A stretch of 58,842 nt of DNA from NCBI GenBank assembly GCA_037147155.1, contig JBAWVR010000001.1, forward strand, positions 1 to 58,842, given 5' to 3'. This document shows, piece by piece, positions 1 through 58,842 of the stretch (position 1 is its first letter; every line of letters begins with the position of its first letter). A model generated the notes under the pieces. It did no database searches, had not been told where the DNA came from, and saw nothing but the letters and a program-made list of their open reading frames with translations. The translations under genes were made by a program, and so were the position numbers. The DNA is from a bacterium (GTDB lineage Bacteria; Patescibacteriota; Minisyncoccia; Phycocordibacterales; GWA1-40-21).

Positions 1-442
1 TCATTATCCTTCGCAACAAATCTACTCTATCGGTTATTTTGAAAGAAGAAATTATTTTGATATATCTGATTGGTATCTCTTCATCACCACCGTCAATATA
101 TTGACAGAGCTTAGAAAACATATCGTTCAACATTTTAAGGTAATTTTCCCCAGAGATAAACTTCATACAATACAAACCCTTTAGAGAAGTGTTTTTGTCT
201 GGGCTTTCCATGGCTTCCATTATCAAAGCTACCTTTTCCGCTTCTGGCAGAGTTTTTATTTTTGTTTCTAGATAGTCAGGACTTTTTTCAATTAGTTTAG
301 TGATAGCAGCATCTTGTTCTTTGTCTTTTTCATATCTTCTAAAAGATCTCTCGCTAACTGGTGCTGTACCAGAAATATCATACATACCGGAATGCTCTGG
401 TTGTCTCATTACAGTATCAAGTCCTTGTTTTATTCCTTCCAT
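1..442 (-). CDS. hypothetical protein, C-terminus beyond window edge
   Basis: Absent from the ORF track because there is no stop inside the window. On the minus strand an ATG at 442-440 follows an in-frame TAG, and the frame stays open to position 1 (MEGIKQGLDTVMRQPEHSGMYDISG...). No family recognised. Confidence 0.35.
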   Translation of the reverse strand, partial: MEGIKQGLDTVMRQPEHSGMYDISGTAPVSERSFRRYEKDKEQDAAITKLIEKSPDYLETKIKTLPEAEKVALIMEAMESPDKNTSLKGLYCMKFISGENYLKMLNDMFSKLCQYIDGGDEEIPIRYIKIISSFKITDRVDLLRRIM

Positions 443-473
443 TTTTATTTCGTTAAATTTAAAAACTTTTTAT

Positions 474-1313
474 CTAGGCCATATATAATTCCTGCCCATA
501 CTCTCCATTACCCAAAAACTTGGCCTCGCCTTTGATTATCTTCTCATACGGTCGACAAGCAAAACATCCTTGCTCACCCTTGGGACATTGGAAAGCTTTT
601 ATTTTTCTAGCATCGGATACCTGCTTGGCTACCTTATAGACTTTATCAAAAGACTCTTTGATGTCTGGTAATTTCTTTTCAATAAATTCCCCTGATTCCA
701 AATACCAATAGGCCGCGCCCGCCACTTTGCGTTTTTGTAATTTATCCAAAAGCAATTGGTAGATTGGCAACTGCAAAGAATCTCCGCTTTCTTCATGTTT
801 ACCAGTTTTAAAATCAATCACTTTGACCATATCAGTCTCTGGAATATATTCGAGCCAGTCAATCTTGCCACAGAGAATAATATTGTCATCTTCAGACAAG
901 TAAAAATTTGGTGGCATATCATTGTGAGCATTGGGAATTTTAATCGCCTTGGAAGTGAGGAACTTCGGATCCTTCATCACATTTCCCAACATTTTTTTAC
1001 CGCGTTCTTTCATCTCACATTCTTCTTCTGAAGTACAAAAACCGCCACGTTCACCTGTAATTTTAGCCCAAGCTTCATCATACTGTTTAAGCAATGGTTG
1101 CTTCATGCGATCCTCAGCTTTGTAATTAATCAAACCTTCCAAGACTTCGTGCACGGCGGTACCCAAAGACATGGCCGGCGACACCAAACTCACTTTCTTA
1201 CCAGTCTTGGGATTTTTATAAATATTGTGCAAATAATAACATCGTGGGCATTTCAAAAAATCCCCCATTGATGAGTGTGATACCCAAACTGCTGTATATT
1301 TATCAATAGCCAT
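474..1313 (-). CDS. PD-(D/E)XK nuclease, Cas4/RecB-like with Fe-S type cysteines
   Basis: 279-aa ORF. Motifs: GKIDWLE ... VKVIDFKTGK (D...D/ExK), QLPIYQ (QxxxY), an N-terminal CPRC and a C-terminal CPKGEQGCFAC. No CRISPR array or other cas genes in the window. Confidence 0.6.
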   Translation of the reverse strand: MAIDKYTAVWVSHSSMGDFLKCPRCYYLHNIYKNPKTGKKVSLVSPAMSLGTAVHEVLEGLINYKAEDRMKQPLLKQYDEAWAKITGERGGFCTSEEECEMKERGKKMLGNVMKDPKFLTSKAIKIPNAHNDMPPNFYLSEDDNIILCGKIDWLEYIPETDMVKVIDFKTGKHEESGDSLQLPIYQLLLDKLQKRKVAGAAYWYLESGEFIEKKLPDIKESFDKVYKVAKQVSDARKIKAFQCPKGEQGCFACRPYEKIIKGEAKFLGNGEYGQELYMA

Positions 1314-2008
1314 TATTTATTTAAGTTCTTACGTCTGCGAATAAAATACCAAACTAAACCAATTACTAGCAAGACAATCACTAGGAGTCCAATCAAAGAA
1401 TACAACAAGTACTTGCCGATTATACCAGCAAAGACACTAAAGAACGAAGTGCCGAAGAAACCCATTTTGAGTGATGGCAAAGCAAATAAGGTTTTTACTG
1501 CTTCTTTGAAAGGAAAAGCTTCAGTCTTGCCAGTGACTAGAACATACTTACCAACATTATCTTTGGCAGTGACCGTAATCAAATAATCTCCAGCCGGTAA
1601 TTTTTTTTCTAAACTTGGTCCTTGATAATAATTGTCTCCAGCATAATCTTCGTAATATTTTTTCCAAGTAAATTTCTGACCGTTTAGTGACATCTTAATA
1701 TCACTGTCTGGTGAATTTAATTTTATTACTTGAGCCGAAACTTCCTTGGCCGCCTCGGTATTGTCTGGAGTCAAAAGACTTAGATACAGATTCTGTTCGG
1801 CTGGTAGAGTAACTTTATAATATTCCGCCTTAGCCTCTTTAAACTGACCATAGAAAGCTTGGGAAATATCTGGAGTTTGAATAACAAAAGGAATATCTAT
1901 GGTGCTAACTGCCTTATATACCAATCTTGGTTGATGAGCCGAAGCCACATTTACAAACATTAATGATAAAGCCAAAAAGCCCAAACTAAATAATATTTTG
2001 TTTTTCAT
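1313..2008 (-). CDS. hypothetical secreted, C-terminally membrane-anchored protein
   Basis: 231-aa ORF with a signal-peptide-like N-terminus (FLALSLMFVNVASA), a C-terminal TM helix and an RRRK tail. Confidence 0.5.
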   Translation of the reverse strand: MKNKILFSLGFLALSLMFVNVASAHQPRLVYKAVSTIDIPFVIQTPDISQAFYGQFKEAKAEYYKVTLPAEQNLYLSLLTPDNTEAAKEVSAQVIKLNSPDSDIKMSLNGQKFTWKKYYEDYAGDNYYQGPSLEKKLPAGDYLITVTAKDNVGKYVLVTGKTEAFPFKEAVKTLFALPSLKMGFFGTSFFSVFAGIIGKYLLYSLIGLLVIVLLVIGLVWYFIRRRKNLNK

Positions 2009-2037
2009 AGCCCCTTAATTATAGCAAAAAACCTCAA

Positions 2038-2066
2038 TTGACACACCCAACCTAATAGACTATGAT
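2038..2066 (+). promoter_or_regulatory. sigma70-type promoter for the thrS leader
   Basis: TTGACA (2038-2043), 17-nt spacer, TATGAT (2061-2066). Confidence 0.5.
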
Positions 2067-2072
2067 TATAAG

Positions 2073-2240
2073 TACTGGAGATTGTGGTGCCTACCAAACA
2101 CCATTCTGTCACAAGAACCCATTTTAGGGCTAATCTAGACTAATGAGAGTCCATCATCTGATGGAAAGCTAGGTGGAACCGCGGTTCGCCCGCCCTGGCA
2201 AAAATACAAGTTTTGTATTTTTGCCAGGGCGTTTTATTTT
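2073..2240 (+). promoter_or_regulatory. T-box leader (Thr) with intrinsic terminator
   Basis: T-box sequence AGGTGGAACCGCGG at 2171-2184 lies directly 5' of a 17-bp terminator helix (2193-2209 / 2213-2229) plus a T-run. ACC/ACA triplets at about 2093-2102 are candidate specifiers. The element sits directly upstream of thrS. Confidence 0.75.
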
Positions 2241-2258
2241 ATTAAAATAATTTATTTT

Positions 2259-4001
2259 ATGAACGAAGAACAATTACACAAAGCGCGACACTCTATCGCC
2301 CACCTCATGGCGGGGGCAATTCAAGAGCTTTATCCCGATGCCAAAAACACTATCGGTCCAGCGATTGATAATGGTTTTTATTATGACTACGATTTTGCTA
2401 CCCCCATCTCCGACAAGGATCTAAACAAGATTGAAAACAAAATGCGTGAGCTTTCCAAGAAATGGGACACCTTTGAACAAAAGTTTGTTACCCCAGCCGA
2501 AGCCCGTGAAATGTTTAAGGACAATCCTTACAAACTAGAATTGATTGATGGTATTGAAAAAGATGGTCAGCAGGTTTCGATCTATACTTCTGGTAGTTTC
2601 TTCGACCTCTGCTCTGGACCCCATGTGGCCAACATGAAAGAAATTGATTTGGGCGGATTCAAACTTTTGAAACTCGCTGGTGCTTATTGGCGCGGTGATG
2701 AGAAGAATAAAATGCTTACTCGTATTTATGGTTTGGCTTTTGAAAATAAAGCAAAACTTGAAGAATATTTAACTCAACTCTCCGAGGCAGAAAAACGTGA
2801 CCACCGCAAACTGGGTAAAGAAATGGGTCTGTTTATCTTCTCTGATTTGATTGGTCCTGGTCTACCAATTTACACTTTCAAGGGTAATGCCATCCGCAAA
2901 GAGATCATGAAGTATTCTAACGAACTTCAAAGTGCGATTGGTTTCCAAGAAGTTCATACACCAAACATGAATAAGGCCGAACTCTTCAAAGTATCTGGTC
3001 ACTATGAAAAGTATAAGGAAGATATGATGAAAGTGGTTTCCAATTATTCTAAAGAAGAATACTTCTTGAAACCAATGAACTGTCCACAACACACACAGGT
3101 GTACGCCGCAGAAAAAAGAAGTTACCGCGACTTACCGATTCGCATTGCCGACTTTGCCAACCTCTATCGTGATGAAAGACCAGGTGAACTGAACGGTCTA
3201 ACTCGCCTACGCTGTTTCTGTCAGGATGATGGTCACGCTTTCTGTCGTGAAGACCAAATTAAACAAGAATTTAATAACGTTTTGAGTGCCGTCAACAAAG
3301 CTTTGACTACTTACAAAATGAGCTATGTGGTTCGTCTCTCGCTCTGGGACTCAACCAAACCTGAAAAATATTTAGGTGACAAAGAAGTTTGGGAGAAAGC
3401 CCAAAAACTTTTGGAAGAAATTTTGATTGAGAGCAAAGTGGAATATGTAGTCGGTGTTGGCGAAGCGGCTATTTATGGACCAAAGATGGACTTTATTTCG
3501 ACCGATGCTCTAGGACGCAAATGGCAGATTTCTACCATTCAACTAGACCTGATTATGCCGGTTCGCTTTGGTTTAACTTACACTGATAGTGACGGTAAAG
3601 AAAAAACTCCAATCATGATTCACCGTGCTCTTATCGGTTCACCGGAGAGATTTATGGGAATTCTAATTGAGCACTACGCCGGCAACTTCCCTGTTTGGCT
3701 CTCACCAATGCAGGTCAAAATTATTCCTGTTCGTGAAAATCACAATGAGTTTGCCAAGAAAATTTCTGATCAATTAAAATCACTTGATGTTCGGGTGGAT
3801 TTTGATGACCGTGATGAAGGTATGGGTAAAAAAATCCGCGCCGGTAAAAACGAGCGCGTGCCATACATGATTGTTATTGGTGATAAAGAAATGGCAGAAA
3901 ATATTCTCACTATTGAAAGCCGTGATACTGGTGCCCAAGAAAAGATGTCAACTGAACAGTTTGTAGAAAAAATTACCAAAGAAATCAAGTATCGAGTTTA
4001 G
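2259..4001 (+). CDS. thrS: threonyl-tRNA synthetase, short form without N-terminal TGS domain
   Basis: 580-aa ORF starting at the editing-domain HxxxH region (HSIAHLMAGA). Class II core and anticodon-binding domain are present (FLKPMNCPQH, RLRCFCQDDGH, IHRALIGSPERF). Confidence 0.95.
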   Translation: MNEEQLHKARHSIAHLMAGAIQELYPDAKNTIGPAIDNGFYYDYDFATPISDKDLNKIENKMRELSKKWDTFEQKFVTPAEAREMFKDNPYKLELIDGIEKDGQQVSIYTSGSFFDLCSGPHVANMKEIDLGGFKLLKLAGAYWRGDEKNKMLTRIYGLAFENKAKLEEYLTQLSEAEKRDHRKLGKEMGLFIFSDLIGPGLPIYTFKGNAIRKEIMKYSNELQSAIGFQEVHTPNMNKAELFKVSGHYEKYKEDMMKVVSNYSKEEYFLKPMNCPQHTQVYAAEKRSYRDLPIRIADFANLYRDERPGELNGLTRLRCFCQDDGHAFCREDQIKQEFNNVLSAVNKALTTYKMSYVVRLSLWDSTKPEKYLGDKEVWEKAQKLLEEILIESKVEYVVGVGEAAIYGPKMDFISTDALGRKWQISTIQLDLIMPVRFGLTYTDSDGKEKTPIMIHRALIGSPERFMGILIEHYAGNFPVWLSPMQVKIIPVRENHNEFAKKISDQLKSLDVRVDFDDRDEGMGKKIRAGKNERVPYMIVIGDKEMAENILTIESRDTGAQEKMSTEQFVEKITKEIKYRV

Positions 4002-4015
4002 TAGATAAAAGTTTA

Positions 4016-4054
4016 GGCCAGTGAGGAAATTCCTCACTGGCCTTTTGGTTTTTT
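4016..4054. terminator. rho-independent terminator between convergent genes
   Basis: GGCCAGTGAGGA-aat-TCCTCACTGGCC hairpin followed by TTTTGGTTTTTT. Confidence 0.7.
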
Positions 4055-4057
4055 GAT

Positions 4058-4441
4058 CTAAGCACTATGCTTTGACTGACTTTTCTTTTTTGACTTGTTT
4101 TTTGATTTTGCATCAGAACCGAAGAAGTCCAGATTAGCGTCTGGATCAGACAGAGCATCTTCAGCCACTTTTGGTGGCGGTAGCTCCATCCGATTAGTCA
4201 TCACCTGAAGCCAACAGCAGCCAAAACCCTTTATATAATAACGACAGGTCTCGGCATACTTATCGCAGTTTTGCTTCAGCGAATATTGCCTGGTGATTAT
4301 TCCTCTCTTGATTCTTTGATTATGTGGACTACACCGAGCAATTGGTATATCCATACTCACGATCAGTTTGCTACCTTCGCCAATATTGCGATGATCTACA
4401 CCTTTATTGGCCCCAGCACAAGAAGAAAATCGCGAACCCAT
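4058..4441 (-). CDS. small Cys-rich protein, paralog 1, Lys-rich tail
   Basis: 127-aa ORF with AAGGAG 6-7 nt upstream of the ATG. Cys at 8, 37, 59, 66, 75 and 76, ending in the pattern C-x6-C-x8-GC shared with the two upstream ORFs. Confidence 0.5.
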   Translation of the reverse strand: MGSRFSSCAGANKGVDHRNIGEGSKLIVSMDIPIARCSPHNQRIKRGIITRQYSLKQNCDKYAETCRYYIKGFGCCWLQVMTNRMELPPPKVAEDALSDPDANLDFFGSDAKSKNKSKKKSQSKHSA

Positions 4442-4457
4442 GAATTATCTCCTTACT

Positions 4458-4745
4458 CTATTTTTTACTTTTTGCTCTAGTACTTTCGACTGGATCATAG
4501 TTCGTACCATGAGCACAGCCAAAAGTTAAAATAAAGTGCGGACAGCCACCAACTTTTTCAGCCTCTACACAAGCCGTTTTATTCGGCAGATCTTTGTCGA
4601 TCTTTGGCAGGATACTGATTTTTGGATTTATCGGACACGTGACTGTTCGCTTGGGCTGACCCATAAAACGGCGACTGGCGTCATTGCATCCAATATCAGT
4701 TGTGTCTGGACCGGAATTTATCTGTCTGTTTGAATAACGTGGCAT
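4458..4745 (-). CDS. small Cys-rich protein, paralog 2
   Basis: 95-aa ORF. An AGGAAAGGAAG SD lies inside the end of the upstream ORF, with a 1-nt gap to its TGA. Cys at 20, 37, 59, 68, 77 (C-x8-C-x8-GC). Confidence 0.5.
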   Translation of the reverse strand: MPRYSNRQINSGPDTTDIGCNDASRRFMGQPKRTVTCPINPKISILPKIDKDLPNKTACVEAEKVGGCPHFILTFGCAHGTNYDPVESTRAKSKK

Positions 4746-4746
4746 A

Positions 4747-4998
4747 TCACTTCCTTTCCTCTACGGTTTTGTTATCGAGAAAGACAACACCATCATCAGG
4801 GACTGCTCTCTTTTTAAGTTCCTTGTTAAAGAAAGCGCAACCATCGTCGGTAAAATACTCACAGTCGTTCTCCCGACCCCAGGCACAATCATCTTTCTTG
4901 ATGATGTATTCCGCCTTGTTGTGTCTGGCGTAGACTCGACAAGGTTGGCCTTTGATACACCAAACTGTGGCACTGGATGGTCTAACTTGACCTGACAT
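4747..4998 (-). CDS. small Cys-rich protein, paralog 3
   Basis: The track ORF runs 4747-5076. The internal ATG at 4998 is preceded by AAGGAG and gives 83 aa (MSGQVRPSS...). Cys pattern C-x5-C-x17-C-x7-C-x7-GC. Confidence 0.45.
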   Translation of the reverse strand: MSGQVRPSSATVWCIKGQPCRVYARHNKAEYIIKKDDCAWGRENDCEYFTDDGCAFFNKELKKRAVPDDGVVFLDNKTVEERK

Positions 4999-5126
4999 AA
5001 ACACTCCTTCTGTTAAGATGTATAAGTTCAATTCTGATAACAGCATACCACGCAAAGTGGAAAAAGTAAATAGCACACCGTGAGGTGTGCTATTTACGTT
5101 TTTAAATCGTTGCTTTGGCCAAAATA

Positions 5127-7076
5127 TTATGCGATATTTTGGTTTTTGCGGTCTTCTTGTTCACGACGATCGCGAGCGATAATCAAATAGAGCAAGAAGC
5201 CAAGTAGAATGATACCGACAATGAGAAGGAAGAGAATCAAACCACCAGTCCAACCGCTAAACAAAGCGGAAGCAGCCTGAGAGCTTGAAATATCTCCGAT
5301 AGTTACATTACCACAAACCTTGGTATTAACTTGATCTCCTGATTTAACAGTAAGAACAGCAACTTTGTTGCCATCGTTGTAATATGACTTGGCAATATAA
5401 TTTGTATCGCCAGTTAGACCATCAGAACCTTCCCAAGAATATGTATACTTACCTGTACCACCAAGAGCGTTGGACACCCAAACTACAGTATCGTTGGCAG
5501 CAGCAGCTCTAGTGTTTGGACTACAACTTACTACCAATTCAGTAGCCTTGGTCGTGGTCTTGGTTACGGTAACTACTGGAGGATAATCACCACCGGTAGT
5601 ATCAACAGTACTATTTGTTACAGTAATCGGACGAGTCGAGATAGATACAGTGTTACCACAAGTTCTAGTTATACTCTGACCATTTGATCCAACTGAAACA
5701 GAAGCGGTCTTCAAACCAGCATTCCAATATGTTTTGGATACAACGGCTGTATTACCAACTAGACTATCATCTCCGTTCCAATAATAAGTATAGGAACCAT
5801 TTCCACCAGAAGCCACAGCTGTCCAAGTTACTGTATTACCAGACAAACCTGAACCTATATTGGCAGTACAAGATACTGACAATGGGGAAACGTAATTGTA
5901 ACCACTGCTGTAATAATTGTTATTATTGTAGTTACTTCCATAGGAATATGGATCGAAAGAATAGGTATAAGGATAGGTGTAGTTGTTGTTATTATAATTA
6001 CTGTAATTGTTGTTGTAATTACTGTCATAAATACTAACACCATTATCACAGGTACGACTTACAGTTTGACCATTTGAGTAAACGGTCAAAGAAGCAGTTT
6101 TTAAACCAGTGTTCCAATAATTTTTAGTGATGGAAGATTGTGAACCCCACAAACCATCGGTACCACTCCAAGAATAAGTATAGGCACCATTACCACCAGA
6201 AACATTGGCTGACCAATAGATTGAGTCGCCATATCTAGCGGTCGTATTGTTTGGGTAACAACTTACAACAAGATTTGAATTATTATTGTTGTTATTATAA
6301 TCATTTACGCTAACATTTGTATCACAAGTAATAGTTCTAACTTGAGAACCAGATGTAACTGTAACATTAGCAGACTTAGTACCACTATAACTATAAGTTT
6401 TCGAAATTATACTTCCACTACCAGACAAGCTATCCGAACCGTTCCAGGAATATGAATAACTACCTGTACCACCAGAAACACTGGCGATCCAGCTAACAGA
6501 ACCACCTGTATTTACTGAGGTAGCATTTGCATAACAAGATCCAGAAATTGCTGTGGTTGTATCAATAGCAGAGTTAACTTGCACATGACTACCACAGACA
6601 ATAGTCTTTGTAAGACTTCCAGAGGTTACTGTTACTTGAGCAGTCTTAACACCAGTGGTGTTGTATATTTTAAAAACTGACTGGCTATTTCCATACAAAC
6701 TATCTGTACCTACCCAGGAATAAGAATAACTACCAGTACCACCATAAATGGAAGCGTACCAAGTAGCACTACCACCAACTGTCAAAGATCCTGCGTTGGT
6801 GTAACAAGTACCAGAAATTGGAGTAGTGGTCTGAGTAGCCGCTACAGGAGCTGGGTCATCATCACAATAGGCATGATCAATAGCACAACGAAAAGAATCG
6901 TCGGCATCAGACCAAAAGCTAGCAGAAGCTTTTTCAGTTGGAACAACCACCATAACGGTAGTCAAAACCAAAGTCAAAACCACAGCCGGCATCAGACTAT
7001 TTATTTTTTTGATAAAATTTTGCATATTTTTTTTACGATTTAAAAACCCTCGCGTTTGGGAGCGATTATTCGCCAT
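5127..7076 (-). CDS. surface protein with six PKD-like repeats, Asn/Tyr-rich linkers and a C-terminal TM anchor
   Basis: 649-aa ORF with a signal/TM N-terminus. The unit C..N....GG.V.W.A.V.GG.G.Y.YSW.G.D.L.G......K.Y...G.K.A.V.V.S......C (about 85 aa) recurs six times. NNNNN/YNNN linkers separate the repeats. Confidence 0.7.
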   Translation of the reverse strand: MANNRSQTRGFLNRKKNMQNFIKKINSLMPAVVLTLVLTTVMVVVPTEKASASFWSDADDSFRCAIDHAYCDDDPAPVAATQTTTPISGTCYTNAGSLTVGGSATWYASIYGGTGSYSYSWVGTDSLYGNSQSVFKIYNTTGVKTAQVTVTSGSLTKTIVCGSHVQVNSAIDTTTAISGSCYANATSVNTGGSVSWIASVSGGTGSYSYSWNGSDSLSGSGSIISKTYSYSGTKSANVTVTSGSQVRTITCDTNVSVNDYNNNNNNSNLVVSCYPNNTTARYGDSIYWSANVSGGNGAYTYSWSGTDGLWGSQSSITKNYWNTGLKTASLTVYSNGQTVSRTCDNGVSIYDSNYNNNYSNYNNNNYTYPYTYSFDPYSYGSNYNNNNYYSSGYNYVSPLSVSCTANIGSGLSGNTVTWTAVASGGNGSYTYYWNGDDSLVGNTAVVSKTYWNAGLKTASVSVGSNGQSITRTCGNTVSISTRPITVTNSTVDTTGGDYPPVVTVTKTTTKATELVVSCSPNTRAAAANDTVVWVSNALGGTGKYTYSWEGSDGLTGDTNYIAKSYYNDGNKVAVLTVKSGDQVNTKVCGNVTIGDISSSQAASALFSGWTGGLILFLLIVGIILLGFLLYLIIARDRREQEDRKNQNIA

Positions 7077-7115
7077 TAATATATTAAGATAGACCCAACT
7101 GAGGATTCTTTATTA

Positions 7116-7144
7116 ATACTATCATGAATAGGGGTAAAAGTCAA
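7116..7144 (-). promoter_or_regulatory. sigma70-type promoter for the 5127-7076 surface protein gene
   Basis: Minus strand: TTGACT (7144-7139), 17 nt, TAGTAT (7121-7116). Confidence 0.45.
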
Positions 7145-7178
7145 GCCACACAAGCCGAAACCTGTCAAATCTCCCCAA

Positions 7179-7216
7179 AACCAAGGTCGGTCCTTGGTCT
7201 GACCTTATTTTAAGCC
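7179..7216. repeat. partial copy of the AACCAAGGTCGGTCCTTGGT hairpin unit
   Basis: AACCAAGGTCGGTCCTTGGT plus CTGACCTTATTTTAAGCC resembles the left arm and core of the units at 18444-18506 and 24450-24511. Confidence 0.6.
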
Positions 7217-7264
7217 ATATTTCTGAAAGTTGAGGGTTTTGAAGATAGTCATAAGCCCAGACTA

Positions 7265-7300
7265 ATAAGCCCCCGAAACCAGAGGTTTCGGGGGCTTATT
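7265..7300 (-). terminator. rho-independent terminator after gyrB
   Basis: AATAAGCCCCCGAAACC / GGTTTCGGGGGCTTATT hairpin directly after the gyrB stop. Confidence 0.7.
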
Positions 7301-7310
7301 TACTTAATAC

Positions 7311-7985
7311 TTAAATATCCAATCTCGCGTATTTAGCATTACTCTGAATGAAGTTCTTTCTCGATGGTACATCAGTACCCATGAGCATGTCGAAGATTTT
7401 GTCAGCATCAGCAGCGTCTTCAATATTCACTTGTTTCAAAAGTCTCTTAGCTGGATCCATGGTTGTCTCCCACAATTCTTCAGAGTTCATTTCTCCAAGA
7501 CCTTTATAACGCTGAACATGAATTTTTTCTTTTCTCACTACCTTATCATCTTTCTTGCCTTTGGAAGTTTTTTCTTCTGCTCCGATAGTCAGCTGCTCTG
7601 GAACTTCAATCACTATCTCTTCCCCACTCTCCTCATCCATCGGAATATCATCACCAAACATTTTCTTCTTTTCTTCTTCGGTGTAGAAATACATAATCTC
7701 TTTACCACGTTTTACTTTGTATAGTGGTGGTTGAGCAATATAAATATATCCTCCTTCTACCAATGGTCTAAAGTAGCGATAGAATAAAGTCAGAAGCAAA
7801 GTACGAATGTGTGCACCGTCCACGTCGGCATCTGTTGCGATAATCACTTTGTAGTAACGCAATTTTTCCAAATCAAAACTATCACCAATACTAGTACCAA
7901 GTGCCACCACTAAGTTCTTGATTTGTTCAGAAGCCAACATCTTGTCCAAGCGAGCACGTTCAATGTTTAGAATCTTTCCACGCAA
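7311..7985 (-). CDS. gyrB: DNA gyrase subunit B, C-terminal part (Toprim/tail), out of frame with the N-terminal part
   Basis: 224-aa ORF beginning (L)RGKILNIERAR, the continuation of the conserved QAILPLRGKILN motif. Ends ...GLGEMN...RLDI. Confidence 0.85.
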   Translation of the reverse strand: MRGKILNIERARLDKMLASEQIKNLVVALGTSIGDSFDLEKLRYYKVIIATDADVDGAHIRTLLLTLFYRYFRPLVEGGYIYIAQPPLYKVKRGKEIMYFYTEEEKKKMFGDDIPMDEESGEEIVIEVPEQLTIGAEEKTSKGKKDDKVVRKEKIHVQRYKGLGEMNSEELWETTMDPAKRLLKQVNIEDAADADKIFDMLMGTDVPSRKNFIQSNAKYARLDI

Positions 7986-9400
7986 GGTAATATTGCCTGA
8001 GTGCGACGATCGCGACCCATCTTGGCTGTACCACCCGCAGAGTCTCCCTCCACAATGAACACTTCGGAATCAGAGGCATCTTTGGACTGACAGTCAGCGA
8101 GCTTGCCCGGCAGAGTCATACCTTCAAGCGCACCTTTACGCAAGACGGAGTCCTTCGCAGCTTTGGCAGCTTTGCGAGCGCGAAGTGCGAGATAGGCTTT
8201 GTTGATTATTCCACGAGCGTCATCCGGATTTTCTTCGAGGAACATCGCGAAGGCTTCACCAAAAATTGTGGCCACAGCTCCTTGAGCATCCATGGTTCCC
8301 AACTTGGATTTGGTCTGACCTTCAAATTGAATCTTGTCCGCACGCAGTTTTACTGAGACAACAGCGGTCAAACCTTCGAGTACATCTTCACCAGTCAGAG
8401 CTTCGTCACCGTCCTTGGCGAGATTATTATTCTTGGCATAGGTATTGAGAGTTCTCGTCAAAGCGGTCTTAAAACCAGTGATATGAGTACCGCCTTCTGG
8501 TGTGTGAATGTTGTTAGCAAAAGACATGACACGGGAAGAAATATCATCCACATACTGGAGAGAAATTTCTACATCCTCAATTCCTTCGGCTCCTTTCTGA
8601 ACATAAAAAATATTTTTCTGAACTGGCTTTTGGAACTGATTGTAAAAACGTACTAGGGACAAGAGACCTCCTTCAAAATAGAAAGACTGTGATGGATTTT
8701 CCAAACCAAGATCAGCTAAATAGAAACAATCTGTATCATCAATCTTATCTTTATATTCACGAGCATCGATAGCAGTAATACGTAAACCTTTAACCAAATA
8801 CGCCTGTTGGCGCATATGAGCTACAACGCGAGGCCAATCAAAATCAGTTCCCTCTTTAAAGATTTCCTTGTCAGGTTCAAAGATAGTAATAGTACCGTGA
8901 GCTTTGGAAGTACCAATCTTTTTGACGGCAGCTTTTTTCTTACCCTGAGAATATTCTTGATAGTAAATACCACCATCCTTGTGCACAACAACCTTCATAT
9001 AAATAGACAAAGCGTTCACCACAGAGGCACCCACACCGTGAAGACCACCAGAAACAGCATATCCATCATCACTGAATTTACCACCAGCGTGGAGCACAGT
9101 CATAATGGTTTCCAACGCTGAAACTTTGGTTTGTTTATGAATATCTACAGGAATACCACGACCGTTGTCAGTAATACGTACACGATTGTTTGGCAAAAGC
9201 ACCACCTCAATATGATTGGCATGACCGTTCATCGCCTCGTCGCGAGAGTTGTCGAAAATTTCTGTGATCAAATGTTGTAGACCATCAGGACCAGTAGTAC
9301 CAATATACATGCCGGGACGGCGACGGACAGGTTCAAGACCTTCCAAAACGGTGATTTGATCAGCACCGTAACTCTTACCTTTCTTCTCTTCCTTGGCCAT
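7967..9400 (-). CDS. gyrB: DNA gyrase subunit B, N-terminal part (ATPase, transducer, start of Toprim)
   Basis: 477-aa ORF with GLHHLV-type, GGLHGVG and EGDSAGG motifs. It terminates 5 codons after ...RRTQAILP because of a 1-nt frame change. Confidence 0.85.
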   Translation of the reverse strand: MAKEEKKGKSYGADQITVLEGLEPVRRRPGMYIGTTGPDGLQHLITEIFDNSRDEAMNGHANHIEVVLLPNNRVRITDNGRGIPVDIHKQTKVSALETIMTVLHAGGKFSDDGYAVSGGLHGVGASVVNALSIYMKVVVHKDGGIYYQEYSQGKKKAAVKKIGTSKAHGTITIFEPDKEIFKEGTDFDWPRVVAHMRQQAYLVKGLRITAIDAREYKDKIDDTDCFYLADLGLENPSQSFYFEGGLLSLVRFYNQFQKPVQKNIFYVQKGAEGIEDVEISLQYVDDISSRVMSFANNIHTPEGGTHITGFKTALTRTLNTYAKNNNLAKDGDEALTGEDVLEGLTAVVSVKLRADKIQFEGQTKSKLGTMDAQGAVATIFGEAFAMFLEENPDDARGIINKAYLALRARKAAKAAKDSVLRKGALEGMTLPGKLADCQSKDASDSEVFIVEGDSAGGTAKMGRDRRTQAILPCVERF

Positions 9401-9444
9401 ATTTTGTAATTAAAATTAAAACCCGCAACTGTTAATATGCATAA

Positions 9445-9474
9445 ATTATACCAAAAAACGCTAGCAAAAGCCAA
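9445..9474 (-). promoter_or_regulatory. candidate gyrB promoter with extended -10
   Basis: Minus strand: TTGGCT, 18 nt, TGGTATAAT. Confidence 0.4.
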
Positions 9475-9519
9475 CGTTTTAGTTACTTGCAAAAGTCAAA
9501 AAACCCTTACCAAATATAA

Positions 9520-10104
9520 TTATTTTTGTAATCTCTCAGTGAAAATCGCAAATTTTCTCCAAGCAGCACGGAATTTATCCATCGGTACAAAAAACTGTCC
9601 TTTTTCGGTTATATTATCTTCCATTGGATCATTCACATAGAAACCGGTTATTTTATCATTTTCTTCCTCGAAACCGATCACCAACACTAAATGTAGCTTA
9701 TCCGGGATGCTGAATTTTTTCCACACAGACACGATCACAGGTTCTCCGTGTATGATAGAGCTTTGAATTTTACCCAAAGCAAAATCAATCAGGTCTTTTT
9801 CGACTGGATTAATTTTGTCTATTTTATTTACTATATCCTTCTCTACTGCTCGGAATTCCTGACGATACGAGCTAAGACCATGGTTGCGCAGCAGCATCAC
9901 GACAGCGTCATGAGACCAGCCATATTCCGTAGTAAAACTATTTTTGATTAATAATCCTTCTTCAAGTAAATCATTAACAGAAAATATTTTATCAAGTGAA
10001 AAATCCAAAACCATCTTAACACAAGCCAAAGCACAGACACGCTCCTGCCAATCTGTTTTTATTTCAGGAGAGAATTGGGAATAAAATGGTACTTCTAATT
10101 TCAT
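9520..10104 (-). CDS. papain-like cysteine peptidase, C39-like domain protein
   Basis: 194-aa ORF. VPFYSQ ... CALACVKM (catalytic Cys context) and a later HLVLVIGF (His), as in peptidase C39-like domains. Confidence 0.5.
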   Translation of the reverse strand: MKLEVPFYSQFSPEIKTDWQERVCALACVKMVLDFSLDKIFSVNDLLEEGLLIKNSFTTEYGWSHDAVVMLLRNHGLSSYRQEFRAVEKDIVNKIDKINPVEKDLIDFALGKIQSSIIHGEPVIVSVWKKFSIPDKLHLVLVIGFEEENDKITGFYVNDPMEDNITEKGQFFVPMDKFRAAWRKFAIFTERLQK

Positions 10105-10108
10105 ATTT

Positions 10109-12487
10109 TTATCTTACCTGCCAACCTTTAGCAGTTACTTCGGCATTAATAGCAGACATGATAACGTCAATCTCCTCTCCGGAAAGTGTCCTCTCATATG
10201 ATTGAAAAACTAATCGATAGGCGTAAGAGGTTTTACTGGTACCGTCTGGAAATTTCTTAACGAAGACATCAAACAAATTTGAACGTACCAACAAGTCACC
10301 TGACTTGGCTTTAATAATTTCTAGGAGTGCCGCATCTGTTACCCCCTCAGGCACAAAGACCGCAATGTCTCGAGAGACAAAAGGATACTGAGAGATTTTA
10401 TGGAAGCGTGTGGTGGCTGGAGCAATCATCATGTCTGGCACAAAATTTTCTGGCTCAGGCATTTTTTCCACAATCTGATTAAAATCAAATTCCACCACTC
10501 CATCAGCGCGAGTGATCGGATTTAAAACGAAACCTAGTTTTTCTACCACTGTTGCCAAGGCAGCATCCAAAACATCTTTTTCTTTTTTCAAGCCCTTAAC
10601 GCCGATAGGATTACCCACACCAAGACAGAGACGAATTGACTCACCATTAGCATTAAATACATGACCTATTTCAAATACTTTTATTTGAGACATACCGATA
10701 AGATCAGTATAGCGGGCATTGAATTCCAGCGATTTTGTAACAGAAGTTGCCAAATCTGTACGCAAAAAAGGTAGCTCCTTATTGAGTGGGTTGGCCACTT
10801 CAATTGCTCCTTGAGCCGAGAAGGCATAGGTATAAATTTCTGAAAAACCAAGCATGCTCAAAACTTTTCTGAGTTCGGTTGCGTAGTAATAAGACTTATC
10901 AGGCATCGCCCGTTTATCAGCCACCTTAACTTCCTTACCACCAATTTTCTCATAACCATTAACCATGGCAATATCTTCAATCAAATCTTCTTTGATACGT
11001 AGATCCAAACGGTCGACTGGGATAGTCACCACCCAACGTTCAGTGTTGTCTGTTACACGACCGCAACCAATAATATTAGTGAACTGCTCGCTGGTAGAAA
11101 GTTTTTCAATTACCACTCCATTCTTGTAACGAGTAGCCTGAACCACTTCATCATTACCGAGGTATAGTCCGACATGATCAATACCGCCTGATACTTTAGT
11201 GCCCGGCATAAATTCAATACTCTCTGTGTGTATCTTACCTTCTCCGCTATTAGCAAAAATCAAATCGCCAGCTTTTAAATCTTTAACTTCAACTCTATCA
11301 GTCGCCACGTACTGATCTATAGACATTCGTGGCAACAAAACGCCACCCTGAGCATAGAGGTAAGCCACGAGACCAGAACAATCAAATTCTTTTGGCGCAT
11401 TATAAGTCACACTAGCACCCACTCGATAAGTAGCACCAACCAGAGTCGGAGCAACCATCAACACTTCGTCAATAGGCTTAACAACTTTATATTCAAAGCC
11501 AAGATCAGAAAAAATATTTTCAATCTCTGGAGTAGTAAGACTAAGACCGAGCAAACGATTAATCTCGCCCAAGCTAACACCTACTTTATACTGATTGGCA
11601 CGTCGTGGATAGTTATCCACAACTTCACCTACCTTTGTGTCTGATGTGCCAGCGATTTCCACAATAATTGAAGTTAACAAATCCATTGCTTCACCAGCCA
11701 ATTCTGGTGAATAGTCATTTTCGTAGCGCTTGGAAGCGTCGGTCTGAATCTTGATATTAGCTGAAGTTCGGCGAATAAGTGTCGGATTAAAGTTGGCTGA
11801 TTCCAATACCAAATCAACAGTATTTTCATCAATTTCCGCCTCAGTACCTCCTTTAATACCAGCAATAGCTAAAGGACGATCCTCGTTGGTAATCAAAAGG
11901 ATGGATGGATCTAGTTCGACAAATTTCTTATCAAGAGTGGTAATAGATGTCTCGGCTTTGGCGCGCTTTACTTCAATCAAAATTTTGTCGTCACGTTTGA
12001 CTAGTTTACTGGCATCAAAAGCATGCATCGGCTGTCCGATTTCTAGCATAACAAAGTTAGTGGCATCAACAACATTACTGATTGAGCGCTGACCAAAAGC
12101 CTCAAGATAGTTTTTCAACCATTCTGGTGATGGTCCAATTTTAATTTTCTCTATTACACGTCCAGCATAACGACGACAATCTTTTTCATCTTCAATCTCA
12201 ATCGCTAACTTATTATTAGTTTCAGAAATAACATAAGACTTTAGCTCACGAGAATAAGTGGCTGGTTTTTGCTTAATTACAGCTCCAACCAATCTTGCTA
12301 CGCCACGGTGACAGAGAGCACTGTGGGCCAAGTTCGGTGTAACTTTCACATCCAAGATTTCATCATCACCAACAGGATTCACTGATTCCACTTCCAAAAA
12401 GCTCATCATCAATTTATTGGCGACGACTTTTGACTCTGGCAATTTACCAGCAAAGAAATTATTTAACCATTTATATGAAATATTCAT
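10109..12487 (-). CDS. pheT: phenylalanyl-tRNA synthetase beta subunit with an inserted NlpC/P60-like domain
   Basis: The track ORF starts at 12520, but MNISYKWLNNF (ATG 12487) is the canonical PheT N-terminus and avoids overlap with pheS. B3/4, B5 and the C-terminal domains are recognisable, and the B2 tRNA-binding OB-fold appears absent. An extra ~150 aa at residues ~347-495 of the track ORF carries DCSGLV...HVGLYLG. Confidence 0.9.
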   Translation of the reverse strand: MNISYKWLNNFFAGKLPESKVVANKLMMSFLEVESVNPVGDDEILDVKVTPNLAHSALCHRGVARLVGAVIKQKPATYSRELKSYVISETNNKLAIEIEDEKDCRRYAGRVIEKIKIGPSPEWLKNYLEAFGQRSISNVVDATNFVMLEIGQPMHAFDASKLVKRDDKILIEVKRAKAETSITTLDKKFVELDPSILLITNEDRPLAIAGIKGGTEAEIDENTVDLVLESANFNPTLIRRTSANIKIQTDASKRYENDYSPELAGEAMDLLTSIIVEIAGTSDTKVGEVVDNYPRRANQYKVGVSLGEINRLLGLSLTTPEIENIFSDLGFEYKVVKPIDEVLMVAPTLVGATYRVGASVTYNAPKEFDCSGLVAYLYAQGGVLLPRMSIDQYVATDRVEVKDLKAGDLIFANSGEGKIHTESIEFMPGTKVSGGIDHVGLYLGNDEVVQATRYKNGVVIEKLSTSEQFTNIIGCGRVTDNTERWVVTIPVDRLDLRIKEDLIEDIAMVNGYEKIGGKEVKVADKRAMPDKSYYYATELRKVLSMLGFSEIYTYAFSAQGAIEVANPLNKELPFLRTDLATSVTKSLEFNARYTDLIGMSQIKVFEIGHVFNANGESIRLCLGVGNPIGVKGLKKEKDVLDAALATVVEKLGFVLNPITRADGVVEFDFNQIVEKMPEPENFVPDMMIAPATTRFHKISQYPFVSRDIAVFVPEGVTDAALLEIIKAKSGDLLVRSNLFDVFVKKFPDGTSKTSYAYRLVFQSYERTLSGEEIDVIMSAINAEVTAKGWQVR

Positions 12488-12491
12488 GAGT

Positions 12492-13268
12492 TTATATTTT
12501 AGTTTCTGAATCAGTTTCAAATTGGTTGACTAGACGAAGGTCACCAGAGTACAAGAGACGAATATCATCAATGCCATATTTATACATCGCCAATCTTTCA
12601 ATTGAACCACCAAAGGCAAAACCAGTAAATTCTTTTGGATTAATACCGCCGTTCTGCAAAACTTTTGGATGGATCATTCCCGCCCCCATCACCTCTACCC
12701 AGCCACCCCCCTTACAGACAGGACATCCTACCTCGCCGTGATTACATTTAAAACACGAGATATCAATTTCTGTGCCTGGCTCAACGAAAGGAAAATAGCT
12801 CGGACGAAAGCGCACTTCAACATCCTTACCAAAAAACTTATCGAAAAAATAATTGAGCACAGACTTCAAATCTCCCATAGTGACATTCTTGTCCACCATC
12901 ATACCTTCGAATTGATAGAACTGAGTTTCGTGAGTAGCATCAGTGGCTTCTTGACGAAAAACCTTACCAGGACAGACCATCTTAAAAGGTGGCTTGTTGG
13001 TCTCCATGAAATGCGCTTGAATGGCACTAGTTTGAGTTCGGAGTAACATCTTGTGTTCTCCTTTTTCATCGGTTTCGGTACGCTCCAACCAAAAAGTATC
13101 CTGCATATCTCGAGCTGGATGATCCTTGGGCACATTCAAAACATCAAAGTTATAATACTCTGTCTCCATCTCTGGTCCATCCACCTTAACAAAGCCCAAT
13201 TCGCCAAAAATAGCGTTGACGCGATAGATGACGTCAGTGACTGGGTGAATTGTGCCTTTTTCTTTCAT
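12492..13268 (-). CDS. pheS: phenylalanyl-tRNA synthetase alpha subunit, short form
   Basis: 258-aa ORF covering the class II catalytic core (HPARDMQDTF, FRPSYFPFVEPG, GAGMIHP). The N-terminal coiled coil is missing. Confidence 0.9.
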   Translation of the reverse strand: MKEKGTIHPVTDVIYRVNAIFGELGFVKVDGPEMETEYYNFDVLNVPKDHPARDMQDTFWLERTETDEKGEHKMLLRTQTSAIQAHFMETNKPPFKMVCPGKVFRQEATDATHETQFYQFEGMMVDKNVTMGDLKSVLNYFFDKFFGKDVEVRFRPSYFPFVEPGTEIDISCFKCNHGEVGCPVCKGGGWVEVMGAGMIHPKVLQNGGINPKEFTGFAFGGSIERLAMYKYGIDDIRLLYSGDLRLVNQFETDSETKI

Positions 13269-13330
13269 GGGTCAATTATAGCGGAAACCGTGGAAAATTC
13301 AATCTATTTTAGTTTTAGGATCAACGTATG

Positions 13331-14209
13331 CTAGATTTCCAAATACCCTATTTTTACTCCGTCTTTAATATAGATATTATCATTATAAATAATGAAATTC
13401 GCTTTATCTGTTCCGGTATAAATTTTCTGCAATATTTTACTATTATTATGACAAATTTCCACAGCGTAAATATCTTTGCCAACCAAGACGACTACAACGT
13501 CAGTGCGACCAGGTAAAAAATCCAACTTTTTTATAGTACCAGGCAGAGAAGCTACAACACTTTCGGTACGGCAGACATGATTTTCACAAAACATCAAAGG
13601 TTCCTGTCCTTTTTCTCCCAACCATCTGACCATTATGTCTCTTCCGTCACTCCAAATAGCCGACTTTCTTTTAATGACTAAATTAATGAGACTAAAATTA
13701 ATTGTTGAGGAAGAAAAATCCTTAGAATAATCAACAGACAAAGGCTTGGAAAAAACTTGGGACACTTTAGTATATTCAGTATTAACTTTTTTTTCTTTTG
13801 TACCAACAATATATTGCGGCACTTCAGTAAAAGGAATAACTATTGGTAAAGAGAACACCGATGACTCTGTTACTAAATTCGGCTCCACTTTTATAATCTT
13901 GTTCCAATTATTATACCCCTCTTTCTTAACAGATAAATCATATGAGGTGTTTGGTTTTAAACCTTTAACAAAAAAATCTCGTTGAATAAAGTTGGTAGTT
14001 TTCTTAAGTTGACCATCAAGATATACTTCGGAGCCATTGGGAAAATCAAATAAATAAATGCCACCGGTTTTACGAAAGTTAAACCAGCCGTCAGGCATAT
14101 CTCCAATAGCATAAGAAACTATAAAAGGCGTAATAATAATAAACACTAAAATAAATGCCATTAAACGTATTAGACGAAACGTGCGATTCTTTTTTTGTTC
14201 TTCTTTCAT
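13331..14209 (-). CDS. membrane-anchored PEGA-domain protein
   Basis: 292-aa ORF with an N-terminal TM helix. FPNGSEVYLDGQLKKTT...LKPNTSYDLSVKKEGYNNWNKIIKV resembles a PEGA domain. Confidence 0.45.
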   Translation of the reverse strand: MKEEQKKNRTFRLIRLMAFILVFIIITPFIVSYAIGDMPDGWFNFRKTGGIYLFDFPNGSEVYLDGQLKKTTNFIQRDFFVKGLKPNTSYDLSVKKEGYNNWNKIIKVEPNLVTESSVFSLPIVIPFTEVPQYIVGTKEKKVNTEYTKVSQVFSKPLSVDYSKDFSSSTINFSLINLVIKRKSAIWSDGRDIMVRWLGEKGQEPLMFCENHVCRTESVVASLPGTIKKLDFLPGRTDVVVVLVGKDIYAVEICHNNSKILQKIYTGTDKANFIIYNDNIYIKDGVKIGYLEI

Positions 14210-14212
14210 AAA

Positions 14213-15766
14213 TTATTTGTTTAGACCGGCGCGATGTTTTGGCGTCACCCAAAAACCCATATACTTTCCAAACATGAGACGAGTCTGCGCATCCAAAGCC
14301 GGAATGGAACCGAAGACAATGACTGTAAATGGTACCAAAACCCACTGAAAGACCATGAACATTTTGGTAAAACGATTCTTGTGATCAGCTGGCTTTGGTG
14401 GCAAAAAACTCATAGAAACAAGGACTGCCAAGAAAAGACCAAGCATAGAGAAGATAGCCATATCACGAATAATGACAGGTAAATTATAAGAGATGACAGT
14501 ATAACTAAAAGCAGAGCCGCCCAAAATGATTGGCAACCAGCCCGAGACAAAGATTATAAGGGAGTTCGTTGACCAAGACCACAAACCTTCAAACACCACG
14601 GAGGTCAAATAAAATTTGCGCCAAAATGGAATTTTCTTGTTCTTGATAAAACCGAAAACTATGTATGGGAAATTTTCAGCACCCCAAGCCCAACGGCGCT
14701 GTTGCTTATAAACATTCACAGCTGTCTGCCACAAAGTCGGAGCCAGGTTACCATCCATTGATACGGGATAATAAATAGGTGTTGTTCGATAGTCACCATC
14801 AAAAGCCAAAAGAGAGTTCCAGAAAATTCTCGAGTCTTCGGACACAATATTTTTTTGCCAAAAGCCAGCGTCATAAATGGTTTTAAAACAAACTGAGTGA
14901 GAGGAAAAAGTGGCCAATTTTTCTGGCCTCTCCTGTTGCATCATTTGCCAAAAACTACCAGAGCTGGCGACTACGCGAGAGATAGCTGGAGACTCCCAAA
15001 TATTATTATTAAAAACCGGCACCGGTTGGAATGATGTTCGGTATGGATGCTCGGAAATTAAAAAGTTCCAAGTTAAACACAAAAAATACCCAGGGTAAAC
15101 AATTGTATCTATATCAAAAGCTGAAACCAAGACATCTTCATAGGCAATCCCGTTTTTATCCAAAACATCAATTCTGGTTTTTTCGATAGCATAAGCAATA
15201 TTTGATCCCTTGCCCGGCATCTCATCTGGTTGCCCGGCTGGGTGAATAGTGTAAACAAAGTGACCAAATTTTTTAGCGTATTTTTCTACCACCTCTTCGG
15301 CCATCTTTTTAGTATCATCCTTAGCTCTCTCCTCTCCTGCCAAAACCACAATTATTTTCTTGTGGTTCCAATCGGAATTGATTAGTGAGTCCAGACTCTT
15401 TTCAATAATTTCTCTATCTTCATTATAAAAAGGCAAAATTACCATCTGATGAATATGTGTATATTTGAATCTTGACAATCTTTCTCTCCAGTCGGTTTCC
15501 AGATTAATTTGAATTTTTTTCCAACTTGCACGCAAATAAAGTGAGAAATAAATGGTCTTCAAAAACCAGTAGAAATCAAAGGCGATAATACCGATAGCGC
15601 AATAGAAAGGAATAAAATACGACAAAACAGCGAGCAAGATCAGTGTTAGCCAAGAAACTGCTCCAGGTAAAATTTCGAGACAACGATAAAGTTTGTACTC
15701 GCTTCCCTCGAGGTCAGTGGCTCTACCAACTCGATAATATTTAGTTTTTTTATAGTCGCTTTCCAT
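14213..15766 (-). CDS. integral-membrane processive glycosyltransferase, family 2 (cellulose/chitin-synthase-like)
   Basis: 517-aa ORF with multiple TM helices. ILPFYNED, an FDID (DxD-like) motif and QQRRWAWG (QxxRW) are present. Confidence 0.75.
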   Translation of the reverse strand: MESDYKKTKYYRVGRATDLEGSEYKLYRCLEILPGAVSWLTLILLAVLSYFIPFYCAIGIIAFDFYWFLKTIYFSLYLRASWKKIQINLETDWRERLSRFKYTHIHQMVILPFYNEDREIIEKSLDSLINSDWNHKKIIVVLAGEERAKDDTKKMAEEVVEKYAKKFGHFVYTIHPAGQPDEMPGKGSNIAYAIEKTRIDVLDKNGIAYEDVLVSAFDIDTIVYPGYFLCLTWNFLISEHPYRTSFQPVPVFNNNIWESPAISRVVASSGSFWQMMQQERPEKLATFSSHSVCFKTIYDAGFWQKNIVSEDSRIFWNSLLAFDGDYRTTPIYYPVSMDGNLAPTLWQTAVNVYKQQRRWAWGAENFPYIVFGFIKNKKIPFWRKFYLTSVVFEGLWSWSTNSLIIFVSGWLPIILGGSAFSYTVISYNLPVIIRDMAIFSMLGLFLAVLVSMSFLPPKPADHKNRFTKMFMVFQWVLVPFTVIVFGSIPALDAQTRLMFGKYMGFWVTPKHRAGLNK

Positions 15767-15860
15767 GTTTATCAGATGAAAAAACCGGTTTATACCGGAA
15801 TTGTCGTTTGGTGTCTAATATCAAGATATTAACACAAAAAAGTGTTTTTGAACAGGGAAA

Positions 15861-15923
15861 AAGACGGGTTTTTGCGACCCGCCCGAACGTTCGTTCGGAA
15901 CGGGGGGTGCAAAAACCCGTCTT
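15861..15923 (-). terminator. compound hairpin terminator
   Basis: AAGACGGGTTTTTGC ... GCAAAAACCCGTCTT encloses a GC-rich inner hairpin (CCCGCCCGAACG...). A T-run follows on the minus strand, directly after the stop at 15925. Confidence 0.6.
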
Positions 15924-15924
15924 G

Positions 15925-17316
15925 TTAATCATCCAACAAATCGATATCCTTTTGGAACTGAGTCGCTCGGTCAGCCACCTGATGGCCATATCCATAAGTA
16001 CTATACATATATGTACTGAGGCGACTGTTTTTGAGTGCTAAACCTCCATAATATTTTGCTGCTCCGCAAGACCACAAATCCCAAGTCTTGGTAAAGCTAG
16101 TACGGCAGACTCCAACAGCATCTTTAAGATATAAACCCGTGGCGACGAAAGCGTCGAGATTTACAAACGGTGAGGCTGAGCTCTTGCCAAGTAGATTGGC
16201 CACTCTCTGTTTGAAACCACTCAAAGTACCAACATTCCACCAAGTATTTGGCATAAACTGAGCTGGTCCCATAGCACCACCATATTGTCCATCCTGATAA
16301 ATCGGACAAGAAACTGGAGTGGTGTCTGGATTCATACCCAACTCACTCATAATAGCCAAGAAGGAAGCCTTCTGAGAATTGGACATGACTGTGCCATTGG
16401 TATTGCTGGCGCTTTGATTATAAAAACACTTACCTATATTTTTTCCAATCTCTCCATTAATACCAGATTCTTGGGTTAGGATAGCGAGTACAAAAGCCGT
16501 GCTAACACCGAGTTGACTTTCATATGGTTGAATGAGCTTAACAGCCTCACCAAATTTCATTTCCTGTCCACCAACAGTCTTAAAGATACGATTGTTAATC
16601 GCCAATTTGATTTTTTCTCTTTCCGCAATCATCTTCTTATAAGCATCTTCTTGACCCTTGGTAAATTTTAACAGAGTTTGTTGTTCTAGTTTATAGTTTT
16701 CTGTTTTACGCTTTTCAGCTTCCTGTTCAAATTTTAACTTCTCCTGAGCACTTTGTTTGTTTTCAAGGTCTTTTTTCTGTTGCTCTGAGTCCACTTTTAC
16801 TCCTTGGATTTCCAAAGACAAGTCCCTGATTTTGGAATTTACTGCAATCTGCTGATCGATCTTTCCCCAAAAAGTCGAAAAGTTCTCTCCAGAAAAAATC
16901 ATCTCTGGCAAAGAGACATTTTCTACATCCTGACTATCTCTCATCAACTCTCCAATAGTGGAACGTAGACTAACAATCTTGTCGGATAGTTTACCAATAT
17001 ATACCACCTTATCATTGATATTGGTTCCCAATTGTTTTATCTGAATATTACGCGCTTTTATATCTAAATCAGCTTTTTTAATTTTACTATTCAAACTACT
17101 AATGGCGCTTTCTAAAATGGTTGATTGTTTTTGAGTGGAAGTCAGGGTTTTCTTCTGGTCGGCAATTTCTTTCTCACAATCATTCAAAACCTGCTGTAAT
17201 TGGTCACGGCTCATACCATCGGTATTATCAGTACAGACTGCCATGGCTGGTTTTGTTCCCAAACAAAAAACCGCCAAGAGGCCGGCCAATATTATGAGAC
17301 TTTTGGTACCCTTCAT
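15925..17316 (-). CDS. secreted coiled-coil protein with C-terminal lytic transglycosylase (SLT/MltB-like) domain
   Basis: 463-aa ORF with a signal peptide and a long coiled-coil region. Then ILTQESG (catalytic Glu) and GAMGPAQFMPNTW. Confidence 0.65.
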   Translation of the reverse strand: MKGTKSLIILAGLLAVFCLGTKPAMAVCTDNTDGMSRDQLQQVLNDCEKEIADQKKTLTSTQKQSTILESAISSLNSKIKKADLDIKARNIQIKQLGTNINDKVVYIGKLSDKIVSLRSTIGELMRDSQDVENVSLPEMIFSGENFSTFWGKIDQQIAVNSKIRDLSLEIQGVKVDSEQQKKDLENKQSAQEKLKFEQEAEKRKTENYKLEQQTLLKFTKGQEDAYKKMIAEREKIKLAINNRIFKTVGGQEMKFGEAVKLIQPYESQLGVSTAFVLAILTQESGINGEIGKNIGKCFYNQSASNTNGTVMSNSQKASFLAIMSELGMNPDTTPVSCPIYQDGQYGGAMGPAQFMPNTWWNVGTLSGFKQRVANLLGKSSASPFVNLDAFVATGLYLKDAVGVCRTSFTKTWDLWSCGAAKYYGGLALKNSRLSTYMYSTYGYGHQVADRATQFQKDIDLLDD

Positions 17317-17354
17317 ACCCCTCTATTTTACTATACTTTGGTCAGATATCAAAA

Positions 17355-17390
17355 CAAAAAGGCCGTTCGCTCCGCGAACGGCCTTTTTGT
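17355..17390. terminator. bidirectional rho-independent terminator
   Basis: GGCCGTTCGC-tcc-GCGAACGGCC flanked by an A-run and a T-run. It lies downstream of rplY plus element A1. Confidence 0.7.
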
Positions 17391-17407
17391 TTAAAATATT
17401 TAGATTA

Positions 17408-17546
17408 CCCGGTTGTGAGTTTTGGCATCGTTTTTAAAATTGCGTACCGGTACTGTTTTGATTATCCAATTAGCAAAACAGACCCTAGCTTAATACTAGA
17501 GTCTGTTCTGTTAAAAACAATTTTAATGCCAAAATCTACAACGGGG
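17408..17546. mobile_element. family A hairpin/TIR element (MITE-like), copy A1
   Basis: 139 bp with termini CCCGGTTGTGAGTTTTGGCA ... TGCCAAAATCTACAACGGGG. Near-identical copies lie at 35664-35801 (inverted) and 53695-53832. Flanked by TTA/TTA, and the right TTA is the rplY stop codon. Confidence 0.75.
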
Positions 17547-18200
17547 TTATTTCTTCTCAGGAGCAGCTTCACCTTCAGCACCCTCCTTAGCTTCCTTACC
17601 CTTCTTTTCTACCTCAATGTTAGCAACATCGACAGGAGCAGCTACTTCTACTTCTTCCTTAACTTCAGAAACAGCAGCCACAACTTCTTCTGGTTTAACA
17701 GTTAGAGTAACTCCTTCTGGCAAGACGAGATCCTTGGCCAAAATCTGGCTATCCAAAGTGGTCAAACCTGAAATATCAACTTTAATTTCCTTTGGCAAAT
17801 CCTTTGGCAAAGCTTCGATATCAATTTCATGCATAACCTTGATAAGCACAGCACCCAAGTCACGGACAGCTGGGGCAATACCAAAGAAGTCGAGTGGAAC
17901 GGAAATTTCCAACTTCTTACCTTTTTCAATAGCGTAGAAGTCAACGTGAGTATAGACATCAGAAACAGCATCCTGTTCGACAGCCTGAATCAAAACTTCA
18001 ACATCAATACCTTCACCTACCAAGTTAATAATGGAGGTTTCGCCAGCTTCGCGGAAACACTTTTTAAAATCGCTTAAAGTAATAGAGATTGGGGTAGAAG
18101 CTTCCTTCTTACCGTAGAAAACAGCTGGGATTTTGCCATTAGCACGCAAAAAAGCAGCGGTGTCTTTGTCGTTTCTCTTCTCAACAGTTAATTTTATCAT
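17547..18200 (-). CDS. rplY: ribosomal protein L25/Ctc
   Basis: MIKLTVEKRNDKD...ANGKIPAVFYGK is a canonical L25 N-terminus, followed by an acidic/Lys-rich tail. The track ORF extends to 18239 (13 extra residues), so the start is uncertain. Confidence 0.85.
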   Translation of the reverse strand: MIKLTVEKRNDKDTAAFLRANGKIPAVFYGKKEASTPISITLSDFKKCFREAGETSIINLVGEGIDVEVLIQAVEQDAVSDVYTHVDFYAIEKGKKLEISVPLDFFGIAPAVRDLGAVLIKVMHEIDIEALPKDLPKEIKVDISGLTTLDSQILAKDLVLPEGVTLTVKPEEVVAAVSEVKEEVEVAAPVDVANIEVEKKGKEAKEGAEGEAAPEKK

Positions 18201-18422
18201 TACGCCATTATATACATTTTTTAGCTTTTGTCCAGTCATTTTTGACCATATTCGGCTCTTCTTACATTCAGACCAATAGCACCTCCCCAGAGGGGCTATT
18301 TGGACTCAAATTTGACTTGATTATACTGCTGTGGGAGGTTTCTTCGGTTAGTTACAGACGGTTAGCTTTTGGCCTAAACTAAGAGTAAACCCTGTATACA
18401 TAAAAAGATTTCCGGTACCGAT

Positions 18423-18506
18423 CCACCTGTGGATAACTTTCCTAACCAAGGTCGGTCCTTGGTTAACCCTTGTAAAATAAGGCCAAACCAAGGACCGACC
18501 TTGGTT
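18423..18506. repeat. 21-nt flank with a DnaA-box 9-mer plus 63-bp palindromic unit (orientation 1)
   Basis: CCACCTGTGGATAACTTTCCT (TGTGGATAA at 18428-18436). Then AACCAAGGTCGGTCCTTGGTT, core AACCCTTGTAAAATAAGGCCA and AACCAAGGACCGACCTTGGTT. Confidence 0.8.
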
Positions 18507-18549
18507 TAGCCTATTCGTTACTGTCTTCGTGACCAGACTTTGTCTTAAT

Positions 18550-21500
18550 CTAGATAGGTAAGGCGTCTGACGACGTGCTGGTTTCTTCAATAATATTTTT
18601 TGTCGTTGTTGCTGTATCATCAGCAGTCATCTCGGTGGTACTGGCGTTGGTTTTCTCTTGTTCAGTCAAAGACTCAGAAGTTGGTTCTAAAGGGATCTTT
18701 GTGATTAACTCTTTAGTATTGTAATCTGCATACCACGGGTCAAATTCCACTCCATTAGAGACTAAGTCTCCTTTCCCTTCTGAGTTTAGGACCTCGTGTT
18801 TTGGTCCAGACGGATCACCCCACCAATTACTTTTAAAGTTCATGGGATATTTAAGTTCGTCTTGACCTTGTTCATCTTGTAACCAATCAAGATCATCAGT
18901 GAGACCTGGACTCAAACCTTTTGACACCGCTAAAGTGTTGTTCCAAAAGAGACTGTCAGCGATAGTAGTGGTTGACTCTAAATTGTAGTATGAAAATACT
19001 CCAATTTTATTGTCGTGAATATTTAGTCTTTGACCAAGAACTTCACCGCCGCGCGTTGAGGTTACAGCCGAGTAATTAATATTTTGAAATTCTGAATCGT
19101 AAATTTCCGAATTGCCATTATCACTAACAAAAACCGCATTATTTCCGTTTAAAAATTTGGTATTTCTTATGTCTGCATGCGAATAGTCATAAATATCTAC
19201 TGCCGAGCCAAAGTCGGAACTGAAACCATCAAAAAAAGAATTATCGATCGAAAGCCTTGAGTCACCATAGACACTTATACAAGAAAACAAACAAAAATTA
19301 TTTTTGACTTCAAGACCGTCAATCTTTGCCTCGCTGTTTTTATATACGCTCAAGATTGACTCCAAACTATTTAATTCACTATTAATATGAATATTCTCAA
19401 AATCGACTGAACTATTATTTTCAAAATGTGCCAATCCCCCATTTAAATTTATTCCTGTTAAATTAGAAATCTTCGCATTTGAATTACTAAAATTTATGAG
19501 GTTACTTTGAAAATTACCACTATCTGAATACTCAATATTATTAAATGTCAGGTCTTTAACACCATCTCCCAAGATCCCTTTCTTAGTGTTTTGGATTTTT
19601 AAATTATTAAAACTAGAACCAGAAGCACTACCGTATAAATTTATACCCTTAAACAAGACTCCTTCTGTCCAAGAAGTGATTACGGCTGGATTACCTTCAT
19701 TGCCCCGGATATTGGTTTTACCAAATAAATACGCACTCGTTCCTGATCGAAGCTTAATAACTGTACCTGGTCCTGCTTTTAGTGAACCATTTTCTGCCAC
19801 ATATAAATCGGATTGGGTCATGTAGGTTAAATTATCCTTCAATATCACTTCGCCAGTTATATCTTGCCCTTTATTTATTAAATAACTATAACCATTTCTC
19901 TGTCCCGGTGTACCATAAATATCACCATCTTCTCTATCAAGCCCATTTTTAATATCATAATCATAATATGAGTAACCAGACCAATCTGAAGATAAGTCAC
20001 TCGTGACAATTTCGGAATCATAACGTTCGAGTGATTCTCCAACTTGTCCCAAATTGCACCAATTTTCACAATAAGGCACATAATCAATCACCTTTTCTAA
20101 GCCGTCTTTTGAATAAACTAAATACAAATCTTCTCCAGACATGCTTAGCCAACCATTCCACTCTTGCCAGTCATGGCTAGTCAAATCTTTGATCGGTTCA
20201 GTTGATGAAGCACTCTTCTTTTCCAATACGAAATAATCGTTTGGTTTAATTGTTCCCTGAATTGGTATAACTAAAGTTGAGCTAGAGTTTACAACTTTAA
20301 AGTTGTCTAGGACAATAGTGTAATCAGTATTATTTTTAAGTTCTATCCACTGATCATCTATTGAGGCGATGGTTCCACTCCAGTTTATTTCATTAATAGC
20401 TATAGGTAGTGTTTTGTGTAAAAGTTTTCTGCTTACTGGCAGAGAACTAGTGCCAGTAAAGGCAACAGAAGAAACAGAGAAGTTATACTCTTGATTGTCA
20501 GCTAAAGAAATAATTGTACTAGTGGCGGTTGTAGTGGAAACAACTCCGTTCAGATTGAGAGCAAAATAGGCAATATCAGTGGAAGTAGACTGCCAATAAA
20601 TTGTGGTTGTAGTTGATAACAGAAGACAACCATCAATGGCAATACTCTGAGAACACGGATCGTCAATCAAAGAAATATCTGGTTTAATTATTTCTGAATC
20701 TTGAGTAGTGGTACTCGAAGTATCAGCTCCAATATTAATATATATGTTTGTTCCACTCGAACCAATATAAATATTTGGTTCTGCACCTGACACAAAATTT
20801 TTGTTTTGTTCCACAAATGAACCCACACCATTTCTTTGTAAAGTTTCGGTTTGATTGCTTACCGCCTTTTTGAAGGCTTCGATAAAAGCTAGCACTTCGC
20901 TCTGAGAAAAAGTTACCTCTTGGTTTTCTGTGTTCGAAATATTTTTTTGAGCCGTTTTGTCAACAGCTAATTCAACCACAGGGTTTATTTGCGTATTATT
21001 TTCCATTTTTGAACCGCTATAAAAAACACTAGCAAGTGCTCTATCGGCTACACTTGAGATTGATGATTCAACCGAAGCTGTAGTGTAATACATTGCCGGC
21101 ACCACTAGATATACATTGTGACCCAACCAAGTTCCAGCTAGTTTAGCATTGTCATAAATTGATTCAGTATTAGTAATGATATTTGAGACTGCATCCTGTG
21201 TCCCATATTTAATATCAGCAAATAGATGACCAAATAAATTTGAATCTTTATATGTCTCAGCTCTTTTGTCTTGTTCCAGTTTTTGAGCTAATTCTGCTTG
21301 TTTTTGCTTTTCTAAAAAAATAGCCCTCGCTTGTTCAGCTTGGGTTAAAAACAAATCAATAACATTTACACCGGCCAAGACGGCTTGTTTGGCGAGACGA
21401 TCAAAATAGTCGGAGAGTACGGCCGGGTTTTTTGATTCGGGGTCGAGCAAATAGTAATTTAATACTGAATTACTTCCATTAAGCTCTTTTTTTAATAGTA

Positions 21501-22212
21501 ATTTATGGTCATCATTAAAAAAGTCATCTCTTCCATACAAAAATTCTTTATCTTCATATGTAATCTCTGGTTTAGAAAATACTTTTTTATCTAATGTATG
21601 ATTACTAAAGTAATTAGCATTGGAGTAGATGGCCAGGCTTGTTAGATAATCAGAAAAATTATCAAACTTCCAAGTATTAAAAAAGTTTAAATTCGAAAAT
21701 TTATTTATTACCTCAGCTGAAGAATAATTATTTTCCACCCAGTTTTCAAATACCGAACCACCAAACATGGGCAAGTGGGTATCATTGCGAGTATGATCAG
21801 GCACCGTCATATCTTCCAAGAGATGCAGCAGGTGTCCAAGGCTAAGCATAGCTAAATCCTTCTTACCTTCTGAATAGTATTCAATGGCTTTGGGCCAGGA
21901 ATAAAGATTGTCTGCATAACTACCGTTAGACCAAGCGATGGATGAAGAATAATGATTCCAGCCGATATTATGAATGGGATCATAAAAGTGATTGGACATT
22001 CTCGGCACCTTGTCTTCATCAATCGAACCTTGAATAATTTGTTTTTTATCAGTCTCGGTCAATTTGACTGAGAAATTCTTATTATATATTTCCGCTGTTA
22101 CGCCGGCCAAACCAGGGTGCGTAACCGTGTCTGAATAAGCCCAAAGTATTTTGGGTAAACACAGTAAAGCAAAAATTAGTATTAGATTTTTAATTGGAGA
22201 TCTTCCAAACAT
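18550..22212 (-). CDS. large secreted multidomain protein (Zn phospholipase C-like N-domain, lamin-tail-like domain, parallel beta-helix repeats)
   Basis: 1220-aa ORF with a signal peptide. WAYSDTVTHPGL and HLLHLLEDMTVPDHTRND resemble the Zn-dependent PLC fold. INEINWSG...DQWIELKN resembles a lamin-tail domain. The C-terminal N/G/S-rich repeats look like beta-helix. Confidence 0.6.
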   Translation of the reverse strand: MFGRSPIKNLILIFALLCLPKILWAYSDTVTHPGLAGVTAEIYNKNFSVKLTETDKKQIIQGSIDEDKVPRMSNHFYDPIHNIGWNHYSSSIAWSNGSYADNLYSWPKAIEYYSEGKKDLAMLSLGHLLHLLEDMTVPDHTRNDTHLPMFGGSVFENWVENNYSSAEVINKFSNLNFFNTWKFDNFSDYLTSLAIYSNANYFSNHTLDKKVFSKPEITYEDKEFLYGRDDFFNDDHKLLLKKELNGSNSVLNYYLLDPESKNPAVLSDYFDRLAKQAVLAGVNVIDLFLTQAEQARAIFLEKQKQAELAQKLEQDKRAETYKDSNLFGHLFADIKYGTQDAVSNIITNTESIYDNAKLAGTWLGHNVYLVVPAMYYTTASVESSISSVADRALASVFYSGSKMENNTQINPVVELAVDKTAQKNISNTENQEVTFSQSEVLAFIEAFKKAVSNQTETLQRNGVGSFVEQNKNFVSGAEPNIYIGSSGTNIYINIGADTSSTTTQDSEIIKPDISLIDDPCSQSIAIDGCLLLSTTTTIYWQSTSTDIAYFALNLNGVVSTTTATSTIISLADNQEYNFSVSSVAFTGTSSLPVSRKLLHKTLPIAINEINWSGTIASIDDQWIELKNNTDYTIVLDNFKVVNSSSTLVIPIQGTIKPNDYFVLEKKSASSTEPIKDLTSHDWQEWNGWLSMSGEDLYLVYSKDGLEKVIDYVPYCENWCNLGQVGESLERYDSEIVTSDLSSDWSGYSYYDYDIKNGLDREDGDIYGTPGQRNGYSYLINKGQDITGEVILKDNLTYMTQSDLYVAENGSLKAGPGTVIKLRSGTSAYLFGKTNIRGNEGNPAVITSWTEGVLFKGINLYGSASGSSFNNLKIQNTKKGILGDGVKDLTFNNIEYSDSGNFQSNLINFSNSNAKISNLTGINLNGGLAHFENNSSVDFENIHINSELNSLESILSVYKNSEAKIDGLEVKNNFCLFSCISVYGDSRLSIDNSFFDGFSSDFGSAVDIYDYSHADIRNTKFLNGNNAVFVSDNGNSEIYDSEFQNINYSAVTSTRGGEVLGQRLNIHDNKIGVFSYYNLESTTTIADSLFWNNTLAVSKGLSPGLTDDLDWLQDEQGQDELKYPMNFKSNWWGDPSGPKHEVLNSEGKGDLVSNGVEFDPWYADYNTKELITKIPLEPTSESLTEQEKTNASTTEMTADDTATTTKNIIEETSTSSDALPI

Positions 22213-22777
22213 TGGTATATTTATTTATATCAAAAACCATTGTTGAGGTTACTTTTGTTCCAGCAGGTCTTATCCATTCTCTTTTTTCTGTTCCAAGATA
22301 ACCAACTGTCTTTTCATCTTTTAGTGTTACGTACTCATAATTTAAAACACAGTGGCTTACAGAAGAACAAGACATTTTACCTTTTGACTGTTTCTCAATA
22401 AGTGTTTTAACACTTTGATCCAACGAACCTTCTAACGATATTATTTTTTTATAATTTGAAACTTCTTTGTTTTGATTCTCCACCACGCAATACTTACTCG
22501 CCAACCCTATATCCCCCTTCTTTAACGCTTCAATATACATCTGTAATGTTGCCTCTGGTGTCTTACCACCAAAAGTATCCGCTTTTTTTAAAGCTTCTAT
22601 CCTATCAGCTTCAGCCTGATATGGAGCCATGGTTCTCTCATACTTCCACCACTCCAAAGCATTTCTGTATTCCTCGTATTTGCCATTAGTAAATATTCCG
22701 ACGACAATTACTACACCTAAGAAAACTACACCGGTAAAAAAAACGTATTTCAAAACTTTTTTTAATATTGGATTCAT
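22190..22777 (-). CDS. hypothetical membrane-anchored protein
   Basis: 195-aa ORF with an N-terminal TM helix. It overlaps the start of the downstream gene by 23 nt. Confidence 0.5.
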   Translation of the reverse strand: MNPILKKVLKYVFFTGVVFLGVVIVVGIFTNGKYEEYRNALEWWKYERTMAPYQAEADRIEALKKADTFGGKTPEATLQMYIEALKKGDIGLASKYCVVENQNKEVSNYKKIISLEGSLDQSVKTLIEKQSKGKMSCSSVSHCVLNYEYVTLKDEKTVGYLGTEKREWIRPAGTKVTSTMVFDINKYTNVWKISN

Positions 22778-22789
22778 ATTTTTATATTA

Positions 22790-24361
22790 TTAATTTGAGT
22801 AAAATAAACCAACAAAACCTTTCCAGGCTCGGCCGGGCAACGAGACAACACCAGACCAAAATCCTTTCTTTTTAAAGTCGCCTGCGTTTTTTCCTTGTGT
22901 AGTTGTGGACACTAAAGTCGGTTTTCCTTCTCTAGACAAAACTGGAGAATAAACAACTGACGCTATATTGTAATTATCATTCTTTACTAAACCATTTTTA
23001 TTAATAATCTCACCAGCTTCACTTTCTAATTGACTACGATTGGCCTCCACCAAACGGCTAATGTCTTCTATGGTTGGAGTGGAATTATTATTAATTGTAA
23101 CACTATTAGTTATTTTAACATCTGGACTTACTGCCAAAATATTCTTGCGCTCAATTGATGATCTAATCTTATTCGATGGATCAGACAGCATCAAAGCACT
23201 TCCATTGTTAATTTTTATTTCCTCGACTGGTAAGACCAGATTTTGTTTTGGCCCAATAATTGTATCTATTGGAAAAGTAAATTTATTTGCTTTATCATCA
23301 GTTATAGACCAGTCTCCAAGATTCACTTCGTATTGACCTTTATTACTCAAAGTTACTGACTCCTCGCTGTTTTCCAAAATTACCACCTCTGGTTTCAATA
23401 TTTTAACAGTGATTCTAGTTACGGCTTTTTGACCAGCGATCTCTGCATTTAAAATCAGATTGTAATCTCCAGGAAATTTATATGTATGATTCACTTTTTC
23501 TCCCTCGAAAGATGTTCCGTCACCAAAGGTCCAAATATATTTTCTATATCCAGACAAATTTTGATTATTAATCTTAGCTTCAAAAGATATTGGCGTGCCC
23601 GTGTAGGATAAACGATCTCGTCCAGCCGAAACAGCGAGGACATTGGCAGTGTTAAAATCACTCAAATCTTCTTCACTGGAGTGTACGGAAATGTATCTAG
23701 TTACGGTTCTAGTAATAATCGTTGGGGTGGTGGTAGAGGTCTGATTTGTGGTCGTGCTGGTCGCTGTACTGGTAGCGACACCAGTGTCCGTTGTGGTTCC
23801 AGTACCGTTTGTAGTATTGCTTGCCGCTGTGCCAATTATTATATTTTGCATCGCTTGCCAAGATACAGTCTGCCCAGCCAAAGTTGTAGCATTGATTTTG
23901 GCGTTCAAAGCAAAGGTGCCTGTGGATAAGTCCTTGTAATAAAAATTCCTACCAGTCCAACCCTTATTAACTGTTAGAGAAGTAACAGGCTCCCAGGTCG
24001 TATTACTAGATGAGAACTCACCAGTTGGTGATATTGATGTTAATTCTAACTTGGTGCCAGAAGTATTAAAAGAGATTGGATTACCAGAGGCATCCTGAGC
24101 CTGAACATTAATAATTTTAGAAATTTCTCCCGGTGCAACTGTCTGTGCTTCGGTAGTAAATGCAATCTGTGTAATAGCTGAGGTGTCAGAAGTGGTCACG
24201 GCTAGGACTAAGCCTGGAGAAACCAACAAAAAAGCGCCGGTTACAGCCGCCGCTTTAATGAGTAAATCGGTTTTGTTTGCAGAAATTGAGCGCAAAAAAT
24301 CCACTGCTTTTAACACTGGTTTAAACCCTGAAAAATAAGGAGAATTCATAGTAAAGTACAA
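22790..24361 (-). CDS. secreted protein with PKD and lamin-tail-like domains
   Basis: 523-aa ORF with a Thr-rich linker. WTFGDGTSFEGEKVNHTYKFPGDYNLIL is PKD-like, and SVTLSNKGQYEVNLGDWSITDD is lamin-tail-like. Confidence 0.6.
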   Translation of the reverse strand: MYFTMNSPYFSGFKPVLKAVDFLRSISANKTDLLIKAAAVTGAFLLVSPGLVLAVTTSDTSAITQIAFTTEAQTVAPGEISKIINVQAQDASGNPISFNTSGTKLELTSISPTGEFSSSNTTWEPVTSLTVNKGWTGRNFYYKDLSTGTFALNAKINATTLAGQTVSWQAMQNIIIGTAASNTTNGTGTTTDTGVATSTATSTTTNQTSTTTPTIITRTVTRYISVHSSEEDLSDFNTANVLAVSAGRDRLSYTGTPISFEAKINNQNLSGYRKYIWTFGDGTSFEGEKVNHTYKFPGDYNLILNAEIAGQKAVTRITVKILKPEVVILENSEESVTLSNKGQYEVNLGDWSITDDKANKFTFPIDTIIGPKQNLVLPVEEIKINNGSALMLSDPSNKIRSSIERKNILAVSPDVKITNSVTINNNSTPTIEDISRLVEANRSQLESEAGEIINKNGLVKNDNYNIASVVYSPVLSREGKPTLVSTTTQGKNAGDFKKKGFWSGVVSLPGRAWKGFVGLFYSN

Positions 24362-24384
24362 TAAATTAATGATTAATTAAAAAT

Positions 24385-24413
24385 ATTATACCAACTTATC
24401 CACACCCCCTCAA
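24385..24413 (-). promoter_or_regulatory. sigma70-type promoter for the 22790-24361 gene
   Basis: Minus strand: TTGAGG (24413-24408), 17 nt, TATAAT (24390-24385). The spacer contains a perfect TTATCCACA/TGTGGATAA 9-mer (24396-24404). Confidence 0.5.
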
Positions 24414-24428
24414 TCCCTCCTCATTTAA

Positions 24429-24511
24429 CCACCTGTGGATAACTTTCCTAACCAAGGTCGGTCCTTGGTTTGGCCTTATTTTACAAGGGTTAACCAAGGA
24501 CCGACCTTGGT
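24429..24511. repeat. 21-nt flank with a DnaA-box 9-mer plus 63-bp palindromic unit (orientation 2)
   Basis: Same 21-nt flank as at 18423 (TGTGGATAA at 24434-24442). The core TGGCCTTATTTTACAAGGGTT is the exact reverse complement of the core at 18465-18485. Confidence 0.8.
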
Positions 24512-24518
24512 CTGGGAA

Positions 24519-24631
24519 GGTTATGTAAAATATGAGAAGAAAAGATGAGGGGCAATATATTATATGTATAAAATGTGAGGGAGAAATATATTATATGTAG
24601 AAAAAGTGAGAGTAAAATATGTCTATCTGGG
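24519..24631. repeat. AT-rich tandem repeat, about 30 bp x 3.5
   Basis: Units AAAGATGAGGGGCAATATATTATATGTAT / AAAATGTGAGGGAGAAATATATTATATGTAG / AAAAAGTGAGAGTAAAATATGTCTATCTGG, plus a partial leading unit. Confidence 0.6.
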
Positions 24632-24644
24632 AAAAATTGGCATA

Positions 24645-24678
24645 ACAAAACCCCCACCCTTGCGGGTGGGGGTTTTGC
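24645..24678 (-). terminator. rho-independent terminator after the 24724-27942 gene
   Basis: AAAACCCCCACCC-ttgc-GGGTGGGGGTTTT. Confidence 0.75.
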
Positions 24679-24723
24679 ACTAAGCCCTAAGAGCTATAAG
24701 TATTTTCGCCGAAGCGAAAATGA

Positions 24724-27700
24724 TTATTGCTGGAAGGAGATAGCTTCAGCGTTGATAGGCATAGAGATTGAAGGATCAACTGATGAAACATCAGATGTAC
24801 CATCATTCCATGTCAAAGCGCTCAAACCAATCTGGTAAGTACGAACTGAACCTGAAGTCAAATCAAGATCAGTTGCTGAACCCAAGTTTGATTTAATAAC
24901 CAAACCACGAGTTGTACTCTTAGTAACAGTAAAGTTAGGTGACAAGGTAATAGAAGTAGCAGTTGTACCAACTAGGGTACCAGTACCAATACTTGTATTT
25001 AGATCGTCAGCAGCATATACAGTTACAGCAACAGATGAGCTTGCGCTAGCACCTGCCTTAATCATAGAACCAGTGTTACGAACGCTGATTGTTTTGATAG
25101 AAGCATCGTTACCAACGTCAGCTGAGAAGTTGAAAGCAGCGGTCTTTAGAGCGTCGCCTACAACCATCGAAGCGTTAGAAGCTGGGAAGTTAGCTACAGC
25201 ACGCAAGTTGGTGCGGTAGACAGTGAAGGTAGCGTTTGAACGAACAAGGTCTGTATCGTTAGCAGCAGCCATTGAAGCAGCACCCTGAGCAGAAACACCT
25301 GACAAACCAACAGTGATGGTAACAGCAGAAACTGCGCCTCCATCAATATTGTTAATATCAGCAACTACATCCATAGTAACATAACCATCCTTCGGAACAA
25401 CCAATTCGTTGCCTGAAAGCTGGAATGTTGCTGTCTGAACTCCTGAAGCTACAGCGCCAAATGAAGGCTTCTGAGCGATAACAGTCTGACCATTCATCAA
25501 ACGGATATTAGTCAATTCAGAACCGGTTGAAGAAGTAGTAGTAGCAGTCAAACCAACAGTGATAACCTTGATAGGCTCATTGTTAGAAGCGGTCAATTTG
25601 AATGAACCAACTTTAACATTGCTGAGACCCATAGATACGAACTGTGAGTTAACTGGAGTTGAAGCAATAGAAGTAGTCAAAGTACCGTTTCCAGCAACAG
25701 TAACAAGCTGTCCACCAACGTTAGTTGAAGGAGTCAAGTTAGTGCTAGTGTCAGCACCCTGAGCAGAAACACCAGTCAATGATACTACGCGAGTAGCAGA
25801 AATTGTCTGGCCTGAAATAACATCAGCATATACATCAACTACAACTGAAGCACCCTTTGCAATAGCAACCAAAGGTGAAGCAGTGAAGGTGTAAGCAGTA
25901 GCATTTGCTAGAACAGTCTGAGCAGTACCAATAGTTTGGTTACCGATCATAAGTCTCATGTTCTGGTAAACAGAAGAGATTCCAGCACCAGTTGTAACTG
26001 TCAAGCTGATAAGGTTTGCACCTTCAGCAGGTCCAGCAACAACAGAGAAGGAACCAACTTTAACGTTAGCAGTACCAGTTACAGTTGTAACAGCACCCTG
26101 AGCGTTGTTCAAAGAAGCAACCAATGGTGAAGAAGCCAAACTCAATGGGTTGCCAACATAACTGTTGAAGTTAATAGCAACCAATGAAGTATAACCTTGT
26201 GCAACACCAGAAGTGATCTGAGCAGTCAAAGCAGTACCAGCACCCTTAACATCTGCTTTCACAGAGAAGGTACGAGTAGTGTTTGCAGGAATAACATAAT
26301 TTAGGTTTTCAACAACCACTGACTGGGAAGTATTTGTATCTCCAGCTGAGCGGATGATGTTACCGATTTGTACTCCCTGATCATCAACCAATTTCAAGTT
26401 ATCCCAAACAGCAGTTTCAACAGCTGATGAGTAACTCAACTGGTAGGTGATACCTGACAAACGAACAGCTTCTCCGTTAGCCTTGAAGTCAAAGCTAGCC
26501 AAGGTCTGATTGTTTGCACCAGAAGCAATGTAATTTGAAGGTGAAGTGGTGTTTTTGTTGATTACCAAGGTTCCGTAGTTGATTCCAACTACTGAAGCCT
26601 GAACTGGGAATCCACCAGTAGCAGAAATTGCAGCACCAACATTGTATGTCATGTCAGTTGAAACAATGTCATAGCTTCTCTGTACAGTGAAGCGCATGTT
26701 GCGGTTTACACCACCAACTACGTCAACATAAAGAGTAAGGTTAACAGTGTTTCCAGCGGTGATCTGAAGTGGGTTGTTTGAAAGATCAAATACAACAGTA
26801 CCATCAGAATTCAAGTTCGGAACAGTGTTTCCGATCTGTACACCACCGTTCATCAAACGAATGTTTGACAAATCAGAAGCAGCATTGATAGTACCGGTCT
26901 CAGTCAATTTGATTGACTTGATAGACACAGCGCTATTGCTTGACTGCATTGAGAACTGACCAGCCAAGAAGTTGGTCTGACCTGCGTTAACAGTACCGCC
27001 AGTAGCGACATTGGTAACAAGCAAGGTAGCCAAAGCTGGGTTAGCAACAGTACCTGCAGTTGAAGCATAACCTGCAATTGGGAAAGCACCACCAACTACT
27101 GCATTAGATGTAATGTCAGCAGCGGCAGCGATACCAAATGAGAAGCTATGAGTTGAGGTATTGCTGTTTAGGTCAGCAGCGATAGTAATAGTCTTGGTAG
27201 TTCCAGCCTTAACGGTGAACAAACCATTAGCCATTGAAAACATAGCCTTACCGTTTGCCAAACCAATGTTTGTAGCAAGAACAGTAGAACCATCCATCAA
27301 GTAGACATTATTAATATCGTTATCACTTGAGAAACCTCCACGAGTAACTTTCAAAGCAGTAACTACCAAGTCGGTAGCACCAGCGGTGAAGTTAATCTTT
27401 GTGAAAGGAACTTGTGAAGCACCTTCTGGGATAGTAATAGGGGTTGGGGTATCCATAGCAGTAGATACGGTTGCGCTTCCAGTAACTGGAATAACAACAG
27501 CACCTGTACCAGGGATAGTAGTAGTAACAGAACCACCCATTTTGTTCAAAGCAGCCATGGTCATAGGACCGACGTAGCCGGTAGCCTTAATACCATTGTC
27601 TGATTGGAACTTAACTACAGCAGCCTTGGTGATAGCACCAAAGTAACCAGTAGCAGGGGTGATACCCAAAGCCTGCTGCAAAGCAGTAACTTGAGCACCC

Positions 27701-27942
27701 TTAGCACCTACTCCCATTTCAGATGTAAATTTATAACCTGAAGTAGCAGTGGTGGTGACGGTAGTACCGCCAACAGCAGCACGAGCAGCAGCAGCTTTTT
27801 CAGGAGCAATAACGCCAGTAGCGATCAAAAGATCGATCAACTGAGACATATTCATGCTCTGAGCTGAAACAGTCGCAACCATAGTGAAAGCCATTGTCAA
27901 ACCGACAACGACAGCCACGATTTTTGTAAACTTTTTATTCAT
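24724..27942 (-). CDS. very large secreted cell-surface (S-layer-like) protein with an N-terminal peptidoglycan-binding domain
   Basis: The track ORF starts at 27969. MNKKFTKIVAVVVGLTMAFTMVATVSAQS (ATG 27942) is a clean signal peptide. A PG_binding_1-like segment (GAQVTALQQALG...VVKFQSDNGIKATGYVGPMT) is followed by about 7 T/A/V/G/S-rich Ig-like repeats sharing ...N(I/V)RLM(N/D)G... Confidence 0.65.
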   Translation of the reverse strand: MNKKFTKIVAVVVGLTMAFTMVATVSAQSMNMSQLIDLLIATGVIAPEKAAAARAAVGGTTVTTTATSGYKFTSEMGVGAKGAQVTALQQALGITPATGYFGAITKAAVVKFQSDNGIKATGYVGPMTMAALNKMGGSVTTTIPGTGAVVIPVTGSATVSTAMDTPTPITIPEGASQVPFTKINFTAGATDLVVTALKVTRGGFSSDNDINNVYLMDGSTVLATNIGLANGKAMFSMANGLFTVKAGTTKTITIAADLNSNTSTHSFSFGIAAAADITSNAVVGGAFPIAGYASTAGTVANPALATLLVTNVATGGTVNAGQTNFLAGQFSMQSSNSAVSIKSIKLTETGTINAASDLSNIRLMNGGVQIGNTVPNLNSDGTVVFDLSNNPLQITAGNTVNLTLYVDVVGGVNRNMRFTVQRSYDIVSTDMTYNVGAAISATGGFPVQASVVGINYGTLVINKNTTSPSNYIASGANNQTLASFDFKANGEAVRLSGITYQLSYSSAVETAVWDNLKLVDDQGVQIGNIIRSAGDTNTSQSVVVENLNYVIPANTTRTFSVKADVKGAGTALTAQITSGVAQGYTSLVAINFNSYVGNPLSLASSPLVASLNNAQGAVTTVTGTANVKVGSFSVVAGPAEGANLISLTVTTGAGISSVYQNMRLMIGNQTIGTAQTVLANATAYTFTASPLVAIAKGASVVVDVYADVISGQTISATRVVSLTGVSAQGADTSTNLTPSTNVGGQLVTVAGNGTLTTSIASTPVNSQFVSMGLSNVKVGSFKLTASNNEPIKVITVGLTATTTSSTGSELTNIRLMNGQTVIAQKPSFGAVASGVQTATFQLSGNELVVPKDGYVTMDVVADINNIDGGAVSAVTITVGLSGVSAQGAASMAAANDTDLVRSNATFTVYRTNLRAVANFPASNASMVVGDALKTAAFNFSADVGNDASIKTISVRNTGSMIKAGASASSSVAVTVYAADDLNTSIGTGTLVGTTATSITLSPNFTVTKSTTRGLVIKSNLGSATDLDLTSGSVRTYQIGLSALTWNDGTSDVSSVDPSISMPINAEAISFQQ

Positions 27943-28724
27943 AATTGTGATTAATGATAATAAGCACACTCATTCCCTTTTAACTTAAATTAAACTAATA
28001 AAATAGGTTCGGGAAAAAGATAGCTCTTAAACTTAAACAATCTGTGTTGTACTCGAAGTACGTAGAGAATTGATTTCGACGAAAAATCAAAGCTCACACT
28101 GATCCGCGTCAACTAAAGGACATCTGATAAAGGACAGTAATATAAATACCCTGCCCGGAACTTTAGTCGATACTCGCAACGGCTGACGAAAATCTTTTAC
28201 CTGTTTTAGAGTAAAAAATTCTCCGGAAGGTCTTTCTCTTTTTCAAGAAAAAAACGTCTCCACCGACGCTGTAATCACTTGCCTTGACAATCTCATATTT
28301 TTATTGGCTGTCAAAGTTTTTCTCTTTCAGCAAGCCACGGCAGTGACCATCACAAAATGTGATAAGCCCAGGTGACGCTAAGTCCCACAGGCTGATCCAA
28401 AATTGGATAAGCCACGGTGGTGAACCAAAAAGAAAAACCGACGACCAATAAATTCGACACAAGTTCATCAAGGAAGTTGACGAAATAAAGGATATGCAAT
28501 CGTAACAACCATATAGGGATAAGGAAAAGGAAACCCAATAGAATTGGGATTTTTTGAATTTTGTCTCTCCTCTCGGAGAAACATTGTTATCAAGAAGAAT
28601 TCTTCACGAAATCTTCTTAAGCAGTATTAAGTTGTCAAAGATGCAATCGTTAAACCGGGGTCTGTGGTGCAGAAGAAGTAGTGCTGTGACACGTATAAAC
28701 GTGGTCTATCACTACCTTGGGATA

Positions 28725-28753
28725 ATTATACCTTTTTGGGGGTTAACCCGCAA
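28725..28753 (-). promoter_or_regulatory. candidate promoter far upstream of the S-layer-like gene
   Basis: Minus strand: TTGCGG, 17 nt, TATAAT. A TTATCCACA 9-mer (28764-28772) lies 10 nt upstream of the -35. Confidence 0.3.
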
Positions 28754-28924
28754 AAGTTTTCCCTGTGGATAACTTGAAAACCTGCCTTTACAGGACGGGT
28801 TAGCTCAAATTTATCACCCCTGTATTGTCTCAAAAAAACGGCCAAAAGTCAATAGCCAGGGGTATTTCATTCACTTCAAACAAAGTTTAGTTTCAACTCG
28901 CCAAATAGGGCCAGAATAAGCCAT

Positions 28925-28963
28925 AAAAGACAAGACCGGCCAGGTCTTAGACCCTGGCCGGCC
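28925..28963 (-). terminator. rho-independent terminator after the 29022-29867 gene
   Basis: GACCGGCCAGG ... CCTGGCCGGCC hairpin followed by TTGTCTTTT on the minus strand. Confidence 0.6.
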
Positions 28964-29021
28964 ATAATCTGTCTTTTAGGCCTTCCCCACCCTCCCCTAG
29001 GGTCAAAAGGACAGTTTTAGA

Positions 29022-29867
29022 CTAGGCGAGGGAGTAGCGACTCCAGCGTCTCTCCCCTTCCTTTTTTAATACCCCTTTTCCAACCATCGCCAGGAGCTCT
29101 CTCTGGATAGTCTTTTCACTACAATCAGTGATGACATTAGCAAAGTCCTTAATAGTTAGATTACTGTCCTTCTTCAACATATCGAGGATAGCTTGAGATC
29201 GATTTATGCCAGGGATTTTAGGACTTGGGATAGCCTGGGGAATTGGTCTAGCTACTTGACCAGAACTTGAGTGAACCACATCTTTTTTCACTGTTGTTGG
29301 TTTAAAGGACACACTCTTGGTTGGAGAGAATTGACTCTGTCCTTTAGACTCTCTATGCAATATATTCTGACTAGCTACGGAAGCAGTGGCGGAGTTTTTG
29401 ATTGGAGAAATATTCTCAGGTAAATCAAAAAAGTTTTCTGGCAAAGTTAGTTCACCTGAGATAAGTGACATGTCCTCATTCTTTTCAATGATGCGGAGTA
29501 AAGCATCAAACTCTGAACGAATAAGGCGACAGTTCATCTCTGAGACCAAACCAGAGATCTTGGCAAACTCCAAAATGGAAGAAATTTCTATAAGACCAGA
29601 AACAAAACTTTTGACTGCATTGGTTTCACCTGTAGTCTCGCGAGCTGAGAAAGATAAGCTGTTCGACAAGAGGTCCAGAGCTTCATCTCGGAGATGCCAC
29701 TTGATTGGTTCTTTGTCCAAGAATAAATTGGTCAGCATGTAGATAACAGTGACTAGGCGTTCTGTCTTTTTGTAGACATACAAGTGATAGCTGTCCTTTT
29801 TGAAATATTCACTCAAGGACAAGTCTGAAAAGTCGCCTTGTATATTCATCTTATTATCTTTCTCCAT
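29022..29867 (-). CDS. hypothetical protein with C-terminal winged-helix DNA-binding domain
   Basis: 281-aa ORF. The C-terminus RSQAILDMLKKDSNLTIKDFANVITDCSEKTIQRELLAMVGKGVLKKEGERRWSRYSL resembles a DeoR/MarR-type wHTH. Confidence 0.5.
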   Translation of the reverse strand: MEKDNKMNIQGDFSDLSLSEYFKKDSYHLYVYKKTERLVTVIYMLTNLFLDKEPIKWHLRDEALDLLSNSLSFSARETTGETNAVKSFVSGLIEISSILEFAKISGLVSEMNCRLIRSEFDALLRIIEKNEDMSLISGELTLPENFFDLPENISPIKNSATASVASQNILHRESKGQSQFSPTKSVSFKPTTVKKDVVHSSSGQVARPIPQAIPSPKIPGINRSQAILDMLKKDSNLTIKDFANVITDCSEKTIQRELLAMVGKGVLKKEGERRWSRYSLA

Positions 29868-30033
29868 TTTATTAAATGATTAATGTCTTATAAAAACTTT
29901 GACTAATAATTTTGGTTGTCCGAGACGACTAAAAACTACCTCAAGGACAGTTTTAACTGGTTGAGATTCTTGTCTTTTATTTTGTTTCTTTTGTCCTTTT
30001 GGACAGAAGTCTCGAGTAACAACTTTTGTGTCT

Positions 30034-30062
30034 ATTATATATCGGACAAAAGAACTTTGTAA
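30034..30062 (-). promoter_or_regulatory. candidate promoter for the 29022-29867 gene
   Basis: Minus strand: TTACAA, 17 nt, TATAAT. Confidence 0.4.
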
Positions 30063-30165
30063 AGCCCTGTCTAGTCTTTTAGCTACAATCGGACACAAAA
30101 AACACTTACGGGTCAAATGCGATATTGTGAGTTTGTGTCCTGTCTTGTTGTATTTTCTTCGTCCT

Positions 30166-30190
30166 GGATTCCCGCCTGCGCGGGAATGAC
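30166..30190. repeat. family C palindrome (GGATTCCCGC..GCGGGAATGAC), solo half
   Basis: GGATTCCCGCCTGCGCGGGAATGAC, the same unit as at 34826-34850 and, in reverse complement, at 53466-53490. Confidence 0.8.
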
Positions 30191-30303
30191 AGAGGAGAAA
30201 AATCTCTTTCATTATTGCCTTTAATTATGGTAAAATTAGGACAAATACCAGAGACTGACATGACTGATTTTCTTATTAGAAACACCACCTAAAATTAAAC
30301 CTA

Positions 30304-32733
30304 ATGGCGATTGAAAAAACCAAAGAGAAGATTAAAGTTTTAAATAAACTACCCAAAGAAAAAGAGAAAGACGTGAAGTCGAAAGATAAAAAAAGTGATA
30401 AAGAAAAAACTATGGCTAGACCTAAAAAAAATGAAGAGACAAGTGGCGGATTAAGACAAGCAATCAGTGAACTTCGTGACGAGACCAAGCAAGGTATTCT
30501 AGCTGTCATCTTTTTTGTTATCTCCCTACTCTGTATCTTGGCTGCTGTCGGAATGGCTGGACCAGTCGGGGCAAAAGTATTCTCTTGGTTATGGTTTCTG
30601 TTTGGTGTCGGCTATTATCTCGTGCCAATTATTTTCTTTTTCCTCGGTATCACTTTTTTCAAAGCAGAAAAGAAAAATTTTAATTATCTAAAAACTACCG
30701 GCGCTTTACTCTTCTTTCTCTCTGGTCTCTCCATCATTGAACTCTCGAGCCCATCTCAGGGAGGTTTCGTTGGTCATTGGATCTCACTACCATTACTCAA
30801 ACTTTTTGATTTCTGGGCGAGCTACATTATTTTGGTGACCGTCATGGTTATCTCCTCACTAGTTGTCTTTGAAACCAAACTCACTCTCGATACCCTATTC
30901 TTCTGGCGCGCCCCTCGTGATGAAAACGAAGATGAGGAAACTGAAGAAGAGGATGAGGAAGTAGAAGTGGAAGTAGAAGATGAAGAAGAAACCGAAGAGG
31001 AAGCTCCGGAAGAAAAACCGGAAGAAGACGACAAAAAGAAAAAAGGTGGACTCAAAGAAATCTTGGGTCTCGGTGTTGATGAAGAAGTCGCTGATATCGC
31101 TCCAGCCAAACCTTATACCAACAAGATCTATGTTCCACCTCCTCTCTCTCTACTTGAACGTGATAAAGGCAAACCAGGTGTCGGTGACATCAAGGCCAAC
31201 GCCAACATCATCAAACGCACTTTGATGAACTTTGGCATTGATGTGGAAATGGATGAAATCTCCATCGGACCATCTATCACCCGCTATGCCTTGAAACCAG
31301 CCGAAGGTGTCAAGCTCTCCCGTATCGTCGCTCTTCAAAACGACCTATCCCTCGCTCTAGCTGCTCACCCGATTCGTATTGAAGCTCCTATCCCGGGCAA
31401 GTCACTGGTTGGTATCGAAATCCCGAACACTGCCAAGACCACTGTCGGTATGGCTACCCTACTTTCCAATGAAGAGTATCAGACTTCTGACAAACCACTT
31501 CTCCTCGCCTTGGGTAAAGGTATCTCTGGTCGCTCCCACTTCTCCAACTTGGCCAAGATGCCTCACTGTCTCATTGCCGGTACCACTGGTTCTGGTAAAT
31601 CTGTGACCATTCACACCATCATCAACTCCCTCCTCTTCCGCAACTCCCCAGAGACTCTCAAATTCATCATGATTGACCCAAAGCGTGTGGAGCTCACTTT
31701 GTATAACAAAATCCCCCACCTCCTCACTCCAGTTATCACCGACGCCAAGAAAACCATTCTCGCTCTCAAGTGGGCGGCCAAGGAAATGGATCGCCGTTAC
31801 GATATTCTCGAGGCTGAAGCCTGCAAAGACATCGATTCCTATCACAAGAATATTCTTGGACCAGAAATGCGCAAGATTGAGGAACTTCAGGCAAAAGGTA
31901 ATTACGACCCACAAAAGAATCGCCTGCCGGAGACCATGCCTTACATTATTATTGTTATCGACGAGTTGGCCGATATTATGATGACCTACCCACGTGAGCT
32001 CGAATCCGGTATCGTTCGTCTTGCCCAAATGTCTCGTGCGGTTGGTATTCACTTGATCATCTCTACCCAACGACCATCTGTGAACGTTATCACCGGTCTT
32101 ATCAAAGCCAACATCCCTTCTCGTATTGCTCTCCAGGTGGCTTCTCAGATTGACTCCCGTACCATTTTGGATCAAGCCGGAGCCGAAAAACTCCTCGGTG
32201 CTGGTGATATGCTCTACCTCGGTGGTGAAATGTCCAAACCAATTCGTGTCCAGTCTGCCTATATTTCTGAAAGCGAAGTAAAGTCAGTGGTCAAATATTT
32301 GGTGGACATCTATCGTGATGAAATACCGGCCGGCATTGATATTTCCACCGCCGCGACCGATGCTAATACTATTTTTAGCGCCGACCTTGAAGAAAGTGAA
32401 CTCGGTGATGAGGATGATATGTACGAAGCGGCTCGTGATGAAGTGATCAAATGTGGTAAGGCTTCTACTTCATATCTTCAACGCAAACTTCGCCTCGGCT
32501 ATGCTCGAGCTGCCCGTATTATGGATATGCTCGAAGAACGTGGTGTGATCGGCCCAGCCGATGGCGCCAAATCTCGTGAAGTACTCGGTGGCGGCGGCCC
32601 AGCGGCCAAGACTGAACTAGAGGGACTTGAAACAACAGAAGAAGAAACGACTGAGGATGATGAAAATATCGATGACACCAGTGATACCGAAGAAGCTGAA
32701 GAAGAATACAGTAGCACTAACCGCCTAGGCTAA
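30304..32733 (+). CDS. ftsK: DNA translocase FtsK/SpoIIIE
   Basis: 809-aa ORF with N-terminal TM helices, an acidic linker, a Walker A motif (GTTGSGKS) and a gamma-domain wHTH (YLQRKLRLGYARAARIMDMLEERGVIG). Confidence 0.9.
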   Translation: MAIEKTKEKIKVLNKLPKEKEKDVKSKDKKSDKEKTMARPKKNEETSGGLRQAISELRDETKQGILAVIFFVISLLCILAAVGMAGPVGAKVFSWLWFLFGVGYYLVPIIFFFLGITFFKAEKKNFNYLKTTGALLFFLSGLSIIELSSPSQGGFVGHWISLPLLKLFDFWASYIILVTVMVISSLVVFETKLTLDTLFFWRAPRDENEDEETEEEDEEVEVEVEDEEETEEEAPEEKPEEDDKKKKGGLKEILGLGVDEEVADIAPAKPYTNKIYVPPPLSLLERDKGKPGVGDIKANANIIKRTLMNFGIDVEMDEISIGPSITRYALKPAEGVKLSRIVALQNDLSLALAAHPIRIEAPIPGKSLVGIEIPNTAKTTVGMATLLSNEEYQTSDKPLLLALGKGISGRSHFSNLAKMPHCLIAGTTGSGKSVTIHTIINSLLFRNSPETLKFIMIDPKRVELTLYNKIPHLLTPVITDAKKTILALKWAAKEMDRRYDILEAEACKDIDSYHKNILGPEMRKIEELQAKGNYDPQKNRLPETMPYIIIVIDELADIMMTYPRELESGIVRLAQMSRAVGIHLIISTQRPSVNVITGLIKANIPSRIALQVASQIDSRTILDQAGAEKLLGAGDMLYLGGEMSKPIRVQSAYISESEVKSVVKYLVDIYRDEIPAGIDISTAATDANTIFSADLEESELGDEDDMYEAARDEVIKCGKASTSYLQRKLRLGYARAARIMDMLEERGVIGPADGAKSREVLGGGGPAAKTELEGLETTEEETTEDDENIDDTSDTEEAEEEYSSTNRLG

Positions 32734-32740
32734 TAAACAA

Positions 32741-33091
32741 ATGGAGAGAGAAAGGACAAAAAGACGATTAATGTGGTTTGGAATATTTCTCTCTATTTTT
32801 GTCATTGGTGGCTACTCCATCTTCCAAGCTCAAAAATTAATCCAAGGACCGCAAATCGCTATTCACTCCCCACCTGATGGTTCAGTCTCTGATGTTTCCC
32901 TCATTGAAATAACTGGTCAAACAAAAAACCTAACTCGCTTTCAAATGAATGACCGCGATATTTACAAAGACGAGGAGGGCAAGTTTAAAGAAAAGTTCTT
33001 ACTATCTTATGGTTACAACATCATCCGATTGGATGGTTGGGACAAGTTTGATAGGCAGACGGAAAAGACTTTAGAAATAATTTATAGATAA
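32741..33091 (+). CDS. hypothetical membrane-anchored protein
   Basis: 116-aa ORF with one N-terminal TM helix. Confidence 0.45.
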   Translation: MERERTKRRLMWFGIFLSIFVIGGYSIFQAQKLIQGPQIAIHSPPDGSVSDVSLIEITGQTKNLTRFQMNDRDIYKDEEGKFKEKFLLSYGYNIIRLDGWDKFDRQTEKTLEIIYR

Positions 33092-33101
33092 TTAAAAACA
33101 T

Positions 33102-34184
33102 ATGGCAAAATTTGGAAAAAAAGAAAAGAAAGAAGCCAAGACTTTGGGAGTTTCTAAAGTTGAGGATACCCTACGTGATATTCGCGCCAAGTTTGGTGAC
33201 GAGTCCATCATGATGCTCGGCGAGAAGCCTCGCGTCAACGTGGATGCAATTCCAACCGGCTCAATCGGTCTCGATGCTGCTCTCGGTGTGGGCGGACTAC
33301 CGCGCGGACGTATTATTGAAATCTTTGGACCAGAATCATCTGGTAAGACTACCCTATCTCTACATGTCATTGCCGAAGCGCAAAAGCTCGGTGGTATCTG
33401 TGCGTTTATCGATGCTGAACATGCGATGGATCCTGAATACACCAAGCGTCTCGGAGTAAAAATTGACCAGCTCCTCATCTCTCAGCCAGACACAGGTGAA
33501 CAAGCATTGGAGATTGTGGAAAGTCTCGTACGTTCCGGCAAAATGGACGTGATTGTTATCGACTCCGTGGCTGCCCTAACACCAAAAGATGAAATTGAAG
33601 GCGATATGGGAGCTCAACATGTGGGCAAGCAAGCTCGTCTCATGTCTCAAGCTTTGCGTAAGCTCACCGCTATTGTAGCTCGTTCCAAGACTATCGTGAT
33701 TTTCATCAACCAGATTCGCATGCAGATTGGTGTGATGTTTGGTAACCCAGAAACTACCCCAGGAGGAAAAGCTTTGAAGTTTTACACTTCTGTTCGCTTG
33801 GATATTCGCCGTATTGCTCAAATTAAGAAAGGTGAAGAAATCATGGGAGGTCGCGTCCGTGTGAAGGTGGTCAAGAACAAAGTCGCTGCTCCATTCCGTC
33901 AAACTGAATTTGATTTGATGTACAACGAAGGTATTTCTCGTGAAGGTGAAATGATTGCTCTCGGGGAAAAGTACGGCATTTTGAAAAAATCTGGTGTGTC
34001 ATATTCTTGGGGTGAAGAAAAACTTGGCCGTGGTTATGACGCGACTCGTACTTATTTGAAGGAGAACAAAGACTTGGCAGACAAAATCATGAAAGAGATT
34101 AAAGAAGCTATCGCTAAGGGCGCTGACCAAATCTCTCCAGCTGCTAGACCGACTGAAGATGATGATGCGCCACCAGAAGAATAA
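33102..34184 (+). CDS. recA: recombinase RecA
   Basis: 360-aa ORF: [17 protein letters not shown] (Walker A), [15 protein letters not shown]. Confidence 0.97.
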
Positions 34185-34206
34185 GACAGTATAAGCAAAA
34201 CAAAAA

Positions 34207-34575
34207 ATGCAAACTCAAGTTAATACAGGTTATTTTCCATCTGGCGTAGCTGCGCGTTTCGGTTTTGGTCTAGACATAGCCACAAGTGTAGCCGAGGTTT
34301 TGATTACTTATTGGTTAATATATTTTATCTGCCTGTACGTAATCAAGCTCGCTTACAGACTCAAAAAGAATACGACTCCTCCCAAATATAGAAACTTACT
34401 AACTTCTGTAATTACTTATTTACTGTTTCCTATTGGCTTTGTCGGCTTAAGTAACTATGTGTTCGGACAGGACGCTGTTGAGACAATGTTTTCGATGGTA
34501 TATCTATTCCCTATATATTTGATATTTTTTGGTTTTTCAATTTATCACGCAATTAAAAAAGACAAACAATCGTAA
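34207..34575 (+). CDS. hypothetical integral membrane protein
   Basis: 122-aa ORF with 3-4 predicted TM helices. Confidence 0.45.
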   Translation: MQTQVNTGYFPSGVAARFGFGLDIATSVAEVLITYWLIYFICLYVIKLAYRLKKNTTPPKYRNLLTSVITYLLFPIGFVGLSNYVFGQDAVETMFSMVYLFPIYLIFFGFSIYHAIKKDKQS

Positions 34576-34745
34576 TGATGACGCTTATAAAATATGTTCT
34601 TTGGATCGCGATAGTTGGGTTTGGGGTCTATGTCATGAATACACCCAAGCTGAACTTTTCCTTTACCCTCTCCCTAGGGGTTCTAATCATAATTCTGGGA
34701 GTTTTGGGCTTGATTCGACATTTGATGGCTCACGATCAGTTTTAA
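34575..34745 (+). CDS. small two-TM membrane protein (56 aa, below the ORF-track cutoff)
   Basis: The ATG overlaps the preceding TAA (TAATG). Encodes MMTLIKYVLWIAIVGFGVYVMNTPKLNFSFTLSLGVLIIILGVLGLIRHLMAHDQF. Confidence 0.35.
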   Translation: MMTLIKYVLWIAIVGFGVYVMNTPKLNFSFTLSLGVLIIILGVLGLIRHLMAHDQF

Positions 34746-34768
34746 AATAAAGCAAACCTCTACTGTTT

Positions 34769-34850
34769 GTCATTCCCGGCTTGACCGGGAATCCAGACCT
34801 TAAGTTACTATCACCTCCTCAACCTGGATTCCCGCCTGCGCGGGAATGAC
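34769..34850. repeat. family C composite palindrome (two inverted GTCATTCC hairpins)
   Basis: GTCATTCCCGGCTTGACCGGGAATCC (34769-34794) and GGATTCCCGCCTGCGCGGGAATGAC (34826-34850), separated by 31 nt. Confidence 0.8.
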
Positions 34851-34865
34851 AGAAAAATGAGCTTG

Positions 34866-35001
34866 TCCGGTTAGTGATTTTTACCTTCACTGTCTTTTGA
34901 CCAGCCAGACCATTATATACTGCTCAATCTGTAAATAAATATCGAGAAGACGAGGATGTCTCTTGGCAGAAACTGGTCAAAGGTAAAAATCTACTACGGG
35001 G
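34866..35001. mobile_element. divergent relative of the family A hairpin element (element E)
   Basis: 136 bp with termini TCCGGTTAGTGATTTTTACC ... GGTAAAAATCTACTACGGGG, plus an inner pairing CTTTTGACCAG / CTGGTCAAAGG. Confidence 0.5.
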
Positions 35002-35060
35002 TGGACTTTTCCCAATTATTTGGGTAGAATCACTGAGTTAATACTAATTTGTAAAAATCT

Positions 35061-35663
35061 ATGGCAATGCTTGAATACAACGAAGCTGTCGAAAGAAAAT
35101 ACATCATTGTGGACGGTGAACCGTACGAAGTCCTCCACTCTCATGTTTTTCGTAAACAACAGCGCAAACCAGTTAATGCTACCAAGTTGAAGAACTTGAT
35201 CACTGGTAAAATGGCTGAACATTCTTTCCACCAAGCGGAAAAGATTGAAGAAGCCAATATTTCCACTCGTACTGCAAAGTATATGTACTCTAATCGCGGT
35301 GAATTTTGGTTCTGTGAACCAAATGACCCATCAAAGCGTTTTCAAATTTCTGAAACCATTCTTGGACCTCAATCAAAGTTTTTGAAGCCAAACTCTATCA
35401 TGGATGTCTTGGTCTTCCACAGTGATGAGGATGAAGAAGATGAAGATGGTAAAATCATTGGGGCCAAGGTACCTATCAAGATGACTTTGATCATCAAAGA
35501 AGCTGCTCCAGCTGTTAAAGGAGATACTGTTACTGGTGGTTCAAAACAGGTTGTTTTGGAGACTGGTGCAATACTAAACGTTCCAATGTTTATCAATCAA
35601 GGTGATGCTATTATTGTAAACACCGAGACTGGTCAGTATGTGGAAAGAGCTACAAAGGCCTAA
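35061..35663 (+). CDS. efp: elongation factor P
   Basis: 200-aa ORF with EF-P-like domains (YIIVDGEPYEVL..., ...VETGAILNVPMFINQGDAIIVNTETGQYVERA). It carries an acidic insertion (SDEDEEDEDG) and a non-canonical tip loop (FRKQQRKP instead of KPGKG). Confidence 0.85.
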   Translation: MAMLEYNEAVERKYIIVDGEPYEVLHSHVFRKQQRKPVNATKLKNLITGKMAEHSFHQAEKIEEANISTRTAKYMYSNRGEFWFCEPNDPSKRFQISETILGPQSKFLKPNSIMDVLVFHSDEDEEDEDGKIIGAKVPIKMTLIIKEAAPAVKGDTVTGGSKQVVLETGAILNVPMFINQGDAIIVNTETGQYVERATKA

Positions 35664-35801
35664 CCCCGTTGTAGACTTTGGCATTAAAATTGTTTTTAAC
35701 CAAACAGGCTCTAGTATTAAACCAGGGTCTGTTTTGCTAATTAGATAATCAAACAATACCTGAACGCAATTTTAAAAACGATGCCAAAGCTCACAACCGG
35801 G
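35664..35801. mobile_element. family A hairpin/TIR element, copy A2 (inverted relative to A1/A3)
   Basis: Starts immediately after the efp TAA and is flanked by TAA/TAA. About 90 percent identical to the reverse complement of A1. Confidence 0.75.
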
Positions 35802-35814
35802 TAAATTTAAAACA

Positions 35815-35849
35815 AAAAAGAGCGGCACCCATCGGGTGCCGCTCTTTTT
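35815..35849. terminator. bidirectional rho-independent terminator (efp / rpsR)
   Basis: AAAAAGAGCGGCACCC-atc-GGGTGCCGCTCTTTTT. Confidence 0.8.
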
Positions 35850-35856
35850 ATTTGTT

Positions 35857-36057
35857 TTAACGTGATACGAATGGCAACAAAGCCATGTAACGAGCGCGCT
35901 TGATAGCCTCTGAAAGTTCGCGTTGTGATTTAGCACAAACACCGCTTTTCTTACTACCAGTCATACGAGCGTGTGGATTCAAAAATTTCTTCAAAACTTC
36001 TAAATCTTTGTAGTCAATGTGTTTAACATTGTTCTGAGTGAAATAACACTGTTTCAT
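35857..36057 (-). CDS. rpsR: ribosomal protein S18
   Basis: 66-aa ORF: IDYKDLEVLKKFLNPHARM...GVCAKSQRELSEAIKRARYMALLPF. Confidence 0.9.
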   Translation of the reverse strand: MKQCYFTQNNVKHIDYKDLEVLKKFLNPHARMTGSKKSGVCAKSQRELSEAIKRARYMALLPFVSR

Positions 36058-36076
36058 AATTTATTTTTTTATTCTA

Positions 36077-36541
36077 TTAGAAAGGAATATCCTCTGGATT
36101 AATCTCTTCGGCTGGATACTCAATGGTGTCCATGGTATCAGCCTTGGATGGTGCAGCGTGAGCTGATTCCCCTGCCTCCTTGTTGTAAGCAGATGGAGCA
36201 CCAGTGCTTGGACCTGTAGTTGGACCGAACTGGAAGTTATCTACGATAATTTCAGTGCGATACTTCTTGACCCCAGCCTGATCATCCCAGCTACGAGTCT
36301 GGATTCTACCTTCAATAAATACTCCACGGCCTTTTTTCAAATACTGAGCGATTGTTTCAGCTTGTTTGCCGAAAGCTACGATATTGTGAAATTCAGTGCT
36401 TTCTTTCTTGGCACCATTCGCATCTTTCCAGGTGCGGTTGGTAGCCATACTAAAAGAAACAACTTTGTTACCGGTCGGCAAAGCTTTGAGCTCTGGATCA
36501 CGGGTCAAGTTACCGAACAAGAAGACTTTATTGAGATACAT
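36077..36541 (-). CDS. ssb: single-stranded DNA-binding protein
   Basis: 154-aa ORF with an OB-fold N-terminus (MYLNKVFLFGNLTRDPEL) and a DIPF acidic tip. Confidence 0.9.
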   Translation of the reverse strand: MYLNKVFLFGNLTRDPELKALPTGNKVVSFSMATNRTWKDANGAKKESTEFHNIVAFGKQAETIAQYLKKGRGVFIEGRIQTRSWDDQAGVKKYRTEIIVDNFQFGPTTGPSTGAPSAYNKEAGESAHAAPSKADTMDTIEYPAEEINPEDIPF

Positions 36542-36567
36542 AGAACTTTTTGTTAGTTTATAATTAA

Positions 36568-37029
36568 TTATTCTTTAATCAATTCATCAACTGCTTTGTT
36601 GATTTCTTCTTCAGAAGCTGGCTTGTCAGTCTTTTCCTCTTTACGAGTATATTTCTTCTTTGCACCTTCTTCTGCAGCTACTAATTTTGCTCCGTACATA
36701 GTGTTCTCGCGAACAGTCTTGATCAAAAGGTAACGTAGAACGCTTTCCATTTCATCCAGACCTTTCTTGATAGCAGCCAAGTCAGAAGTTTCAGCTTCAA
36801 ACTTAACCCAACCAAAATATGCTTTGTCATACTTACGGCGTAGACCACCGATTTGTTTGACGATAGTGTAGGCCAAATCAGTCAACTTTGGACTCTCCTC
36901 AGCGATGATTTCTGCTCCGGTCAAAAGCTTCTTTAAAGCCTCAACTTGAGCTGGCACACCTTCTTCAGCGATTGAAGATACAAGGTGGTATCCTACTTCG
37001 TAAACCTGCTTCTTTTCTTTTTTTTCCAT
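36568..37029 (-). CDS. rpsF: ribosomal protein S6 with C-terminal extension
   Basis: 153-aa ORF with an S6-like N-terminal ~95 aa (YEVGYHL..., AYFGWVKFEA), in the conserved rpsF-ssb-rpsR order. Confidence 0.8.
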   Translation of the reverse strand: MEKKEKKQVYEVGYHLVSSIAEEGVPAQVEALKKLLTGAEIIAEESPKLTDLAYTIVKQIGGLRRKYDKAYFGWVKFEAETSDLAAIKKGLDEMESVLRYLLIKTVRENTMYGAKLVAAEEGAKKKYTRKEEKTDKPASEEEINKAVDELIKE

Positions 37030-37245
37030 TTAGAAAATATTATTTTTTATAAAATGTGGATCTAATCCACGGCCTATTTACTAGGGAATACAAACTTCAA
37101 AGCTTGATTCTAACTAAAACACTGGATTGTTGGAGATAGGCGTCTGCCACCCCAATAATTCCCTTATCAAAAAGAGACTGGTCCAAATGTAAAAGCTAAA
37201 GTAAGACTAACACAAAAGCTCAGATATCGCAATATAGCTTGGGTT

Positions 37246-38046
37246 TTAGAGATTTAGTCCAAAAACTCGCTTGGAAGTCTCCAAAATCTGGTGTTTAACC
37301 CAGAGAATATCCTCACCTCGAATCTCGGCAATCTTCTCCACTATTTTGTGAACATAAGCTGGTTCATTGCGTTGACCACGATATGGCACCGGAGCGACAA
37401 ACGGAGCATCGGTTTCCGCCATAATCATATTCAAAGGCATTTTCTTAATCACCTCGTCATAATTACGGGCAAAAGTAATCACACCCGTAAAGGAGATAGT
37501 AAAACCAATATCAATAAATTTCTGGGCAATTTCTGGAGTTCCAGCAAAGAAATGCATGTTCCCTCTCACTCCTTTATCCTTCAACATGTTGTAAGCATCT
37601 TCATAAGCCTGCCCAGTCGGATAATTAGGATTTTTGTTGGCGTCACGGATATGCAACATGAGTGGCTTATTGTATTTTTTGGCCAACTCGATTTGTTGAA
37701 GAAAAATGTCTTTCTGTTTTTTAATTTGTTCTTCTGGGTTATCACCAAGTCTAAAATAATCTAATCCGCACTCCCCGACTGCCACTACCTTGGGCATTTG
37801 AACTAGCTCTTCATATTTTTTGATATCAAAAATTTCCTCATGGTTTTCATCAGGGTGATATCCGATACAGGCAAAAATATCTGGATTATTTTGCGCGAGC
37901 TCTACTACTTCGCACGAGGATTGGTAGTCTGCCCCCACGGCAATAGTCGCGGTATTGTTGGCCCGCATATTGATTAAGACACCCAAACGATCGGGGCCAT
38001 AATCTTCAAATGATAGATGGGAGTGAATGTCGATGTATTCGGTCAT
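37246..38046 (-). CDS. tatD: TatD-family metal-dependent hydrolase
   Basis: 266-aa ORF: IDIHSHL, GECGLDY, MLHIRDA, ETDAPF. Confidence 0.85.
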   Translation of the reverse strand: MTEYIDIHSHLSFEDYGPDRLGVLINMRANNTATIAVGADYQSSCEVVELAQNNPDIFACIGYHPDENHEEIFDIKKYEELVQMPKVVAVGECGLDYFRLGDNPEEQIKKQKDIFLQQIELAKKYNKPLMLHIRDANKNPNYPTGQAYEDAYNMLKDKGVRGNMHFFAGTPEIAQKFIDIGFTISFTGVITFARNYDEVIKKMPLNMIMAETDAPFVAPVPYRGQRNEPAYVHKIVEKIAEIRGEDILWVKHQILETSKRVFGLNL

Positions 38047-38047
38047 A

Positions 38048-39496
38048 TTAATCCTTTCTCTGAAAGAGTGGTGTAGTGAGTGCCTTACCTTCTCGCACGG
38101 CGGTCAAAACTTTTTCGGCAGTCTCCGGCAACAGTGGCTTTAACAGTCTACCAATTTTGACCAATTCCACGAGCAAATTTTTTACATCGGTCTCCGCTGC
38201 CGCTTTATCAACTTTGATTTTCTTGAAAGGTTGTTCGCGCTGAATATAGGCATCGGAATCTTTAATCAAAGTCCAGATATAGTCCATCGCGGTATTTAAT
38301 TTGTAAGCATTAAAAGCTTCAACATATTCTTTTGGTAATTCATCATTCAAGATTCCTTCTATTTCACTATTAGGTAATAACACAGAATATGACTCGGCCA
38401 TTTTCAAAACACGGCTAGTGAGATTGCCGATACCATTGGCCAAGTTAGCATTAAAAGTCACCTTCATGGTCTCCGGAGCAAAAGAAGTATCTTCAAACGG
38501 ATGAGCTTCTCGTAACACGAAATAGCGCAAAGCTTCAGTGCCATATTCACTGATAATATCCAAAGGGTTCACCACATTACCCAATGATTTGCTCATTTTG
38601 ACTCCACCAGCACCGGTAATAAAGCCATTGATGATAATCTGCTCAGAGTTTGGTAGACCGGCAGCCATGAGCATAGCTTGCCACATCGCGGATTGCTGAC
38701 GGAGATTATCCTTGCCACAATACTGCACGACTGGCCACCATTTATTAAATTTCTCCATATCACTCGGCCAACCTACTGCTGAGATATAGTTAACCAAAGC
38801 GTCAAACCAAACATACATGACTTGATCTGTATCACCTGGCACTTCTATTCCCCAAGGCATCTTGGTCTTCAAACGAGAGATACTAAAATCAGATAAACCG
38901 CGAGAGACGAAAGATTTGATTTCATTGAGACGTGTAGCTGGGACAACAAAATCTGGTCTATCAGAATAGAGCTGCAACAATTTTTCTTGAAAAGCAGAGA
39001 ATTTGAAAAAATAGTTTTCCTCATCAATGAGTTCCAATTCCCTGTTTGGATGATCCGGACAGCGACCATTCACTAACTCACTATCGGTTTTTTCCAATTC
39101 ACAACCGACGCAATACTTAGCGGAATATTTTTTCTTGTAAATAAAACCATTTTTATCACAAAGTTGCCAAAAAGCTTGGGCGGAAGCAATGTGCCCCAGG
39201 TCGGTAGTACGAATAAAGTTGATTCCTTCCATCATCCCCAACTTTGGTAATAACATCTTGAAACGATTGGCGTAGTCATCGACATAGTCTTGAGTATCTA
39301 CTCCAGACTCTTTGGCCTTATTAAATATTTTAATACCATGTTCATCTGTACCAGTATTAAAGAACACCTCAAAACCTTGAAGCTGTTTGTAGCGAGCGAT
39401 AGCATCGGCTCTAACAAATTCTAGAGCATGCCCGAGATGCGCTTCCGAATTTACATAAGGTAGCGTTGTGGTTATATAAAAGTTTTTCTTCTGCAT
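38048..39496 (-). CDS. metG: methionyl-tRNA synthetase (short form)
   Basis: MQKKNFYITTTLPYVNSEAHLGHA (HIGH region) and KMSKSLGN are present. The ATG at 39496 was chosen because the track start at 39526 overlaps the upstream gene. Confidence 0.9.
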   Translation of the reverse strand: MQKKNFYITTTLPYVNSEAHLGHALEFVRADAIARYKQLQGFEVFFNTGTDEHGIKIFNKAKESGVDTQDYVDDYANRFKMLLPKLGMMEGINFIRTTDLGHIASAQAFWQLCDKNGFIYKKKYSAKYCVGCELEKTDSELVNGRCPDHPNRELELIDEENYFFKFSAFQEKLLQLYSDRPDFVVPATRLNEIKSFVSRGLSDFSISRLKTKMPWGIEVPGDTDQVMYVWFDALVNYISAVGWPSDMEKFNKWWPVVQYCGKDNLRQQSAMWQAMLMAAGLPNSEQIIINGFITGAGGVKMSKSLGNVVNPLDIISEYGTEALRYFVLREAHPFEDTSFAPETMKVTFNANLANGIGNLTSRVLKMAESYSVLLPNSEIEGILNDELPKEYVEAFNAYKLNTAMDYIWTLIKDSDAYIQREQPFKKIKVDKAAAETDVKNLLVELVKIGRLLKPLLPETAEKVLTAVREGKALTTPLFQRKD

Positions 39497-39506
39497 TTTA
39501 GTGTGA

Positions 39507-40724
39507 TTATTGTAGTGATTCCGCAATCAGTTTCTTGGCCTTGTTCTTGTAAGCTTGGATATCATCCATGTATTCAACAATCATGGTTACAACCGGAACA
39601 GCAATAATAAGACCAATGAAACCAGCCAATTGCCAACCCATAATCATGGAGATAATGACGAGGATAGCCGGCACTCCAACAATCTTACGGACAACCAAAG
39701 GATAAATCAAGTGGTTCTCAAACTGCTGAATAATGACGTACATACCAGTAACCAAAAGAGCCAAACCCATTCCACCGTCAACGAAGGCAAAGGAAATGCT
39801 TGGGATAGCTGAAAGAATTGGACCAAAGACTGGAATAATTTCAAACAAACCGGCCACAAAAGCCAAGAGCAGGGCATTCTTTACACCCAGGACCATGAGG
39901 CCCAGATAGACCAAGATGGCCACCATGGCGGCCAAGACTAACTGCCCCTGCATCCACAGACCAATTTTTTTACTGGAACGGCGCCAGAGGTCAAGAATAT
40001 ATTCTTCGTTTTTAAGTGGTGTAACCAATCGTAAAAAGTTTTCCAATCCATCTTCCTGAGCAGCCAAGTAAAATGACAAAACAAAAATTAAGATGATGCT
40101 AGAAATGCCACCAAAAACAATACTCAGAGTATCAAAAAGACTGCCTGACAAAACATCAGCTAAACCTTTGAAACTATTGGCAAAATCTTTTATAGCTGAG
40201 CCACTAGCAAAAAACTTTTCTCGAATCGAGGCTGACAATGGTGGATTATCTCCAGCAGAAGTGTCATTATCAGTAGCCAAACCACTGACTACTACTCCAT
40301 TTTCCAAAGCTGATTTTGTTTGATTCAAACCGGAACTAAAATTACTAACGATTTTTTGAGAGTCTGACAGAGTATTACTCAAGTTAGTAAATTTTGTGTT
40401 GTTTAAATATTCTGGAATAGTGGAAAGAAAGGATGAAGTTTCATTGAGTAGTGTTGGAACGAAGAAATAGAAGAAACCCAGAAACAAAGAAATAATCACG
40501 GCATAAACACCAATGGCAGATGGGATGCGTGGCAAACGCAAACGCATCAAAAAAAGAATGAATGGTTCAACAGCCGAAGCCAAAATAATGGAGGCGAGAA
40601 TGATTAAAGCTAAATCTTTTAAATAAAAAAGGCCAATAAGGGCAATGATTACTAAAATAGCTCGAAATATAGTTCCAGTTGTAATATGAACTGTAAACGT
40701 TTTGTTTGATAAATCTTCTTTCAT
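39507..40724 (-). CDS. AI-2E/PerM (UPF0118) family membrane transporter
   Basis: 405-aa ORF with multiple TM helices and a conserved C-terminal region (FEIIPVFGPILSAIP...). Confidence 0.7.
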   Translation of the reverse strand: MKEDLSNKTFTVHITTGTIFRAILVIIALIGLFYLKDLALIILASIILASAVEPFILFLMRLRLPRIPSAIGVYAVIISLFLGFFYFFVPTLLNETSSFLSTIPEYLNNTKFTNLSNTLSDSQKIVSNFSSGLNQTKSALENGVVVSGLATDNDTSAGDNPPLSASIREKFFASGSAIKDFANSFKGLADVLSGSLFDTLSIVFGGISSIILIFVLSFYLAAQEDGLENFLRLVTPLKNEEYILDLWRRSSKKIGLWMQGQLVLAAMVAILVYLGLMVLGVKNALLLAFVAGLFEIIPVFGPILSAIPSISFAFVDGGMGLALLVTGMYVIIQQFENHLIYPLVVRKIVGVPAILVIISMIMGWQLAGFIGLIIAVPVVTMIVEYMDDIQAYKNKAKKLIAESLQ

Positions 40725-40762
40725 GTTCTTATAATATCACGGTTTTGAGGTTTATAAAAGAA

Positions 40763-41085
40763 CCCGGTTGTGAGTTTTCAACTTGAAAAATTTTTATAGA
40801 CCAAGTCTAAATAATCTTTAATACGCCGTTTGAGCATTCTAGAGCCTTGTGAGGTCTTGAGATGTTCTTCTCGCCTAATTGCGTCCTGTTCAGATAGACA
40901 AGCTTCGTAGTATACAAGTTTCCAGGGCTGATAACGCTTGGTAGAAAAATTTTTCTTTTGATTATGTTCTTTTATTCTCCTCTGTAAATCACCGGTGTAA
41001 CCATAGTAAAACTCCTCTGGATACTTTTGACTCTGTAGAACGTAGACATAAAAGAACATAATCGAGTTGAAAATCTACAACGGGG
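40763..41085. mobile_element. family A termini enclosing a GIY-YIG ORF (copy A4)
   Basis: CCCGGTTGTGAGTTTTCAAC ... GTTGAAAATCTACAACGGGG: the outer 16 nt at each end are identical to A1-A3, and the inner stem is changed but still complementary. It abuts the TAA of the M16 peptidase gene. Confidence 0.7.
40778..41059 (-). CDS. GIY-YIG nuclease family protein (93 aa)
   Basis: MFFYVYVLQS...YYGYTGDLQRRIKEHN...PWKLVYYEAC...AIRREEHLK: GIY/YIG, Arg and Glu motifs. Confidence 0.85.
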   Translation of the reverse strand: MFFYVYVLQSQKYPEEFYYGYTGDLQRRIKEHNQKKNFSTKRYQPWKLVYYEACLSEQDAIRREEHLKTSQGSRMLKRRIKDYLDLVYKNFSS

Positions 41086-42351
41086 TTATAGCTTAAACCA
41101 CCCTTCAAAATCCTTCTCGCTTCCCTTGCCCACCATGGCTAGATTCAATTTTTCATTTTTGAAAATCTCGCGGGCTAGTTTGCGGATGTCTTCAGCTGTA
41201 ATAGACAATATTTCTTTGCGTAAATCTTTTGGGCCCTTGAGCGGTAGACTCAAAACTTCCTGATGGCCAAAATAGCTGGCGATTTCATCTGTTGATTCAA
41301 GCCCGAGTGAGATACCTCCCAACAATTGGTTCTTCACCTTGGTCAATTCTTCTTTACCAACCAAGTCATCTTTCAAGCGACGCAACTCGGCCAAAATGGC
41401 TTCGGTGGCTACCTTTAGACGAGAATTATCCAATCCTGCGGAAACAGCAAATAAACCGTGATCAGTACAAAGGTCTGGACTAGCGTGAACATAATAACAA
41501 ACGCCAAGTTCATCACGAAGCTTTCTAAATAGACGAGAACTCATACCACCAGACAAGACGCCGGCAAGAACACGAAGAATGGCCTTCTTTTTGTTATATA
41601 CATCAAAAGTACGAACTCCCAGAATAATATGGGACTGATCAGTGTCTTTATTAAAGACTTTAACTTGTGGCACAGACTGAGATTCTTTCACTTTTAATTT
41701 AGCCTGCTTCTTGGCTTGTGGCATGTCTTTGAAATACTGAGCCACTTTTTTGGCTAAAACTTTCTCATCGAAATTACCTGCCACTACCATAGTGGTAGCC
41801 TGTGGTAAATAATTTTTGGACCGATAAGCCACGAAGTCTTCTCTGGTCATCTTTCTAACAATCTCCTTTTTACCAGCAATTCCCCAACCGGCTGGCTGAT
41901 CACCATACAAAAGCTCGGTAAAAACTTCCTCCACTTTTCTCTGGGGCAAATCTTCATACATATTTATCTCCTCAACAATCACACCTTTTTCTTTTTCAAT
42001 TTCTTTTGGATCAAAGACTGGGTGAAGATACATGTCTGAAACAATATCTAAAACTTTATCCAGATGCTGCGCCTCAGCTTTGGCATAATAGCCAGTGTAT
42101 TCAGTGGAGGTGAAAGCGTTATAACGCGCGCCCAAGCCATCAAACTCTGAGCTAATATCGCTCATGTGCGGACGCTTCTCAGTACCCTTGAAACACATGT
42201 GTTCCAAGAAGTGTGAGATGCCATTATTCTCTTTGTTCTCGTATTTTGAACCAGCCTCTACCATCACGAGGACGGTAATGGTTGGATTATCCTTCATTGG
42301 CACAGTGACCAAGCGCATGCCATTTGGCAAAACTTTTCTTTTGAATTTCAT
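41086..42351 (-). CDS. M16 (pitrilysin) family zinc peptidase
   Basis: 421-aa ORF with the HFLEHMCFKGT (HxxEH) motif. Confidence 0.85.
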   Translation of the reverse strand: MKFKRKVLPNGMRLVTVPMKDNPTITVLVMVEAGSKYENKENNGISHFLEHMCFKGTEKRPHMSDISSEFDGLGARYNAFTSTEYTGYYAKAEAQHLDKVLDIVSDMYLHPVFDPKEIEKEKGVIVEEINMYEDLPQRKVEEVFTELLYGDQPAGWGIAGKKEIVRKMTREDFVAYRSKNYLPQATTMVVAGNFDEKVLAKKVAQYFKDMPQAKKQAKLKVKESQSVPQVKVFNKDTDQSHIILGVRTFDVYNKKKAILRVLAGVLSGGMSSRLFRKLRDELGVCYYVHASPDLCTDHGLFAVSAGLDNSRLKVATEAILAELRRLKDDLVGKEELTKVKNQLLGGISLGLESTDEIASYFGHQEVLSLPLKGPKDLRKEILSITAEDIRKLAREIFKNEKLNLAMVGKGSEKDFEGWFKL

Positions 42352-42383
42352 AAGGAAAGTGTAGCATAAATATTAGCCAATGA

Positions 42384-42420
42384 AAAAGCCGGGCGGATGT
42401 AGCCATCCGCCCGGCTTTTT
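42384..42420. terminator. rho-independent terminator after glyQS
   Basis: AAAAAGCCGGGCGGATG-tagc-CATCCGCCCGGCTTTTT. Confidence 0.8.
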
Positions 42421-42429
42421 CTTCTTGTT

Positions 42430-43767
42430 TTACCCTAATTTGGTCTTCAAGTATTCTACCAATTTATCCATTTCTACTCTCTCCTGCTCACCAGTATCGC
42501 GATTACGCACAGTGACTCCAGCATTCTTCTCTACAGTATCAAAGTCTACAGTCACACAGTAAGGAGTACCGATTTCATCCTGACGGCGATAGCGCTTACC
42601 GATATTACCATTATCATCAAACTCTACTGCACCCACTTCTTTTCTCAGTGTTTGATAGACCTCTCTCGCCTTCTCAATCAAAGCTGGCTTGTTTTTGAGT
42701 AGTGGAAATACTGCCACTTTGATTGGGGCAACAGTGCTGGCAAATTTCAAATATGAGCGAACTTCACCACCCAATTCATCTTCGGTATAAGCATCGGACA
42801 AAATCGCGAGCACTGTACGATCCAAACCAAATGAAGGCTCAACACAATGTGGCACAAATTTTACCGGAGACTGACCTGGCACAGAATTTTCTTCATCCAA
42901 ATATTCAAGAGCCACTTTGGAAGCGGCCATATGACGGCCAAGGTCATAGTCGGTACGATAAGCCAAACCATACAATTCTTTCTGACCAAAAGGAAAATCA
43001 AATTCAAAATCTATTGTTCGCTTGGAATAAAAGGCACGGTCTGATTCTGGGATTTCATGTTCATGGACATGATCTTTTCTTAGACCAACCAATTCACACC
43101 ATTTAAGCATTTCAATTCTAAATTCTTCAAAGGCGCGCAAACCATCATCTGGTCGCACCATATATTCAATTTCCATTTGTTCAAATTCGCGAGAACGGAA
43201 AGTGAAGTCACGTGGAGCAATCTCATTACGAAAAGCCTTACCAACTTGAGCCATACCAAAAGGTAGTTTTGGATGGAAAGAGTCCACAATATTTTTGTAG
43301 TTCACAAACATACCCTGAGCGGTTTCTGGACGGAGGTATGAGACGGAGTCTTCATCTTGCATCGCACCCACATGAGTTTTAAACATCATGTTGAATTGTC
43401 TCTCCTCACCTAGTTCACCACCACACTCCGGACACTTCTTTCTATCTTCCAAAGTATCAGTACGAAAACGCTTTTTACATTTTTTACAATCAGCCATCGG
43501 GTCAGAAAAACCACCGACATGTCCGGTCGCCTTCCAAACTTCTTGATTCATAAGAATGGCCGCATCTACGCCATACATGTCTTCACGGTTATCAACAAAC
43601 ATCTTCCACCACAACTGGCGGACGTTATTCTTCAAAGTAACACCGAGTGGGCCATAGTCCCAAGTACCAGAGAGCCCGCCGTAGATTTCAGAGCCAGGAA
43701 AGATAAAACCGCGTCGCTTACAAAGCGAAATGATCTTCTCCATTTTATTGTCTTGTTTTTCAGCCAT
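42430..43767 (-). CDS. glyQS: glycyl-tRNA synthetase, dimeric class II type
   Basis: MAEKQDNKMEKIISLCKRRGFIFPGSEIYGG is a canonical GlyRS N-terminus. The ATG at 43767 avoids overlap with the upstream gene (track start 43806). Confidence 0.9.
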   Translation of the reverse strand: MAEKQDNKMEKIISLCKRRGFIFPGSEIYGGLSGTWDYGPLGVTLKNNVRQLWWKMFVDNREDMYGVDAAILMNQEVWKATGHVGGFSDPMADCKKCKKRFRTDTLEDRKKCPECGGELGEERQFNMMFKTHVGAMQDEDSVSYLRPETAQGMFVNYKNIVDSFHPKLPFGMAQVGKAFRNEIAPRDFTFRSREFEQMEIEYMVRPDDGLRAFEEFRIEMLKWCELVGLRKDHVHEHEIPESDRAFYSKRTIDFEFDFPFGQKELYGLAYRTDYDLGRHMAASKVALEYLDEENSVPGQSPVKFVPHCVEPSFGLDRTVLAILSDAYTEDELGGEVRSYLKFASTVAPIKVAVFPLLKNKPALIEKAREVYQTLRKEVGAVEFDDNGNIGKRYRRQDEIGTPYCVTVDFDTVEKNAGVTVRNRDTGEQERVEMDKLVEYLKTKLG

Positions 43768-43798
43768 GTGTTTTATTTTGTAAATTAAATAGATAATT

Positions 43799-45730
43799 TT
43801 ATTCACTCACCTGACCTGTTGCCTGCCCGGCAGCTGCCTCAACAGTCAAAGCCGTGGTCAAAGATGAGATATTAAAGAAAATCTGTGTACCTGCAAAGTT
43901 ATCTATACCACGAACGACACTTTCTTTCAACAAAATCGGATTTTGACCAATCTGTGAAATACTTGGGGAAAAGGCTATCTGGAAGGAAGCAGTGCGTGGA
44001 GCGGAGGTTTTACCTGTACCAGCTGGCACTTTGCCGGCTGTCCAAATCACGTATCCTGTCTCTTGGTTATAGGTAACATCCTCTCCTTGTGGGCTTACAG
44101 ATCCAGTCCACTTAACATATGAAGGTAAAATAGCCGAAACCGTCACCCCATCGATATCATTGTCAGAATTAATTAGTGACCAAGTGATAGTGTAGGTTGT
44201 TTCCGTGTCAGCTTTTGGTGGAATTGGACCAGTATTAACAAATGGTCCAGTCTTGTAGGAATTTGTAGCTGTTAAACTTAAGTTAGAACCGATCTTAATT
44301 TTTTTAACACCTAACATATTTACTTGATCGATAGAATTATTATCATCGCGTAAAGCTTTGGCTGAAACATCAATAGTCATTTCTTGTTTTGTACTACCAG
44401 CGGGAACGCTCAAACTAAATGAGAAACTAACGTGACGCTCTTCACCAGAAGACATTTCGTCCAATCCTGCCATGGTTTCTGGAGAAAAAGTAATCGTATT
44501 GTCAGACGAGCGATAAAAACCATCGTTAGCACTGACAGAATTCTTATCGATCATATTGCCATTAAATTTTACTACAATTTCAGCATTGGTCAGTTTGCCC
44601 GGTAAATTATTTGACCAAGACAAATCAGCTCGTAAAAGTTTATTTGGACGAGTCACGATAGCTACTCCCGTATCTCCATCAATGGACAAAACTGTACCGA
44701 TAAAAGGTCTCTCCAGAACTATCGACTTACTGACGGCCACAAAATTTGTTGCTATGGTCATCTCATCAGCTTGGCTATGTGAACCAACATTAAATTTAAA
44801 TATTCTTTCCTCTCCATCTTGTCCACTCAACGCGCCAGAAATTTTTATTTTTCTAACGGCTCCAACCTCGAGATCACCCAAGTTCCAAATATTGCGACTG
44901 AAGGCTGAAGGCTGAGAAGTTTTGAAAGTAAAACCCGTTGGAAAAATTGATTGCAACAAAACTCCACGAAGGACTTGTCGGGAATTTGATTTAACTTCAA
45001 TGGTAAAGTCCAGATTTTGTCCTGAAGTTATCTTCTCGTTGGCACTAATATTTACACTAATTGGGGAGGAACTGATCAAAACATCATAGTCCTTCTCTTT
45101 ATGGAAAACGGCATTTGATCCTTTGACTCGATATTCAACTGAAACTTTAATTGTCTTCTTTTCAGCTTCTGACCCATACAAAACGGCTTTGTAGTTTTTT
45201 TCAACTAGACTACCGGCAGGAACTACGCCGTCAGTGCCAAGAAGGCCCAAGACGCGCTTAATTTCCTTGGTTTGGTCGTTAACCTCTCTTGTGCCATCTG
45301 GATACTCCAGAGACAAATCAGTGGCTTGCAGATCAGTAGAATTATTGTTTTTTATAACTACATTAAACGACATTGGGTCGCCTGCAGAGACAGAAGTTGG
45401 ACCGGTAACGAAAATATCCACCTTATCACCAGAAACAAAACTAGAGCCTCCAAAGAAATTAAATAGAGCAATACCAATAGCAAAAATACAGAAAAGGATT
45501 GAACCAATAAATATTTTTACTACCATGGAGGATTGGGGTTTGTTAGACATTTGAGAATTTTGTTCGATAACTGGAGGAATATTATCAATAATCGGTTTGT
45601 CACTATCATCCCAAGCTGTTGGAGCTTTGGCCATATCTGGCTGCAAGCCGTGACGTTTATTTAAATCCAAAACTTTATCACTACGGCTATAAAGTCCCTG
45701 TTTAATTTTATCAAGTTTGTTCTGTTCCAT
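43799..45730 (-). CDS. hypothetical membrane-anchored protein with beta-rich extracellular repeats
   Basis: 643-aa ORF with one TM helix near residue 70, followed by repeated Ig-like/DUF11-like segments. No confident family. Confidence 0.45.
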   Translation of the reverse strand: MEQNKLDKIKQGLYSRSDKVLDLNKRHGLQPDMAKAPTAWDDSDKPIIDNIPPVIEQNSQMSNKPQSSMVVKIFIGSILFCIFAIGIALFNFFGGSSFVSGDKVDIFVTGPTSVSAGDPMSFNVVIKNNNSTDLQATDLSLEYPDGTREVNDQTKEIKRVLGLLGTDGVVPAGSLVEKNYKAVLYGSEAEKKTIKVSVEYRVKGSNAVFHKEKDYDVLISSSPISVNISANEKITSGQNLDFTIEVKSNSRQVLRGVLLQSIFPTGFTFKTSQPSAFSRNIWNLGDLEVGAVRKIKISGALSGQDGEERIFKFNVGSHSQADEMTIATNFVAVSKSIVLERPFIGTVLSIDGDTGVAIVTRPNKLLRADLSWSNNLPGKLTNAEIVVKFNGNMIDKNSVSANDGFYRSSDNTITFSPETMAGLDEMSSGEERHVSFSFSLSVPAGSTKQEMTIDVSAKALRDDNNSIDQVNMLGVKKIKIGSNLSLTATNSYKTGPFVNTGPIPPKADTETTYTITWSLINSDNDIDGVTVSAILPSYVKWTGSVSPQGEDVTYNQETGYVIWTAGKVPAGTGKTSAPRTASFQIAFSPSISQIGQNPILLKESVVRGIDNFAGTQIFFNISSLTTALTVEAAAGQATGQVSE

Positions 45731-45751
45731 AATACTTCCGATATTATATCA

Positions 45752-46351
45752 CTAAAGTTGAGTTTCTTTAAGTGCGTCATTGATTTTCTGTACAGCCAAA
45801 CGACGCTGTTTGGTGAAATTGTTTATTTCTTCAATTTTCCATTCATGGGTTGAGATAAAAGGTTCAAGTTCCCTCTCTTCTCCGAAATAACCGAGGACAC
45901 GCAGGATTCTAATCACCATGAGTACTTCCAAATCCATCAGCTGTTGTGGAGACAATTTTTCCGCTTCATAGCGAATAAAATCAAAAAAGGTTTTGAGTAG
46001 AGTGAATAATTCCTGATGGGCTTCTTCACCAGTGGTTAGGCGACGGATCAAACTCAAGATTTTGACCCATAAAACAAAGCCGGGATTTTTGACTGATAGT
46101 TTATGATGATGGTCAAATTCCTTGCGAGCACCAGTCAGACGCCAGACTTCTTTACCACGAACCAACGACACCTCAATCAAAGAAAAATCGACTAGACTGT
46201 ATCGGAGCTTGGATTTGAGATGGCGAATACCAGTCGCTACTGCTCCCACCAAGCCAAATCTTTCGGTCAGCAAAAAAACAAAGAGACTGGATTCCCCTTG
46301 AGTACGACTGGCTAGGACTATGGCTTCGGTGTGGTATTTGCTGTGGGACAT
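45752..46351 (-). CDS. recO: DNA repair protein RecO
   Basis: MSHSKYHTEAIVLASRTQGESSLFVFLLTERFGLVGAVATGIRHLKSK is a RecO-like OB-fold N-terminus. The ATG at 46351 was chosen (track start 46378). Confidence 0.65.
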   Translation of the reverse strand: MSHSKYHTEAIVLASRTQGESSLFVFLLTERFGLVGAVATGIRHLKSKLRYSLVDFSLIEVSLVRGKEVWRLTGARKEFDHHHKLSVKNPGFVLWVKILSLIRRLTTGEEAHQELFTLLKTFFDFIRYEAEKLSPQQLMDLEVLMVIRILRVLGYFGEERELEPFISTHEWKIEEINNFTKQRRLAVQKINDALKETQL

Positions 46352-46394
46352 AAAAACAAAATCAAAATTAAAAAGCAAAAATCAAAATTGTGGA

Positions 46395-46433
46395 AACGGG
46401 GCCGAATTTTGTCGGACAAAATTCGGCCCCGTT
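46395..46433 (-). terminator. rho-independent terminator after ileS
   Basis: AACGGGGCCGAATTTTGTC-gga-CAAAATTCGGCCCCGTT. Confidence 0.7.
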
Positions 46434-46438
46434 AAACC

Positions 46439-49400
46439 CTATTTAACCAACTTTAACTTAAACTCACTCTCCCCGACTTTTAACACCTCTCCTTCCACTG
46501 TTCCAAAATCAATTTCTACTGTTGCTGTCTTTTTGATTTCTTCTTGATAAAGGGTGACCAGAGTTTTACCGGCGTCATCTGTCTCGATAGTCAATTTGGC
46601 AATCTCGCCAGGATTGAGTCCAGTAGTTTTTCTCATTTCTTGAATCTGACGCAAGAGGTCGCGGAAATTTCCTTCTAACTTCAGTTCGTCAGTAATGTTC
46701 AAATCTAATTTAGTTGATTCATCTAACTTATCATCAAACAACACAGCCTTAACATTCACTTCATCAATAATTAGATTTAGGAAATCATCTTTACCAGCGA
46801 GAGTTTTATCTTTGACAGTCATTGATGCAAGTGGCTGGCGAACTTTCTGTCCGGCTTTAGCACGCATTTCTAATCCAACACTCACCAAACGACGAGTCTC
46901 AAACATGTTGCCCAAAAGTTCAGTATCCTTGGAATTTAATTCTGTCGCCTTTGGCCAATCTGCCAAGTGCACTGATTCTTTGTCGGTTTCAGTCTTCAAA
47001 GATTGATACAAAGTTTCGGAGACAAACGGCATGATTGGAGCCAAGAGCTTGGTCATTTCCAACAAAACATATCTAGTGGTCATAAGACCCTGATCTCTAT
47101 CTTCTACTACATCAGACTTGAAACGATCACGGGAACGACGCAAATACCAAGTAGACAAATCATCAACGAAATCTCCGAACGGACGAGCAGCCCGGTCTAG
47201 TTCATAATTCTCCAAGCCTTTGGTAACCGTCGCAGTTAATTCTTTGAGACGAGCCAGGATCCAGCGGTCCAAAACATTGGTACTGTCAGCGCTTGGAGCC
47301 AAAGGTTTTTCTCCCTTGTACATCTCGTAGAAAGAATGCACGTTTTGCAAACGCATAATTATTTTTTTGACCACTTCATCAACGCCCTTTTCAGAGAAAC
47401 GTAGGTCTTCAGCTTTGACCACTGGGCTAGACAAGAGATAGTAACGCAAAGCATCAGCACCGTATTTAGACACCACCAGCATTGGGTCAGGATAGTTTTT
47501 CAAGCGCTTGGACATTTTCTGACCATCTTCCGCCAAAACAATTCCGTTCACCACAACATTTTTAAATGATGACTTGCCAAACAATCCAACAGCAATAACC
47601 AACATCGAGTAGAACCAGCCACGAGTCTGGTCGAGTCCTTCACCAATAAATTCAGCGGGAAAACCTATCGCCTTTTTGAGGAAGCCAGGCTCTGGATTAA
47701 ACTTGTCCAAATTCTCATATGGATAGTGCCACTGGGCATAAGGCATGGAACCAGATTCAAACCAACAGTCAAAGACTTCTGGCACACGCTTCATCTCTTT
47801 ACCTTCACCACAAGCACAAGGAATCTTTACTTCATCAATATATGGTCGGTGCAAATCCAATTCATAATTGTCATTGTGTGGAATTGGAGTAAAGTCCAAT
47901 TTCTTCACTTCAGCGTTCTTGATAAAATCATGAGCTTCATGACGCATAGCAATCGCTTGATCTGGAGTCATGCCGGCAGCGCCAGCAAACATAAGCCAGC
48001 CTGGTGTATTGTGCGTCACTATCAAAATCTTTTTACCGGAATATTTTGAATTTATATCATACAAGAAGCTCACCATACGGTTCTTCACATCAGTGTGACT
48101 TTCTCCTCCTTCTGGTACTTTGTGGAATTTTTCTTCACGAGAACCAAAATATGCCTGATACTCGGCATCGGTTTTTCCATCCATCACCCCAACATTTATC
48201 TCTGACAATCTTTTATCAAAAATAATTTTGTCTTTACTAAAACCAATCATATCAGCGATTATTTCTACGGTTTCTTTGGTACGAACAAAAGGTGAAGCAA
48301 AAACCATATCGATTTTTTCTTTCTTTAGATTCATCGCCGTCTCCCGAGCTTGTTCCCTACCCAATGCTGTCAAAGGATTTGGATCATCTACTTTAGCTGA
48401 CAAAATCTTTTTAACATTACTCTCTGATTGACCATGGCGAACAACCAAAAATTCATTTCTCTGACCAATCGTTTTTTTCAAATCCTCAACTCCTCCAATT
48501 ACTTTAATAGCTTTACAATCTTCACAACGCCAAATTGGCAATGGTGCTCCCCAATAACGAGAACGAGAAATTGCCCAATCACGAGCGCCTTCAAGCCATT
48601 TACCAAAACGTCCTTCGCCAATTTCTTTTGTTACCCAATTAATATCATTATTTGCCTTGAGCAAACTATCACGCATCTTGGTCACTTCCACGAACCATGA
48701 TGAGGTCGCGTAGTTCAGCAATGGAGTATCACAACGCCAACAGTGTGGGTAAGAGTGCACGACTTTTTCTTTGGCAAACAACTGATTCTTGCCAGCCAAA
48801 TGCTTAATCATGGCGATGTCCATAGACATATGCTTTTCTTTTTCTTCAGCGGTATCGATAGGTTTTACATACTGTCCGGCAAATTCAGTCACTTCTGGTC
48901 GCATCTTACCGTCATAGGACACATGCTGGATAAACGGCATCTTGTATTCTTTGCCAAGATTCAAGTCATCCTCACCGAAAGCTGGGGCGATATGCACCAC
49001 ACCAGTACCATCTTCGGTAGTGACAAATGAAGCAGGGTAAATTTTGAAACCATTCTCCAAATTCTTTATATCACTACCCGGCTTGGTGTAATAATCAAAT
49101 AGTGGAATATATTTTTTACCCACCAAAGTCTGACCATTAAATTTTTCTACCAATTCGTAAGTGTCCTTGATAACTGACAAGCGACTTTCCGCGAGAATAT
49201 AAAATTCCGCACCAACTTTAACTTTGACATAATCAATATCTGGATTAATCGCCAAGGCCACGTTGCCCGGCAAAGTCCAAGGAGTTGTCGTCCAAGCGAG
49301 AACGTATGCTCCCCTCTCATCGGCCAATTCAAATTTAGCAGTAGCGGTAATATCGGTAATATCTTTATATCCTTGAGCTACTTCAAAGTTGGACAAAGTG

Positions 49401-49981
49401 GTGCCACAATGTGGACAAAGATGCATAGATTTGAAACCTTCATAGACCAAACCTTTTTCATGAAGTGTACGGAAAATCCACCACACAGACTCGGTGTAGC
49501 TAGAGTTTATGGTGCGATAGTCTTGCTCCATATTCACCCAACGTCCCACTCTCGGCACAATCTTCTTCCATTCATCCGCATAACGCATCACACTTGAGCG
49601 TGCACGCTCATTAAAATCTTTTAGTCCGTAATCTTCAATATCTTTTTTTGACTTTAAGCCCAGTTCTTTTTCCACAATGTTTTCCACTGGTAAACCGTGA
49701 CAATCCCAACCCCATTTACGGTCAACATGAAAACCACACATAGTGCGGTAACGTGGAATAACATCCTTGATAGTACCAGCGAGGAGGTGGCCATAGTGAG
49801 GCAGGCCGGTCGCAAACGGTGGACCATCGTAAAAGACATATTCACCTTTTGGTGATTCCTTGGCTAGAGCTTTTTCAAAAATATTATTGGTCTGCCAAAA
49901 AGCCATAGTCTCCTCCTCTTTTTGGGCGAGAGCACTCTTTGGAAAATCAAAATCCTGTTCTGCTTCTTTGTTGTCTGACAT
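46439..49981 (-). CDS. ileS: isoleucyl-tRNA synthetase (type 2-like) with an inserted histidine-phosphatase domain
   Basis: 1180-aa ORF: PHYGHLLAG (HIGH), an editing domain, KMSKRLKN, and an extra ~190 aa with RHGQSESN ... SPFVRTKET ... GGESH ... VTHN at residues ~508-697. Confidence 0.9.
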   Translation of the reverse strand: MSDNKEAEQDFDFPKSALAQKEEETMAFWQTNNIFEKALAKESPKGEYVFYDGPPFATGLPHYGHLLAGTIKDVIPRYRTMCGFHVDRKWGWDCHGLPVENIVEKELGLKSKKDIEDYGLKDFNERARSSVMRYADEWKKIVPRVGRWVNMEQDYRTINSSYTESVWWIFRTLHEKGLVYEGFKSMHLCPHCGTTLSNFEVAQGYKDITDITATAKFELADERGAYVLAWTTTPWTLPGNVALAINPDIDYVKVKVGAEFYILAESRLSVIKDTYELVEKFNGQTLVGKKYIPLFDYYTKPGSDIKNLENGFKIYPASFVTTEDGTGVVHIAPAFGEDDLNLGKEYKMPFIQHVSYDGKMRPEVTEFAGQYVKPIDTAEEKEKHMSMDIAMIKHLAGKNQLFAKEKVVHSYPHCWRCDTPLLNYATSSWFVEVTKMRDSLLKANNDINWVTKEIGEGRFGKWLEGARDWAISRSRYWGAPLPIWRCEDCKAIKVIGGVEDLKKTIGQRNEFLVVRHGQSESNVKKILSAKVDDPNPLTALGREQARETAMNLKKEKIDMVFASPFVRTKETVEIIADMIGFSKDKIIFDKRLSEINVGVMDGKTDAEYQAYFGSREEKFHKVPEGGESHTDVKNRMVSFLYDINSKYSGKKILIVTHNTPGWLMFAGAAGMTPDQAIAMRHEAHDFIKNAEVKKLDFTPIPHNDNYELDLHRPYIDEVKIPCACGEGKEMKRVPEVFDCWFESGSMPYAQWHYPYENLDKFNPEPGFLKKAIGFPAEFIGEGLDQTRGWFYSMLVIAVGLFGKSSFKNVVVNGIVLAEDGQKMSKRLKNYPDPMLVVSKYGADALRYYLLSSPVVKAEDLRFSEKGVDEVVKKIIMRLQNVHSFYEMYKGEKPLAPSADSTNVLDRWILARLKELTATVTKGLENYELDRAARPFGDFVDDLSTWYLRRSRDRFKSDVVEDRDQGLMTTRYVLLEMTKLLAPIMPFVSETLYQSLKTETDKESVHLADWPKATELNSKDTELLGNMFETRRLVSVGLEMRAKAGQKVRQPLASMTVKDKTLAGKDDFLNLIIDEVNVKAVLFDDKLDESTKLDLNITDELKLEGNFRDLLRQIQEMRKTTGLNPGEIAKLTIETDDAGKTLVTLYQEEIKKTATVEIDFGTVEGEVLKVGESEFKLKLVK

Positions 49982-50061
49982 ATATATTATATAAAATGGT
50001 TAGAATGAGTATATTCTACCGTATTTCTGCATTTAACCCAATAGCGATAAGTTATCATATA

Positions 50062-50395
50062 ACCACAACTATGTCATCCGCCCTGGGCGGATCCCCGCCC
50101 GAACGGACCGAGTCCGCTCGGTACGGGCGGGCAGGCAACCTTTCCGTTAGGAAAGTCCAAGAAATGACAATTAAAAAAATGGCGTCTCCTCCGGGATTCG
50201 CCACTTCGTGCAACCAGGTCGTATCAACGACCGGGTCTTGGTATGCCCGCTTGGGGCAACTTTGGGATTTCGATGTACACGGTACACCTCCTTCTCTGCA
50301 AAAGAACTTCTGTTTAGTTTTTGACCACAGTCTTCCGAGAATGCGGTCCGGATGAATAGACTACAACACGGCTCAATAAAAGTCAAATGTTTTAA
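50062..50395 (+). ncRNA. rnpB: RNase P RNA (bacterial), boundaries approximate
   Basis: Conserved blocks occur in the correct order and spacing: GGAAAGTCC (~50149), GTGCAAC (~50209), ACGGTACACCTCC (~50279), GATGAATAGACT (~50350), ACAACACGGCTCAATA (~50364). 5' TCATCCG pairs with 3' CGGATGA. A strong terminator follows. Confidence 0.65.
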
Positions 50396-50402
50396 ATTCA
50401 CT

Positions 50403-50456
50403 ACCCTCGGATAATAAGAGTGCGGTCGCACTCTTATTATCCGAGGGTATTTTTTG
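50403..50456 (+). terminator. long-stem rho-independent terminator after rnpB
   Basis: ACCCTCGGATAATAAGAGTGC-ggtc-GCACTCTTATTATCCGAGGGT followed by ATTTTTT. Confidence 0.75.
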
Positions 50457-50509
50457 ATTTCTTCTTTTCCTTTCTTATAATATCAACATCCTCCCCACCC
50501 TCTCCATCC

Positions 50510-50628
50510 GTCATTGCGAGGTATTCCGAAGCAATCCAGTCTTAATGGCGTTTTTTAACTAAAGGTCTGCCCGCCCGTACCGGACGGTACGTTCGGGCGG
50601 GGATTGCTTCGGAATACCTCGCAATGAC
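50510..50628. repeat. composite palindrome: two inverted 28-nt GTCATTGC hairpins around a GC-rich hairpin
   Basis: GTCATTGCGAGGTATTCCGAAGCAATCC (50510-50537) and its exact reverse complement (50601-50628). CCCGCCCGTACCGGACGGTACGTTCGGGCGGGG (50570-50602) lies between them. The repeat overlaps the last ~25 codons of the RT ORF. Confidence 0.8.
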
Positions 50629-51622
50629 CCGACGTCTCAGTTACCTCTTTGGACAACCTCCCAGCATTCCCATGCCTCAACATCCCCAAGTACGACTGCA
50701 CGGTCGCCTCTTTACCTTGTTTCTCTGCAATATTCCTAAACATTCTTTTCTTGGTGGCATTACGAATCACTCGGTGGTCATTAAAATGCACCCACCCGAG
50801 AAAGTCCACTCCCGAAGCCACAGTTGATACAGAAACCTTATTGGGGTGAAGTGTGAGTTTTAATTCAGCTCCGAGGAATTCCCCAACTTTGACCAAAACC
50901 TCTTCCAACCACTTTTTGTCCTGCGACATAAAAACAAAGTCATCAGCATATCTAATATAGTGCTTGGCTTTTAGTTTATGCTTCGCAAATTGGTCAAACT
51001 TATTCATATAAATATTTACCAGTAGTTGAGAAGTCAGATTCCCCAAAGGCAAACCAACACCCGCATGAGTAGAATGAAAACTCCCGACGATTTTCTGGAG
51101 CAGTCCCCGAATATCTTCATCTGGTATGTATTCAAAAAGTATTTTCAATAAAACATTATGGTCAATACTCGCAAAAAACTTTTTAATATCACACTTCAAT
51201 ACCCAAACAGTCTTAGTGTGATTACAAGAAACTTGGTATTCAAATTTTCTAAATGTTTCTATTGCTTTGTGTGTGCCTTTGTTCACCCGACACGAATATG
51301 AGTCGCTAATGAAAGTCTTGTCGAAAAATGGGTAAAGGATTCTATATAGAGCATGGTGGAGCAATCTGTCTCTCACTCTGGCTTTGTGAATACTTCTTGG
51401 CTTGGGGTCGGAAATATTGAAAGCTTGATAGGGCGAGTGAACATATTTTTTATCCCTTAAATCTTCATGCAAAGAAATAATATTTGTCATTAAATTCCTT
51501 TCAAACTCTCTGACATCTTCCCGACTTTTCTTGCCTACGACAAATTCTTTCCAAGCCAAAAGCAGATTTTCCAGAGAAATAATGTTACTATACTTTTGTT
51601 CAAAAACTTTTTTGTTATTCAT
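50555..51622 (-). CDS. DGR-type reverse transcriptase
   Basis: 355 aa from MNNKKVFEQ (ATG 51622; the track ORF starts at 51697). Contains RT motifs, LPLGNLTSQLLVNIYMNKFD (GNLTSQ as in DGR RTs) and YIRYADDFVF. No maturase or endonuclease domains. A TR/VR pair lies nearby. Confidence 0.85.
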   Translation of the reverse strand: MNNKKVFEQKYSNIISLENLLLAWKEFVVGKKSREDVREFERNLMTNIISLHEDLRDKKYVHSPYQAFNISDPKPRSIHKARVRDRLLHHALYRILYPFFDKTFISDSYSCRVNKGTHKAIETFRKFEYQVSCNHTKTVWVLKCDIKKFFASIDHNVLLKILFEYIPDEDIRGLLQKIVGSFHSTHAGVGLPLGNLTSQLLVNIYMNKFDQFAKHKLKAKHYIRYADDFVFMSQDKKWLEEVLVKVGEFLGAELKLTLHPNKVSVSTVASGVDFLGWVHFNDHRVIRNATKKRMFRNIAEKQGKEATVQSYLGMLRHGNAGRLSKEVTETSGHCEVFRSNPRPNVPSGTGGQTFS

Positions 51623-51643
51623 AACTATTACAACATAAAATAC

Positions 51644-52025
51644 ATGACTATGACGCCCCCCCCCCGCAAAATTATTACCTCTACTACAAAAACTCAAGGA
51701 TAATTATATTCTCTGGTATAGCTACTATTTAACCCTACCTAAACTCCACCGTCATTCCTTGGGTCAAAAAATTGACTGCTTATATATTGAGATTATTGAA
51801 GCCATATCTATTGCCAGTTATCTATCTAAGGAAGAGAAACTGCCATGGGTTAGACTTGCCACCCGCAAGACTGACACTCTCAAAATATTACTTTTGGTTT
51901 TATGGGAAACCAAATCACTTGATAACAAGAAGTATCTAGCCGTATCGGTAAAAATTGAAGAAATCGGACGGATGCTTGGCGGTTGGAGTGGTCAAATATC
52001 TAAACAAAACTCTCCCAACAAATAG
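51644..52025 (+). CDS. avd: Avd-like four-helix-bundle accessory protein, reading frame broken at a C10 tract
   Basis: The track ORF 51759-52025 (TTG start) encodes ...LGQKIDCLYIEIIEAISIASYLSKEEKLP...EEIGRMLGGW. The same frame is open back to 51654 and encodes the expected first helix (ILWYSYYLTLPKLHRHS). The only ATGs (51644, 51650) are out of frame by one C of the run at 51656-51665. Confidence 0.6.
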
Positions 52026-52046
52026 TCGGGAGAGAAATAGAGAGAG

Positions 52047-52183
52047 TTGCGACGCAGGAACACGAAACGATTGTCTGCATTGTAGAAGTTGTCAGCATGG
52101 CCATTGTTGCTATTGAGCCACAACTCGCCATCATCATTGCACTTCACATTGAACACCTTGAGGTCGCCGTCCGAGTCGGTTAT
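52047..52183 (-). repeat. DGR template repeat (TR), 137 nt
   Basis: Aligns without gaps to 52542-52678 (121/137 identical). At all 16 mismatches this copy has T on the plus strand, which is A on the transcribed minus strand. Confidence 0.9.
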
Positions 52184-52434
52184 ATATAAAATATCATCCA
52201 TATCACTGTCCTTTGAATACTCTCAAGACTGTATCTAATTTGGCATCGTAATGCTCCAATATTTTATACCAAGTATCTCTTGTTTTTAATAATACACACA
52301 CCACTCTATCCAAAACCTTGATCTTGAATACTCTCGATGTATGGATACTGTGTTCGGTAGTAGAAAACCGTAATCTTCCACATATTCACCTACTTACTTT
52401 TTTATTATAGCAGACACGACCGTTTTTGAATATT

Positions 52435-52472
52435 AAAAAAGCACCCTCATTGCCGAAGCAAATTGAGGGTGC
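52435..52472 (-). terminator. rho-independent terminator after the DGR target gene
   Basis: GCACCCTCATTGCCGAAGCAAATTGAGGGTGC hairpin followed by TTTTTT on the minus strand. Confidence 0.7.
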
Positions 52473-52537
52473 CGGAGAGCCGAGAGAGAGCAAAGTACAA
52501 AGGGACAAAGAAGTCCCAAGGTTCTTAGCTCTGAGAA

Positions 52538-53179
52538 CTACTTGCGACGCAGGAACACGAAACGATGGTCAGCATTGTAGAAGCGGCCAGCATGGCCATA
52601 GTAGCTAGAGAGCCACAACCCGCCATCATCACCGCACTCCACATGGAACACCTCGAGGTCGCCGTCCGAGTCGGTGATGGGTTCCATCGCAATGATGATC
52701 CATTCTCCTCTCGGCTGGTCCTGGTACTGCAAACGCAGTTGGGGACCAACTTCGGCAGGACAGAGGTCGAGACCAAGCTTGATAGCTTGCTCGTAGATTT
52801 CCTTGATGCTAGCCCCTTCCTTGAAGCCAAGCTCGCGAACCGAGAGATTCACGAGATCAACCTCGTTTTCCGTAGTGGACACGCTGGCTTCAAAAGCAGA
52901 CTTGCCGAGGATATCGTTGGCCCAGTCGCTGATATTGCTACCAGCTTTCTTCAGAACCTTACGGAAGTCACCGGCATTCTTGGGCCCGGTGCCGATCTTG
53001 ATGGTCTTCCAGATCGGGAAGTCCTTATCAACTTCATCCAAAATCAGGGCCTCGAGAACCTCTTGCAGTCTTGTGGGGTTTCCCATCCACTTCTGCATTT
53101 TTTCCCCTGTGAGTCCGGCCGGAAGGCAGGTGCACATGGCGGAGATGAAAGCGGCGGTCTGTTTGTTAATTGTGCTCAT
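52538..53179 (-). CDS. DGR target protein (213 aa), fold not recognised
   Basis: ORF with AAGGAA upstream of the ATG. The last 45 codons are the VR. No signal peptide or TM helix. Visibly GC-richer than the surrounding sequence. Confidence 0.8.
   Translation of the reverse strand: MSTINKQTAAFISAMCTCLPAGLTGEKMQKWMGNPTRLQEVLEALILDEVDKDFPIWKTIKIGTGPKNAGDFRKVLKKAGSNISDWANDILGKSAFEASVSTTENEVDLVNLSVRELGFKEGASIKEIYEQAIKLGLDLCPAEVGPQLRLQYQDQPRGEWIIIAMEPITDSDGDLEVFHVECGDDGGLWLSSYYGHAGRFYNADHRFVFLRRK
52542..52678 (-). repeat. DGR variable repeat (VR)
   Basis: Counterpart of the TR. It begins one codon before the stop codon of the target gene, and the 16 differences from the TR all lie at TR-adenine positions. 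Confidence 0.9.
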
Positions 53180-53337
53180 GGTGTTTTTTCCTTTCTTAGG
53201 TTTTCACCATTTTATGCTTGACCATCAAACGCGATGGTCATAGCCAGAAACCTATGTTTTATGCCAGTTTACTGGCAAACAAGGGCTTGTGGCTATGACC
53301 ATTTAAGTAGTTTTCTTAGTCAAAGAACTATGTATAT

Positions 53338-53366
53338 AGTATACACCCTTTGAAGTCTTTTGTCAA
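53338..53366 (-). promoter_or_regulatory. near-consensus sigma70 promoter for the DGR target gene
   Basis: Minus strand: TTGACA (53366-53361), 17 nt, TATACT (53343-53338). Confidence 0.55.
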
Positions 53367-53407
53367 GAGGTTAAAAAGTAGCCTAAAATATAGTTAACTT
53401 CAGCCAC

Positions 53408-53442
53408 AAAACCCCTAATTCACCATGGTGAATTAGGGGTTT
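53408..53442 (-). terminator. palindromic hairpin terminator upstream of the DGR target promoter
   Basis: AAACCCCTAATTCACC-atg-GTGAATTAGGGGTTT, followed by TTTTG on the minus strand. Confidence 0.55.
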
Positions 53443-53465
53443 AACACTTCCTTTTTTTCTCCTCT

Positions 53466-53555
53466 GTCATTCCCGCGCAGGCGGGAATCCAGTCTTATCT
53501 TTAAGACTTTCCTATCGGAAAGGTCGCCTGGATTCCTGGTCAAGCCAGGAATGAC
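53466..53555. repeat. family C composite palindrome
   Basis: GTCATTCCCGCGCAGGCGGGAATCC (53466-53490) and GGATTCCTGGTCAAGCCAGGAATGAC (53530-53555). Confidence 0.8.
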
Positions 53556-53617
53556 ACAGAAGAAAGCCGTAATTTGCTTCGCAAATTCCGGCTTTGGTTT
53601 TATACGTAGTCGATTCG

Positions 53618-53654
53618 CCCGCCCGTACCGAGCAGACTCGTCCGTTCGGGCGGG
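53618..53654. repeat. GC-rich hairpin, near-copy of the putative rnpB P3 hairpin
   Basis: The reverse complement of CCCGCCCGTACCGAGCAGACTCGTCCGTTCGGGCGGG matches 50094-50131, differing only by one indel and one substitution. Confidence 0.75.
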
Positions 53655-53694
53655 TATCATTCGTACAATTCGTATATTGGTATATTTACCTACA

Positions 53695-53832
53695 GCCGGT
53701 TGTGAGTTTTGGCATCGTTTTTAAAATTGCGTTCAAGTATTATTTTGATTATCTAATTAACAAAACAGACCCTAGCTCAATACCAGAATCTGTTCTGTTA
53801 AAAACAATTTTAATGCCAAAATCTACAACGGG
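53695..53832. mobile_element. family A hairpin/TIR element, copy A3
   Basis: Ends exactly at the argS stop codon (CTA at 53833-53835). About 90 percent identical to A1. Confidence 0.75.
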
Positions 53833-55602
53833 CTACATTTTCTCCGGTACCTCAATCCCCATCAAGTTCAATCCATTCTCCAAGACCTGTGCCGTAGCTT
53901 GGGCAATTGCCACACGATATGGTGAAGTAACTTCAGTCTTGTCCACGATTTTATGATTGGCATAATATGAATTAAATTCAGATGACAATTCAATCAAATA
54001 GGTGGCCATGAAGTGTGAAGAGTACTCGGTCTGACAACGCACTACCACTTCGGGGAAACGATAAATTATTTTCTCCACTCGACTGATTTCGGTTTCAGCT
54101 TTTTTCGCAGTCTTAAACATATTCCAGAAACCACCAATCACTCCAGCTTGTTTTGCCTTCTCTACAATGGACTTGGCACGGACACAGGTGTACTGAAGAT
54201 ATGGGCCAGAATCCCCTTCAAAGGATAGTGACTTCTCAAAATCAAAAATAATATCTTTGCCGGCCTCCTGTTTCAAAATAGAATAACGAATCGCACCGAC
54301 CGCAACAATCTCTGCCAACTTTTTCTTCTCTTCTTCGGTCATGACGCGCTCTTTGATTTTCTCAGTCGCAATTTCCTCCACATCAGAAATCATAGATTCT
54401 CCTGTGATCACATCACCGCGACGAGACGACATTTTACCGCCAGCAAAACGAAGCATACCATGAGAGATATGTTTGGTTTTCTCAGCTACTTCAGGTTCAA
54501 TCAAACTCAAAGCTTTCAATACTACCTTGAAATAATCACTCTGCTCGTGAGCAGTAATAATAATAGACTGATTGATATTTGGATTTTCTTTGAACTTCAA
54601 AGTATTCAAGCCCAACTCTTTGGTCTCATAAGTTGGAACACCCACAGAGTTCACGAACACGCGAGTGTGAAGACCATAATTTTCTCCACGGAAAATAGTG
54701 GCATTGTCACTCTTTTCAAAAATCCCTTTGGAATTTTCAGTCACAATAGTCAATCCATCTTTAACCACTTCACTTTCAAAATAATATCTATCAAATTTTG
54801 TGCCGAGTTTTTTGAATATTTCTTCAAAGTGCTTCATGCTGACAGCCTTACCAGCTTTGTGCAGTTTCATTATTTCTTCATCTTTGCCTTCAAAAATCAC
54901 TTTGTTCAACTGATCAATCTCAGCTTTTTCGGCTCCTTCTTTATCGTATTCTGATGAACCAAAAGTATAAGCCAAACCCCAAAAAGCCCCCTCATTATCA
55001 TGAGATAGCATAGCCACTTCTCTATCATAGACCGGCACTTTATCTTTCTTCTCCGCCAAATAATTCTGGTCCAATTTCTGATAGCCCCAAATAGCTTTGG
55101 CTACATGAAGACCAACATCACCTGAATAACAAGCACGTTTGACTTCGGCGCCAGCAAAAGCAATAAAACGTGACATGGTCTCGCCAACAGAGTTACTCAT
55201 GAGGTGACCAATGTGAAATTGTTTGAATGGATTTGGATCAGTGTACTCAATCAAAATCTTCTCCCCTTTTCGACTATCATTGCTACCATATTTTTTTCCA
55301 AGTTTAGGAATATTTTTTACTTCTATTTCAAAAAAGTCGGCCTGCAAATAAAAGTTGATGAAACCTGGGCCAGCGATTTCAATTTTCTCAACCTGGAGAA
55401 TATTTTTGGCATTTAATTTTTCTACAATTTTTTCAGCCGTTTGGCGTGGATTAAGACCAAGCTTTTTTGAGGCCACAAGAGAGGCATTTGTAGAATAATC
55501 TCCAAAATTCAAATCCTCTGGATGTTCAATGGCGATCTTGGCATCTGTGACACCCAAATCAGCCAAAACCTCCAAAACCGCTTTTTCTAATTGATTTTTC
55601 AT
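53833..55602 (-). CDS. argS: arginyl-tRNA synthetase
   Basis: 589-aa ORF: NPFKQFHIGHLMSN (HIGH) and GGKMSSRRG (KMSK-like). Confidence 0.93.
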   Translation of the reverse strand: MKNQLEKAVLEVLADLGVTDAKIAIEHPEDLNFGDYSTNASLVASKKLGLNPRQTAEKIVEKLNAKNILQVEKIEIAGPGFINFYLQADFFEIEVKNIPKLGKKYGSNDSRKGEKILIEYTDPNPFKQFHIGHLMSNSVGETMSRFIAFAGAEVKRACYSGDVGLHVAKAIWGYQKLDQNYLAEKKDKVPVYDREVAMLSHDNEGAFWGLAYTFGSSEYDKEGAEKAEIDQLNKVIFEGKDEEIMKLHKAGKAVSMKHFEEIFKKLGTKFDRYYFESEVVKDGLTIVTENSKGIFEKSDNATIFRGENYGLHTRVFVNSVGVPTYETKELGLNTLKFKENPNINQSIIITAHEQSDYFKVVLKALSLIEPEVAEKTKHISHGMLRFAGGKMSSRRGDVITGESMISDVEEIATEKIKERVMTEEEKKKLAEIVAVGAIRYSILKQEAGKDIIFDFEKSLSFEGDSGPYLQYTCVRAKSIVEKAKQAGVIGGFWNMFKTAKKAETEISRVEKIIYRFPEVVVRCQTEYSSHFMATYLIELSSEFNSYYANHKIVDKTEVTSPYRVAIAQATAQVLENGLNLMGIEVPEKM

Positions 55603-55703
55603 CCCGTTAGAGACTTGAGCATTATGTCTTTTGCCAAGCCTATTTTAATCTAGTAAATCTCTTGTTTAATTTGTAAAGTATCCCTCTTCGTCTCTAACGG
55701 GAT
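55601..55703. mobile_element. family B hairpin/TIR element, copy B1, abutting the argS start codon
   Basis: ATCCCGTTAGAGAC ... GTCTCTAACGGGAT. The left AT is part of the argS ATG on the minus strand. Related copy at 58522-58624. Confidence 0.7.
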
Positions 55704-55751
55704 TCATTGATTTTACTATAACAAAAAACCTTATATAATACAAAATCTAAT

Positions 55752-55780
55752 TTGACCATACTTATCCGTAGGTTTAAAAT
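55752..55780 (+). promoter_or_regulatory. candidate promoter for the 55829-56083 gene
   Basis: TTGACC, 17 nt, TAAAAT. Confidence 0.45.
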
Positions 55781-55828
55781 TAAACTAGGTTGTTCTTCTC
55801 ACCAAACTCCAAAGAAAGGAGGTGCGTC

Positions 55829-56083
55829 ATGTCAAAATCTCATGTTGTCTACAAGGGTGACAAGCAAGGTGACGAGACCGGTAAGGTCTACAAAAAAATT
55901 GTCCGTCACCTAAAACAGCACGACCAATCAACTTGGCCAACGGAACTCCAAGAATCTATCAAGAAACTTGGAGACCCACCAAAATCTCGCCAAGGTCGAG
56001 ACGATTTTGATTCAAAGGTAGAAAAATTAATCTACCGTTGGATTGAAAACAATGAAGAAGTTGCCAAACACTGGAGGCCATGA
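55829..56083 (+). CDS. hypothetical small protein (84 aa)
   Basis: The internal ATG at 55829 is preceded by AAAGGAGG. Encodes MSKSHVVYKGDKQGDETGKVYKK... No family recognised. Confidence 0.5.
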   Translation: MSKSHVVYKGDKQGDETGKVYKKIVRHLKQHDQSTWPTELQESIKKLGDPPKSRQGRDDFDSKVEKLIYRWIENNEEVAKHWRP

Positions 56084-56098
56084 TGACCAAAAACTAAT

Positions 56099-56123
56099 GC
56101 CGGTTCGCCTGTTGCGAACCGGC
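56099..56123. terminator. bidirectional terminator between convergent genes
   Basis: GCCGGTTCGC-ctgtt-GCGAACCGGC with T-rich flanks on both strands. Confidence 0.65.
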
Positions 56124-56127
56124 TGTT

Positions 56128-56553
56128 TTAATTCTTACCCGTGGAGCCAAAACCTCCTGCACCCCTAGTAGTTTCGGATTCAATTTGTCCTTCTTCGAAT
56201 TCTACTTCTTCACGCTTTTGAACAATCATTTGACCAACCTTGTCACCCACTTCAAATTTTTGTTCTTCTTTACTCAAATTAATTAAGGCAACGCAAACTT
56301 CCCCACAATAACCAGCATCCACCACTCCACCGATAGTCTTGATTCCCTTTTTGACTGCCAGACCACTTTTGTCCCAAATAAGTCCAGTGTAGCCAACAGG
56401 AATTTCCATTTTTAAACCAGTTGGAGCCACTGCCCGATCTCCCGGGAAAAGAACTATTTCTTCAGTAGTGAATAAGTCGGCACCAGCATCACCCTTGTGA
56501 GCAAAAACTGGCATTTTGGCGTTTGGGTGTAATTTCTCAATTTTAATTTTCAT
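56128..56553 (-). CDS. dut: dUTP diphosphatase
   Basis: 141-aa ORF: GDAGADL, GLIWDKSGL, GVVDAGYCGE, RGAGGFGSTG. Confidence 0.92.
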   Translation of the reverse strand: MKIKIEKLHPNAKMPVFAHKGDAGADLFTTEEIVLFPGDRAVAPTGLKMEIPVGYTGLIWDKSGLAVKKGIKTIGGVVDAGYCGEVCVALINLSKEEQKFEVGDKVGQMIVQKREEVEFEEGQIESETTRGAGGFGSTGKN

Positions 56554-56576
56554 AAGGTAATTATATCAAAAAATTA

Positions 56577-56599
56577 GGCCAACCGCTTTGCGGTTGGCC
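56577..56599 (-). terminator. rho-independent terminator after the small ORF at 56624-56812
   Basis: GGCCAACCG-ctttg-CGGTTGGCC followed by TAATTTTTT on the minus strand. Confidence 0.6.
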
Positions 56600-56623
56600 A
56601 TCCTATCTCCTCTTTGCTATTTC

Positions 56624-56812
56624 TTAGTTTTCTTGTCCGCCCATGGCGGGCGCCCGAACACCTGCTGTGACCGCTTTGTGCCACCCTGATCGACCTCTTT
56701 TGAGACTTTTGCCATCTGCCTGATCCTTTTCTGTTGGTTTTGGTTGCAGACAATTGTGGTTGCTAATGCAGCCACGCTTACAGAAATTACTTCCAAAATA
56801 TTTACGTTTCAT
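56624..56812 (-). CDS. hypothetical small basic Cys-containing protein (62 aa)
   Basis: GAGGAG lies 8 nt upstream of the ATG and the ORF has its own terminator. No family recognised. Confidence 0.4.
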   Translation of the reverse strand: MKRKYFGSNFCKRGCISNHNCLQPKPTEKDQADGKSLKRGRSGWHKAVTAGVRAPAMGGQEN

Positions 56813-56885
56813 CGCTTATGACTCCTCTTAAAAAAGAATGAACAATTTCTTCAGACCACAAGATAACATAAAAATTGTAAAAAAC

Positions 56886-56913
56886 AAAATCCGAGCCTTA
56901 CGACTCGGATTTT
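56886..56913 (-). terminator. rho-independent terminator
   Basis: AAAATCCGAG ... CTCGGATTTT with a T-run on the minus strand. Confidence 0.6.
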
Positions 56914-56917
56914 GCTT

Positions 56918-57325
56918 TTAAACATTTTCTCTAAAAAACGGTTCCAATTCTTCTACTTGTTGATATTCTTTTACCATCAAATTTTTATCACCGGAAATCA
57001 TAGCCGATATTTTCTTTTTACCTTCTACATTTCGATATAAACAAATTATCTTTTTCTCTTTGGCTTCGGCATAGGCTATTTCATAACCTACTCCAATACT
57101 TGGTGTGGTTACTTCTGCCACAACTAGGTCGGATGAATTTATCATCCCCACATCACGATTGTATATTTCAGTTTCGGTTAAATCCTGTTTTGTAGAATCA
57201 TACTTTCCACCCACGATGTGTTCGGTCAAAACTTCACCGTGCGTCAAAAGTAATTTGATTATCTCAGAATACACTTCCTCGTCTTCACGCCCACCACGGA
57301 TTGATCCAGCAAAATATATTTTCAT
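56918..57325 (-). CDS. nucleoside 2-deoxyribosyltransferase / DNPH1(Rcl)-like deoxynucleotide N-hydrolase
   Basis: 135-aa ORF: MKIYFAGSIRGGREDEEVYSEII...GEVLTEHI and VVAEVTTPSIGVGYEI. Confidence 0.7.
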   Translation of the reverse strand: MKIYFAGSIRGGREDEEVYSEIIKLLLTHGEVLTEHIVGGKYDSTKQDLTETEIYNRDVGMINSSDLVVAEVTTPSIGVGYEIAYAEAKEKKIICLYRNVEGKKKISAMISGDKNLMVKEYQQVEELEPFFRENV

Positions 57326-57326
57326 T

Positions 57327-58523
57327 TTATTTCTTCAAAATCTGATCAATTCTCTTGGCCAATTTAATCATATCTTTTTCTTTGGCTCCTCTTGTAGTCT
57401 CTCCGGCAGTACCCAAGCGAATTCCGGATGGATCAAATGGGGTGCGAGTCTCATTTGGAATAGTATTTTTATTTACAATGATTCCTTCCTTTTCCAATTT
57501 CTCAGAAGCCACGGCTCCTGGCATCCCCTCTCCACTCATCCATGTATCAACTAGAATCAAATGACTATCAGTACCGCCAGACACAATTCTCCAACCCAGT
57601 TTTTTCAATTCATCAGCCAAAACTTTTGCATTTTTTACTACCTGCTTGGCATATTTTTTGAAAGCTGGTGAAGCAGCTTCTTTCATAGCCACTGCCACAG
57701 CCGCAATCTGATTCATGTGTGGACCGCCCTGAAGTCCCGGAAAAATAGCTTTATCAATTTTCTTGCCCAATTCTCTCACATCTACTTTAGAAAAAATCAT
57801 TGCGCTGCGAGGTCCGCGCAAAGTCTTGTGCACAGTGGTAGTGACGATATCCGCATATTCAAACGGTGTTGGGTAAGCTCCACCAGCAACCAAACCAGCA
57901 AAGTGTGACATATCTACCATGAGCATCGCCCCACAAGCATCAGCAATCTCACGGAACTTTTTGAAATCCACCACGCGTGGATAAGCAGTATAACCAGCGA
58001 CAATCAATTTTGGTTTAGCTTCCACGGCCAGTTTCTTCAAATCTTCGTAGTCTAGAACTTCACTCTTGGCATCTACACCGTAGGCCACCTGTTGCCAGAA
58101 CTTTCCTGAAGCGGAAACTTTGTGACCGTGAGTCAAGTGACCACCATGATCAAGTGACATACCCATAATCTTTTCACCCTGAGGCACGAGTGCAAGATAC
58201 ACACCCAAGTTGGCTGGTGAACCAGATAGCGGTTGAACATTTACTTTCCAGCCACCAAGATCAGGTCGGTCAGTATCTCCAGCTTTCAAACCAAAAGCTT
58301 TAAGAGCTCTGTCCTGACACAGCAATTCAATCTTGTCGGTATTCACCTGTCCACCGTAGTATCGCTTGCCAGGATAACCCTCAGAATATTTGTTGGTGAG
58401 TTTGGAACCAAGAGCCTTCAAGACATCATCAGATACATAGTTTTCAGAAGCGATCAAAGAAATATTTTTCTTCTGTCTCACTTCTTCGGCTTTAATCAAC
58501 TTTTCAATTTGTTTGTCTTTCAT
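57327..58523 (-). CDS. glyA: serine hydroxymethyltransferase
   Basis: 398-aa ORF: LIASENY, GYPGKRYYGG, TTTVHKTLRGPR (PLP lysine). Confidence 0.95.
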   Translation of the reverse strand: MKDKQIEKLIKAEEVRQKKNISLIASENYVSDDVLKALGSKLTNKYSEGYPGKRYYGGQVNTDKIELLCQDRALKAFGLKAGDTDRPDLGGWKVNVQPLSGSPANLGVYLALVPQGEKIMGMSLDHGGHLTHGHKVSASGKFWQQVAYGVDAKSEVLDYEDLKKLAVEAKPKLIVAGYTAYPRVVDFKKFREIADACGAMLMVDMSHFAGLVAGGAYPTPFEYADIVTTTVHKTLRGPRSAMIFSKVDVRELGKKIDKAIFPGLQGGPHMNQIAAVAVAMKEAASPAFKKYAKQVVKNAKVLADELKKLGWRIVSGGTDSHLILVDTWMSGEGMPGAVASEKLEKEGIIVNKNTIPNETRTPFDPSGIRLGTAGETTRGAKEKDMIKLAKRIDQILKK

Positions 58524-58624
58524 CCCGTTAGAGGCTTGGGCATTATGTTTTCTGCCTAGCCATAGTTAATTTAATAAATATCTTAATTTTATTATACAAG
58601 ACCCCTCTTCGCCTCTAACGGGAT
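58522..58624. mobile_element. family B hairpin/TIR element, copy B2, abutting the glyA start codon
   Basis: ATCCCGTTAGAGGC ... GCCTCTAACGGGAT. Relative to B1, the A/T pair in the terminal stem is replaced by G/C on both arms. Confidence 0.7.
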
Positions 58625-58842
58625 CATGTTACCTTTAATATATTGTTTCAATCTGTTTTTAATATATCTTTTTCCCATGCCTGATTTCAAATATTTTTCT
58701 CTAGCCATTGCATCCTCCTGATTTAAACAAGCTTCGTAATAAACCAAATAATATGTATTATCCCTACTTGTGTAATATGATCTATTTGACTTGTGCTCTT
58801 TTAACCGCTTTTTTAAATCAGAAGTATACCCAGTATATATTC
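58592..58842 (-). CDS. GIY-YIG nuclease family protein, N-terminus beyond window edge
   Basis: Minus-strand frame reads ...IYTGYTSDLKKRLKEHKSN...YYLVYYEACLNQEDAMAREKYLKSGMGKRY...KGNMIPLEAKRGLV*. The last 11 codons and the stop lie inside element B2. Confidence 0.7.
   Translation of the reverse strand, partial: IYTGYTSDLKKRLKEHKSNRSYYTSRDNTYYLVYYEACLNQEDAMAREKYLKSGMGKRYIKNRLKQYIKGNMIPLEAKRGLV

What the first reader, a model, noticed from the sequence alone, without database searches (positions are those of the whole stretch)
52538..53179. DGR target is a small, apparently cytoplasmic protein without an obvious C-type-lectin/FGE signature
The 213-aa target has no signal peptide or TM segment. 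It ends in ...ITDSDGDLEVFHVECGDDGGLWLSSYYGHAGRFYNADHRFVFLRRK. Most described DGR targets display variable residues on a C-type lectin (or Ig-like) fold and are usually surface-exposed or phage tail proteins. I do not recognise those signatures here, and the N-terminal 165 aa match nothing I know. The gene is visibly GC-richer than its surroundings. It has a near-consensus promoter and an SD, unlike most genes in the window. It may represent an unrecognised variable-ligand-binding scaffold acting inside the cell.
Basis: inference. Interest (0 to 1): 0.65.

Follow-up and report, generated by a model that had tools for sequence, protein, structure and literature searches.

The report
Small CPR-type DGR variable protein
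This gene is the hypervariable target of a diversity-generating retroelement; it belongs to a very large, unnamed family of small proteins in candidate-phyla-radiation bacteria that lack export signals and probably use a very divergent C-type-lectin-like fold, a class already noted in the literature but never characterised.

Summary
ORF 52538-53179 (-) encodes a 213-aa protein. Its last 46 codons (VR 52542-52678) differ from a template repeat (TR 52047-52183) at 16 bases, all of them TR adenines. A DGR-type reverse transcriptase and an Avd gene lie next to it. The protein has no signal peptide or TM segment and no hit in Pfam, NCBIfam, PHROGs, PADLOC or PDB sequences. It is GC-rich and has the best promoter match in the region plus a Shine-Dalgarno site.

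It is not an isolated oddity. It belongs to a family with over 6,700 representative clusters, almost all from Patescibacteria. About half of the sampled loci carry the same cassette (target, TR, inverted avd, RT) and the rest have no DGR. Family variability peaks at the TR AAY codons.

Two high-confidence AlphaFold models both return C-type-lectin domains as top Foldseek hits, but none is significant (E 0.05-0.15, TM about 0.45). None is an FGE-type or known DGR protein. My best reading is a compact, very divergent CLec-like domain with the VR forming its last strands. A new scaffold is not excluded.

Published surveys already describe CPR DGR targets as lacking TM or recognisable domains. Location is unresolved: about 6% of diverse homologs carry Sec signals. 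Interest is moderate.

The parts
52538..53179 (-). Target (variable protein) gene, 213 aa
   Evidence: ORF listing and translation. 1426 homologs at 90% clustering. AlphaFold model with pLDDT 92.
52542..52678 (-). Variable region (VR), codons 168-213, at the 3' end of the target gene
   Evidence: 137-nt repeat with the TR. 16 mismatches, all at TR adenines.
53338..53366 (-). Sigma-70-like promoter TTGACA-17-TATACT of the target gene
   Evidence: 11 of 12 matches, the best in the region. One of 5 such sites in the window.
53189..53193 (-). Shine-Dalgarno core AAGGA, 9 nt upstream of the ATG
   Evidence: Read directly from the sequence. SD-like cores are rare in this window, 4 of 35 ORFs.
53234..53302 (-). 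26-nt-arm inverted repeat (long hairpin) in the ~155-nt 5' UTR of the target
   Evidence: Inverted repeat I5, 85% complementary. Parts of this UTR are weakly conserved in some homologous loci. Function unknown.
52441..52472 (-). Intrinsic terminator of the target gene (stem-loop followed by a T run)
   Evidence: Fold -13.6 kcal/mol, z = -4.98.
52184..52412 (-). Conserved structured non-coding leader 5' of the TR. It starts with a TGnTATAAT -10 box at 52409-52404.
   Evidence: 70-79% nucleotide identity to more than 30 related loci. 52 consensus pairs, 42 with compensatory changes. Only a partial weak match to Rfam RT-7. No Rfam family reaches its gathering score.
52047..52183 (-). Template repeat (TR)
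   Evidence: It encodes ITDSDGDLKVFNVKCNDDGELWLNSNNGHADNFYNADNRFVFLRR. It has 8 AAY codons inside the repeat, with one more at its 3' boundary.
52010..52034 (-). Stable hairpin just 3' of the TR
   Evidence: Found by the terminator scan. Fold -8.7 kcal/mol, z = -4.2.
51644..52025 (+). avd (accessory variability determinant), on the strand opposite to target and RT. A C10 tract at 51656-51665 puts the ATGs at 51644/51650 one base out of frame with the conserved Avd reading frame.
   Evidence: bAvd PF22296 at 2.4e-7. NF033474 at 4.3e-10. Frame analysis.
50555..51622 (-). DGR reverse transcriptase, 355 aa from the ATG at 51622. It contains LGNLTSQ, the [LIV]GxxxSQ motif typical of DGR RTs. The last ~28 codons overlap a dispersed repeat.
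   Evidence: RVT_1 at 2.5e-25. PADLOC RT at 5.5e-55. Homologs match residues ~7-327. Repeat overlap.
50090..50157 (.). Left copy of short GC-rich dispersed repeats that flank the cassette in inverted orientation
   Evidence: Inverted repeats I2, I3, I8. Further copies elsewhere in the window.
53505..53658 (.). Right copy of the same dispersed repeats

Best explanation
**What it is.** The gene encodes the variable protein of a complete candidate-phyla-radiation (CPR)-type diversity-generating retroelement. The cassette runs target, then TR, then avd on the opposite strand, then RT. This is the layout Wu 2018 calls 'B3', and the lineage corresponds to the Patescibacteria clade 2 of Roux 2021.

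**How it works (inferred from the established DGR mechanism).**
- An RNA starts at a TATAAT box just after the target's terminator.
- It carries a ~230-nt conserved structured leader, followed by the TR.
- RT with Avd reverse-transcribes it, misincorporating at adenines.
- The cDNA replaces the last 137 nt of the target gene.
- This can rewrite up to 24 codons, about 10^20 possible proteins.

**The protein.**
- It belongs to a very large, unnamed, Patescibacteria-centred family with a conserved ~160-residue core (residues ~55-213) and a variable N-terminal leader.
- The core is most likely a small conserved alpha/beta subdomain (~58-100) followed by a compact, highly divergent, Ca-motif-free C-type-lectin-like domain (~105-213).
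- In that domain the VR forms the last three beta-strands and their loops.
- Hypervariable positions are interleaved with invariant aromatic and hydrophobic residues (F178, V180, W189, L190, W/Y201, F209).
- This arrangement gives an adjustable ligand-binding face on a fixed frame.

**Expression and location.**
- The protein is expressed on its own from a strong promoter, an SD site and its own terminator.
- It has no Sec signal, TM segment or conserved disulfide pair, so by default it stays in the cytoplasm.
- Its ligand and its site of action are not known.

**Shown versus inferred.**
- Shown: the DGR parts, the adenine-only pattern, the family, where variability falls, and the absence of export signals.
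- Inferred: the fold class, a single binding face, the cellular location, and whether the element is currently active.
For: **DGR anatomy.** VR/TR with 16 of 16 mismatches at adenines. RT with RVT_1 and the LGNLTSQ motif. Avd.

**Same cassette elsewhere.** About 33 of 79 species-representative loci carry it, with adenine-biased VR/TR mismatches such as 22/22, 21/21 and 20/20.

**Family size.** 1426 clusters at 90% identity. 6776 representatives at 50% identity with E <= 1e-3. 416 loci in GTDB species genomes. Only 2 loci in 2.9 million viral contigs.

**Where variability falls.** Family entropy exceeds 3 bits at codons 176, 179, 191, 193, 194, 196, 199, 202 and 205. Seven of these are TR AAY codons; 176 is AAG and 196 is CAT, both adenine-containing. 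They lie between near-invariant scaffold residues. Within one 90% cluster, members are identical up to about residue 168 and differ heavily only in the VR.

**Fold.** Models have pLDDT 92.2 and 92.8. In both, the top PDB matches are CLec domains: Mincle, BDCA2, NKp65, NKp80, CEL-IV, DCIR, DCAR2, MCL and Bd2740. Alignments cover ~125-133 columns with TM 0.42-0.46 normalised to the target. All other fold classes score TM below 0.2. Bd2740 is a Ca-free CLec variant likened to Mtd (PMC10769870). The element order beta105-113, alpha125-134, alpha144-151, beta160-163, beta175-182, beta188-194, beta206-211 matches the CLec core described in PMC6328139.

**Precedent.** AvpA was unassignable by sequence, yet its crystal structure showed a new CLec subclass (PMC5006420).

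**No export signal.** for this protein. About 94% of 268 family members also lack one.
Against: - No Foldseek match is significant. The best E-values are 0.055 and 0.15, probability is at most 0.72, and TM is below 0.5.
- No solved DGR variable protein (Mtd, TvpA, TaqVP, AvpA) or FGE appears in the top 50 of either search.
- BFVD gives nothing useful.
- Profile searches against PDB sequences and Pfam give nothing for 109 members.
I could not test strand pairing or whether the variable residues form one exposed patch.
- Eight to ten of 150 diverse representatives carry clear Sec signal peptides or N-terminal anchors with P/T-rich linkers. This argues that the domain can work outside the cell.
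- avd is out of frame with its nearby ATGs, so the element may currently be off.
- Two TR codons (AAG at 176 and 181) can mutate to a stop codon.
Confidence: 0.6

Rival explanations
1. The core is a genuinely new variable-display scaffold unrelated to the C-type-lectin fold. The CLec hits are then chance similarity between small alpha/beta domains.
For: All Foldseek E-values are >= 0.05 and TM is 0.42-0.46 with rmsd 5.5-6.5 A. No known DGR variable protein or FGE is among the top 50 hits. No sequence or profile link to any CLec family exists. The region 58-100 resembles a partial repeat of 122-151, which is not a CLec feature (read, inference). Wu 2018 left the CPR variable-region classes it calls UVR1-6 without a fold assignment.
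Against: Two models built from different sequences give the same fold family for more than 20 of the top ~38 hits, while every other fold scores far lower. The secondary-structure order and the C-terminal position of the VR match the CLec description. AvpA shows that CLec variants can be invisible to sequence methods.
Confidence: 0.3
2. The protein acts outside the cytoplasm as a surface or secreted adhesin for host or particle attachment, the usual role proposed for CPR DGR targets. It would reach the outside by a route that needs no classical signal peptide.
For: P0139, P0150, P0199, P0233, P0238 and P0267 carry textbook Sec signal peptides. P0124 and P0198 have an N-terminal TM helix followed by a P/T/S-rich stalk. 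In all of these the same core domain follows. Known CLec-fold DGR proteins are receptor-binding or surface proteins (PMC6328139; PMC8144416). Reviews of CPR assume an attachment role (PMC10221324).
Against: This protein and about 94% of the 268 sampled members have no signal or TM segment. The ORF cannot be extended upstream. Natural short forms have only ~19 residues before the core. There is a single invariant Cys and no conserved disulfide pair. No secretion or pilus gene is a conserved neighbour.
Confidence: 0.35
3. The locus is a DGR that is currently switched off or decaying, and the protein now has a fixed specificity, like the many orphan homologs.
For: The Avd reading frame has no in-frame ATG, GTG or TTG before codon ~37, and the ATGs just before the C10 tract are out of frame. 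The RT C-terminus is overlapped by a dispersed repeat. About half of homologous loci have lost TR, avd and RT, and several of them keep remnants of the TR leader. Orphan copies in three MAGs are not matched by the TR in the same MAG with an adenine-only pattern.
Against: The VR and TR are otherwise identical over 137 nt, with only adenine changes, so homing was recent. RT residues 1-327 are intact and 55-70% identical to homologs. The C tract with variable length and frame is conserved in 28 of 32 loci, which looks like regulation rather than decay.
Confidence: 0.35

Closest known systems
CPR/Patescibacteria DGR targets as catalogued by Paul et al. 2017 (Nat Microbiol 2:17045, not readable here), Wu et al. 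2018 (PMC5758913) and Roux et al. 2021 (PMC8144416)
   Same: Same host group. Same cassette layout with inverted avd, which Wu 2018 calls 'B3' and reports for 90% of CPR DGRs. The target is small, has a C-terminal VR, and has no TM or recognisable domain. Wu 2018 grouped such CPR variable regions into six clusters of unassigned fold ('UVR1-6'), and Roux 2021 placed Patescibacteria DGRs in its 'clade 2'. Family members come from the same groundwater MAG sets those surveys used (RIFCSP, RBG and GW2011 records).
   Different: I could not confirm which of the six UVR clusters this family corresponds to, because the supplements and Paul 2017 are not held.
AvpA, Nanoarchaeota DGR variable protein (PMC5006420)
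   Same: Small (256 aa), single-domain, monomeric DGR target from an ultra-small symbiont lineage. It could not be assigned by sequence or threading. Its structure showed a non-FGE CLec subclass.
   Different: No detectable sequence relation: a PDB profile search at E <= 10 does not find it. It is not among the top 50 Foldseek hits. AvpA's VR is 23 residues and is not at the extreme C-terminus of the protein. Here the VR is 46 residues and ends at the stop codon.
Mtd, TvpA and TaqVP: FGE-type CLec DGR variable proteins (PMC6328139, PMC2408619)
   Same: C-terminal VR of 40-45 residues. AAY-rich TR. Non-variable aromatic residues inside the variable site. Potential repertoire around 10^20.
   Different: No FGE-sulfatase signature. 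No structural hit to these proteins or to FGE in the top 50. The domain is much smaller, lacking the long inserts. It is cellular rather than phage-borne.
Canonical and bacterial Ca-free C-type lectin domains (Mincle 8h4v/4kzv, BDCA2 3wbr, NKp65 4iop, Bdellovibrio Bd2740 8oks)
   Same: These are the best structural matches of both models, aligning over essentially the whole lectin domain (123-134 columns).
   Different: TM is only 0.42-0.46 and sequence identity 5-11%. There are no conserved disulfides and no EPN/WND Ca-sugar motifs. The long-loop region appears to be missing. An extra conserved N-terminal subdomain is present.
Rfam RF03028 RT-7 RNA (a motif associated with reverse-transcriptase genes)
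   Same: The P2 hairpin of the TR leader (window 52337-52284) matches the first 48 positions of the model, including AGAGU...UCAAGG...AGAGUG.
   Different: The score is 24.5 bits against a gathering score of 116.8, and 137 model positions are absent. Related loci give no hit at gathering level. The CPR leader has further helices of its own.

Membership tests
DGR variable protein (target gene) | VR/TR repeat pair whose differences are confined to TR adenines | tested here: met
   137 nt, 16 of 16 mismatches at TR adenines.
DGR variable protein (target gene) | Nearby reverse transcriptase of the DGR type ([LIV]GxxxSQ in place of the QGxxxSP of group II introns) | tested here: met
   RVT_1 at 2.5e-25. 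The sequence reads GLPLGNLTSQLL. That this motif defines DGR RTs rests on established knowledge (Doulatov 2004; Wu 2018).
DGR variable protein (target gene) | Avd accessory gene in the cassette | tested here: met
   bAvd and NF033474 hits. The conserved frame is 41-78% identical to Avd in related loci. A canonical in-frame start codon is missing.
DGR variable protein (target gene) | IMH-like adenine-poor 3' end of the VR plus a downstream hairpin or cruciform | tested here: inconclusive
   The last 23 nt of the repeat are adenine-free and identical in VR and TR, apart from the final two As. The hairpins after the VR are weak, z = -1.3.
C-type-lectin (CLec) fold variable domain | Sequence or profile match to Lectin_C, FGE-sulfatase, DUF1566 or a solved CLec protein | tested here: not met
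   No such Pfam hit for this protein, and none among the most-matched families of 109 members at E <= 10. None in PDB.
C-type-lectin (CLec) fold variable domain | Structural similarity to solved CLec domains | tested here: inconclusive
   CLec domains are the top hits for two models, but E is 0.055-0.15 and TM 0.42-0.46.
C-type-lectin (CLec) fold variable domain | Core topology: beta1 and beta5 paired, two roughly perpendicular helices, beta2-beta3-beta4 sheet (PMC6328139) | not testable with these tools
   The order of elements fits. Pairing and geometry need coordinates, which the tools do not return.
C-type-lectin (CLec) fold variable domain | VR spans beta3-beta5, variable residues are solvent-exposed on one face, and one or two invariant aromatics lie in the site | tested here: inconclusive
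   The VR covers strands 175-182, 188-194 and 206-211. W189 and W/Y201 are invariant among hypervariable positions. Exposure and a single patch were not testable.
FGE-subtype CLec (Mtd/TvpA/TaqVP) | Structural or sequence homology to formylglycine-generating enzyme | tested here: not met
   No PF03781 hit. No FGE, Mtd, TvpA or TaqVP among the top 50 Foldseek hits of either model.
Secreted or surface-anchored protein | Sec/lipoprotein signal peptide or TM segment | tested here: not met
   KD19 maximum is 1.06, there is no lipobox, and no upstream extension is possible. About 6% of diverse homologs do have one.
Phage receptor-binding or tail protein | Encoded in phage genomes or next to phage structural genes | tested here: not met
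   2 loci in 2.9 million viral contigs against 416 in genomes. No PHROG hit. The flanking genes are IleRS and ArgRS.

The most novel reading that the evidence does not exclude
The family is a cytoplasmic hypervariable binder. In this reading, Patescibacteria use a DGR to diversify a small soluble intracellular recognition protein, for example to capture or neutralise phage or host-derived molecules. They can also freeze useful variants by losing the retroelement, which would explain the static orphan copies. That would be DGR-driven recognition acting inside the cell, not at the surface, on a minimal CLec-like or new scaffold.
Probability: 0.3. Interest if true: 0.8.

Novelty: new member of a known kind. 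Interest (0 to 1): 0.4.

Why it matters
CPR bacteria make up a large share of bacterial diversity and are among the lineages richest in DGRs. What their DGRs diversify, and where those proteins act, is an explicitly open question. Roux 2021 writes that it 'remains to be established' whether these are genuine non-membrane targets.

This family has thousands of members. Its core is compact (~160 residues) and is modelled with high confidence. It has natural DGR-linked members, static members and signal-bearing members. That makes it a practical system for settling the question by structure determination, localisation and ligand fishing. A thermally robust ~110-residue variable domain could also be useful as a display scaffold.

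Tried and rejected
1. **Neighbourhood with aminoacyl-tRNA synthetases.** The window and the first three homologous contigs all had an aaRS gene next to the target. A scan of 135 nearest neighbours from 79 loci gave 168 different Pfam families, with each aaRS-related Pfam domain matching only 2-3 of the 135 neighbours. There is no conserved partner, so I rejected the idea.
2. **Trans-targeting of orphan copies.** In three MAGs that hold both a DGR-linked and an orphan copy, TR-versus-orphan-VR identity is 73-79%, and only 42-58% of mismatches fall at adenines. I rejected this.
3. **Phage origin.** Rejected.
4. **Defence-system annotation.** PADLOC gives no hit for the target.
5. **PDB sequence hits.** The matches to designed toroid repeat proteins (dTor, E ~2e-4, 27 residues) and to MBF (E ~1) are short chance matches. 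I did not pursue them.
6. **Fused domains.** Longer family members (634, 479, 423 aa and others) have no Pfam domain. Several are tandem duplications of the same core.
7. **Known RNA family for the TR leader.** Nothing reaches a gathering score.
8. **Literature.** Paul 2017 and the Wu 2018 supplements are not held. I could therefore not assign the family to a named UVR class.
9. **Mapping variable residues onto the model.** This was not possible because coordinates are not returned.

Full report
**1. The observation**

The ORF 52538..53179 (-) exists as described. It is 213 aa and starts at the first start codon after an upstream stop. It ends with the quoted sequence.

Its last 137 nt (52542-52678) repeat at 52047-52183. 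The two copies differ at 16 positions, and all 16 are adenines in the downstream copy. Adenines are 37 of the 137 bases there, so the chance of this pattern is about 1e-9. The downstream copy is therefore a DGR template repeat (TR), and the gene's 3' end is the variable region (VR).

The 16 nucleotide differences fall in 13 codons and change 11 residues. Twenty-four codons contain mutable adenines. Eight are AAY codons inside the repeat, with one more at the repeat's 3' boundary. The theoretical repertoire is about 10^20.7 proteins. Two AAG codons (176 and 181) can mutate to a stop.

The remaining cassette parts are present:
- A reverse transcriptase lies at 50555-51622 (-). It matches RVT_1 and carries the LGNLTSQ motif.
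- An Avd gene lies on the opposite strand at 51644-52025.

- There is no TM segment or signal peptide; the KD19 maximum is 1.06.
- No library recognises the protein: Pfam, NCBIfam, PADLOC, PHROGs and PDB sequences all give nothing.
- GC is 0.52-0.54 against 0.40 for the window. The excess sits at synonymous sites, with GC3 of 0.65 against 0.31-0.42 in neighbouring genes.
- The promoter TTGACA-17-TATACT is one of only five 11-of-12 matches in the window. An AAGGA Shine-Dalgarno core lies 9 nt before the ATG, in a genome where only 4 of 35 large ORFs have one.
- The gene has its own strong terminator.

**2. The family**

The protein is not an orphan. It has 1426 homologous clusters at 90% identity, all about 200-215 aa, none with a Pfam domain. 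The only names attached are 'hypothetical protein' from Patescibacteria MAGs.

A profile search of 1.84 billion representatives finds 6776 at E <= 1e-3 and 1846 at E <= 1e-30. A scan of one genome per GTDB species finds 416 loci, nearly all in Patescibacteria records. A scan of 2.9 million viral contigs finds 2.

The conserved core is residues ~55-213. The first ~50 residues vary and are missing in natural short forms. Long forms are mostly tandem duplications and have no recognisable extra domain.

**3. Link to DGRs**

I examined 79 species-representative loci.

About 33 carry the same cassette in the same order:
- The TR lies about 330 nt after the stop codon, followed by avd on the opposite strand, then RT.
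- Their VR/TR mismatches are almost all at adenines, for example 22/22, 21/21 and 20/20.

Roughly as many loci have no TR, avd or RT within 8 kb:
- Several of these keep remnants of the non-coding TR leader, so they look like loci that lost the retroelement.
- In three MAGs with both kinds of copy, the orphan VR is not an adenine-only derivative of that MAG's TR.

Across the family, entropy peaks above 3 bits at codons 176, 179, 191, 193, 194, 196, 199, 202 and 205. Seven of these are TR AAY codons, and 176 (AAG) and 196 (CAT) also contain adenine. They sit between near-invariant residues F178, V180, W189, L190, G195, P197, W201, V208 and F209. Within a single 90% cluster, members are identical up to about residue 168 and diverge heavily only in the VR. 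Diversification is therefore ongoing in natural populations.

No gene other than the DGR parts is a conserved neighbour.

**4. The fold**

An AlphaFold model of the window protein has mean pLDDT 92.2, and 96-98 across residues 70-210. A second model of a natural 173-aa homolog, 61% identical to the window protein, has mean pLDDT 92.8 and pTM 0.86.

Foldseek against the PDB gives the same picture for both models:
- The top hits are C-type-lectin domains: Mincle, BDCA2, NKp65, NKp80, CEL-IV, DCIR, DCAR2, MCL, a snake-venom lectin, and the Ca-free CLec tip of Bdellovibrio Bd2740.
- They align over 123-134 columns with TM 0.42-0.46 relative to the lectin.
- Everything else scores TM below 0.2.

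None of these matches is significant; the best E-values are 0.055 and 0.15. No FGE and none of Mtd, TvpA, TaqVP or AvpA is in either top 50.

The element order over residues 105-213 is beta, alpha, alpha, beta, beta, beta, beta. This is the CLec order described by Handa et al.. The VR covers the last three strands, as in solved DGR proteins. AvpA sets a precedent: it was unassignable until its crystal structure showed a new CLec subclass.

I conclude with about 65% confidence that this is a compact, very divergent, non-FGE CLec-like domain preceded by a conserved alpha/beta subdomain. A truly new scaffold keeps about 30%.

Coordinates are not returned by the tools.

**5. Location**

This protein has no export signal, and neither do about 94% of the 268 family members sampled. 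There is one invariant Cys and no conserved disulfide pair.

However, 8-10 of the 150 diverse representatives have textbook Sec signal peptides, such as MNMKLTLLVLLGILGLVNPAIA|GD. Others have an N-terminal TM helix followed by a P/T/S-rich stalk. In all of these the same core follows. The domain can therefore function outside the cell in some lineages.

I take the cytoplasm as the default for this protein, at about 55-60%. I keep non-classical export as a serious rival.

**6. Comparison with the literature**

- Wu et al. 2018 report that 90% of CPR DGRs have the cassette layout they call 'B3'. They also report that CPR variable regions fall into clusters (their 'UVR1-6') whose fold could not be assigned.
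- Roux et al. 2021 place Patescibacteria DGRs in their clade 2. [quoted passage not shown] They say it 'remains to be established' whether these are genuine non-membrane targets. They expect novel CLec variants in CPR.

- the scale of the family;
- the static orphan copies;
- the signal-bearing minority;
- the family-wide GC3 excess;
- the repeated CLec-like structural result.

I file the finding as a new member of a known kind and score its interest as moderate.

**7. Seen in passing**

Two features of the cassette may be more novel than the target itself.

The first is a structured non-coding leader directly 5' of the TR:
- It is about 230 nt long (52412-52184, minus strand).
- It is 70-79% identical across more than 30 loci whose proteins are only 50-60% identical.
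- It has 52 consensus base pairs, 42 of them with compensatory changes.
- It begins at a TGnTATAAT box and ends in a long-range helix that abuts the TR.
- Rfam has only a weak partial match, RT-7.

The second is a homopolymeric C run at the 5' end of avd:
- The window's C10 tract (51656-51665) is its only C or G run of 8 or more.
- A comparable run of 6-13 C sits at the same place in 28 of 32 related cassettes.
- Its length and frame vary between loci. In the window the nearby ATGs are one base out of frame with Avd.
- This suggests a slippage-based on/off switch of DGR activity. A role as a poly-G element in the TR-RT RNA, or assembly error in the tract length, is not excluded.

Noticed in passing
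window 52184-52412 (minus strand), between the target's terminator and the TR: A ~230-nt non-coding leader directly 5' of the TR is 70-79% identical across more than 30 related CPR DGR loci. It folds into a consensus of 52 pairs, 42 with compensatory changes. It starts at a TGnTATAAT box (52409-52404), and its last helix abuts the TR. No Rfam family reaches its gathering score; there is only a weak partial match of one hairpin to RF03028 RT-7. It is probably the RT/Avd-binding part of the DGR RNA in this lineage.
   Followed up: partly
window 51644-51665 (+ strand): ATGACTATGACG followed by C10 at 51656-51665: The only C or G run of 8 or more in the window sits at the 5' end of avd. It puts the nearby ATGs one base out of frame with the conserved Avd frame; C9 or C12 would restore it. 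A C run of 6-13 occupies the same place in 28 of 32 related cassettes. Some are in frame (L010, L056, L014), some are out of frame (L022, L024, L046), and about 10 have no canonical start nearby. It could be a phase-variable switch of DGR activity, a slippage site, or a poly-G element ~30 nt upstream of the RT start on the other strand. The held DGR papers contain no occurrence of 'homopolymeric tract'.
   Followed up: partly
related loci L007, L013, L044, L021, L065, L015, L023 and others: About half of the family's loci have no TR, avd or RT within 8 kb. Several keep remnants of the TR leader just downstream of the gene. These look like variable proteins 'frozen' by loss of the retroelement. 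In three MAGs the orphan VR is not an adenine-only derivative of the MAG's TR.
   Followed up: partly
window 52538-53179 and 73 related loci: Genes of this family are GC-richer than their host flanks in 70 of 73 loci, by 12.7 points on average. This holds for orphan copies too, while the adjacent RT is about 5 points GC-poorer. In the window the excess is at third codon positions (GC3 0.65 against 0.31-0.42). The cause is unexplained. Candidates are codon selection for high expression, biased gene conversion, or frequent transfer.
   Followed up: partly
window 50090-50157, 50561-50628 and 53505-53658; further copies at 30164-30202, 34768-34853, 17409-17433, 35776-35800: Short GC-rich dispersed repeats (MITE/REP-like, with palindromic parts such as GTCATTCCCGCGCAGGCGGGAATCC) flank the whole DGR cassette in inverted orientation. 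They also overlap the last ~28 codons of the RT ORF.
   Followed up: partly
window 53234-53302 (5' UTR of the target, minus strand): A long imperfect hairpin (26-nt arms) and a second short hairpin (~53220-53240) lie in the ~155-nt 5' UTR between the strong promoter and the SD site. Parts of the UTR are weakly conserved in a few homologous loci. This may be a regulatory structure.
   Followed up: no
proteins P0139, P0150, P0199, P0233, P0238, P0267, P0124, P0198: A minority of family members carry Sec signal peptides, or an N-terminal TM helix followed by a P/T-rich stalk, ahead of the same core. A few loci (L016, L028, L085) have two targets served by one TR, and a few (L006, L014) have two TR copies.
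   Followed up: partly
window 46439-49981 (minus strand): The isoleucyl-tRNA synthetase ORF (1180 aa) seems to contain an inserted stretch resembling a histidine-phosphatase/phosphoglycerate-mutase domain (…VVRHGQSESN…). This was read by eye from the translation.
   Followed up: no
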